Below are positions 1-64,000 of a stretch of 64,000 nucleotides of DNA, one piece after another. A program made the position numbers and the translations under genes. The notes beneath the pieces were generated by a model that worked only from the letters and a program-made list of their open reading frames with translations, searched no databases and was not told the origin of the DNA. Every line of letters starts with the position of its first letter. Positions within the stretch are counted from its first letter, which is position 1. Origin of the DNA: Eledone cirrhosa (lineage: Eukaryota); contig OZ024765.1 in NCBI GenBank assembly GCA_964016885.1, forward strand, positions 5,766,001 to 5,830,000, in the 5' to 3' direction.

Positions 1-153
1 GAAAACAATAAAAATATTATTAATAAATAATAATAATTTCATTTCATATTATCATTAAATTGTTTGTCTATTTTTATTGTAAACATAAAATATACTAATA
101 TATATATACATTCATACATATACATCGATACATTCTGTGAGTATGTCTTACTT

Positions 154-280
154 AGGCAAAAGTCAAGTAATTTGCGGGGAGGAACCAATCCGTTAAATTG
201 ATCCCAGTACATGACTGGTACTATAAGTTATATGCTCCAAAATCATAAAATTATGGGTTAATCTAAACACTGAGAACACA
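154..280 (-). mobile_element. Degenerate octopus-type SINE remnant (once per unit)
   Basis: GGCAAAAGTCAAGTAATTTGCGGGGAGG...TTGATCCCAGTACATGACTGGTACT resembles the antisense body of the abundant octopus tRNA-derived SINE as I recall it (...ATCGACCCCAGT...ACTGGTACT...). Recognised from memory, not from a database search. Confidence 0.55.
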
Positions 281-679
281 AAGGTGGGGTAAAATTATTT
301 AAAAATTGAGGTTTTAATATTTTATCTTTTATTTACAAATTATATGTCTTGGTGTCATATTTAAGGATATAATGTAGTTATTGGTGGAAATAATATAATA
401 TGTGATGAAGAGGTGTATATAACTGTGGATATAGAATTGTTTTAATCATTATTTTTAACGGACGAAAAAACTACATAATGACTTCTAGTCGGAGTTACGG
501 GAAATTACGGCAAAGACCCTCCATGAAGGTTCAAATATTACACATTATCTATATATAGGAATCGGGCTAAACAATTTACGGGCACGTCGCTCTAAGTTGG
601 AATATTTTTCACACACACAGACACGGGAGTTAGGTATGGCATATTTCAAATAAGAGAACATTATTACAGACGGAGTCAT

Positions 680-815
680 TGTAGGTTGAAATCATTGTTA
701 GACCGATCAGAAAGAAAATGGATATTTAATTCATGAAAAAACCTGAAGTGTGAAAGACAGAGTCGACCCTTTCTAGTAACAACACTAAGAAACCCATGAA
801 CGCCACCACGTCCTA
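680..815 (-). mobile_element. Probable SINE-derived remnant, inverted paralog of 2843-2975 (once per unit)
   Basis: ...TGAAAGACAGAGTCGACC resembles the recalled SINE motif TGAAAGGCAAAGTCGACC. It aligns to the reverse complement of 2843-2975 (CCATGAACGCCACCACGTC vs CCATGAACGCCAGCACATC). Confidence 0.45.
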
Positions 816-1097
816 AATCTAACTCTGCGATCGTCATATCAAATCGAAATACTTCACCAACTGTGGAAGATGAAGGATTGAAGAACTATGATATATAGCG
901 AAGAGGCTTGTCTCCAGAACATTTAGTAAGGTGTAAGCCAAGGGTTGCCAAATATTTTGGCGTCATTTCCCACATTCACATGAAAAAATGTTCCACCAGC
1001 CACCTGTATAGTAAATATTTCAAAGTATACCAAATATGTTTCGTAAATGTTTGTTCCTGGTTTAATTTTCCCAATTAGCTTCCTGATTTTTATTCAG

Positions 1098-1259
1098 GTT
1101 CTTTGCATATATTCCTTGAATAGGTTTTCGGGTAGCATACCTTCTTAAATCTCAAAATTCTATATCGGCCACCAAAGTTTCCAATGGCCCTCAATTTTCT
1201 GTTCAGCTGCTCATCGCCCACCCAACAGTTGAAACCGCCCAGTTGAGGAACCCCTGTGG
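1098..1259 (+). other. Putative internal exon of a spliced, probably non-coding or pseudogenised transcript (module B, once per unit)
   Basis: Acceptor TGATTTTTATTCAG|G at 1097/1098 (alternative TTTTCTGTTCAG| at 1206/1207) and donor TGTGG|GTAAGC at 1259/1260. GC-richer than the flanks. No long ORF. Confidence 0.4.
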
Positions 1260-1748
1260 GTAAGCTACCTCGAATGATGCTATATATTAATCGAGAGGAG
1301 GAGGTGACTATTATAATTTTTATAAGTAATAATCTTTTAAAGACAAGAGGAAAAAATTCATCATTAAAATCATAAATATATGTCTACAGAATACAGATTA
1401 TCAAAATGAAATTAAAAGCAAGTAAATCAGGGGCCACTAAACTTTACATATTTAGTTTTATTTCTATCGTGAAAAATGTTGATCTTCAGATATTAGATTA
1501 TGGCGGCTGTAATTGTCTTTGTGTTTACGTGTTTGTTTGAAATCCTATTTTAATGTTCGTCTCTCTTTAAACATCGTTTATAGTTTGTTAAAATTAATTT
1601 TAGATTATTCGTACCTCGTCTGTGTGGTTTATTTTGATGTAGCGTCCCTGTCTTGTTTATTTTTGGTTACATTTTAAATGTGAAATACAGGAACATCAGA
1701 CATTAAAATGAAATGTTACGTAAAACACACACCTTGTGTTTATTCCAG

Positions 1749-1950
1749 GTATTTAGATAGATGTCCAGATGTCCACTGACAACAAAATAATACAATCATC
1801 CAGTGAAACTTGGTAATAATCCAGGTTCGTTGAATGTCACCATTCCCAGTAAACAATGGTTAGAAAGAATCAAAAACAAAAACAAAAGACGTATTCAGCA
1901 GTTAATGAAGTGAAAACAAAATAAAAACAACTTTACTGAATAAAATTCAT
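1749..1950 (+). other. Putative terminal exon B with poly(A) signal (once per unit)
   Basis: Acceptor CCTTGTGTTTATTCCAG|G at 1748/1749, AATAAA at 1919 and 1939, T-rich downstream tract. Paralogous to 4428-4625, with similarity beginning at the polypyrimidine tract. Confidence 0.45.
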
Positions 1951-2106
1951 TTCTTAATTTCAATAAGGTTTTTTGTTCTTTCTTTTATAAAAAAAATAAA
2001 TTTTAATTAAAATATGTTGAATATAATATGGGACATTACTACAAAGTACAGCATTATTAGTTCAAATCTTACTTAATAAAAGAAACAAATACGCAGTTAT
2101 TAGTAT

Positions 2107-2182
2107 AAAACCTAACGGAAATCGAACCCTAAATCAGGATCTCCACCGTCTCTAGTGCTTACCATTAGGCCACAGGGACGGT
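2107..2182 (-). ncRNA. Pol III-type tRNA-like small RNA gene, copy 1 (once per unit)
   Basis: Minus strand ACCGTCCCTGTGGCCTAATGGTAAGCACTAGAGACGGTGGAGATCCTGATTTAGGGTTCGATTTCCGTTAGGTTTT: A-box TGGCCTAATGG, B-box-like GGTTCGATTTCC at tRNA spacing, T4 terminator. Confidence 0.6.
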
Positions 2183-2219
2183 TACAAAAATTTTTTGAAA
2201 ATTAGTATTTACTTACCTA

Positions 2220-2394
2220 TACTAGAAAAAACCGGAAGTGGAGAAAATTGAAAAACTTCTTCTTTTTCTTCCTCTGATTTTTGCCACGAACGATAACTCG
2301 TCTCTGACTTAAATCCAAATTTTGGATAAAAAAAAATCAGAGGAAGAAAAAGAAGATGTTTTTCAATTTTCTCCACTTCCGGTTTTTTCTAGTA
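2220..2394. repeat. Near-perfect inverted repeat: 63-bp arms (2220-2282, 2332-2394), 49-bp spacer, one mismatch
   Basis: TACTAGAAAAAACCGGAAGTGGAGAAAATTGAAAAACTTCTTCTTTTTCTTCCTCTGATTTTT matches the reverse complement of 2332-2394 at 62/63 positions. Present in all 13 full units (ACTAG at 2221, 6787, 11876, 16928, 21683, 26319, 30903, 35486, 40070, 44640, 49211, 53799, 58382). Confidence 0.97.
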
Positions 2395-2441
2395 ATGAAA
2401 AAGTAGGTTTATAAATATCAATTTTTAAGTAAGTTTCTGTA

Positions 2442-2532
2442 ACCGTCCCTTTAGCCTAGTGGTAAGTATAAGAGCCGGTGGAGGTCCAGGTCCGGGGTTC
2501 AATCACTGGCAGTGTGTCGTATTATATTTTTT
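2442..2532 (+). ncRNA. Pol III-type tRNA-like small RNA gene, copy 2 (once per unit)
   Basis: ACCGTCCCTTTAGCCTAGTGGTAAGTATAAGAGCCGGTGGAGGTCCAGGTCCGGGGTTCAATCACTGG...: A-box TAGCCTAGTGG, B-box-like GGTTCAATC, TATAAATA at 2410, T6 at 2527-2532. Confidence 0.6.
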
Positions 2533-2595
2533 ATAGTATAAAACAAAAATAAAAAAGTAACTTTATAAATATTAATTTTCACACTGTTTTTATAT

Positions 2596-2692
2596 CTGTC
2601 TCCGTTGCCTAATGGTAGGTATTAGAGACGGTGGAGAACCTGCTCTGGGTTTCGATTTCAGTCAAAGTCTATAGATAATAATTTCATTTTTT
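2596..2692 (+). ncRNA. Pol III-type tRNA-like small RNA gene, copy 3 (once per unit)
   Basis: CTGTCTCCGTTGCCTAATGGTAGGTATTAGAGACGGTGGAGAACCTGCTCTGGGTTTCGATTTCAG...: A-box T(T/G)GCCTAATGG (TGGCC in units 2-6), TTCGA loop, TATAAATA at 2564, T6 at 2687-2692. Confidence 0.55.
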
Positions 2693-2704
2693 ACTTTACT
2701 AGAG

Positions 2705-2792
2705 AAAAATATATAGTACAGATTCGGACTGAGATTGAACACCACATCAGTGTCTACATAGTCTCTAACACCTACCAAACAGATACAAGAAC
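2705..2792 (-). ncRNA. Diverged Pol III-type tRNA-like element, copy 4 (A-box damaged; possibly pseudogene)
   Basis: Minus strand ...GTTCTTGTATCTGTTTGGTAGGTGTTAGAGACTATGTAGACACTGATGTGGTGTTCAATCTCAG...TTTTT. Upstream AAAAGTAGGTTTATAAATAT (revcomp of 2807-2826) is identical to the copy-2 upstream sequence. About 13 nt shorter between TATA and TGGTA. Confidence 0.45.
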
Positions 2793-2842
2793 ATAAGAAA
2801 AAATTAATATTTATAAACCTACTTTTAATTTCCAAGCAAAAT

Positions 2843-2975
2843 AGATGTGCTGGCGTTCATGGCTTTCTCATTGTTATTTCTACTATAATCGGGTCAATGT
2901 TTACATTTATTCTTCTGGGGCTTTCATAAAATATATTTTCACTTTCTTTCGGGTTCATTAGATCCTACAACCAGA
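2843..2975 (+). mobile_element. Probable SINE-derived remnant, inverted paralog of 680-815, followed by (GT)n at 3032-3053
   Basis: The reverse complement aligns with 680-815 (GAAAGAAAGTGAAAATATATTTTATGAAAG vs GAAAGAAAATGGATATTTAATTCATGAAAA). Both lie next to a CA/GT tract. Confidence 0.45.
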
Positions 2976-3430
2976 TGATCTACAGGGACCTTCTTCATGG
3001 TCATAGCTGATTATTAAATATATACGGGAGAGTGTGTGTGTGTGTGTGTGTGTATTAGATCTTGCCGTGATGTACTCAGCAATAATGGTTTTCAATTCCG
3101 TCGTCCCTCCATCCTTGGTGTGTATATAAATATATATGTGATTTTAACGTACAACGGCGACAATATATAAATTTGTTTTGTTTGATAATAATTAGATAAA
3201 GCTAATTCTACAACCCCTGTTAAACATTGAAACCACGACTATAAAATATAGCAACAACCACGACATAACAGTCTCTGGTTAAATATGATTTAATGAAATT
3301 ATTGCTAGAGATTGATCCCTAATATTTTATCTCACTCCTTAACCAGGGAGGAAAGGTCCTCAGACTCGGACAATGTTGATAAGGAGAGCAGAGTGTATCC
3401 TTATTTGTCACGTCTTTCCAGTTGTCACGG

Positions 3431-3445
3431 TATATAAAAGGCAGT
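3431..3445 (+). promoter_or_regulatory. Canonical TATA box (once per unit)
   Basis: GG-TATATAAAAG-GCAG in a locally GC-richer context. TTGTCACG occurs twice just upstream (3405, 3422). Inr-like TCAGTT at 3475 and a possible donor AAG|GTCGTG at 3504/3505. Confidence 0.5.
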
Positions 3446-3579
3446 AGTACTAGTCACTCCTGCGAAAGACGTTGTCAGTTAGCCTTCTGTAACGAGAGAA
3501 GAAGGTCGTGGCTTTTTTTTCCTCCCTATCACATAATTCATACATTTGTCATCCTTTAGATATCAATATACAAGAGAAA

Positions 3580-4335
3580 GAAGAAAATTGAGAACTTCGA
3601 TCTTTTAAAAGTAACATTTATTACATTAGAGCAAAATCTTGCATTAACAATATTTTGTGAGGCTAAAACATGGAATGGACAAAGAGATTATTAGAAGAAG
3701 GGCAATTGTCTCTATCTTAAACGTCAATACATTCTACAGAAAATCGAAATGAGAATAATTACAGAGATACTTTACAAAATGTTTCGCGATATGGTTCAAG
3801 TTATTTTGTAGTAATATGCAGCTATATTTATACATGTCTCTTATACCCCTCCACGAGGAATTGTGAATATGTATGAATATGATTTTAAAGATGGCTAAAC
3901 ATGTTGAAGAAAAAAAAGGAATTCAGATGATAGGAATAATAAAACATTCCTTTGCCTAGCTAAATGTCGAGAGGTCTAAAACACTAGTTGAATGATATGT
4001 GTGATACGACCTAGAATATTGTTTTGGGGCATGGTCAGACGACTTCAGAAAATACGGAGAAGCTATTGAAGGAATCCAGAAAAGAACAAAACAGAAAACA
4101 CCAGAATTATTAAGAAATCTGTCTTCTGAAGAAAGATGTTAAACTTTAGGGATTGCAAATTTAGAGGAGATAAATCTAAGAGGGTGGGGGGGACATGATA
4201 GAAATATATATTTAAAGGACTAATATTTAAATAGTAGTACACTATTCCAATGTAAAGCTCTGAATAACTATATCTTTCGGGGAGATATATCAAACGAGTG
4301 ACATGATAGAAATATTTAAAATAATGAAAAGACTA
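3580..4335 (+). mobile_element. Decayed CR1/L2-type non-LTR retrotransposon ORF2 C-terminal fragment (once per unit)
   Basis: One frame from ~3894 reads AKHVEEKKGIQMIGIIKHSFA*LNVERSKTLVE*YV*YDLEYCFGAWSDDFRKYGEAIEGIQKRTKQKTPELLRNLSSEERC*TLGIANLEEINLRG..DMIEI(FKIMK). This matches the CR1 post-RT signature (RPHLEYC..AWSP...LE.VQRRATK.IP.LR.LSYEERL..L.L.SLE.RRLRGDMIE.FKI). Several stops. The 5' boundary is approximate. Confidence 0.85.
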
Positions 4336-4427
4336 CAATATACAGTATTGCAGAAGTAAATGAAAATATAAGAAGACATCACCATTGAACTGCAGATGAA
4401 AGTCAGTACTCTTTACATTTATCCCAG

Positions 4428-4625
4428 GTATATAGAAAGCTATCCTGATGTCCACTGATTGAAATATAAAACAATAAAGAAACACCACAATCCAGTAAAC
4501 CTTAGTAATAATCCAATTAAGCCGCCATTTACAGTAGAAAATAGTAAGAAAAACAAAGTCACACTCAGAAGTTAATGCAGTGAAAACAATAAAAATATTA
4601 TTAATAAATAATAATAATTTCATTT
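4428..4625 (+). other. Putative terminal exon A with poly(A) signal (once per unit; extra copies in units 2-4)
   Basis: Acceptor CTCTTTACATTTATCCCAG|G at 4427/4428, AATAAA at 4588 and 4603, GT/T-rich downstream tract. Paralog of 1749-1950. Confidence 0.45.
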
Positions 4626-7600
4626 CATATTATCATTAAATTGTTTGTCTATTTTTATTGTAAACATAAAATATACTAATATATATATACATTCATACAT
4701 ATACATCGATACATTCTGTGAGTATGTCTTACTTAGGCAAAAGTCAAGTAATTTGCGGGGAGGAACCAATCCGTTAAATTGATCCCAGTACATGACTGGT
4801 ACTATAAGTTATATGCTCCAAAATCATAAAATTATGGGTTAATCTAAACACTGAGAACACAAAGGTGGGGTAAAATTATTTAAAAATTGAGGTTTTAATA
4901 TTTTATCTTTTATTTACAAATTATATGTCTTGGTGTCATATTTAAGGATATAATGTAGTTATTGGTGGAAATAATATAATATGTGATGAAGAGGTGTATA
5001 TAACTGTGGATATAGAATTGTTTTAATCATTATTTTTAACGGACGAAAAAACTACATAATGACTTCTAGTCGGAGTTACGGGAAATTACGGCAAAGACCC
5101 TCCATGAAGGTTCAAATATTACACATTATCTATATATAGGAATCGGGCTAAACAATTTACGGGCACGTCGCTCTAAGTTGGAATATTTTTCACACACACA
5201 GACACGGGAGTTAGGTATGGCATATTTCAAATAAGAGAACATTATTACAGACGGAGTCATTGTAGGTTGAAATCATTGTTAGACCGATCAGAAAGAAAAT
5301 GGATATTTAATTCATGAAAAAACCTGAAGTGTGAAAGACAGAGTCGACCCTTTCTAGTAACAACACTAAGAAACCCATGAACGCCACCACGTCCTAAATC
5401 TAACTCTGCGATCGTCATATCAAATCGAAATACTTCACCAACTGTGGAAGATGAAGGATTGAAGAACTATGATATATAGCGAAGAGGCTTGTCTCCAGAA
5501 CATTTAGTAAGGTGTAAGCCAAGGGTTGCCAAATATTTTGGCGTCATTTCCCACATTCACATGAAAAAATGTTCCACCAGCCACCTGTATAGTAAATATT
5601 TCAAAGTATACCAAATATGTTTCGTAAATGTTTGTTCCTGGTTTAATTTTCCCAATTAGCTTCCTGATTTTTATTCAGGTTCTTTGCATATATTCCTTGA
5701 ATAGGTTTTCGGGTAGCATACCTTCTTAAATCTCAAAATTCTATATCGGCCACCAAAGTTTCCAATGGCCCTCAATTTTCTGTTCAGCTGCTCATCGCCC
5801 ACCCAACAGTTGAAACCGCCCAGTTGAGGAACCCCTGTGGGTAAGCTACCTCGAATGATGCTATATATTAATCGAGAGGAGGAGGTGACTATTATAATTT
5901 TTATAAGTAATAATCTTTTAAAGACAAGAGGAAAAAATTCATCATTAAAATCATAAATATATGTCTACAGAATACAGATTATCAAAATGAAATTAAAAGC
6001 AAGTAAATCAGGGGCCACTAAACTTTACATATTTAGTTTTATTTCTATCGTGAAAAATGTTGATCTTCAGATATTAGATTATGGCGGCTGTAATTGTCTT
6101 TGTGTTTACGTGTTTGTTTGAAATCCTATTTTAATGTTCGTCTCTCTTTAAACATCGTTTATAGTTTGTTAAAATTAATTTTAGATTATTCGTACCTCGT
6201 CTGTGTGGTTTATTTTGATGTAGCGTCCCTGTCTTGTTTATTTTTGGTTACATTTTAAATGTGAAATACAGGAACATCAGACATTAAAATGAAATGTTAC
6301 GTAAAACACACACCTTGTGTTTATTCCAGGTATTTAGATAGATGTCCAGATGTCCACTGACAACAAAATAATACAATCATCCAGTGAAACTTGGTAATAA
6401 TCCAGGTTCGTTGCAGTCACCATTCACAGTAAACAATGGTTAGAAAGAATCAAAAACAAAAACAAAAGACGTATTCAGCAGTTAATGAAGTGAAAACAAA
6501 ATAAAAACAACTTTACTGAATAAAATTCATTTCTTAATTTCAATAAGGTTTTTTGTTCTTTCTTTTATAAAAAAAATAAATTTTAATTATAATATGGGAC
6601 ATTACTACAAAGTACAGCATTATTAGTTCAAATCTTACTTAATAAAAGAAACAAATACGCAGTTATTAGTATAAAACCTAACGGAAATCGAACCCTAAAT
6701 CAGGATCTCCACCGTCTCTAGTGCTTACCATTAGGCCACAGGGACGGTTACAAAAATTTTTTGAAAATTAGTATTTACTTACCTATACTAGAAAAAACCG
6801 GAAGTGGAGAAAATTGAAAAACTTCTTCTTTTTCTTCCTCTGATTTTTGCCACGAACGATAACTCGTCTCTGACTTAAATCCAAATTTTGGATAAAAAAA
6901 AATCAGAGGAAGAAAAAGAAGATGTTTTTCAATTTTCTCCACTTCCGGTTTTTTCTAGTAATGAAAAAGTAGGTTTATAAATATCAATTTTTAAGTAAGT
7001 TTCTGTAACCGTCCCTTTAGCCTAGTGGTAAGTATAAGAGCCGGTGGAGGTCCAGGTCCGGGGTTCAATCACTGGCAGTGTGTCGTATTATATTTTTTAT
7101 AGTATAAAACAAAAATTAAAAAGTAACTTTATAAATATTAATTTTCACACTGTTTTTATATCGGTCTCCGTGGCCTAATGGTAGGTATTAGAGACGGTGG
7201 AGAACCTGCTCTGGGTTTCGATTTTAGTCAAAGTCTATAGATAATAATTTCATTTTTTACTTTACTAGAGAAAAATTTAAATTTAAAAATATATAGTACA
7301 GATTCGGACTGAGATTGAACACCACATCAGTGTCTACATAGTCTCTAACACCTACCAAACAGATACAAGAACATAAGAAAAAATTAATATTTATAAACCT
7401 ACTTTTAATTTCCAAGCAAAATAGATGTGCTGGCGTTCATGGCTTTCTCATTGTTATTTCTACTATAATCGGGTCAATGTTTACATTTATTCTTCTGGGG
7501 CTTTCATAAAATATATTTTCACTTTCTTTCGGGTTCATTAGATCCTACAACCAGATGATCTACAGGGACCTTCTTCATGGTCATAGCTGATTATTAAATA

Positions 7601-9183
7601 TATACGGGAGAGTGTGTGTGTGTGTGTGTGTATTAGATCTTGCCGTGATGTACTCAGCAATAATGGTTTTCAATTCCGTCGTCCCTCCATCCTTGGTGTG
7701 TATATAAATATATATGTGATTTTAACGTACAACGGCGACAATATATAAATCTGTTTCGTTTGATAATAATTAGATAAAGCTAATTCTACAACCCCTGTTA
7801 AACATTGAAACCACGACTATAAAATATAGCAACAACCACGACATAACAGTCTCTGGTTAAATATGATTTAATGAAATTATTGCTAGAGATTGATCCCTAA
7901 TATTTTATCTCACTCCTTAACCAGGGAGGAAAGGTCCTCAGACTCGGACAATGTTGATAAGGAGAGCAGAGTGTATCCTTATTTGTCACGTCTTTCCAGT
8001 TGTCACGGTATATAAAAGGCAGTAGTACTAGTCACTCCTGCGAAAGACGTTGTCAGTTAGCCTTCTGTAACGAGAGAAGAAGGTCGTGGCTTTTTTTCCT
8101 CCCTATCGCATAATTCATACATTTGTCATCCTTTAGATATCAATATACAAGAGAAAGAAGAAAATTGAGAACTTCGGTCTTTTAAAAGTAACATTTATTA
8201 CATTAGAGCAAAATCTTGCATTAACAATATTTTGTGAGACTAAACATGGAATGGATAAAGAGATTATTAGAAGAAGGGCAATTGTCTCTATCTTAAACGT
8301 CAATACATTCTACAGAAAATCGAAATGAGAATAATTACAGAGATACTTAAAAAAATGTTTCGCGATATGGTTCAAGTTATTTTGTAGTAATATGCAGCTA
8401 TATTTATACATGTCTCTTATACCCCTCCACGAGGAATTGTGAATATGTATGAATATGATTTTAAAGATGGCTAAACATGTTGAAGAAAAAAAAGGAATTC
8501 AGATGATAGGAATAATAAAACATTCCTTTGCCTAGCTAAATGTCGAGAGGTCTAAAACACTAGTTGAATGATATGTGTGATACGACCTAGAATATTGTTT
8601 TCGGGGATGGTCAGACGACTTCAGAAAATACGGAGAAGCTATTGAAGGAATCCAGAAAAGAACAAAACAGAAAACACCAGATTTATTAAGAAATCTGTCT
8701 TCTGAAGAAAGATGTTAAACTTTAGGGATTGCAAATTTAGAGGAGATAAATCTAAGAGGGTGGGGGGGACATGATAGAAATATATATTTAAAGGACTAAT
8801 ATTTAAATAGTAGTACACTATTCCAATGTAAAACTCTGAATAACTATATCTTTCGGGGAGATATATCAAACGAGTGACATGATAGAAATATTTAAAATAA
8901 TGAAAGGACTACAATATACAGTATTGCAGAAGTAAATGAAAATATAAGAAGACATCACCATTGAACTGCAGATGAAAGTCAGTACTCTTTACATTTATCC
9001 CAGGTATATAGAAAGCTATCCTGATGTCCACTGATTGAAATATAAAACAATAAAGAAACACCACAATCCAGTAAACCTTAGTAATAATCCAATTAAGCCG
9101 CCATTTACAGTAGAAAATAGTAAGAAAAACAAAGTCACACTCAGAAGTTAATGCAGTGAAAACAATAAAAATATTATTAATAA

Positions 9184-9600
9184 TAAAACAATAAAGAAAC
9201 ACCACAATCCAGTAAACCTTAGTAATAATCCAATTAAGCCGCCATTTACAGTAGAAAATAGTAAGAAAAACAAAGTCACACTCAGAAGTTAATGCAGTGA
9301 AAACAATAAAAATATTATTAATATTTAAAATAATGAAAGGACTACAATATACAGTATTGCAGAAGTAAATGAAAATATAAGAAGTCAGTACTCTTTACAT
9401 TTATCCCAGGTATATAGAAAGCTATCCTGATGTCCACTGATTGAAATATAAAACAATAAAGAAACACCACAATCCAGTAAACCTTAGTAATAATCCAATT
9501 AAGCCGCCATTTACATTAGAAAATGGTAAGAAAAACAAAGTCACACTCAGAAGTTAATGCAGTGAAAACAATAAAAATATTATTAATAAATAATAATAAT
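9184..9600. repeat. Local duplications of module A inside unit 2 (same structure at ~14274-14690 in unit 3; only the 141-bp copy at ~19326-19465 in unit 4)
   Basis: A 141-bp direct repeat (AAAACAATAAAGAAACACC...AATATTATTA) is followed by a re-initiated copy from ATATTTAAAATAATG carrying a 27-bp deletion. Confidence 0.92.
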
Positions 9601-9657
9601 TTCATTTCATATTATCATTAAATTGTTTATCTATTTTTATTGTAAACATAAAATATA

Positions 9658-9780
<123 letters not shown>

Positions 9781-12700
9781 TCATACATATACATCGATAC
9801 ATTCTGTGAGTATGTCTTACTTAGGCAAAAGTCAAGTAATTTGCGGGGAGGAACCAATCCGTTAAATTGATCTCAGTACATGACTGGTACTATAAGTTAT
9901 ATGCTCCAAAATCATAAAATTATGGGTTAATCTAAATACTGAGAACACAAAGGTGGGGTAAAATTATTTAAAAATTGAGGTTTTAATATTTTATCTTTTA
10001 TTTACAAATTATATGTCTTGGTGTCATATTTAAGGATATAATGTAGTTATTGGTGGAAATAATATAATATGTGATGAAGAGGTGTATATAACTGTGGATA
10101 TAGAATTGTTTTAATCATTATTTTTAACGGACGAAAAAACTACATAATGACTTCTAGTCGGAGTTACGGGAAATTACGGCAAAGACCCTCCATGAAGGTT
10201 GAAATATTACTCATTATCTATATATAGGAATCGGGCTAAACAATTTACGGGCACGTCGCTCTAAGTTGGAATATTTTTCACACACACAGACACGGGAGTT
10301 AGGTATGGCATATTTCAAATAAGAGAACATTATTACAGACGGAGTCATTGTAGGTTGAAATCATTGTTAGACCGATCAGAAAGAAAATGGATATTTAATT
10401 CATGAAAAAACCTGAAGTGTGAAAGACAGAGTCGACCCTTTCTAGTAACAACACTAAGAAACCCATGAACGCCACCACGTCCTAAATCTAACTCTGCGAT
10501 CGTCATATCAAATCGAAATACTTCACCAACTGTGGAAGATGAAGGATTGAAGAACTATGATATATAGCGAAGAGGCTTGTCTCCAGAACATTTAGTAAGG
10601 TGGAAGCCAAGGGTTGCCAAATATTTTGGCGTCATTGCCCACATTCACATGAAAAAATGTTCCACCAGCCACCTGTATAGTAAATATTCCAAAGTATACC
10701 AAATATGTTTCGTAAATGTTTGTTCCTGGTTTAATTTTCCCAATTAGCTTCCTGATTTTTATTCAGGTTCTTTGCATATATTCCTTGAATAGGTTTTCGG
10801 GTAGCATACCTTCTTAAATCTCAAAATTCTATATCGGCCACCAAAGTTTCCAATGGCCCTCAATTTTCTGTTCAGCTGCTCATCAGTTGAAACCCAACAG
10901 TTGAAACCGCCCAGTTGAGGAACCCCTGTGGGTAAGCTACCTCGAATGATGCTATATATTAATCGAGAGGAGGAGGTGACTATTATAATTTTTATAAGTA
11001 ATTATCTTTTAAAGACAAGAGGAAATTTCATCATTAAAATCATAAATATATGTCTACAGAATACAGATTATCAAAATGAAATTAAAAGCAAGTAAATCAG
11101 GGGCCACTAAACTTTACTTATTTAGTTTTATTTCTATCGTGAAAAATGTTGATCTTCAGATATTAGATTATGGCGGCTGTAATTGTCTTTGTGTTTACGT
11201 GTTTGTTTGAAATCCTATTTTAATGTTCGTCTCTCTTTAAACATCGTTTATAGTTTGTTAAAATTAATTTTAGATTATTCGTACCTCGTCTGTGTGGGTT
11301 ATTTTGATGTAGCGTCCCTGTCTTGTTTATTTTTGGTTACATTTTAAATGTGAAATACAGGAACATCAGACATTAAAATGAAATGTTACGTAAAACACAC
11401 ACCTTGTGTTTATTCCAGGTATTTAGATAGATGTCCAGATGTCCACTGACAACAAAATAATACAATCATCCAGTGAAACTTGGTAATAATCCAGGTTCGT
11501 TGCAGTCACCATTCACAGTAAACAATGGTTAGAAAGAATCAAAAACAAAAACAAAAGACGTATTCAGCAGTTAATGAAGTGAAAACAAAATAAAAACAAC
11601 TTTACTGAATAAAATTCATTTCTTAATTTCAATAAGGTTTTTTGTTCTTTCTTTTATAAAAAAAATAAATTTTAATTATAATATGGGACATTACTACAAA
11701 GTACAGCATTATTAGTTCAAATCTTACTTAATAAAAGAAACAAATACGCAGTTATTAGTATAAAACCTAACGGAAATCGAACCCTAAATCAGGATCTCCA
11801 CCGTCTCTAGTGCTTACCATTAGACCACAGGGACGGTTACAAAAATTTTTTGAAAATTAGTATTTACTTACCTATACTAGAAAAAACCGGAAGTGGAGAA
11901 AATTGAAAAACTTCTTCTTTTTCTTCCTCTGATTTTTGCCACGAACGATAACTCGTCTCTGACTTAAATCCAAATTTTGGATTAAAAAAAATCAGAGGAA
12001 GAAAAAGAAGATGTTTTTCAATTTTCTCCACTTCCGGTTTTTTCTAGTAATGAAAAAGTAGGTTTATAAATATCAATTTTTAAGTAAGTTTCTGTAACCG
12101 TCCCTTTAGCCTAGTGGTAAGTATAAGAGCCGGTGGAGGTCCAGGTCCGGGGTTCAATCACTGGCAGTGTGTCGTATTATATTTTTTATAGTATAAAACA
12201 AAAATAAAAAAGTAACTTTATAAATATTAATTTTCACACTGTTTTTATATCGGTCTCCGTGGCCTAATGGTAGGTATTAGAGACGGTGGAGAACCTGCTC
12301 TGGGTTTCGATTTCAGTCAAAGTCTATAGATAATAATTTCATTTTTTACTTTACTAGAGAAAAATTTAAATTTAAAAATATATAGTACAGATTCGGACTG
12401 AGATTGAACACCACATCAGTGTCTACATAGTCTCTAACACCTACCAAACAGATACAAGAACATAAGAAAAAATTAATATTTATAAACCTACTTTTAATTT
12501 CCAAGCAAAATAGATGTGCTGGCGTTCATGGCTTTCTCATTGTTATTTCTACTATAATCGGGTCAATGTTTACATTTATTCTTCTGGGGTTTTCATAAAA
12601 TATATTTTCACTTTCTTTCGGGTTCATTAGATCCTACAACCAGATGATCTACAGGGACCTTCTTCATGGTCATAGCTGATTATTAAATATATACGGGAGA

Positions 12701-14746
12701 GTGTGTGTGTGTGTGTGTGTATTAGATCTTGCCGTGATGTACTCAGCAATAATGGTTTTCAATTCCGTCGTCCCTCCATCCTTGGTGTGTATATAAATAT
12801 ATATGTGATTTTAACGTACAACGGCGACAATATATAAATCTGTTTCGTTTGATAATAATTAGATAAAGCTAATTCTACAACCCCTGTTAAACATTGAAAC
12901 CACGACTATAAAATATAGCAACAACCACGACATAACAGTCTCTGGTTAAATATGATTTAATGAAATTATTGCTAGAGATTGATCCCTAATATTTTATCTC
13001 ACTCCTTAACCAGGGAGGAAAGGTCCTCAGACTCGGACAATGTTGATAAGGAGAGCAGAGTGTATCCTTATTTGTCACGTCTTTCCAGTTGTCACGGTAT
13101 ATAAAAGGCAGTAGTACTAGTCACTCCTGCGAAAGACGTTGTCAGTTAGCCTTCTGTAACGAGAGAAGAAGGTCGTGGCTTTTTTTCCTCCCTATCGCAT
13201 AATTCATACATTTGTCATCCTTTAGATATCAATATACAAGAGAAAGAAGAAAATTGAGAACTTCGGTCTTTTAAAAGTAACATTTATTACATTAGAGCAA
13301 AATCTTGCATTAACAATATTTTGTGAGACTAAACATGGAATGGATAAAGAGATTATTAGAAGAAGGGCAATTGTCTCTATCTTAAACGTCAATACATTCT
13401 ACAGAAAATCGAAATGAGAATAATTACAGAGATACTTAAAAAAATGTTTCGCGATATGGTTCAAGTTATTTTGTAGTAATATGCAGCTATATTTATACAT
13501 GTCTCTTATACCCCTCCACGAGGAATTGTGAATATGTATGAATATGATTTTAAAGATGGCTAAACATGTTGAAGAAAAAAAAGGAATTCAGATGATAGGA
13601 ATAATAAAACATTCCTTTGCCTAGCTAAATGTCGAGAGGTCTAAAACACTAGTTGAATGATATGTGTGATACGACCTAGAATATTGTTTTCGGGGATGGT
13701 CAGACGACTTCAGAAAATACGGAGAAGCTATTGAAGGAATCCAGAAAAGAACAAAACAGAAAACACCAGAATTATTAAGAAATCTGTCTTCTGAAGAAAG
13801 ATGTTAAACTTTAGGGATTGCAAATTTAGAGGAGATAAATCTAAGAGGGTGGGGGGGACATGATAGAAATATATATTTAAAGGACTAATATTTAAATAGT
13901 AGTACACTATTCCAATGTAAAACTCTGAATAACTATATCTTTCGGGGAGATATATCAAACGAGTGACATGATAGAAATATTTAAAATAATGAAAGGACTA
14001 CAATATACAGTATTGCAGAAGTAAATGAAAATATAAGAAGACATCACCATTGAACTGCAGATGAAAGTCAGTACTCTTTACATTTATCCCAGGTATATAG
14101 AAAGCTATCCTGATGTCCACTGATTGAAATATAAAACAATAAAGAAACACCACAATCCAGTAAACCTTAGTAATAATCCAATTAAGCCGCCATTTACAGT
14201 AGAAAATAGTAAGAAAAACAAAGTCACACTCAGAAGTTAATGCAGTGAAAACAATAAAAATATTATTAATAATAAAACAATAAAGAAACACCACAATCCA
14301 GTAAACCTTAGTAATAATCCAATTAAGCCGCCATTTACAGTAGAAAATAGTAAGAAAAACAAAGTCACACCCAGAAGTTAATGCAGTGAAAACAATAAAA
14401 ATATTATTAATATTTAAAATAATGAAAGGACTACAATATACAGTATTGCAGAAGTAAATGAAAATATAAGAAGTCAGTACTCTTTACATTTATCCCAGGT
14501 ATATAGAAAGCTATCCTGATGTCCACTGATTGAAATATAAAACAATAAAGAAACACCACAATCCAGTAAACCTTAGTAATAATCCAATTAAGCCGCCATT
14601 TACAGTAGAAAATGGTAAGAAAAACAAAGTCACACTCAGAAGTTAATGCAGTGAAAACAATAAAAATATTATTAATAAATAATAATAATTTCATTTCATA
14701 TTATCATTAAATTGTTTATCTATTTTTATTGTAAACATAAAATATA

Positions 14747-14749
<3 letters not shown>

Positions 14750-14832
<83 letters not shown>
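14750..14832. repeat. (TA)n microsatellite, ~41 units
   Basis: Pure AT dinucleotide run. Confidence 0.99.
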
Positions 14833-14835
<3 letters not shown>

Positions 14836-17800
14836 TCATACATATACATCGATACATTCTGTGAGTATGTCTTACTTAGGCAAAAGTCAAGTAATTTGCG
14901 GGGAGGAACCAATCCGTTAAATTGATCTCAGTACATGACTGGTACTATAAGTTATATGCTCCAAAATCATAAAATTATGGGTTAATCTAAATACTGAGAA
15001 CACAAAGGTGGGGTAAAATTATTTAAAAATTGAGGTTTTAATATTTTATCTTTTATTTACAAATTATATGTCTTGGTGTCATATTTAAGGATATAATGTA
15101 GTTATTGGTGGAAATAATATAATATGTGATGAAGAGGTGTATATAACTGTGGATATAGAATTGTTTTAATCATTATTTTTAACGGACGAAAAAACTACAT
15201 AATGAATTCTAGTTGGAGTTACGGGAAATTACGGCAAAGACCCTCCATGAAGGTTCAAATATTACTCATTATCTATATATAGGAATCGGGCTAAACAATT
15301 TACGGGCACGTCGCTCTAAGTTGGAATATTTTTCACACACACAGACACGGGAGTTAGGTATGGCATATTTCAAATAAGAGAACATTATTACAGACGGAGT
15401 CATTGTAGGTTCAAATCATTGTTAGACCGATCAGAAAGAAAATGGATATTTAATTCATGAAAAAACCTGAAGTGTGAAAGACAGAGTCGACCCTTTCTAG
15501 TAACAACACTAAGAAACCCATGAACGCCACCACGTCCTAAATCTAACTCTGCGATCGTCATATCAAATCGAAATACTTCACCAACTGTGGAAGATGAAGG
15601 ATTGAAGAACTATGATATATAGCGAAGAGGCTTGTCTCCAGAACATTTAGTAAGGTGTAAAACAAGGGTTGCCAAATATTTTGGCGTCATTGCCCACATT
15701 CACATGAAAAAATGTTCCACCAGCCACCTGTATAGTAAATATTCCAAAGTATACCAAATATGTTTCGTAAATGTTTGTTCCTGGTTTAATTTTCCCAATT
15801 AGCTTCCTGATTTTTATTCAGGTTCTTTGCATATATTCCTTGAATAGGTTTTCGGGTAGCATACCTTCTTAAATCTCAAAATTCTATATCGGCCACCAAA
15901 GTTTCCAATGGCCCTCAATTTTCTGTTCAGCTGCTCATCGCCCACCCAACAGTTGAAACCGCCCAGTTGAGGAACCCCTGTGGGTAAGCTACCTCGAATG
16001 ATGCTATATATTAATCGAGAGGAGGAGGTGACTATTATAATTTTTATAAGTAATTATCTTTTAAAGAGAAGAGGAAATTTCATCATTAAAATCATAAATA
16101 TATGTCTACAGAATACAGATTATCAAAATGAAATTAAAAGCAAGTAAATCAGGGGCCACTAAACTTTACTTATTTAGTTTTATTTCTATCGTGAAAAATG
16201 TTGATCTTCAGATATTAGATTATGGCGGCTGTAATTGTCTTTGTGTTTACGTGTTTGTTTGAAATCCTATTTTAATGTTCGTCTCTCTTTAAACATCGTT
16301 TATAGTTTGTTAAAATTAATTTTAGATTATTCGTACCTCGTCTGTGTGGTTTATTTTGATGTAGCGTCCCTGTCTTGTTTATTTTTGGTTACATTTTAAA
16401 TGTGAAATACAGGAACATCAGACATTAAAATGAAATGTTACGTAAAACACACACCTTGTGTTTATTCCAGGTATTTAGATAGATGTCCAGATGTCCACTG
16501 ACAACAAAATAATACAATCATCCAGTGAAACTTGGTAATAATCCAGGTTCGTTGCAGTCACCATTCACAGTAAACAATGGTTAGAAAGAATCAAAAACAA
16601 AAACAAAAGACGTATTCAGCAGTTAATGAAGTGAAAACAAAATAAAAACAACTTTACTGAATAAAATTCATTTCTTAATTTCAATAAGGTTTTTTGTTCT
16701 TTCTTTTATAAAAAAAATAAATTTTAATTATAATATGGGACATTACTACAAAGTACAGCATTATTAGTTCAAATCTTACTTAATAAAAGAAACAAATACG
16801 CAGTTATTAGTATAAAACCTAACGGAAATCGAACCCTAAATCAGGATCTCCACCGTCTCTAGTGCTTACCATTAGGCCACAGGGACGGTTACAAAAATTT
16901 TTTGAAAATTAGTATTTACTTACCTATACTAGAAAAAACCAGAAGTGGAGAAAATTGAAAAACTTCTTCTTTTTCTTCCTCTGATTTTTGCCACGAACGA
17001 TAACTCGTCTCTGACTTAAATCCAAATTTTGGATAAAAAAAAATCAGAGGAAGAAAAAGAAGATGTTTTTCAATTTTCTCCACTTCCGGTTTTTTCTAGT
17101 AATGAAAAAGTAGGTTTATAAATATCAATTTTTAAGTAAGTTTCTGTAACCGTCCCTTTAGCCTAGTGGTAAGTATAAGAGCCGGTGGAGGTCCAGGTCC
17201 GGGGTTCAATCACTGGCAGTGTGTCGTATTATATTTTTTATAGTATAAAACAAAAATTAAAAAGTAACTTTATAAATATTAATTTTCACACTGTTTTTAT
17301 ATCGGTCTCCGTGGCCTAATGGTAGGTATTAGAGACGGTGGAGAACCTGCTCTGGGTTTCGATTTCAGTCAAAGTCTATAGATAATAATTTCATTTTTTA
17401 CTTTACTAGAGAAAAATTTTAATTTAAAAATATATAGTACAGATTCGGACTGAGATTGAACACCACATCAGTGTCTACATAGTCTCTAACACCTACCAAA
17501 CAGATACAAGAACATAAGAAAAAATTAATATTTATAAACCTACTTTTAATTTCCAAGCAAAATAGATGTGCTGGCGTTCATGGCTTTCTCATTGTTATTT
17601 CTACTATAATCGGGTCAATGTTTACATTTATTCTTCTGGGGCTTTCATAAAATATATTTTCACTTTCTTTCGGGTTCATTAGATCCTACAACCAGATGAT
17701 CTACAGGGACCTTCTTCATGGTCATAGCTGATTATTAAATATATACGGGAGAGTGTGTGTGTGTGTGTATTAGATCTTGCCGTGATGTACTCAGCAATAA

Positions 17801-19536
17801 TGGTTTTCAATTCCGTCGTCCCTCCATCCTTGGTGTGTATATAAATATATATGTGATTTTAACGTACAACGGCGACAATATATAAATCTGTTTCGTTTGA
17901 TAATAATTAGATAAAGCTAATTCTACAACCCCTGTTAAACATTGAAACCACGACTATAAAATATAGCAACAACCACGACATAACAGTCTCTGGTTAAATA
18001 TGATTTAATGAAATTATTGCTAGAGATTGATCCCTAATATTTTATCTCACTCCTTAACCAGGGAGGAAAGGTCCTCAGACTCGGACAATGTTGATAAGGA
18101 GAGCAGAGTGTATCCTTATTTGTCACGTCTTTCCAGTTGTCACGGTATATAAAAGGCAGTAGTACTAGTCACTCCTGCGAAAGACGTTGTCAGTTAGCCT
18201 TCTGTAACGAGAGAAGAAGGTCGTGGCTTTTTTTTCCTCCCTATCGCATAATTCATACATTTGTCATCCTTTAGCTATCAATATACAAGAGAAAGAAGAA
18301 AATTGAGAACTTCGGTCTTTTAAAAGTAACATTTATTACATTAGAGCAAAATCTTGCATTAACAATATTTTGTGAGACTAAACATGGAATGGACAAAGAG
18401 ATTATTAGAAGAAGGGCAATTGTCTCTATCTTAAACGTCAATACATTCTACAGAAAATCGAAATGAGAATAATTACAGAGATACTTTACAAAATGTTTCG
18501 CGATATGGTTCAAGTTATTTTGTAGTAATATGCAGCTATATTTATACATGTCTCTTATACCCCTCCACGAGGAATTGTGAATATGTATGAATATGATTTT
18601 AAAGATGGCTAAACATGTTGAAGAAAAAAAAGGAATTCAGATGATAGGAATAATAAAACATTCCTTTGCCTAGCTAAATGTCGAGAGGTCTAAAACACTA
18701 GTTGAATGATATGTGTGATACGACCTAGAATATTGTTTTCGGGGATGGTCAGACGACTTCAGAAAATACGGAGAAGCTATTGAAGGAATCCAGAAAAGAA
18801 CAAAACAGAAAACACCAGAATTATTAAGAAATCTGTCTTCTGAAGAAAGATGTTAAACTTTAGGGATTGCAAATTTAGAGGAGATAAATCTAAGAGGGTG
18901 GGGGGGGGGGGGACATGATAGAAATATATATTTAAAGGACTAATATTTAAATAGTAGTACACTATTCCAATGTAAAACTCTGAATAACTATATCTTTCGG
19001 GGAGATATATCAAACGAGTGACATGATAGAAATATTTAAAATAATGAAAGGACTACAATATACAGTATTGCAGAAGTAAATGAAAATATAAGAAGACATC
19101 ACCATTGAACTGCAGATGAAAGTCAGTACTCTTTACATTTATCCCAGGTATATAGAAAGCTATCCTTATGTCCACTGATTGAAATATAAAACAATAAAGA
19201 AACACCACAATCCAGTAAACCTTAGTAATAATCCAATTAAGCCGCCATTTACAGTAGAAAATAGTAAGAAAAACAAAGTCACACTCAGAAGTTAATACAG
19301 TGAAAACAATAAAAATATTATTAATAATAAAACAATAAAGAAACACCACAATCCAGTAAACCTTAGTAATAATCCAATTAAGCCGCCATTTACAGTAGAA
19401 AATGGTAAGAAAAACAAAGTCACACTCAGAAGTTAATGCAGTGAAAACAATAAAAATATTATTAATAAATAATAATAATTTCATTTCATATTATCATTAA
19501 ATTGTTTATCTATTTTTATTGTAAACATAAAATATA

Positions 19537-19575
<39 letters not shown>

Positions 19576-22500
19576 TCATACATATACATCGATACATTCT
19601 GTGAGTATGTCTTACTTAGGCAAAAGTCAAGTAATTTGCGGGGAGGAACCAATCCGTTAAATTGATCCCAGTACATGACTGGTACTATAAGTTATATGCT
19701 CCAAAATCATAAAATTATGGGTTAATCTAAACACTGAGAACACAAAGGTGAGGTAAAATTATTTAAAAATTGAGGTTTTAATATTTTATCTTTTATTTAC
19801 AAATTATATGTCTTGGTGTCATATTTAAGGATATAATGTAGTTATTGGTGGAAATAATATAATATGTGATGAAGAGGTGTATATAACTGTGGATATAGAA
19901 TTGTTTTAATCATTATTTTTAACGGACGAAAAAACTACATAATGACTTCTAGTCGGAGTTACGGGAAATTACGGCAAAGACCTTCCATGAAGGTTCAAAT
20001 ATTACACATTATCTATATATAGGAATCAGGCTAAACAATTTACGGGCACGTCGCTCTAAGTTGGAATATTTTTCACACACACAGACACGGGAGTTAGGTA
20101 TGGCATATTTCAAATAAGAGAACATTATTACAGACGGAGTCATTGTAGGTTGAAATCATTGTTAGACCGATCAGAAAGAAAATGGATATTTAATTCATGA
20201 AAAAACCTGAAGTGTGAAAGACAGAGTCGACCCTTTCTAGTAACAACACTAAGAAACCCATGAACGCCACCACGTCCTAAATCTAACTCTGCGATCGTCA
20301 TATCAAATCGAAATACTTCACCAACTGTGGAAGATGAAGGATTGAAGAACTATGATATATAGCGAAGAGGCTTGTCTCCAGAACATTTAGTAAGGTGTAA
20401 GCCAAGGGTTGCCAAATATTTTGGCGTCATTTCCCACATTCACATGAAAAAATGTTCCACCAGCCACCTGTATAGTAAATATTCCAAAGTATACCAAATA
20501 TGTTTCGTAAGTGTTTGTTCCTGGTTTAATTTTCCCAATTAGCTTCCTGATTTTTATTCAGGTTCTTTGCATATATTCCTTGAATAGGTTTTCGGGTAGC
20601 ATACCTTCTTAAATCTCAAAATTCTATATCGGCCACCAAAGTTTCCAATGGCCCTCAATTTTCTGTTCAGCTGCTCATCGCCCACCCAACAGTTGAAACC
20701 GCCCAGTTGTGGAACCCCTGTGGGTAAGCTACCTCGAATGATGCTATATATTAATCGAGAGGAGGAGGTGACTATTATAATTTTTATAAGTAATAATCTT
20801 TTAAAGACAAGAGGAAATTTCATCATTAAAATCATAAATATATGTCTACAGAATACAGATTATCAAAATGAAATTAAAACAAGTAAATCAGGGGCCACTA
20901 AACTTTACTTATTTAGTTTTATTTCTATCGTGAAAAATGTTGATCTTCAGATATTAGATTATGGCGGCTGTAATTGTCTTTGTGTTTACGTGTTTGTTTG
21001 AAATCCTATTTTAATGTTCGTCTCTCTTTAAACATCGTTTATAGTTTGTTAAAATTAATTTTAGATTATTCGTACCTCGTCTGTGTGGTTTATTTTGATG
21101 TAGCGTCCCTGTCTTGTTTATTTTTGGTTACATTTTAAATGTGAAATACAGGAACATCAGACATTAAAATGAAATGTTACGTAAAACACACACCTTGTGT
21201 TTATTCCAGGTATTTAGATAGATGTCGAGATGTCCACTGACAACAAAATAATACAATCATCCAGTGAAACTTGGTAATAATCCAGGTTCGTTGCAGTCAC
21301 CATTCACAGTAAACAATGGTTCTTGAAAGAATCAAAAACAAAAACAAAAGACGTATTCAGCAGTTAATGAAGTGAAAACAAAATAAAAACAACTTTACTG
21401 AATAAAATTCATTTCTTAATTTCAATAAGGTTTTTTGTTCTTTCTTTTATAAAAAAAATAAATTTTAATTAAAATATGTTGAATATAATATGGGACATTA
21501 CTACAAAGTACAGCATTATTAGTTCAAATCTTACTTAATAAAAGAAACAAATACGCAGTTATTAGTATAAAACCTAACGGAAATCGAACCCTAAATCAGG
21601 CTCTCCACCGTCTCTAGTGCTTACCATTAGGCCACAGGGATGGTTACAAAAATTTTTTGAAAATTAATATTTACTTACCTATACTAGAAAAAACCGGAAA
21701 TGGAGAAAATTGAAAAACTTCTTCTTTTTCTTCCTCTGATTTTTGCCACGAACGATAACTCGTCTCTGACTTAAATCCAAATTTTGGATAAAAAAAAAAT
21801 CAGAGGAAGAAAAAGAAGATGTTTTTCAATTTTCTCCACTTCCGGTTTATTCTAGTAATGAAAAAGTAGGTTTATAAATATCAATTTTCAGTAAGTTTCT
21901 GTAACCGTCCCTTTAGCCTAGTGGTAAGTATAAGAGCCGGTGGAGGTCCAGGTCCGGGGTTCAATCACTGGCAGTGTGTCGTATTATATTTTTTATAGTA
22001 TAAAACAAAAATAAAAAAGTAACTTTATAAGTATCAATTTTCACACTGTTTTTATATCTGTCTCCGTGGCCTAATGGTAGGTATTAGAGACGGTGGAGAA
22101 CCTGCTCTGGGTTTCGATTTCAGTCAAAGTCTATAGATAATAATTTCATTTTTTACTTTACTAGAGAAAAATTTTAATTTAAAAATATATAGTACAGATT
22201 CGGACTGAGATTGAACACCACATCAGTGTCTACATAGTCTCTAACACCTACCAAACAGATACAAGAACATAAGAAAAAATTAATATTTATAAACCTACTT
22301 TTAATTTCCAAGCAAAATAGATGTGCTGGCGTTCATGTCTTTCTCATTGTTATTTCTACTATAATCGGGTCAATGTTTACATTTATTCTTCTGGGGCTTT
22401 CATAAAATATATTTTCACTTTCTTTCGGGTTCATTAGATCCTACAACCAGATGATCTACAGGGACCTTCTTCATGGTCATAGCTGATTATTAAATATATA

Positions 22501-24144
22501 CGGGAGAGTGTGTGTGTGTTGTATTAGATCTTGCCGTGATGTACTCAGCAATAATGGTTTTCAATTCCGTCGTCCCTCCATCCTTGGTGTGTATATAAAT
22601 ATATATGTGATTTTAACGTACAACGGCGACAATATATAAATCTGTTTTGTTTGATAATAATTAGATAAAGCTAATTCTACAACCCCTGTTAAACATTGAA
22701 ACCACGACTATAAAATATAGCAACAACCACGACATAACAGTCTCTGGTTAAATATGATTTAATGAAATTATTGCTAGAGATTGATCCCTAATATTTTATC
22801 TCACTCCTTAACCAAGGAGGAAAGGTCCTCAGACTCGGACAATGTTGATAAGGAGAGCAGAGTGTATCCTTATTTGTCACGTCTTTCCAGTTGTCACGGT
22901 ATATAAAAGGCAGTAGTACTAGTCACTCCTGCGAAAGACGTTGTCAGTTAGCCTTCTGTAACGAGAGAAGAAGGTCGTGGCTTTTTTCCTCCCTATCACA
23001 TAATTCATACATTTGTCATCCTTTAGATATCAATATACAAGAGAAAGAAGAAAATTGAGAACTTCGGTCTTTTAAAAGTAACATTTATTACATTAGAGCA
23101 AAATCTTGCATTAACAATATTTTGTGAGACTAAAACATGGAATGGATAAAGAGATTATTAGAAGAAGGGCAATTGTCTCTATCTTAAACGTCAATACATT
23201 CTACAGAAAATCGAAATGAGAATAATTACAGAGATACTTTACAAAATGTTTCGCGATATGGTTCAAGTTATATTGTAGTAATATGCAGCTATATTTATAC
23301 ATGTCTCTTATACCCCTCCACGAGGAATTGTGAATATGTATGAATATGATTTTAAAGATGGCTAAACATGTTGAAGAAAAAAAAGGAATTCAGATGATAG
23401 GAATAATAAAACATTCCTTTGCCTAGCTAAATGTCGAGAGGTCTAAAACACTAGTTGAATGATATGTGTGATACGAGCTAGAATATTGATTTGGGGCATG
23501 GTCAGACGACTTCAGAAAATACGGAGAAGCTATTGAAGGAATCCAGAAAAGAACAAAACAGAAAACACCAGAATTATTAAGAAATCTGTCTTCTGAAGAA
23601 AGATGTTAAACTTTAGGGATTGCAAATTTAGAGGAAATAAATCTAAGAGGGGGGGGGGGGGGCATGATAGAAATATATATTTAAAGGACTAATATTTAAA
23701 TAGTAGTACACTATTCCAATGTAAAGCTCTGAATAACTATATCTTTCGGGGAGATATATCAAACGAGTGACATGATAGAAATATTTAAAATAATGAAATG
23801 ACTACAATATACAGTATTGCAGAAGTAAATGAAAATATAAGAAGACATCACCATTGAACTGCAGATGAAAGTCAGTACTATTTACATTTATCCCAGGTAT
23901 ATAGAAAGCTATCCTGATGTCCACTGATTGAAATATAAAACAATAAAGAAACACCACAATCCAGTAAATCTTAGTAATAATCCAATTAAGCCGCCATTTA
24001 CAGTAGAAAATAGTAAGAAAAACAAAGTTACACTCGGAAGTTAATGCAGTGAAAACAATAAAAATATTATTAATAAATAATAATAATTTCATTTCATATT
24101 ATCATTAAATTGTTTGTCTATTTTTATTGTAAACATAAAATATA

Positions 24145-24147
<3 letters not shown>

Positions 24148-24208
<61 letters not shown>
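24148..24208. repeat. (TA)n microsatellite, ~30 units
   Basis: Pure AT dinucleotide run. Confidence 0.99.
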
Positions 24209-24211
<3 letters not shown>

Positions 24212-27200
24212 TCATACATATACATCGATACATTCTGTGAGTATGTCTTACTTAAGCAAAAGTCAAGTAATTTGCGGGGAGGAACCAATCCGTTAAATTG
24301 ATCCCAGTACATGACTGGTACTATAAGTTATATGCTCCCAAATCATAAAATTATGGGTTAATCTAAACACTGAGAACACAAAGGTGGGGTAAAATTATTT
24401 TAAAATTGAGGTTTTAATATTTTATCTTTTATTTACAAATTATATGTCTTGGTGTCATATTTAAGGATATAATGTAGTTATTGGTGGAAATAATATAATA
24501 TGTGATGAAGAGGTGTATATAACTGTGGATATAGAATTGTTTTAATCATTATTTTTAACGGACGAAAAAACTACATAATGACTTCTAGTCGGAGTTACGG
24601 GAAATTACGGCAAAGACCCTCCATGAAGATTGAAATATTACACATTATCTATATATAGGAATCAGGCTAAACAATTTACGGGCACGTCGCTCTAAGTTGG
24701 AATATTTTTCACACACACAGACACGGGAGTTAGGTATGGCATATTTCAAATAAGAGAACATTATTACAGACGGAGTCATTGTAGGTTGAAATCATTGTTA
24801 GACCGATCAGAAAGAAAATGGATATTTAATTCATGAAAAAACCTGAAGTGTGAAAGACAGAGTCGACCTTTTCTAGTAACAACACTAAGAAACCCATGAA
24901 CGCCACCACGTCCTAAATCTAACTCTGCGATCGTCATATCAAATCGAAATACTTCACCAACTGTGGAAGATGAAGGATTGAAGAACTATGATATATAGCG
25001 AAGAGGCTTGTCTCCAGAACATTTAGTAAGGTGTAAGCCAAGGGTTGCCAAATATTTTGGCGTCATTTCCCACATTCACATGAAAAAATGTTCCACCAGC
25101 CACCTGTATAGTAAATATTCCAAAGTATACCAAATATGTTTCGTAAATGTTTGTTCCTGGTTTAATTTTCCCAATTAGCTTCCTGATTTTTATTCAGGTT
25201 CTTTGCATATATTCCTTGAATAGGTTTTCGGGTAGCATACCTTCTTAAATCTCAAAATTCTATATCGGCCACCAAAGTTTCCAATGGCCCTCAATTTTCT
25301 GTTCAGCTGCTCATCGCCCACCCAACCGTTGAAACCGCCCAGTTGAGGAACCCCTGTGGGTAAGCTACCTCGAATGATGCTATATATTAATCGAGAGGAG
25401 GAGGTGACTATTATAATTTTTATAAGTAATAATCTTTTAAAGACAAGAGGAAATTTCATCATTAAAATCATAAATATATGTCTACAGAATACAGATTATC
25501 AAAATGAAATTAAAACAAGTAAATCAGGGGCCACTAAACTTTACTTATTTAGTTTTATTTCTATCGTGAAAAATGTTGATCTTCAGATATTAGATTATGG
25601 CGGCTGTAATTGTCTTTGTGTTTACGTGTTTGTTTGAAATCCTATTTTAATGTTCGTCTCTCTTTAAACATCGTTTATAGTTTGTTAAAATTAATTTTAG
25701 ATTATTCGTACCTCGTCTGTGTGGTTTATTTTGATGTAGCGTCCCTGTCTTGTTTATTTTTGGTTACATTTTAAATGTGAAATACAGGAACATCAGACAT
25801 TAAAATGAAATGTTACGTAAAACACACACCTTGTGTTTATTCCAGGTATTTAGATAGATGTCGAGATGTCCACTGACAACAAAATAATACAATCATCCAG
25901 TGAAACTTGGTAATAATCCAGGTTCGTTGCAGTCACCATTCACAGTAAACAATGGTTCTTGAAAGAATCAAAAACAAAAACAAAAGACGTATTCAGCAGT
26001 TAATGAAGTGAAAACAAAATAAAAACAACTTTACTGAATAAAATTCATTTCTTAATTTCAATAAGGTTTTTTGTTCTTTCTTTTATAAAAAAAATAAATT
26101 TTAATTAAAATATGTTGAATATAATATGGGACATTACTACAAAGTACAGCATTATTAGTTCAAATCTTACTTAATAAAAGAAACAAATACGCAGTTATTA
26201 GTATAAAACCTAACGGAAATCGAACCCTAAATCAGGCTCTCCACCGTCTCTAGTGCTTACCATTAGGCCACAGGGATGGTTACAAAAATTTTTTGAAAAT
26301 TAATATTTACTTACCTATACTAGAAAAAACCGGAAATGGAGAAAATTGAAAAACTTCTTCTTTTTCTTCCTCTGATTTTTGCCACGAACGATAACTCGTC
26401 TCTGACTTAAATCCAAATTTTGGATAAAAAAAAAATCAGAGGAAGAAAAAGAAGATGTTTTTCAATTTTCTCCACTTCCGGTTTATTCTAGTAATGAAAA
26501 AGTAGGTTTATAAATATCAATTTTCAGTAAGTTTCTGTAACCGTCCCTTTAGCCTAGTGGTAAGTATAAGAGCCGGTGGAGGTCCAGGTCCGGGGTTCAA
26601 TCACTGGCAGTGTGTCGTATTATATTTTTTATAGTATAAAACAAAAATAAAAAAGTAACTTTATAAGTATCAATTTTCACACTGTTTTTATATCTGTCTC
26701 CGTGGCCTAATGGTAGGTATTAGAGACGGTGGAGAACCTGCTCTGGGTTTCGATTTCAGTCAAAGTCTATAGATAATAATTTCATTTTTTACTTTACTAG
26801 AGAAAAATATATAGTACAGATTCGGACTGAGATTGAACACCACATCAGTGTCTACATAGTCTCTAACACCTACCAAACAGATACAAGAACATAAGAAAAA
26901 ATTAATATTTATAAACCTACTTTTAATTTCCAAGCAAAATAGATGTGCTGGCGTTCATGGCTTTCTCATTGTTATTTCTACTATAATCGGGTCAATGTTT
27001 ACATTTATTCTTCTGGGGCTTTCATAAAATATATTTTCACTTTCTTTCGGGTTCATTAGATCCTACAACCAGATGATCTACAGGGACCTTCTTCATGGTC
27101 ATAGCTGATTATTAAATATATACGGGAGAGTGTGTGTGTGTGTGTGTGTGTATTAGATCTTGCCGTGATGTACTCAGCAATAATGGTTTTCAATTCCGTC

Positions 27201-30200
27201 GTCCCTCCATCCTTGGTGTGTATATAAATATATATGTGATTTTAACGTACAACGGCGACAATATATAAATTTGTTTTGTTTGATAATAATTAGATAAAGC
27301 TAATTCTACAACCCCTGTTAAACATTGAAACCACGACTATAAAATATAGCAACAACCACGACATAACAGTCTCTGGTTAAATATGATTTAATGAAATTAT
27401 TGCTAGAGATTGATCCCTAATATTTTATCTCACTCCTTAACCAGGGAGGAAAGGTCCTCAGACTCGGACAATGTTGATAAGGAGAGCAGAGTGTATCCTT
27501 ATTTGTCACGTCTTTCCAGTTGTCACGGTATATAAAAGGCAGTAGTACTAGTCACTCCTGCGAAAGACGTTGTCAGTTAGCCTTCTGTAACGAGAGAAGA
27601 AGGTCGTGGCTTTTTTTTTCCTCCCTATCACATAATTCATACATTTGTCATCCTTTAGATATCAATATACAAGAGAAAGAAGAAAATTGAGAACTTCGAT
27701 CTTTTAAAAGTAACATTTATTACATTAGAGCAAAATCTTGCATTAACAATATTTTGTGAGGCTAAAACATGGAATGGACAAAGAGATTATTAGAAGAAGG
27801 GCAATTGTCTCTATCTTAAACGTCAATACATTCTACAGAAAATCGAAATGAGAATAATTACAGAGATACTTTACAAAATGTTTCGCGATATGGTTCAAGT
27901 TATTTTGTAGTAATATGCAGCTATATTTATACATGTCTCTTATACCCCTCCACGAGGAATTGTGAATATGTATGAATATGATTTTAAAGATGGCTAAACA
28001 TGTTGAAGAAAAAAAAGGAATTCAGATGATAGGAATAATAAAACATTCCTTTGCCTAGCTAAATGTCGAGAGGTCTAAAACACTAGTTGAATGATATGTG
28101 TGATACGACCTAGAATATTGTTTTGGGGCATGGTCAGACGACTTCAGAAAATACGGAGAAGCTATTGAAGGAATCCAGAAAAGAACAAAACAGAAAACAC
28201 CAGAATTATTAAGAAATCTGTCTTCTGAAGAAAGATGTTAAACTTTAGGGATTGCAAATTTAGAGGAGATAAATCTAAGAGGGTGGGGGGGGGGACATGA
28301 TAGAAATATATATTTAAAGGACTAATATTTAAATAGTAGTACACTATTCCAATGTAAAGCTCTGAATAACTATATCTTTCGGGGAGATATATCAAACGAG
28401 TGACATGATAGAAATATTTAAAATAATGAAAAGACTACAATATACAGTATTGCAGAAGTAAATGAAAATATAAGAAGACATCACCATTGAACTGCAGATG
28501 AAAGTCAGTACTCTTTACATTTATCCCAGGTATATAGAAAGCTATCCTGATGTCCACTGATTGAAATATAAAACAATAAAGAAACACCACAATCCAGTAA
28601 ACCTTAGTAATAATCCAATTAAGCCGCCATTTACAGTAGAAAATAGTAAGAAAAACAAAGTCACACTCAGAAGTTAATGCAGTGAAAACAATAAAAATAT
28701 TATTAATAAATAATAATAATTTCATTTCATATTATCATTAAATTGTTTGTCTATTTTTATTGTAAACATAAAATATACTAATATATATATACATTCATAC
28801 ATATACATCGATACATTCTGTGAGTATGTCTTACTTAGGCAAAAATCAAGTAATTTGCGGGGAGGAACCAATCCGTTAAATTGATCCCAGTACATGACTG
28901 GTACTATAAGTTATATGCTCCAAAATCATAAAATTATGGGTTAATCTAAACACTGAGAACACAAAGGTGGGGTAAAATTATTTAAAAATTGAGGTTTTAA
29001 TATTTTATCTTTTATTTACAAATTATATGTCTTGGTGTCATATTTAAGGATATAATGTAGTTATTGGTGGAAATAATATAATATGTGATGAAGAGGTGTA
29101 TATAACTGTGGATATAGAATTGTTTTAATCATTATTTTTAACGGACGAAAAAACTACATAATGACTTCTAGTCGGAGTTACGGGAAATTACGGCAAAGAC
29201 CCTCCATGAAGGTTCAAATATTACACATTATCTATATATAGGAATCGGGCTAAACAATTTACGGGCACGTCGCTCTAAGTTGGAATATTTTTCACACACA
29301 CAGACACGGGAGTTAGGTATGGCATATTTCAAATAAGAGAACATTATTACAGACGGAGTCATTGTAGGTTGAAATCATTGTTAGACCGATCAGAAAGAAA
29401 ATGGATATTTAATTCATGAAAAAACCTGAAGTGTGAAAGACAGAGTCGACCCTTTCTAGTAACAACACTAAGAAACCCATGAACGCCACCACGTCCTAAA
29501 TCTAACTCTGCGATCGTCATATCAAATCGAAATACTTCACCAACTGTGGAAGATGAAGGATTGAAGAACTATGATATATAGCGAAGAGGCTTGTCTCCAG
29601 AACATTTAGTAAGGTGTAAGCCAAGGGTTGCCAAATATTTTGGCGTCATTTCCCACATTCACATGAAAAAATGTTCCACCAGCCACCTGTATAGTAAATA
29701 TTTCAAAGTATACCAAATATGTTTCGTAAATGTTTGTTCCTGGTTTAATTTTCCCAATTAGCTTCCTGATTTTTATTCAGGTTCTTTGCATATATTCCTT
29801 GAATAGGTTTTCGGGTAGCATACCTTCTTAAATCTCAAAATCCTATATCGGCCACCAAAGTTTCCAATGGCCCTCAATTTTCTGTTCAGCTGCTCATCGC
29901 CCACCCAACAGTTGAAACCGCCCAGTTGAGGAACCCCTGTGGGTAAGCTACCTCGAATGATGCTATATATTAATCGAGAGGAGGAGGTGACTATTATAAT
30001 TTTTATAAGTAATAATCTTTTAAAGACAAGAGGAAAAAATTCATCATTAAAATCATAAATATATGTCTACAGAATACAGATTATCAAAATGAAATTAAAA
30101 GCAAGTAAATCAGGGGCCACTATACTTTACATATTTAGTTTTATTTCTATCGTGAAAAATGTTGATCTTCAGATATTAGATTATGGCGGCTGTAATTGTC

Positions 30201-33200
30201 TTTGTGTTTACGTGTTTGTTTGAAATCCTATTTTAATGTTCGTCTCTCTTTAAACATCGTTTATAGTTTGTTAAAATTAATTTTAGATTATTCGTACCTC
30301 GTCTGTGTGGTTTATTTTGATGTAGCGTCCCTGTCTTGTTTATTTTTGGTTACATTTTAAATGTGAAATACAGGAACATCAGACATTAAAATGAAATGTT
30401 ACGTAAAACACACACCTTGTGTTTATTCCAGGTATTTAGATAGATGTCCAGATGTCCACTGACAACAAAATAATACAATCATCCAGTGAAACTTGGTAAT
30501 AATCCAGGTTCGTTGCAGTCACCATTCACAGTAAACAATGGTTAGAAAGAATCAAAAACAAAAACAAAAGACGTATTCAGCAGTTAATGAAGTGAAAACA
30601 AAATAAAAACAACTTTACTGAATAAAATTCATTTCTTAATTTCAATAAGGTTTTTTGTTCTTTCTTTTATAAAAAAAATAAATTTTAATTAAAATATGTT
30701 GAATATAATATGGGACATTACTACAAAGTACAGCATTATTAGTTCAAATCTTACTTAATAAAAGAAACAAATACGCAGTTATTAGTATAAAACCTAACGG
30801 AAATCGAACCCTAAATCAGGATCTCCACCGTCTCTAGTGCTTACCATTAGGCCACAGGGATGGTTACAAAAATTTTTTGAAAATTAGTATTTACTTACCT
30901 ATACTAGAAAAAACCGGAAGTGGAGAAAATTGAAAAACTTCTTCTTTTTCTTCCTCTGATTTTTGCCACGAACGATAACTCGTCTCTGACTTAAATCCAA
31001 ATTTTGGATAAAAAAAAATCAGAGGAAGAAAAAGAAGATGTTTTTCAATTTTCTCCACTTCCGGTTTTTTCTAGTAATGAAAAAGTAGGTTTATAAATAT
31101 CAATTTTTAAGTAAGTTTCTGTAACCGTCCCTTTAGCTTAGTGGTAAGTATAAGAGCCGGTGGAGGTCCAGGTCCGGGGTTCAATCACTGGCAGTGTGTC
31201 GTACTATATTTTTTATAGTATAAAACAAAAATAAAAAAGTAACTTTATAAATATTAATTTTCACACTGTTTTTATATCTGTCTCCGTTGCCTAATGGTAG
31301 GTATTAGAGACGGTGGAGAACCTGCTCTGGGTTTCGATTTCAGTCAAAGTCTATAGATAATAATTTCATTTTTTACTTTACTAGAGAAAAATATATAGTA
31401 CAGATTCGGACTGAGATTGAACACCACATCAGTGTCTACATAGTCTCTAACACCTACCAAACAGATACAAGAACATAAGAAAAAATTAATATTTATAAAC
31501 CTACTTTTAATTTCCAAGCAAAATAGATGTGCTGGCGTTCATGGCTTTCTCATTGTTATTTCTACTATAATCGGGTCAATGTTTACATTTATTCTTCTGG
31601 GGCTTTCATAAAATATATTTTCACTTTCTTTCGGGTTCATTAGATCCTACAACCAGATGATCTACAGGGACCTTCTTCATGGTCATAGCTGATTATTAAA
31701 TATATACGGGAGAGTGTGTGTGTGTGTGTGTGTATTAGATCTTGCCGTGATGTACTCAGCAATAATGGTTTTCAATTCCGTCGTCCCTCCATCCTTGGTG
31801 TGTATATAAATATATATGTGATTTTAACGTACAACGGCGACAATATATAAATTTGTTTTGTTTGATAATAATTAGATAAAGCTAATTCTACAACCCCTGT
31901 TAAACATTGAAACCACGACTATAAAATATAGCAACAACCACGACATAACAGTCTCTGGTTAAATATGATTTAATGAAATTATTGCTAGAGATTGATCCCT
32001 AATATTTTATCTCACTCCTTAACCAGGGAGGAAAGGTCCTCAGACTCGGACAATGTTGATAAGGAGAGCAGAGTGTATCCTTATTTGTCACGTCTTTCCA
32101 GTTGTCACGGTATATAAAAGGCAGTAGTACTAGTCACTCCTGCGAAAGACGTTGTCAGTTAGCCTTCTGTAACGAGAGAAGAAGGTCGTGGCTTTTTTTT
32201 CCTCCCTATCACATAATTCATACATTTGTCATCCTTTAGATATCAATATACAAGAGAAAGAAGAAAATTGAGAACTTCGATCTTTTAAAAGTAACATTTA
32301 TTACATTAGAGCAAAATCTTGCATTAACAATATTTTGTGAGGCTAAAACATGGAATGGACAAAGAGATTATTAGAAGAAGGGCAATTGTCTCTATCTTAA
32401 ACGTCAATACATTCTACAGAAAATCGAAATGAGAATAATTACAGAGATACTTTACAAAATGTTTCGCGATATGGTTCAAGTTATTTTGTAGTAATATGCA
32501 GCTATATTTATACATGTCTCTTATACCCCTCCACGAGGAATTGTGAATATGTATGAATATGATTTTAAAGATGGCTAAACATGTTGAGGAAAAAAAGGAA
32601 TTCAGATGATAGGAATAATAAAACATTCCTTTGCCTAGCTAAATGTCGAGAGGTCTAAAACACTAGTTGAATGATATGTGTGATACGACCTAGAATATTG
32701 TTTTGGGGCATGGTCAGACGACTTCAGAAAATACGGAGAAGCTATTGAAGGAATCCAGAAAAGAACAAAACAGAAAACACCAGAATTATTAAGAAATCTG
32801 TCTTCTGAAGAAAGATGTTAAACTTTAGGGATTGCAAATTTAGAGGAGATAAATCTAAGAGGGTGGGGGGGGGGGGGACATGATAGAAATATATATTTAA
32901 AGGACTAATATTTAAATAGTAGTACACTATTCCAATGTAAAGCTCTGAATAACTATATCTTTCGGGGAGATATATCAAACGAGTGACATGATAGAAATAT
33001 TTAAAATAATGAAAAGACTACAATATACAGTATTGCAGAAGTAAATGAAAATATAAGAAGACATCACCATTGAACTGCAGATGAAAGTCAGTACTCTTTA
33101 CATTTATCCCAGGTATATAGAAAGCTATCCTGATGTCCACTGATTGAAATATAAAACAATAAAGAAACACCACAATCCAGTAAACCTTAGTAATAATCCA

Positions 33201-36200
33201 ATTAAGCCGCCATTTACAGTAGAAAATAGTAAGAAAAACAAAGTCACACTCAGAAGTTAATGCAGTGAAAACAATAAAAATATTATTAATAAATAATAAT
33301 AATTTCATTTCATATTATCATTAAATTGTTTGTCTATTTTTATTGTAAACATAAAATATACTAATATATATATACATTCATACATATACATCGATACATT
33401 CTGTGAGTATGTCTTACTTAGGCAAAAGTCAAGTAATTTGCGGGGAGGAACCAATCCGTTAAATTGATCCCAGTACATGACTGGTACTATAAGTTATATG
33501 CTCCAAAATCATAAAATTATGGGTTAATCTAAACACTGAGAACACAAAGGTGGGGTAAAATTATTTAAAAATTGAGGTTTTAATATTTTATCTTTTATTT
33601 ACAAATTATATGTCTTGGTGTCATATTTAAGGATATAATGTAGTTATTGGTGGAAATAATATAATATGTGATGAAGAGGTGTATATAACTGTGGATATAG
33701 AATTGTTTTAATCATTATTTTTAACGGACGAAAAAACTACATAATGACTTCTAGTCGGAGTTACGGGAAATTACGGCAAAGACCCTCCATGAAGGTTCAA
33801 ATATTACACATTATCTATATATAGGAATCGGGCTAAACAATTTACGGGCACGTCGCTCTAAGTTGGAATATTTTTCACACACACAGACACGGGAGTTAGG
33901 TATGGCATATTTCAAATAAGAGAACATTATTACAGACGGAGTCATTGTAGGTTGAAATCATTGTTAGACCGATCAGAAAGAAAATGGATATTTAATTCAT
34001 GAAAAAACCTGAAGTGTGAAAGACAGAGTCGACCCTTTCTAGTAACAACACTAAGAAACCCATGAACGCCACCACGTCCTAAATCTAACTCTGCGATCGT
34101 CATATCAAATCGAAATACTTCACCAACTGTGGAAGATGAAGGATTGAAGAACTATGATATATAGCGAAGAGGCTTGTCTCCAGAACATTTAGTAAGGTGT
34201 AAGCCAAGGGTTGCCAAATATTTTGGCGTCATTTCCCACATTCACATGAAAAAATGTTCCACCAGCCACCTGTATAGTAAATATTTCAAAGTATACCAAA
34301 TATGTTTCGTAAATGTTTGTTCCTGGTTTAATTTTCCCAATTAGCTTCCTGATTTTTATTCAGGTTCTTTGCATATATTCCTTGAATAGGTTTTCGGGTA
34401 GCATACCTTCTTAAATCTCAAAATTCTATATCGGCCACCAAAGTTTCCAATGGCCCTCAATTTTCTGTTCAGCTGCTCATCGCCCACCCAACAGTTGAAA
34501 CCGCCCAGTTGAGGAACCCCTGTGGGTAAGCTACCTCGAATGATGCTATATATTAATCGAGAGGAGGAGGTGACTATTATAATTTTTATAAGTAATAATC
34601 TTTTAAAGACAAGAGGAAAAAATTCATCATTAAAATCATAAATATATGTCTACAGAATACAGATTATCAAAATGAAATTAAAAGCAAGTAAATCAGGGGC
34701 CACTAAACTTTACATATTTAGTTTTATTTCTATCGTGAAAAATGTTGATCTTCAGATATTAGATTATGGCGGCTGTAATTGTCTTTGTGTTTACGTGTTT
34801 GTTTGAAATCCTATTTTAATGTTCGTCTCTCTTTAAACATCGTTTATAGTTTGTTAAAATTAATTTTAGATTATTCGTACCTCGTCTGTGTGGTTTATTT
34901 TGATGTAGCGTCCCTGTCTTGTTTATTTTTGGTTACATTTTAAATGTGAAATACAGGAACATCAGACATTAAAATGAAATGTTACGTAAAACACACACCT
35001 TGTGTTTATTCCAGGTATTTAGATAGATGTCCAGATGTCCACTGACAACAAAATAATACAATCATCCAGTGAAACTTGGTAATAATCCAGGTTCGTTGCA
35101 GTCACCATTCACAGTAAACAATGGTTAGAAAGAATCAAAAACAAAAACAAAAGACGTATTCAGCAGTTAATGAAGTGAAAACAAAATAAAAACAACTTTA
35201 CTGAATAAAATTCATTTCTTAATTTCAATAAGGTTTTTTGTTCTTTCTTTTATAAAAAAAATAAATTTTAATTAAAATATGTTGAATATAATATGGGACA
35301 TTACTACAAAGTACAGCATTATTAGTTCAAATCTTACTTAATAAAAGAAACAAATACGCAGTTATTAGTATAAAACCTAACGGAAATCGAACCCTAAATC
35401 AGGATCTCCACCGTCTCTAGTGCTTACCATTAGGCCACAGGGACGGTTACAAAAATTTTTTGAAAATTAGTATTTACTTACCTATACTAGAAAAAACCGG
35501 AAGTGGAGAAAATTGAAAAACTTCTTCTTTTTCTTCCTCTGATTTTTGCCACGAACGATAACTCGTCTCTGACTTAAATCCAAATTTTGGATAAAAAAAA
35601 ATCAGAGGAAGAAAAAGAAGATGTTTTTCAATTTTCTCCACTTCCGGTTTTTTCTAGTAATGAAAAAGTAGGTTTATAAATATCAATTTTTAAGTAAGTT
35701 TCTGTAACCGTCCCTTTAGCCTAGTGGTAAGTATAAGAGCCGGTGGAGGTCCAGGTCCGGGGTTCAATCACTGGCAGTGTGTCGTACTATATTTTTTATA
35801 GTATAAAACAAAAATAAAAAAGTAACTTTATAAATATTAATTTTCACACTGTTTTTATATCTGTCTCCGTTGCCTAATGGTAGGTATTAGAGACGGTGGA
35901 GAACCTGCTCTGGGTTTCGATTTCAGTCAAAGTCTATAGATAATAATTTCATTTTTTACTTTACTAGAGAAAAATATATAGTACAGATTCGGACTGAGAT
36001 TGAACACCACATCAGTGTCTACATAGTCTCTAACACCTACCAAACAGATACAAGAACATAAGAAAAAATTAATTTTTATAAACCTACTTTTAATTTCCAA
36101 GCAAAATAGATGTGCTGGCGTTCATGGCTTTCTCATTGTTATTTCTACTATAATCGGGTCAATGTTTACATTTATTCTTCTGGGGCTTTCATAAAATATA

Positions 36201-39200
36201 TTTTCACTTTCTTTCGGGTTCATTAGATCCTACAACCAGATGATCTACAGGGACCTTCTTCATGGTCATAGCTGATTATTAAATATATACGGGAGAGTGT
36301 GTGTGTGTGTGTGTGTGTATTAGATCTTGCCGTGATGTACTCAGCAATAATGGTTTTCAATTCCGTCGTCCCTCCATCCTTGGTGTGTATATAAATATAT
36401 ATGTGATTTTAACGTACAACGGCGACAATATATAAATTTGTTTTGTTTGATAATAATTAGATAAAGCTAATTCTACAACCCCTGTTAAACATTGAAACCA
36501 CGACTATAAAATATAGCAACAACCACGACATAACAGTCTCTGGTTAAATATGATTTAATGAAATTATTGCTAGAGATTGATCCCTAATATTTTATCTCAC
36601 TCCTTAACCAGGGAGGAAAGGTCCTCAGACTCGGACAATGTTGATAAGGAGAGCAGAGTGTATCCTTATTTGTCACGTCTTTCCAGTTGTCACGGTATAT
36701 AAAAGGCAGTAGTACTAGTCACTCCTGCGAAAGACGTTGTCAGTTAGCCTTCTGTAACGAGAGAAGAAGGTCGTGGCTTTTTTTTCCTCCCTATCACATA
36801 ATTCATACATTTGTCATCCTTTAGATATCAATATACAAGAGAAAGAAGAAAATTGAGAACTTCGATCTTTTAAAAGTAACATTTATTACATTAGAGCAAA
36901 ATCTTGCATTAACAATATTTTGTGAGGCTAAAACATGGAATGGACAAAGAGATTATTAGAAGAAGGGCAATTGTCTCTATCTTAAACGTCAATACATTCT
37001 ACAGAAAATCGAAATGAGAATAATTACAGAGATACTTTACAAAATGTTTCGCGATATGGTTCAAGTTATTTTGTAGTAATATGCAGCTATATTTATACAT
37101 GTCTCTTATACCCCTCCACGAGGAATTGTGAATATGTATGAATATGATTTTAAAGATGGCTAAACATGTTGAAGAAAAAAAAGGAATTCAGATGATAGGA
37201 ATAATAAAACATTCCTTTGCCTAGCTAAATGTCGAGAGGTCTAAAACACTAGTTGAATGATATGTGTGATACGACCTAGAATATTGTTTTGGGGCATGGT
37301 CAGACGACTTCAGAAAATACGGAGAAGCTATTGAAGGAATCCAGAAAAGAACAAAACAGAAAACACCAGAATTATTAAGAAATCTGTCTTCTGAAGAAAG
37401 ATGTTAAACTTTAGGGATTGCAAATTTAGAGGAGATAAATCTAAGAGGGTGGGGGGGGGGGACATGATAGAAATATATATTTAAAGGACTAATATTTAAA
37501 TAGTAGTACACTATTCCAATGTAAAGCTCTGAATAACTATATCTTTCGGGGAGATATATCAAACGAGTGACATGATAGAAATATTTAAAATAATGAAAAG
37601 ACTACAATATACAGTATTGCAGAAGTAAATGAAAATATAAGAAGACATCACCATTGAACTGCAGATGAAAGTCAGTACTCTTTACATTTATCCCAGGTAT
37701 ATAGAAAGCTATCCTGATGTCCACTGATTGAAATATAAAACAATAAAGAAACACCACAATCCAGTAAACCTTAGTAATAATCCAATTAAGCCGCCATTTA
37801 CAGTAGAAAATAGTAAGAAAAACAAAGTCACACTCAGAAGTTAATGCAGTGAAAACAATAAAAATATTATTAATAAATAATAATAATTTCATTTCATATT
37901 ATCATTAAATTGTTTGTCTATTTTTATTGTAAACATAAAATATACTAATATATATATACATTCATACATATACATCGATACATTCTGTGAGTATGTCTTA
38001 CTTAGGCAAAAGTCAAGTAATTTGCGGGGAGGAACCAATCCGTTAAATTGATCCCAGTACATGACTGGTACTATAAGTTATATGCTCCAAAATCATAAAA
38101 TTATGGGTTAATCTAAACACTGAGAACACAAAGGTGGGGTAAAATTATTTAAAAATTGAGGTTTTAATATTTTATCTTTTATTTACAAATTATATGTCTT
38201 GGTGTCATATTTAAGGATATAATGTAGTTATTGGTGGAAATAATATAATATGTGATGAAGAGGTGTATATAACTGTGGATATAGAATTGTTTTAATCATT
38301 ATTTTTAACGGACGAAAAAACTACATAATGACTTCTAGTCGGAGTTACGGGAAATTACGGCAAAGACCCTCCATGAAGGTTCAAATATTACACATTATCT
38401 ATATATAGGAATCGGGCTAAACAATTTACGGGCACGTCGCTCTAAGTTGGAATATTTTTCACACACACAGACACGGGAGTTAGGTATGGCATATTTCAAA
38501 TAAGAGAACATTATTACAGACGGAGTCATTGTAGGTTGAAATCATTGTTAGACCGATCAGAAAGAAAATGGATATTTAATTCATGAAAAAACCTGAAGTG
38601 TGAAAGACAGAGTCGACCCTTTCTAGTAACAACACTAAGAAACCCATGAACGCCACCACGTCCTAAATCTAACTCTGCGATCGTCATATCAAATCGAAAT
38701 ACTTCACCAACTGTGGAAGATGAAGGATTGAAGAACTATGATATATAGCGAAGAGGCTTGTCTCCAGAACATTTAGTAAGGTGTAAGCCAAGGGTTGCCA
38801 AATATTTTGGCGTCATTTCCCACATTCACATGAAAAAATGTTCCACCAGCCACCTGTATAGTAAATATTTCAAAGTATACCAAATATGTTTCGTAAATGT
38901 TTGTTCCTGGTTTAATTTTCCCAATTAGCTTCCTGATTTTTATTCAGGTTCTTTGCATATATTCCTTGAATAGGTTTTCGGGTAGCATACCTTCTTAAAT
39001 CTCAAAATTCTATATCGGCCACCAAAGTTTCCAATGGCCCTCAATTTTCTGTTCAGCTGCTCATCGCCCACCCAACAGTTGAAACCGCCCAGTTGAGGAA
39101 CCCCTGTGGGTAAGCTACCTCGAATGATGCTATATATTAATCGAGAGGAGGAGGTGACTATTATAATTTTTATAAGTAATAATCTTTTAAAGACAAGAGG

Positions 39201-42200
39201 AAAAAATTCATCATTAAAATCATAAATATATGTCTACAGAATACAGATTATCAAAATGAAATTAAAAGCAAGTAAATCAGGGGCCACTAAACTTTACATA
39301 TTTAGTTTTATTTCTATCGTGAAAAATGTTGATCTTCAGATATTAGATTATGGCGGCTGTAATTGTCTTTGTGTTTACGTGTTTGTTTGAAATCCTATTT
39401 TAATGTTCGTCTCTCTTTAAACATCGTTTATAGTTTGTTAAAATTAATTTTAGATTATTCGTACCTCGTCTGTGTGGTTTATTTTGATGTAGCGTCCCTG
39501 TCTTGTTTATTTTTGGTTACATTTTAAATGTGAAATACAGGAACATCAGACATTAAAATGAAATGTTACGTAAAACACACACCTTGTGTTTATTCCAGGT
39601 ATTTAGATAGATGTCCAGATGTCCACTGACAACAAAATAATACAATCATCCAGTGAAACTTGGTAATAATCCAGGTTCGTTGCAGTCACCATTCACAGTA
39701 AACAATGGTTAGAAAGAATCAAAAACAAAAACAAAAGACGTATTCAGCAGTTAATGAAGTGAAAACAAAATAAAAACAACTTTACTGAATAAAATTCATT
39801 TCTTAATTTCAATAAGGTTTTTTGTTCTTTCTTTTATAAAAAAAATAAATTTTAATTAAAATATGTTGAATATAATATGGGACATTACTACAAAGTACAG
39901 CATTATTAGTTCAAATCTTACTTAATAAAAGAAACAAATACGCAGTTATTAGTATAAAACCTAACGGAAATCGAACCCTAAATCAGGATCTCCACCGTCT
40001 CTAGTGCTTACCATTAGGCCACAGGGACGGTTACAAAAATTTTTTGAAAATTAGTATTTACTTACCTATACTAGAAAAAACCGGAAGTGGAGAAAATTGA
40101 AAAACTTCTTCTTTTTCTTCCTCTGATTTTTGCCACGAACGATAACTCGTCTCTGACTTAAATCCAAATTTTGGATAAAAAAAAATCAGAGGAAGAAAAA
40201 GAAGATGTTTTTCAATTTTCTCCACTTCCGGTTTTTTCTAGTAATGAAAAAGTAGGTTTATAAATATCAATTTTTAAGTAAGTTTCTGTAACCGTCCCTT
40301 TAGCCTAGTGGTAAGTATAAGAGCCGGTGGAGGTCCAGGTCCGGGGTTCAATCACTGGCAGTGTGTCGTACTATATTTTTTATAGTATAAAACAAAAATA
40401 AAAAAGTAACTTTATAAATATTAATTTTCACACTGTTTTTATATCTGTCTCCGTTGCCTAATGGTAGGTATTAGAGACGGTGGAGAACCTGCTCTGGGTT
40501 TCGATTTCAGTCAAAGTCTATAGATAATAATTTCATTTTTTACTTTACTAGAGAAAAATATATAGTACAGATTCGGACTGAGATTGAACACCACATCAGT
40601 GTCTACATAGTCTCTAACACCTACCAAACAGATACAAGAACATAAGAAAAAATTAATTTTTATAAACCTACTTTTAATTTCCAAGCAAAATAGATGTGCT
40701 GGCGTTCATGGCTTTCTCATTGTTATTTCTACTATAATCGGGTCAATGTTTACATTTATTCTTCTGGGGCTTTCATAAAATATATTTTCACTTTCTTTCG
40801 GGTTCATTAGATCCTACAACCAGATGATCTACAGGGACCTTCTTCATGGTCATAGCTGATTATTAAATATATACGGGAGAGTGTGTGTGTGTGTGTGTGT
40901 GTATTAGATCTTGCCGTGATGTACTCAGCAATAATGGTTTTCAATTCCGTCGTCCCTCCATCCTTGGTGTGTATATAAATATATATGTGATTTTAACGTA
41001 CAACGGCGACAATATATAAATTTGTTTTGTTTGATAATAATTAGATAAAGCTAATTCTACAACCCCTGTTAAACATTGAAACCACGACTATAAAATATAG
41101 CAACAACCACGACATAACAGTCTCTGGTTAAATATGATTTAATGAAATTATTGCTAGAGATTGATCCCTAATATTTTATCTCACTCCTTAACCAGGGAGG
41201 AAAGGTCCTCAGACTCGGACAATGTTGATAAGGAGAGCAGAGTGTATCCTTATTTGTCACGTCTTTCCAGTTGTCACGGTATATAAAAGGCAGTAGTACT
41301 AGTCACTCCTGCGAAAGACGTTGTCAGTTAGCCTTCTGTAACGAGAGAAGAAGGTCGTGGCTTTTTTTTCCTCCCTATCACATAATTCATACATTTGTCA
41401 TCCTTTAGATATCAATATACAAGAGAAAGAAGAAAATTGAGAACTTCGATCTTTTAAAAGTAACATTTATTACATTAGAGCAAAATCTTGCATTAACAAT
41501 ATTTTGTGAGGCTAAAACATGGAATGGACAAAGAGATTATTAGAAGAAGGGCAATTGTCTCTATCTTAAACGTCAATACATTCTACAGAAAATCGAAATG
41601 AGAATAATTACAGAGATACTTTACAAAATGTTTCGCGATATGGTTCAAGTTATTTTGTAGTAATATGCAGCTATATTTATACATGTCTCTTATACCCCTC
41701 CACGAGGAATTGTGAATATGTATGAATATGATTTTAAAGATGGCTAAACATGTTGAAGAAAAAAAAGGAATTCAGATGATAGGAATAATAAAACATTCCT
41801 TTGCCTAGCTAAATGTCGAGAGGTCTAAAACACTAGTTGAATGATATGTGTGATACGACCTAGAATATTGTTTTGGGGCATGGTCAGACGACTTCAGAAA
41901 ATACGGAGAAGCTATTGAAGGAATCCAGAAAAGAACAAAACAGAAAACACCAGAATTATTAAGAAATCTGTCTTCTGAAGAAAGATGTTAAACTTTAGGG
42001 ATTGCAAATTTAGAGGAGATAAATCTAAGAGGGTGGGGGGTGGGGACATGATAGAAATATATATTTAAAGGACTAATATTTAAATAGTAGTACACTATTC
42101 CAATGTAAAGCTCTGAATAACTATATCTTTCGGGGAGATATATCAAACGAGTGACATGATAGAAATATTTAAAATAATGAAAAGACTACAATATACAGTA

Positions 42201-45200
42201 TTGCAGAAGTAAATGAAAATATAAGAAGACATCACCATTGAACTGCAGATGAAAGTCAGTACTCTTTACATTTATCCCAGGTATATAGAAAGCTATCCTG
42301 ATGTCCACTGATTGAAATATAAAACAATAAAGAAACACCACAATCCAGTAAACCTTAGTAATAATCCAATTAAGCCGCCATTTACAGTAGAAAATAGTAA
42401 GAAAAACAAAGTCACACTCAGAAGTTAATGCAGTGAAAACAATAAAAATATTATTAATAAATAATAATAATTTCATTTCATATTATCATTAAATTGTTTG
42501 TCTATTTTTATTGTAAACATAAAATATACTAATATATATATACATTCATACATATACATCGATACATTCTGTGAGTATGTCTTACTTAGGCAAAAGTCAA
42601 GTAATTTGCGGGGAGGAACCAATCCGTTAAATTGATCCCAGTACATGACTGGTACTATAAGTTATATGCTCCAAAATCATAAAATTATGGGTTAATCTAA
42701 ACACTGAGAACACAAAGGTGGGGTAAAATTATTTAAAAATTGAGGTTTTAATATTTTATCTTTTATTTACAAATTATATGTCTTGGTGTCATATTTAAGG
42801 ATATAATGTAGTTATTGGTGGAAATAATATAATATGTGATGAAGAGGTGTATATAACTGTGGATATAGAATTGTTTTAATCATTATTTTTAACGGACGAA
42901 AAAACTACATAATGACTTCTAGTCGGAGTTACGGGAAATTACGGCAAAGACCCTCCATGAAGGTTCAAATATTACACATTATCTATATATAGGAATCGGG
43001 CTAAACAATTTACGGGCACGTCGCTCTAAGTTGGAATATTTTTCACACACACAGACACGGGAGTTAGGTATGGCATATTTCAAATAAGAGAACATTATTA
43101 CAGACGGAGTCATTGTAGGTTGAAATCATTGTTAGACCGATCAGAAAGAAAATGGATATTTAATTCATGAAAAAACCTGAAGTGTGAAAGACAGAGTCGA
43201 CCCTTTCTAGTAACAACACTAAGAAACCCATGAACGCCACCACGTCCTAAATCTAACTCTGCGATCGTCATATCAAATCGAAATACTTCACCAACTGTGG
43301 AAGATGAAGGATTGAAGAACTATGATATATAGCGAAGAGGCTTGTCTCCAGAACATTTAGTAAGGTGTAAGCCAAGGGTTGCCAAATATTTTGGCGTCAT
43401 TTCCCACATTCACATGAAAAAATGTTCCACCAGCCACCTGTATAGTAAATATTTCAAAGTATACCAAATATGTTTCGTAAATGTTTGTTCCTGGTTTAAT
43501 TTTCCCAATTAGCTTCCTGATTTTTATTCAGGTTCTTTGCATATATTCCTTGAATAGGTTTTCGGGTAGCATACCTTCTTAAATCTCAAAATTCTATATC
43601 GGCCACCAAAGTTTCCAATGGCCCTCAATTTTCTGTTCAGCTGCTCATCGCCCACCCAACAGTTGAAACCGCCCAGTTGAGGAACCCCTGTGGGTAAGCT
43701 ACCTCGAATGATGCTATATATTAATCGAGAGGAGGAGGTGACTATTATAATTTTTATAAGTAATAATCTTTTAAAGACAAGAGGAAAAAATTCATCATTA
43801 AAATCATAAATATATGTCTACAGAATACAGATTATCAAAATGAAATTAAAAGCAAGTAAATCAGGGGCCACTAAACTTTACATATTTAGTTTTATTTCTA
43901 TCGTGAAAAATGTTGATCTTCAGATATTAGATTATGGCGGCTGTAATTGTCTTTGTGTTTACGTGTTTGTTTGAAATCCTATTTTAATGTTCGTCTCTCT
44001 TTAAACATCGTTTATAGTTTGTTAAAATTAATTTTAGATTATTCGTACCTCGTCTGTGTGGTTTATTTTGATGTAGCGTCCCTGTCTTGTTTATTTTTGG
44101 TTACATTTTAAATGTGAAATACAGGAACATCAGACATTAAAATGAAATGTTACGTAAAACACACACCTTGTGTTTATTCCAGGTATTTAGATAGATGTCC
44201 AGATGTCCACTGACAACAAAATAATACAATCATCCAGTGAAACTTGGTAATAATCCAGGTTCGTTGCAGTCACCATTCACAGTAAACAATGGTTAGAAAG
44301 AATCAAAAACAAAAACAAAAGACGTATTCAGCAGTTAATGAAGTGAAAACAAAATAAAAACAACTTTACTGAATAAAATTCATTTCTTAATTTCAATAAG
44401 GTTTTTTGTTCTTTCTTTTATAAAAAAAATAAATTTTAATTATAATATGGGACATTACTACAAAGTACAGCATTATTAGTTCAAATCTTACTTAATAAAA
44501 GAAACAAATACGCAGTTATTAGTATAAAACCTAACGGAAATCGAACCCTAAATCAGGATCTCCACCGTCTCTAGTGCTTACCATTAGGCCACAGGGACGG
44601 TTACAAAAATTTTTTGAAAATTAGTATTTACTTACCTATACTAGAAAAAACCGGAAGTGGAGAAAATTGAAAAACTTCTTCTTTTTCTTCCTCTGATTTT
44701 TGCCACGAACGATAACTCGTCTCTGACTTAAATCCAAATTTTGGATAAAAAAAAATCAGAGGAAGAAAAAGAAGATGTTTTTCAATTTTCTCCACTTCCG
44801 GTTTTTTCTAGTAATGAAAAAGTAGGTTTATAAATATCAATTTTTAAGTAAGTTTCTGTAACCGTCCCTTTAGCCTAGTGGTAAGTATAAGAGCCGGTGG
44901 AGGTCCAGGTCCGGGGTTCAATCACTGGCAGTGTGTCGTACTATATTTTTTATAGTATAAAACAAAAATAAAAAAGTAACTTTATAAATATTAATTTTCA
45001 CACTGTTTTTATATCTGTCTCCGTTGCCTAATGGTAGGTATTAGAGACGGTGGAGAACCTGCTCTGGGTTTCGATTTCAGTCAAAGTCTATAGATAATAA
45101 TTTCATTTTTTACTTTACTAGAGAAAAATATATAGTACAGATTCGGACTGAGATTGAACACCACATCAGTGTCTACATAGTCTCTAACACCTACCAAACA

Positions 45201-48200
45201 GATACAAGAACATAAGAAAAAATTAATATTTATAAACCTACTTTTAATTTCCAAGCAAAATAGATGTGCTGGCGTTCATGGCTTTCTCATTGTTATTTCT
45301 ACTATAATCGGGTCAATGTTTACATTTATTCTTCTGGGGCTTTCATAAAATATATTTTCACTTTCTTTCGGGTTCATTAGATCCTACAACCAGATGATCT
45401 ACAGGGACCTTCTTCATGGTCATAGCTGATTATTAAATATATACGGGAGAGTGTGTGTGTGTGTGTGTGTGTATTAGATCTTGCCGTGATGTACTCAGCA
45501 ATAATGGTTTTCAATTCCGTCGTCCCTCCATCCTTGGTGTGTATATAAATATATATGTGATTTTAACGTACAACGGCGACAATATATAAATTTGTTTTGT
45601 TTGATAATAATTAGATAAAGCTAATTCTACAACCCCTGTTAAACATTGAAACCACGACTATAAAATATAGCAACAACCACGACATAACAGTCTCTGGTTA
45701 AATATGATTTAATGAAATTATTGCTAGAGATTGATCCCTAATATTTTATCTCACTCCTTAACCAGGGAGGAAAGGTCCTCAGACTCGGACAATGTTGATA
45801 AGGAGAGCAGAGTGTATCCTTATTTGTCACGTCTTTCCAGTTGTCACGGTATATAAAAGGCAGTAGTACTAGTCACTCCTGCGAAAGACGTTGTCAGTTA
45901 GCCTTCTGTAACGAGAGAAGAAGGTCGTGGCTTTTTTTTCCTCCCTATCACATAATTCATACATTTGTCATCCTTTAGATATCAATATACAAGAGAAAGA
46001 AGAAAATTGAGAACTTCGATCTTTTAAAAGTAACATTTATTACATTAGAGCAAAATCTTGCATTAACAATATTTTGTGAGGCTAAAACATGGAATGGACA
46101 AAGAGATTATTAGAAGAAGGGCAATTGTCTCTATCTTAAACGTCAATACATTCTACAGAAAATCGAAATGAGAATAATTACAGAGATACTTTACAAAATG
46201 TTTCGCGATATGGTTCAAGTTATTTTGTAGTAATATGCAGCTATATTTATACATGTCTCTTATACCCCTCCACGAGGAATTGTGAATATGTATGAATATG
46301 ATTTTAAAGATGGCTAAACATGTTGAAGAAAAAAAAGGAATTCAGATGATAGGAATAATAAAACATTCCTTTGCCTAGCTAAATGTCGAGAGGTCTAAAA
46401 CACTAGTTGAATGATATGTGTGATACGACCTAGAATATTGTTTTGGGGCATGGTCAGACGACTTCAGAAAATACGGAGAAGCTATTGAAGGAATCCAGAA
46501 AAGAACAAAACAGAAAACACCAGAATTATTAAGAAATCTGTCTTCTGAAGAAAGATGTTAAACTTTAGGGATTGCAAATTTAGAGGAGATAAATCTAAGA
46601 GGGTGGGGGGGGGGGGACATGATAGAAATATATATTTAAAGGACTAATATTTAAATAGTAGTACACTATTCCAATGTAAAGCTCTGAATAACTATATCTT
46701 TCGGGGAGATATATCAAACGAGTGACATGATAGAAATATTTAAAATAATGAAAAGACTACAATATACAGTATTGCAGAAGTAAATGAAAATATAAGAAGA
46801 CATCACCATTGAACTGCAGATGAAAGTCAGTACTCTTTACATTTATCCCAGGTATATAGAAAGCTATCCTGATGTCCACTGATTGAAATATAAAACAATA
46901 AAGAAACACCACAATCCAGTAAACCTTAGTAATAATCCAATTAAGCCGCCATTTACAGTAGAAAATAGTAAGAAAAACAAAGTCACACTCAGAAGTTAAT
47001 GCAGTGAAAACAATAAAAATATTATTAATAAATAATAATAATTTCATTTCATATTATCATTAAATTGTTTGTCTATTTTTATTGTAAACATAAAATATAC
47101 TAATATATATATATACATCGATACATTCTGTGAGTATGTCTTACTTAGGCAAAAGTCAAGTATTTTGCGGGGAGGAACCAATCCGTTAAATTGATCCCAG
47201 TACATGACTGGTACTATAAGTTATATGCTCCCAAATCATAAAAATTATGGGTTAATCTAAACACTGAGAACACAAAGGTGGAGTAAAATTATTTAAAAAT
47301 TGAGGTTTTAATATTTTATCTTTTATTTACAAATTATATGTCTTGGTGTCATATTTAAGGATATAATGTAGTTATTGGTGGAAATAATATATGTGATGAA
47401 GAGGTGTATATAACTGTGGATATAGAATTGTTTTAATCATTATTTTTAACGGACGAAAAAACTACATAATGACTTCTAGTCGGAGTTACGGGAAATTACG
47501 GCAAAGACCCTCCATGAAGGTTCAAATATTACACATTATCTATATATAGGAATCAGGCTAAACAATTTACGGGCACGTCGCTCTAAGTTGGAATATTTTT
47601 CACACACACAGACACGGGAGTTAGGTATGACATATTTCAAATAAGAGAACATTATTACAGACGGAGTCATTGTAGGTTGAAATCATTGTTAGACCGATCA
47701 GAAAGAAAATGGATATTTAATTCATGAAAAAACCTGAAGTGTGAAAGACAGAGTCGACCCTTTCTAGTAACAACACTAAGAAACCGATGAACGCCACCAC
47801 GTCCTAAATCTAACTCTGCGATCGTCATATCAAATCGAAATACTTCACCAACTGTGGAAGATGAAGGATTGAAGAACTATGATATATAGCTAAGAGGCTT
47901 GTCTCCAGAACATTTAGTAAGGTGTAAGCCAAGGGTTGCCAAATATTTTGGCGTCATTTCCCACATTCACATGAAAAAATGTTCCACCAGCCACCTGTAT
48001 AGTAAATATTTCAAAGTATACCAAATATGTTTCGTAAATGTTTGTTCCTGGTTTAATTTTCCCAATTAGCTTCCTGATTTTTATTCAGGTTCTTTGCATA
48101 TATTCCTTGAATAGGTTTTCGGGTAGCATACCTTCTTAAATCTCAAAATTCTATATCGGCCACCAAAGTTTCCAATGGCCCTCAATTTTCTGTTCAGCTG

Positions 48201-51200
48201 CTCATCGCCCACCCAACAGTTGAAACCGCCCAGTTGAGGAACCCCTGTGGGTAAGCTACCTCGAATGATGCTATATATTAATCGAGAGGAGGAGGTGACT
48301 ATTATAATTTTTATAAGTAATAATCTTTTAAAGACAAGAGGAAAAAATTCATCATTAAAATCATAAATATATGTCTACAGAATACAGATTATCAAAATGA
48401 AATTAAAAGCAAGTAAATCAGGGGCCACTAAACTTTACATATTTAGTTTTATTTCTATCGTGAAAAATGTTGATCTTCAGATATTAGATTATGGCGGCTG
48501 TAATTGTCTTTGTGTTTACGTGTTTGTTTGAAATCCTATTTTAATGTTCGTCTCTCTTTAAACATCGTTTATAGTTTGTTAAAATTAATTTTAGATTATT
48601 CGTACCTCGTCTGTGTGGTTTATTTTGATGTAGCGTCCCTGTCTTGTTTATTTTTGGTTACATTTTAAATGTGAAATACAGGAACATCAGACATTAAAAT
48701 GAAATGTTACGTAAAACACACACCTTGTGTTTATTCCAGGTATTTAGATAGATGTCCAGATGTCCACTGACAACAAAATAATACAATCATCCAGTGAAAC
48801 TTGGTAATAATCCAGGTTCGTTGCAGTCACCATTCACAGTAAACAATGGTTAGAAAGAATCAAAAACAAAAACAAAAGACGTATTCAGCAGTTAATGAAG
48901 TGAAAACAAAATAAAAACAACTTTACTGAATAAAATTCATTTCTTAATTTCAATAAGGTTTTTTGTTCTTTCTTTTATAAAAAAAATAAATTTTAATTAA
49001 AATATGTTGAATATAATATGGGACATTACTACAAAGTACAGCATTATTAGTTCAAATCTTACTTAATAAAAGAAACAAATACGCAGTTATTAGTATAAAA
49101 CCTAACGGAAATCGAACCCTAAATCAGGATCTCCACCGTCTCTAGTGCTTACCATTAGGCCACAGGGACGGTTACAAAAATTTTTTGAAAATTAGTATTT
49201 ACTTACCTATACTAGAAAAAACCGGAAGTGGAGAAAATTGAAAAACTTCTTCTTTTTCTTCCTCTGATTTTTGCCACGAACGATAACTCGTCTCTGACTT
49301 AAATCCAAATTTTGGATAAAAAAAAATCAGAGGAAGAAAAAGAAGATGTTTTTCAATTTTCTCCACTTCCGGTTTTTTCTAGTAATGAAAAAGTAGGTTT
49401 ATAAATATCAATTTTTAAGTAAGTTTCTGTAACCGTCCCTTTAGCCTAGTGGTAAGTATAAGAGCCGGTGGAGGTCCAGGTCCGGGGTTCAATCACTGGC
49501 AGTGTGTCGTACTATATTTTTTATAGTATAAAACAAAAATAAAAAAGTAACTTTATAAATATTAATTTTCACACTGTTTTTATATCTGTCTCCGTTGCCT
49601 AATGGTAGGTATTAGAGACGGTGGAGAACCTGCTCTGGGTTTCGATTTCAGTCAAAGTCTATAGATAATAATTTCATTTTTTACTTTACTAGAGAAAAAT
49701 ATATAGTACAGATTCGGACTGAGATTGAACACCACATCAGTGTCTACATAGTCTCTAACACCTACCAAACAGATACAAGAACATAAGAAAAAATTAATAT
49801 TTATAAACCTACTTTTAATTTCCAAGCAAAATAGATGTGCTGGCGTTCATGGCTTTCTCATTGTTATTTCTACTATAATCGGGTCAATGTTTACATTTAT
49901 TCTTCTGGGGCTTTCATAAAATATATTTTCACTTTCTTTCGGGTTCATTAGATCCTACAACCAGATGATCTACAGGGACCTTCTTCATGGTCATAGCTGA
50001 TTATTAAATATATACGGGAGAGTGTGTGTGTGTGTGTGTGTGTATTAGATCTTGCCGTGATGTACTCAGCAATAATGGTTTTCAATTCCGTCGTCCCTCC
50101 ATCCTTGGTGTGTATATAAATATATATGTGATTTTAACGTACAACGGCGACAATATATAAATTTGTTTTGTTTGATAATAATTAGATAAAGCTAATTCTA
50201 CAACCCCTGTTAAACATTGAAACCACGACTATAAAATATAGCAACAACCACGACATAACAGTCTCTGGTTAAATATGATTTAATGAAATTATTGCTAGAG
50301 ATTGATCCCTAATATTTTATCTCACTCCTTAACCAGGGAGGAAAGGTCCTCAGACTCGGACAATGTTGATAAGGAGAGCAGAGTGTATCCTTATTTGTCA
50401 CGTCTTTCCAGTTGTCACGGTATATAAAAGGCAGTAGTACTAGTCACTCCTGCGAAAGACGTTGTCAGTTAGCCTTCTGTAACGAGAGAAGAAGGTCGTG
50501 GCTTTTTTTTCCTCCCTATCACATAATTCATACATTTGTCATCCTTTAGATATCAATATACAAGAGAAAGAAGAAAATTGAGAACTTCGATCTTTTAAAA
50601 GTAACATTTATTACATTAGAGCAAAATCTTGCATTAACAATATTTTGTGAGGCTAAAACATGGAATGGACAAAGAGATTATTAGAAGAAGGGCAATTGTC
50701 TCTATCTTAAACGTCAATACATTCTACAGAAAATCGAAATGAGAATAATTACAGAGATACTTTACAAAATGTTTCGCGATATGGTTCAAGTTATTTTGTA
50801 GTAATATGCAGCTATATTTATACATGTCTCTTATACCCCTCCACGAGGAATTGTGAATATGTATGAATATGATTTTAAAGATGGCTAAACATGTTGAAGA
50901 AAAAAAAGGAATTCAGATGATAGGAATAATAAAACATTCCTTTGCCTAGCTAAATGTCGAGAGGTCTAAAACACTAGTTGAATGATATGTGTGATACGAC
51001 CTAGAATATTGTTTTGGGGCATGGTCAGACGACTTCAGAAAATACGGAGAAGCTATTGAAGGAATCCAGAAAAGAACAAAACAGAAAACACCAGAATTAT
51101 TAAGAAATCTGTCTTCTGAAGAAAGATGTTAAACTTTAGGGATTGCAAATTTAGAGGAGATAAATCTAAGAGGGTGGGGGGGGGGGGGACACATGATAGA

Positions 51201-54200
51201 AATATATATTTAAAGGACTAATATTTAAATAGTAGTACACTATTCCAATGTAAAGCTCTGAATAACTATATCTTTCGGGGAGATATATCAAACGAGTGAC
51301 ATGATAGAAATATTTAAAATAATGAAAAGACTACAATATACAGTATTGCAGAAGTAAATGAAAATATAAGAAGACATCACCATTGAACTGCAGATGAAAG
51401 TCAGTACTCTTTACATTTATCCCAGGTATATAGAAAGCTATCCTGATGTCCACTGATTGAAATATAAAACAATAAAGAAACACCACAATCCAGTAAACCT
51501 TAGTAATAATCCAATTAAGCCGCCATTTACAGTAGAAAATAGTAAGAAAAACAAAGTCACACTCAGAAGTTAATGCAGTGAAAACAATAAAAATATTATT
51601 AATAAATAATAATAATTTCATTTCATATTATCATTAAATTGTTTGTCTATTTTTATTGTAAACATAAAATATACTAATATATATATACATTCATACATAT
51701 ACATCGATACATTCTGTGAGTATGTCTTACTTAGGCAAAAGTCAAGTAATTTGCGGGGAGGAACCAATCCGTTAAATTGATCCCAGTACATGACTGGTAC
51801 TATAAGTTATATGCTCCAAAATCATAAAATTATGGGTTAATCTAAACACTGAGAACACAAAGGTGGGGTAAAATTATTTAAAAATTGAGGTTTTAATATT
51901 TTATCTTTTATTTACAAATTATATGTCTTGGTGTCATATTTAAGGATATAATGTAGTTATTGGTGGAAATAATATAATATGTGATGAAGAGGTGTATATA
52001 ACTGTGGATATAGAATTGTTTTAATCATTATTTTTAACGGACGAAAAAACTACATAATGACTTCTAGTCGGAGTTACGGGAAATTACGGCAAAGACCCTC
52101 CATGAAGGTTCAAATATTACACATTATCTATATATAGGAATCGGGCTAAACAATTTACGGGCACGTCGCTCTAAGTTGGAATATTTTTCACACACACAGA
52201 CACGGGAGTTAGGTATGGCATATTTCAAATAAGAGAACATTATTACAGACGGAGTCATTGTAGGTTGAAATCATTGTTAGACCGATCAGAAAGAAAATGG
52301 ATATTTAATTCATGAAAAAACCTGAAGTGTGAAAGACAGAGTCGACCCTTTCTAGTAACAACACTAAGAAACCCATGAACGCCACCACGTCCTAAATCTA
52401 ACTCTGCGATCGTCATATCAAATCGAAATACTTCACCAACTGTGGAAGATGAAGGATTGAAGAACTATGATATATAGCGAAGAGGCTTGTCTCCAGAACA
52501 TTTAGTAAGGTGTAAGCCAAGGGTTGCCAAATATTTTGGCGTCATTTCCCACATTCACATGAAAAAATGTTCCACCAGCCACCTGTATAGTAAATATTTC
52601 AAAGTATACCAAATATGTTTCGTAAATGTTTGTTCCTGGTTTAATTTTCCCAATTAGCTTCCTGATTTTTATTCAGGTTCTTTGCATATATTCCTTGAAT
52701 AGGTTTTCGGGTAGCATACCTTCTTAAATCTCAAAATTCTATATCGGCCACCAAAGTTTCCAATGGCCCTCAATTTTCTGTTCAGCTGCTCATCGCCCAC
52801 CCAACAGTTGAAACCGCCCAGTTGAGGAACCCCTGTGGGTAAGCTACCTCGAATGATGCTATATATTAATCGAGAGGAGGAGGTGACTATTATAATTTTT
52901 ATAAGTAATAATCTTTTAAAGACAAGAGGAAAAAATTCATCATTAAAATCATAAATATATGTCTACAGAATACAGATTATCAAAATGAAATTAAAAGCAA
53001 GTAAATCAGGGGCCACTAAACTTTACATATTTAGTTTTATTTCTATCGTGAAAAATGTTGATCTTCAGATATTAGATTATGGCGGCTGTAATTGTCTTTG
53101 TGTTTACGTGTTTGTTTGAAATCCTATTTTAATGTTCGTCTCTCTTTAAACATCGTTTATAGTTTGTTAAAATTAATTTTAGATTATTCGTACCTCGTCT
53201 GTGTGGTTTATTTTGATGTAGCGTCCCTGTCTTGTTTATTTTTGGTTACATTTTAAATGTGAAATACAGGAACATCAGACATTAAAATGAAATGTTACGT
53301 AAAACACACACCTTGTGTTTATTCCAGGTATTTAGATAGATGTCCAGATGTCCACTGACAACAAAATAATACAATCATCCAGTGAAACTTGGTAATAATC
53401 CAGGTTCGTTGCAGTCACCATTCACAGTAAACAATGGTTAGAAAGAATCAAAAACAAAAACAAAAGACGTATTCAGCAGTTAATGAAGTGAAAACAAAAT
53501 AAAAACAACTTTACTGAATAAAATTCATTTCTTAATTTCAATAAGGTTTTTTGTTCTTTCTTTTATAAAAAAAATAAATTTTAATTAAAATATGTTGAAT
53601 ATAATATGGGACATTACTACAAAGTACAGCATTATTAGTTCAAATCTTACTTAATAAAAGAAACAAATACGCAGTTATTAGTATAAAACCTAACGGAAAT
53701 CGAACCCTAAATCAGGATCTCCACCGTCTCTAGTGCTTACCATTAGGCCACAGGGACGGTTACAAAAATTTTTTGAAAATTAGTATTTACTTACCTATAC
53801 TAGAAAAAACCGGAAGTGGAGAAAATTGAAAAACTTCTTCTTTTTCTTCCTCTGATTTTTGCCACGAACGATAACTCGTCTCTGACTTAAATCCAAATTT
53901 TGGATAAAAAAAAATCAGAGGAAGAAAAAGAAGATGTTTTTCAATTTTCTCCACTTCCGGTTTTTTCTAGTAATGAAAAAGTAGGTTTATAAATATCAAT
54001 TTTTAAGTAAGTTTCTGTAACCGTCCCTTTAGCCTAGTGGTAAGTATAAGAGCCGGTGGAGGTCCAGGTCCGGGGTTCAATCACTGGCAGTGTGTCGTAC
54101 TATATTTTTTATAGTATAAAACAAAAATAAAAAAGTAACTTTATAAATATTAATTTTCACACTGTTTTTATATCTGTCTCCGTTGCCTAATGGTAGGTAT

Positions 54201-57200
54201 TAGAGACGGTGGAGAACCTGCTCTGGGTTTCGATTTCAGTCAAAGTCTATAGATAATAATTTCATTTTTTACTTTACTAGAGAAAAATATATAGTACAGA
54301 TTCGGACTGAGATTGAACACCACATCAGTGTCTACATAGTCTCTAACACCTACCAAACAGATACAAGAACATAAGAAAAAATTAATTTTTATAAACCTAC
54401 TTTTAATTTCCAAGCAAAATAGATGTGCTGGCGTTCATGGCTTTCTCATTGTTATTTCTACTATAATCGGGTCAATGTTTACATTTATTCTTCTGGGCTT
54501 TCATAAAATATATTTTCACTTTCTTTCGGGTTCATTAGATCCTACAACCAGATGATCTACAGGGACCTTCTTCATGGTCATAGCTGATTATTAAATATAT
54601 ACGGGAGAGTGTGTGTGTGTGTGTGTGTGTATTAGATCTTGCCGTGATGTACTCAGCAATAATGGTTTTCAATTCCGTCGTCCCTCCATCCTTGGTGTGT
54701 ATATAAATATATATGTGATTTTAACGTACAACGGCGACAATATATAAATTTGTTTTGTTTGATAATAATTAGATAAAGCTAATTCTACAACCCCTGTTAA
54801 ACATTGAAACCACGACTATAAAATATAGCAACAACCACGACATAACAGTCTCTGGTTAAATATGATTTAATGAAATTATTGCTAGAGATTGATCCCTAAT
54901 ATTTTATCTCACTCCTTAACCAGGGAGGAAAGGTCCTCAGACTCGGACAATGTTGATAAGGAGAGCAGAGTGTATCCTTATTTGTCACGTCTTTCCAGTT
55001 GTCACGGTATATAAAAGGCAGTAGTACTAGTCACTCCTGCGAAAGACGTTGTCAGTTAGCCTTCTGTAACGAGAGAAGAAGGTCGTGGCTTTTTTTTCCT
55101 CCCTATCACATAATTCATACATTTGTCATCCTTTAGATATCAATATACAAGAGAAAGAAGAAAATTGAGAACTTCGATCTTTTAAAAGTAACATTTATTA
55201 CATTAGAGCAAAATCTTGCATTAACAATATTTTGTGAGGCTAAAACATGGAATGGACAAAGAGATTATTAGAAGAAGGGCAATTGTCTCTATCTTAAACG
55301 TCAATACATTCTACAGAAAATCGAAATGAGAATAATTACAGAGATACTTTACAAAATGTTTCGCGATATGGTTCAAGTTATTTTGTAGTAATATGCAGCT
55401 ATATTTATACATGTCTCTTATACCCCTCCACGAGGAATTGTGAATATGTATGAATATGATTTTAAAGATGGCTAAACATGTTGAAGAAAAAAAAGGAATT
55501 CAGATGATAGGAATAATAAAACATTCCTTTGCCTAGCTAAATGTCGAGAGGTCTAAAACACTAGTTGAATGATATGTGTGATACGACCTAGAATATTGTT
55601 TTGGGGCATGGTCAGACGACTTCAGAAAATACGGAGAAGCTATTGAAGGAATCCAGAAAAGAACAAAACAGAAAACACCAGAATTATTAAGAAATCTGTC
55701 TTCTGAAGAAAGATGTTAAACTTTAGGGATTGCAAATTTAGAGGAGATAAATCTAAGAGGGTGGGGGGGGGGGACATGATAGAAATATATATTTAAAGGA
55801 CTAATATTTAAATAGTAGTACACTATTCCAATGTAAAGCTCTGAATAACTATATCTTTCGGGGAGATATATCAAACGAGTGACATGATAGAAATATTTAA
55901 AATAATGAAAAGACTACAATATACAGTATTGCAGAAGTAAATGAAAATATAAGAAGACATCACCATTGAACTGCAGATGAAAGTCAGTACTCTTTACATT
56001 TATCCCAGGTATATAGAAAGCTATCCTGATGTCCACTGATTGAAATATAAAACAATAAAGAAACACCACAATCCAGTAAACCTTAGTAATAATCCAATTA
56101 AGCCGCCATTTACAGTAGAAAATAGTAAGAAAAACAAAGTCACACTCAGAAGTTAATGCAGTGAAAACAATAAAAATATTATTAATAAATAATAATAATT
56201 TCATTTCATATTATCATTAAATTGTTTGTCTATTTTTATTGTAAACATAAAATATACTAATATATATATACATTCATACATATACATCGATACATTCTGT
56301 GAGTATGTCTTACTTAGGCAAAAGTCAAGTAATTTGCGGGGAGGAACCAATCCGTTAAATTGATCCCAGTACATGACTGGTACTATAAGTTATATGCTCC
56401 AAAATCATAAAATTATGGGTTAATCTAAACACTGAGAACACAAAGGTGGGGTAAAATTATTTAAAAATTGAGGTTTTAATATTTTATCTTTTATTTACAA
56501 ATTATATGTCTTGGTGTCATATTTAAGGATATAATGTAGTTATTGGTGGAAATAATATAATATGTGATGAAGAGGTGTATATAACTGTGGATATAGAATT
56601 GTTTTAATCATTATTTTTAACGGACGAAAAAACTACATAATGACTTCTAGTCGGAGTTACGGGAAATTACGGCAAAGACCCTCCATGAAGGTTCAAATAT
56701 TACACATTATCTATATATAGGAATCGGGCTAAACAATTTACGGGCACGTCGCTCTAAGTTGGAATATTTTTCACACACACAGACACGGGAGTTAGGTATG
56801 GCATATTTCAAATAAGAGAACATTATTACAGACGGAGTCATTGTAGGTTGAAATCATTGTTAGACCGATCAGAAAGAAAATGGATATTTAATTCATGAAA
56901 AAACCTGAAGTGTGAAAGACAGAGTCGACCCTTTCTAGTAACAACACTAAGAAACCCATGAACGCCACCACGTCCTAAATCTAACTCTGCGATCGTCATA
57001 TCAAATCGAAATACTTCACCAACTGTGGAAGATGAAGGATTGAAGAACTATGATATATAGCGAAGAGGCTTGTCTCCAGAACATTTAGTAAGGTGTAAGC
57101 CAAGGGTTGCCAAATATTTTGGCGTCATTTCCCACATTCACATGAAAAAATGTTCCACCAGCCACCTGTATAGTAAATATTTCAAAGTATACCAAATATG

Positions 57201-60200
57201 TTTCGTAAATGTTTGTTCCTGGTTTAATTTTCCCAATTAGCTTCCTGATTTTTATTCAGGTTCTTTGCATATATTCCTTGAATAGGTTTTCGGGTAGCAT
57301 ACCTTCTTAAATCTCAAAATTCTATATCGGCCACCAAAGTTTCCAATGGCCCTCAATTTTCTGTTCAGCTGCTCATCGCCCACCCAACAGTTGAAACCGC
57401 CCAGTTGAGGAACCCCTGTGGGTAAGCTACCTCGAATGATGCTATATATTAATCGAGAGGAGGAGGTGACTATTATAATTTTTATAAGTAATAATCTTTT
57501 AAAGACAAGAGGAAAAAATTCATCATTAAAATCATAAATATATGTCTACAGAATACAGATTATCAAAATGAAATTAAAAGCAAGTAAATCAGGGGCCACT
57601 AAACTTTACATATTTAGTTTTATTTCTATCGTGAAAAATGTTGATCTTCAGATATTAGATTATGGCGGCTGTAATTGTCTTTGTGTTTACGTGTTTGTTT
57701 GAAATCCTATTTTAATGTTCGTCTCTCTTTAAACATCGTTTATAGTTTGTTAAAATTAATTTTAGATTATTCGTACCTCGTCTGTGTGGTTTATTTTGAT
57801 GTAGCGTCCCTGTCTTGTTTATTTTTGGTTACATTTTAAATGTGAAATACAGGAACATCAGACATTAAAATGAAATGTTACGTAAAACACACACCTTGTG
57901 TTTATTCCAGGTATTTAGATAGATGTCCAGATGTCCACTGACAACAAAATAATACAATCATCCAGTGAAACTTGGTAATAATCCAGGTTCGTTGCAGTCA
58001 CCATTCACAGTAAACAATGGTTAGAAAGAATCAAAAACAAAAACAAAAGACGTATTCAGCAGTTAATGAAGTGAAAACAAAATAAAAACAACTTTACTGA
58101 ATAAAATTCATTTCTTAATTTCAATAAGGTTTTTTGTTCTTTCTTTTATAAAAAAAATAAATTTTAATTAAAATATGTTGAATATAATATGGGACATTAC
58201 TACAAAGTACAGCATTATTAGTTCAAATCTTACTTAATAAAAGAAACAAATACGCAGTTATTAGTATAAAACCTAACGGAAATCGAACCCTAAATCAGGA
58301 TCTCCACCGTCTCTAGTGCTTACCATTAGGCCACAGGGACGGTTACAAAAATTTTTTGAAAATTAGTATTTACTTACCTATACTAGAAAAAACCGGAAGT
58401 GGAGAAAATTGAAAAACTTCTTCTTTTTCTTCCTCTGATTTTTGCCACGAACGATAACTCGTCTCTGACTTAAATCCAAATTTTGGATAAAAAAAAATCA
58501 GAGGAAGAAAAAGAAGATGTTTTTCAATTTTCTCCACTTCCGGTTTTTTCTAGTAATGAAAAAGTAGGTTTATAAATATCAATTTTTAAGTAAGTTTCTG
58601 TAACCGTCCCTTTAGCCTAGTGGTAAGTATAAGAGCCGGTGGAGGTCCAGGTCCGGGGTTCAATCACTGGCAGTGTGTCGTACTATATTTTTTATAGTAT
58701 AAAACAAAAATAAAAAAGTAACTTTATAAATATTAATTTTCACACTGTTTTTATATCTGTCTCCGTTGCCTAATGGTAGGTATTAGAGACGGTGGAGAAC
58801 CTGCTCTGGGTTTCGATTTCAGTCAAAGTCTATAGATAATAATTTCATTTTTTACTTTACTAGAGAAAAATATATAGTACAGATTCGGACTGAGATTGAA
58901 CACCACATCAGTGTCTACATAGTCTCTAACACCTACCAAACAGATACAAGAACATAAGAAAAAATTAATATTTATAAACCTACTTTTAATTTCCAAGCAA
59001 AATAGATGTGCTGGCGTTCATGGCTTTCTCATTGTTATTTCTACTATAATCGGGTCAATGTTTACATTTATTCTTCTGGGGCTTTCATAAAATATATTTT
59101 CACTTTCTTTCGGGTTCATTAGATCCTACAACCAGATGATCTACAGGGACCTTCTTCATGGTCATAGCTGATTATTAAATATATACGGGAGAGTGTGTGT
59201 GTGTGTGTGTGTGTATTAGATCTTGCCGTGATGTACTCAGCAATAATGGTTTTCAATTCCGTCGTCCCTCCATCCTTGGTGTGTATATAAATATATATGT
59301 GATTTTAACGTACAACGGCGACAATATATAAATTTGTTTTGTTTGATAATAATTAGATAAAGCTAATTCTACAACCCCTGTTAAACATTGAAACCACGAC
59401 TATAAAATATAGCAACAACCACGACATAACAGTCTCTGGTTAAATATGATTTAATGAAATTATTGCTAGAGATTGATCCCTAATATTTTATCTCACTCCT
59501 TAACCAGGGAGGAAAGGTCCTCAGACTCGGACAATGTTGATAAGGAGAGCAGAGTGTATCCTTATTTGTCACGTCTTTCCAGTTGTCACGGTATATAAAA
59601 GGCAGTAGTACTAGTCACTCCTGCGAAAGACGTTGTCAGTTAGCCTTCTGTAACGAGAGAAGAAGGTCGTGGCTTTTTTTTCCTCCCTATCACATAATTC
59701 ATACATTTGTCATCCTTTAGATATCAATATACAAGAGAAAGAAGAAAATTGAGAACTTCGATCTTTTAAAAGTAACATTTATTACATTAGAGCAAAATCT
59801 TGCATTAACAATATTTTGTGAGGCTAAAACATGGAATGGACAAAGAGATTATTAGAAGAAGGGCAATTGTCTCTATCTTAAACGTCAATACATTCTACAG
59901 AAAATCGAAATGAGAATAATTACAGAGATACTTTACAAAATGTTTCGCGATATGGTTCAAGTTATTTTGTAGTAATATGCAGCTATATTTATACATGTCT
60001 CTTATACCCCTCCACGAGGAATTGTGAATATGTATGAATATGATTTTAAAGATGGCTAAACATGTTGAAGAAAAAAAAGGAATTCAGATGATAGGAATAA
60101 TAAAACATTCCTTTGCCTAGCTAAATGTCGAGAGGTCTAAAACACTAGTTGAATGATATGTGTGATACGACCTAGAATATTGTTTTGGGGCATGGTCAGA

Positions 60201-62821
60201 CGACTTCAGAAAATACGGAGAAGCTATTGAAGGAATCCAGAAAAGAACAAAACAGAAAACACCAGAATTATTAAGAAATCTGTCTTCTGAAGAAAGATGT
60301 TAAACTTTAGGGATTGCAAATTTAGAGGAGATAAATCTAAGAGGGTGGGGGGGGGGGGACATGATAGAAATATATATTTAAAGGACTAATATTTAAATAG
60401 TAGTACACTATTCCAATGTAAAGCTCTGAATAACTATATCTTTCGGGGAGATATATCAAACGAGTGACATGATAGAAATATTTAAAATAATGAAAAGACT
60501 ACAATATACAGTATTGCAGAAGTAAATGAAAATATAAGAAGACATCACCATTGAACTGCAGATGAAAGTCAGTACTCTTTACATTTATCCCAGGTATATA
60601 GAAAGCTATCCTGATGTCCACTGATTGAAATATAAAACAATAAAGAAACACCACAATCCAGTAAACCTTAGTAATAATCCAATTAAGCCGCCATTTACAG
60701 TAGAAAATAGTAAGAAAAACAAAGTCACACTCAGAAGTTAATGCAGTGAAAACAATAAAAATATTATTAATAAATAATAATAATTTCATTTCATATTATC
60801 ATTAAATTGTTTGTCTATTTTTATTGTAAACATAAAATATACTAATATATATATACATTCATACATATACATCGATACATTCTGTGAGTATGTCTTACTT
60901 AGGCAAAAGTCAAGTAATTTGCGGGGAGGAACCAATCCGTTAAATTGATCCCAGTACATGACTGGTACTATAAGTTATATGCTCCAAAATCATAAAATTA
61001 TGGGTTAATCTAAACACTGAGAACACAAAGGTGGGGTAAAATTATTTAAAAATTGAGGTTTTAATATTTTATCTTTTATTTACAAATTATATGTCTTGGT
61101 GTCATATTTAAGGATATAATGTAGTTATTGGTGGAAATAATATAATATGTGATGAAGAGGTGTATATAACTGTGGATATAGAATTGTTTTAATCATTATT
61201 TTTAACGGACGAAAAAACTACATAATGACTTCTAGTCGGAGTTACGGGAAATTACGGCAAAGACCCTCCATGAAGGTTCAAATATTACACATTATCTATA
61301 TATAGGAATCGGGCTAAACAATTTACGGGCACGTCGCTCTAAGTTGGAATATTTTTCACACACACAGACACGGGAGTTAGGTATGGCATATTTCAAATAA
61401 GAGAACATTATTACAGACGGAGTCATTGTAGGTTGAAATCATTGTTAGACCGATCAGAAAGAAAATGGATATTTAATTCATGAAAAAACCTGAAGTGTGA
61501 AAGACAGAGTCGACCCTTTCTAGTAACAACACTAAGAAACCCATGAACGCCACCACGTCCTAAATCTAACTCTGCGATCGTCATATCAAATCGAAATACT
61601 TCACCAACTGTGGAAGATGAAGGATTGAAGAACTATGATATATAGCGAAGAGGCTTGTCTCCAGAACATTTAGTAAGGTGTAAGCCAAGGGTTGCCAAAT
61701 ATTTTGGCGTCATTTCCCACATTCACATGAAAAAATGTTCCACCAGCCACCTGTATAGTAAATATTTCAAAGTATACCAAATATGTTTCGTAAATGTTTG
61801 TTCCTGGTTTAATTTTCCCAATTAGCTTCCTGATTTTTATTCAGGTTCTTTGCATATATTCCTTGAATAGGTTTTCGGGTAGCATACCTTCTTAAATCTC
61901 AAAATTCTATATCGGCCACCAAAGTTTCCAATGGCCCTCAATTTTCTGTTCAGCTGCTCATCGCCCACCCAACAGTTGAAACCGCCCAGTTGAGGAACCC
62001 CTGTGGGTAAGCTACCTCGAATGATGCTATATATTAATCGAGAGGAGGAGGTGACTATTATAATTTTTATAAGTAATAATCTTTTAAAGACAAGAGGAAA
62101 AAATTCATCATTAAAATCATAAATATATGTCTACAGAATACAGATTATCAAAATGAAATTAAAAGCAAGTAAATCAGGGGCCACTAAACTTTACATATTT
62201 AGTTTTATTTCTATCGTGAAAAATGTTGATCTTCAGATATTAGATTATGGCGGCTGTAATTGTCTTTGTGTTTACGTGTTTGTTTGAAATCCTATTTTAA
62301 TGTTCGTCTCTCTTTAAACATCGTTTATAGTTTGTTAAAATTAATTTTAGATTATTCGTACCTCGTCTGTGTGGTTTATTTTGATGTAGCGTCCCTGTCT
62401 TGTTTATTTTTGGTTACATTTTAAATGTGAAATACAGGAACATCAGACATTAAAATGAAATGTTACGTAAAACACACACCTTGTGTTTATTCCAGGTATT
62501 TAGATAGATGTCCAGATGTCCACTGACAACAAAATAATACAATCATCCAGTGAAACTTGGTAATAATCCAGGTTCGTTGCAGTCACCATTCACAGTAAAC
62601 AATGGTTAGAAAGAATCAAAAACAAAAACAAAAGACGTATTCAGCAGTTAATGAAGTGAAAACAAAATAAAAACAACTTTACTGAATAAAATTCATTTCT
62701 TAATTTCAATAAGGTTTTTTGTGCTTTCTTTTATAAAAAAAAACAAATTTTAATTAAAATATGTTGCATTTTATACATAAATTGTTTATTTTTCATAAAT
62801 GCTTTTTAAAAATTCACGTGT

Positions 62822-62862
62822 TTGTTGTTATTATTATCATCAATATTATTATTATTATTAAT
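62822..62862. repeat. Imperfect (TTA)n trinucleotide tract
   Basis: TTGTTGTTATTATTATCATCAATATTATTATTATTATTAAT between the array end and the LINE. Confidence 0.85.
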
Positions 62863-62892
62863 AAAGGGCAGTGAATTTGCAGTGAATTGGCA

Positions 62893-64000
62893 GTTGCTGC
62901 CCATGTCTCACTACCATGCAACATTGTGCATCTCACACAGGCATCAAACAACCAACCTTTTGTACGCAGGGAGAAACCCTTCTTTGTCACCAGAGGAGGC
63001 AGCTCCCTAAACTTCTTCCAGCCTGTCCTTTTTCTAGATACTATGGCCTCGGAACACCCCCCTCCCATACTAATCTGATCACCTAGGTACTGAAGCTATC
63101 AACCACTTTTATAGAACCTACTTGCCTTTGAAAAATGTGTCTATCAATGCGACTTCTACTGTCAAATTTCCCTGTACATCTACTGCATACGTAGTTTTCC
63201 CTACCTGTTAGTTTGCCTGCTATCCCACTACATCTCGTGTGTACCCAAGATCTGCATTGTGTACATTTTATAGAATGTATGCCAGTTCCTTTTCTGCATA
63301 TCGAACATGGCCATCAGAGTTTTGTCCTTTTTTCTACTTATCAACACTTTTGTTTTAGCTAGGTTCACACTCAGTCCTCTTAATTCCAACTGCTGTTTCC
63401 ATAGCCAGAATTTATTCTCTAACTCCTCTACTGATTCTGCTATAAAAACCAGATTGTCAGTATAGAGAAGTTCCCGTGGGCAGCTAGTCTTAAACTCCTC
63501 TGTTATGGCTTGGAGGACTATAATGAACAAGAGCGGGCTGAGGACCGAACTCTGATGTACTCCTCCTTGTATCTGGAATTCCTCACTAAACTCCATTCCT
63601 ACCCTCACTTTACAGACAGCACCTCTGTACAAAGCTTGCACTGTCCTCACAAGCCATTCCTCATCACCTAGTTTCCTTAGGGATCACCAGATGACAGATT
63701 GGGATACACTATCAAAGGCTTTCTCTAGGTCAACAAAAGCTAAGTATAATGGCTTATTCTTCTCTAAGAACCTCTCTTGTAGTTATCTCACTAAGAAGAG
63801 GGCATCGGTTGTACTTTTCTCAGGCACAAAACCAAACTGCATCTCATCTAGTTTGACTCTATCTCCAATTAGTTGCTCTAATATCCTTTCTGCCACTTTC
63901 ATAACCTGATCCATCAGTTTTATGCCTCTATAATTGATCCTCTCTAGAGCATCCCCTTTACCTTTGTAGCAATTTATGAGAATACTGCTGCACCACTCTT
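62893..64000 (-). mobile_element. Decayed RTE-clade LINE, reverse transcriptase region (pseudogenised, 3'-truncated, continues past window end)
   Basis: Minus strand reads EWCSSILINCYKGKGDALERINYRGIKLM...MQFGFVPEKSTTDALFLVR*LQERFLEKNKPLYLAFVDLEKAFDSV...GVHQSSVLSPLLFIIVL...LLYTDNLVFIAES...NLAKTKVL...GWKKFRELPPLV...MLHGSETWA. These are non-LTR RT motifs, with catalytic YADD degraded to YTDN, in-frame stops and frameshifts. Confidence 0.93.

Follow-up and report, generated by a model that had tools for sequence, protein, structure and literature searches.

A candidate family of tRNA-derived Pol III small-RNA genes carried by a macrosatellite of Eledone cirrhosa

Pol III RNA systems of the kind proposed here are known from mammals, where 4.5SH, 4.5SI and snaR offer the analogues with which the locus may be compared. 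Rodent 4.5SH is encoded by hundreds of genes, each within a 4-5-kb tandem unit and carrying a TATA-like box (-31/-24; PMC10137851). It resembles our locus in its Pol III unit of ~94 nt, deviating A and B boxes, a TATA-like box near -30, a T run and the 4-5-kb tandem repeat (PMC10137851, PMC7279448). However, it arose from 7SL via the B1 SINE, has one gene per unit, and has a proven transcript and function (blocking B1 exonisation), whereas the copies described here are of tRNA origin, comprise four diverged paralogs per unit on both strands, carry a true TATA box and are known from sequence alone. Rodent 4.5SI is tRNA-derived and 98 nt long, with an A box, a B box, a TATA-like box and a narrow taxonomic range (PMC10137851, PMC7279448), but it has three genes per genome, is related to the B2 SINE and is not macrosatellite cargo. 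The snaR RNAs of apes are lineage-restricted, structured Pol III RNAs with diverged paralogs that spread with their flanks by segmental duplication into tandem arrays (PMC3045588); they differ in being Alu-derived, in numbering ~30 genes and in having demonstrated expression, and they bear no sequence relation to our copies.

In common with 4.5SH and snaR, the locus has Pol III-type genes that were multiplied, flanks included, as parts of tandem units of kb scale. The likeness is architectural only: descent from B1, B2 or Alu was rejected, with no Rfam match and tRNA-Arg as the closest sequence. Degenerate tRNA sequence, retained A and B boxes and many repeats also characterize tRNA-derived SINEs, SINE-derived satellites and Helenus TRIMs (PMC3531059, PMC10702118, PMC10886601), but in our copies a 5' flank with the TATA box travels along, and no tail, target-site duplication or LTR pair was seen. 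The giant squid has ~17,000 tRNA-derived loci (PMC6962438), which suggests that unnamed tRNA derivatives are common in cephalopods. As the initial annotation supposed, ours matched no named family: there is none in Rfam, and the literature searched contained no description of it, although SINE consensus collections, the octopus repeat library or octopus miRNA sets may include it as a named or unknown repeat. In the literature texts searched, three motifs from the window occur in a single, unrelated human paper. We consider the chances about even that the copies form a family of Pol III small RNAs that is lineage-restricted, of tRNA origin and in part pseudogenised, and comparable in kind to 4.5SH and snaR.

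The macrosatellite and its gene-like elements

The window (the whole 64,000-nt stretch of DNA that was analysed) is nearly filled by one array, with units of 4,566-5,089 nt that are 98.8-100% identical and 91 substitution sites across 12 aligned units (~4,566 nt per unit). Its features are as follows, in window coordinates.

1-62766: macrosatellite, unit ~4.6 kb, 13 complete gene clusters and a last partial unit
2107-2185, minus strand: copy 1, predicted 79-nt RNA, tRNA +1 at 2179, no TATA box
Copy 1 boxes, minus strand: A box 2162-2172 (full match), B box 2118-2128 (C61 missing), T4 2107-2110
2220-2394: MITE-like inverted repeat between copies 1 and 2, 63-nt arms, 98% complementary
2399-2425, plus strand: copy 2 upstream block, TATAAATA at 2410-2417
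2439-2532, plus strand: copy 2, predicted 94-nt RNA, tRNA +1 at 2445
Copy 2 boxes, plus strand: A box 2452-2462, B box 2496-2506, T6 2527-2532
Copy 2 helix X, plus strand: 2474-2478 with 2506-2510
2553-2579, plus strand: copy 3 upstream block, TATAAATA at 2564-2571
2592-2692, plus strand: copy 3, predicted 101-nt RNA, tRNA +1 at 2598
Copy 3 boxes, plus strand: A box 2605-2615, B box 2649-2659 (two mismatches), T6 2687-2692
2705-2786, minus strand: copy 4, predicted 82-nt RNA, B box 2731-2741, T5 2705-2709
2800-2826, minus strand: copy 4 upstream block, TATAAATA at 2808-2815
62767-64000: beyond the edge of the array, a broken non-LTR retrotransposon on the minus strand, with RVT_1 pieces and one PHD finger

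The final partial unit breaks off ~90 nt short of copy 1. The array is no assembly artefact, since pieces of the unit occur in the short-read contigs of two samples, at ~900-1,600 depth in S1 and also in S3. Set against low-copy contigs (depth 3-13), these pieces suggest a genomic array of more than 100 units, depth itself being no copy number. Sites 3145-3492 and 2776 reveal a second macrosatellite subfamily, which makes up roughly one third of the depth and has differences at many flank sites. SNPs and indels cluster in runs of adjacent units (units 2-6 versus 1 and 7-13), the pattern expected of unequal crossing-over or conversion.

Searched with a covariance model of the family, the window yields exactly 52 copies. 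The arrangement first described, four per unit with copies 1 and 4 on the minus strand flanking copies 2 and 3 on the plus strand, recurs in all 13 units. The model, run on unit 1 with filters off, gave no fifth paralog, position 900 and 3430-3520 included. The cores of the four copies are 63-81% identical and have non-tRNA sequence common to all, which argues that they descend from a single, already altered ancestor and not from four decayed tRNAs. The A box of copy 3 is a full match in five of the 13 units and has one mismatch in the other eight, and that of copy 4 has been removed by a 12-nt deletion in all 13. The deleted 12 nt are present elsewhere (depth 696/2,617 and 918/3,035 in S1, and a separate contig in S3); this intact form of copy 4, at a similar share of depth, may belong to the second macrosatellite subfamily.

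Several other elements were seen in the unit. The inverted repeat at 2220-2394 is much younger than the adjoining genes and lies beside the damaged TATA block of copy 1; contigs with different internal sequence and loose ends at 2277/2282 point to a dispersed family. Sub-threshold Rfam hits to a Phe leader and to plant miRNAs all fell within this repeat and were set aside as generic hairpin matches. The region upstream of copy 4 has an inverted 110-nt duplicate (707-813 on the plus strand versus 2843-2953 on the minus strand, E 4.5e-8) with no detectable gene behind it, perhaps the remnant of a fifth module. At 3431-3520 on the plus strand, TATATAAAAG is followed by a GC-richer 65-nt stretch with a terminal hairpin and T8; its folding z is only -0.25, it has no Rfam match, and a sister array shares it (by depth and variants). 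An AT-rich element occurs in two diverged copies (1739-1953 and 4418-4620, ~78%), and within the latter lies a 141-nt piece of which units 2-4 have tandem expansions; a minus-strand 98-codon stop-free frame has no Pfam match. Neither of two ORFs of the unit (98 and 97 aa) matched Pfam. Positions 170-250 resemble what we take to be the 3' part of a decayed octopus SINE.

tRNA ancestry and promoter layout

A tRNA derivation had been proposed for the copies at the outset, together with the expectation that tRNA searches would yield a pseudogene call or none. ARAGORN made no calls on the copies, Rfam gave none at gathering score, and no tRNA match appeared at E<=10. A pattern made up of the D arm of copy 1 plus a B box is found at no fewer than 156 loci from metagenome and viral contigs; among the matches listed, the motif lies in a tRNA at 150, and in 122 of those cases this is tRNA-Arg. 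Of the 68 distinct Arg sequences of 73 nt, 40 went into a tRNA-Arg covariance model, which aligns copy 1 end to end (2179-2107) at 20 bits, skipping the anticodon arm, and scores copy 3 at 4.6 bits; copies 2 and 4 do not align. The best identities of the four copies to the 40 tRNA-Arg sequences are 0.63, 0.59, 0.58 and 0.49, as against 0.49-0.53 for the best shuffled sequences, in a set picked by the shared motif. The distance from +1 to G53 in the copies equals that in tRNA-Arg, and from this equality the tRNA origin is clear. The score of copy 1 and the predominance of Arg in the motif set point the same way, and the proposed derivation holds. The isotype Arg is likely, as a best guess from a comparison set chosen by the shared motif.

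The copies are not tRNA genes, and we rejected that identification. They resemble tRNA-Arg genes in the 5' strand of the acceptor, the D arm, the A and B boxes, the +1-to-G53 length and partial acceptor pairing, but they lack an anticodon stem, a T stem and C61 as well as any ARAGORN or Rfam call. Over the four paralogs the D stem pairs in 13 of 15 cells, the T stem in 8 of 20 and the anticodon stem in 5-6 of 20. The earlier statement that acceptor, anticodon and T stems pair poorly is thus right for the last two; the acceptor stem is not simply lost, with 16 of 25 cells paired and two double changes (a number reached in 93 of 1200 neutral runs). A ribozyme, a vault RNA, a Sec-tRNA and a kink-turn were considered by eye and set aside; none had an Rfam match.

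The sequence features of a type-2 Pol III promoter with an upstream TATA box, as first proposed, are present: A and B boxes occur non-randomly, copies 2-4 have a TATA box, and there are T runs. With the box consensus of PMC7279448, A and B boxes stand at 33-bp spacing in copies 1-3, the A box with 0-1 and the B box with 1-2 mismatches. Boxes at tRNA spacing had been assigned to every copy; this applies to copies 1-3, and copy 4 is without an A box. The B boxes do all deviate at C61, as had been noted. In copies 1 and 2 the A box matches fully and C61 is the only deviation of the B box, and copies 3 and 4 have a second B-box mismatch. Unit 1 contains two strict and three relaxed A+B matches, versus 0 (maximum 0) and 0.33 (maximum 3), respectively, in Markov simulations (100 each).

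The motif TATAAATA lies at -35, -34 and -35 relative to the tRNA +1 in copies 2, 3 and 4. The TATA box reported upstream of copies 2 and 3 is therefore matched by one at copy 4, and the weaker version ascribed to copy 1 is absent or damaged. Among copies 2-4 the 27-nt TATA block is 89-96% identical, compared with 36-64% for the spacer, 63-81% for the gene body and 35-57% downstream, and 24 of the 27 block columns are invariant as against 3 of 11 in the 11-nt spacer (Fisher p=4e-4). Gene conversion could have homogenised the block and be an alternative cause of its identity. All four contigs from other loci with a readable block and gene start (low-depth contigs with joints 2425 to 2598, 2427 to 2596 and 2179 to 2800, and a loose end at 2800 in S3) have the same block, an unrelated spacer of 17-19 nt and the TATA box at -34/-35, by hand count.

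A pyrimidine-purine step at -7/-6 is found in all four window copies and in four of five readable outside leaders (hand count), which points to a likely start 29 nt after the TATA box and places the A box at +14; 4.5SH and 4.5SI have their A box at that same position. Starts that had been put at 2182(-), 2442(+) and 2596(+) are accordingly corrected to likely starts at 2185(-), 2439(+) and 2592(+), with another at 2786(-). Read to the first T runs, the predicted RNAs of 79 and 82 nt fall within the ~75-90 nt first estimated and those of 94 and 101 nt exceed it. The downstream oligo-T stands for copies 2, 3 and 4 (T6, T6 and T5) and less well for copy 1, which has T4: within 45 nt, T5 or longer follows 16% of unit positions and T4 40%, so the terminator of copy 1 is weak evidence.

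As judged from these features, the promoter layout of the family looks selected, and it offers the strongest sign that the copies are real genes. Copies 2 and 3 have the most complete predicted promoters, whereas copy 4, which lacks the A box, and copy 1, with only T4 and without a TATA box, are likely weak or dead in the array; some copies are probably pseudogenes.

Folding of the predicted RNAs

The initial annotation proposed a covarying family fold of two hairpins. In counts over the four paralogs, with copy 4 gapped and copy 2 stripped of two extra letters, the pairing given for hairpin 2 is confirmed, at 23 of 24 cells and with two double changes; in nulls that scan over all helices, its pattern arose in 18 and 21 of 3,000 runs (6 bp) and in 60 and 94 of 3,000 (5 bp). 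Hairpin 1 fares differently. Its outer stem pairs in 29 of 37 cells with one double change, and the hairpin folds well in copies 1 and 3, not in copy 2, and cannot form in copy 4; taken alone it has z values of -2.7 (copy 1) and -3.9 (copy 3), in windows chosen after the fact, and 0.08 (copy 2).

The two-hairpin fold is not supported as the covarying family fold: hairpin 1 is broken in copies 2 and 4, where a helix that the initial annotation did not contain, helix X, compensates. Helix X encloses hairpin 2, pairs in 18 of 20 cells with two double changes and is mutually exclusive with hairpin 1; its double changes coincide with the substitutions by which copies 2 and 4 lose hairpin 1. Taken together, helix X and hairpin 2 pair in 41 of 44 cells, with double changes at four pairs. 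Neutral divergence gave four doubles in two compatible helices 30 times in 1200 runs, and column shuffling did so 51 times in 1200 (2.5-4%), from four sequences only and with a star-tree null. In an alignment (A4) in which some rows are near-duplicates and the 5' end of copy 4 is out of place, the covariation score was 0.309 for D+X+hairpin 2 versus 0.194 for the earlier fold, both scores containing one false double change.

No single minimum-energy fold is common to the paralogs. By predicted energy, hairpin 1 is preferred in copies 1 and 3, with mean pair probabilities of 0.75 and 0.66 (helix X 0.0), and helix X in copies 2 and 4, with 0.88 and 0.36 (hairpin 1 0.01 and 0.0). The folding energy of the whole RNA is unusual only for copy 1 (z -2.3) and gives z values of 0.3, -0.9 and 0.6 for the others. 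Of seven between-unit SNPs, three break the earlier fold (2139, 2179 and 2597) and one breaks D+X+hairpin 2 (2139), as assigned by hand. Letters frequent in outside paralogs repair mismatches of hairpin 1 at 2176, 2595, 2603 and 2159, and four of five outside leaders could extend it if their unseen 3' strand is as in the window. It is likely, on these modest statistics, that RNA structure has been selected, and either hairpin 1 or helix X may be the native fold.

Spread, mode of action and competing readings

The upstream block lies outside the predicted transcript yet accompanies the gene, and the copies have at least 45 nt of 5' flank in common, which argues that they spread as DNA; the initial proposal of DNA duplication rather than SINE retroposition is thereby upheld. 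Gene-body sites are the most variable (34-62 contigs per run with another letter), followed by sites in the copy 4 block and flank (15-29 variant contigs), with 1-10 at most other unit sites; these counts come from 40 of 123 rows and partly reflect cross-mapping of the array's own paralogs. The excess in the gene bodies suggests that the family is larger than the array. The whole 1.86 kb was matched by 493 and 584 contigs, of which 10% and 7% ran on unlike, and these numbers fit tens to hundreds of variants and not a high-copy SINE. Joints at 2179 to 2135, 2173 to 2135 and 2168 to 2124 show the gene core elsewhere as head-to-tail repeats of 45-55 nt, in which the start of the next unit replaces the B box. 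A sequencing run from another organism gave only near-identical low-depth pieces and short AT-rich matches, and provides no second-species comparison; the family motifs had no match in the metagenome, viral and prokaryote collections.

We can present a rough proposal for how the elements would work. Four paralogs of one tRNA-derived element (likely tRNA-Arg) would have been multiplied by DNA duplication inside the 4.6-kb tandem repeat. By established Pol III biology, TFIIIC would bind the A and B boxes and TFIIIB the TATA box; transcription would begin ~29 nt past the TATA box, at a purine 6 nt ahead of the former tRNA +1, and would stop at the T run. The predicted RNAs of 79-101 nt would be unchargeable and consist of a D-arm hairpin and a 3' rod, the 3' half forming one long hairpin (helix X around hairpin 2) with hairpin 1 as the alternative fold favoured in copies 1 and 3. 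Lacking a T arm, the RNA would escape RNase P/Z and CCA addition and so retain its leader and U tail. By analogy with 4.5SH or snaR, such RNAs may act as dosage-dependent protein-binding RNAs. The conserved block, fixed spacing and compensatory changes show, at the level of the sequence, past selection; they do not prove that it acts at present.

Other readings of the same data deserve weighing. The copies may be relics of a once-active tRNA-derived gene family, now mostly pseudogenes and passive cargo of a macrosatellite amplified for other reasons, a possibility we consider unlikely but serious. The SNP density is equal in genes and flanks (7 in ~284 nt of gene bodies versus 91 in the ~4,566 nt of the unit, a comparison of low power that gives no sign of constraint within the array), the genes are only ~8% of the unit, and damage is evident in the A-box deletion of copy 4 fixed in 13 units, the TATA loss of copy 1, the degenerate B boxes and a different A-box deletion at another locus (X5 at 2800). 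Yet in three window copies and four other contigs the TATA block has been kept while the spacer changed freely at fixed length, compensatory changes are private to single paralogs, and two samples contain an undeleted copy 4 at substantial depth. Those compensatory pairs, which imply selection on RNA, also speak against a very unlikely DNA-level account, in which TFIIIC/TFIIIB landing pads organise or insulate the chromatin of the array and the RNA is a by-product. tRNA genes and TFIIIC sites have insulator roles, conservation is higher in the upstream block than in the part that would encode the RNA, and the preferred fold differs between paralogs; however, it is to the B box that TFIIIC binds most strongly, and that box is here the more degenerate.

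That the copies are Pol III precursors of short regulatory RNAs, with a Dicer-cut hairpin as in C. elegans mir-1829, seems to us extremely doubtful. Copy 3 does fold into a nearly symmetric 38-nt hairpin, but both hairpins are under 40 nt, which is short for Dicer, and the copies have no conserved 22-nt arm besides the promoter boxes and no Rfam miRNA match. Pol III-transcribed, Drosha-independent precursors do exist (10.1101/2025.04.11.648421). An origin as SINE heads, or from the tRNA-like portion of a Helenus-type LTR element, with subsequent capture by satellites, we rate just as unlikely as the landing pads. Mollusc SINEs often have tRNA-Arg heads (PMC4758252), the 58-63% identity to tRNA-Arg is near the SINEBase threshold, and the head-to-tail core repeats recall SINE-derived satellites. 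SINEBase, however, defines SINEs as interspersed, non-tandem and in at least 100 copies, and as matching a tRNA across 60 nt with 60% identity or more (PMC3531059), and we rejected the SINE assignment from the window and short-read contigs: the 52 copies are tandem cargo, other loci come with their 5' flank, and variant contigs number in the tens, not the thousands of dispersed copies that a SINE head would have. Retroposition of a Pol III transcript would not copy the common 5' flank; there is no body, tail or target-site duplication, and homology ends ~80 nt after +1 at the T run. The modest number of contigs over the whole 1.86 kb, with 7-10% running on unlike, also speaks against it. In a Helenus TRIM a PBS and a PPT lie between two LTRs that are nearly identical, whereas copies 2 and 3, the direct pair here, share only 73% identity.

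Returning to the preferred reading, a Pol III small-RNA family of tRNA origin, the two exclusive folds permit a bolder extension, which we think improbable. The 5' strand would either base-pair with an internal duplicate of the 3' acceptor strand (hairpin 1) or release that duplicate to the 3' rod (helix X), and the paralogs would be locked in the two alternative folds of an RNA switch; hundreds of genes in a cephalopod would then make an abundant, lineage-specific class of tRNA-derived Pol III RNAs that titrate an RNA-binding protein (for example La or a dsRNA-binding editor), the copy number of the array tuning RNA processing.

Rodents and apes have young Pol III RNAs that were multiplied in tandem arrays, and one of these, 4.5SH, proved to protect splicing from SINE exons. 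A tRNA-born family of this sort would go unnoticed by tRNA finders, by Rfam, in poly(A) RNA-seq and in small-RNA libraries of 20-30 nt. If our reading is true, a tRNA-born equivalent in a SINE-rich invertebrate would mean that this route is general.
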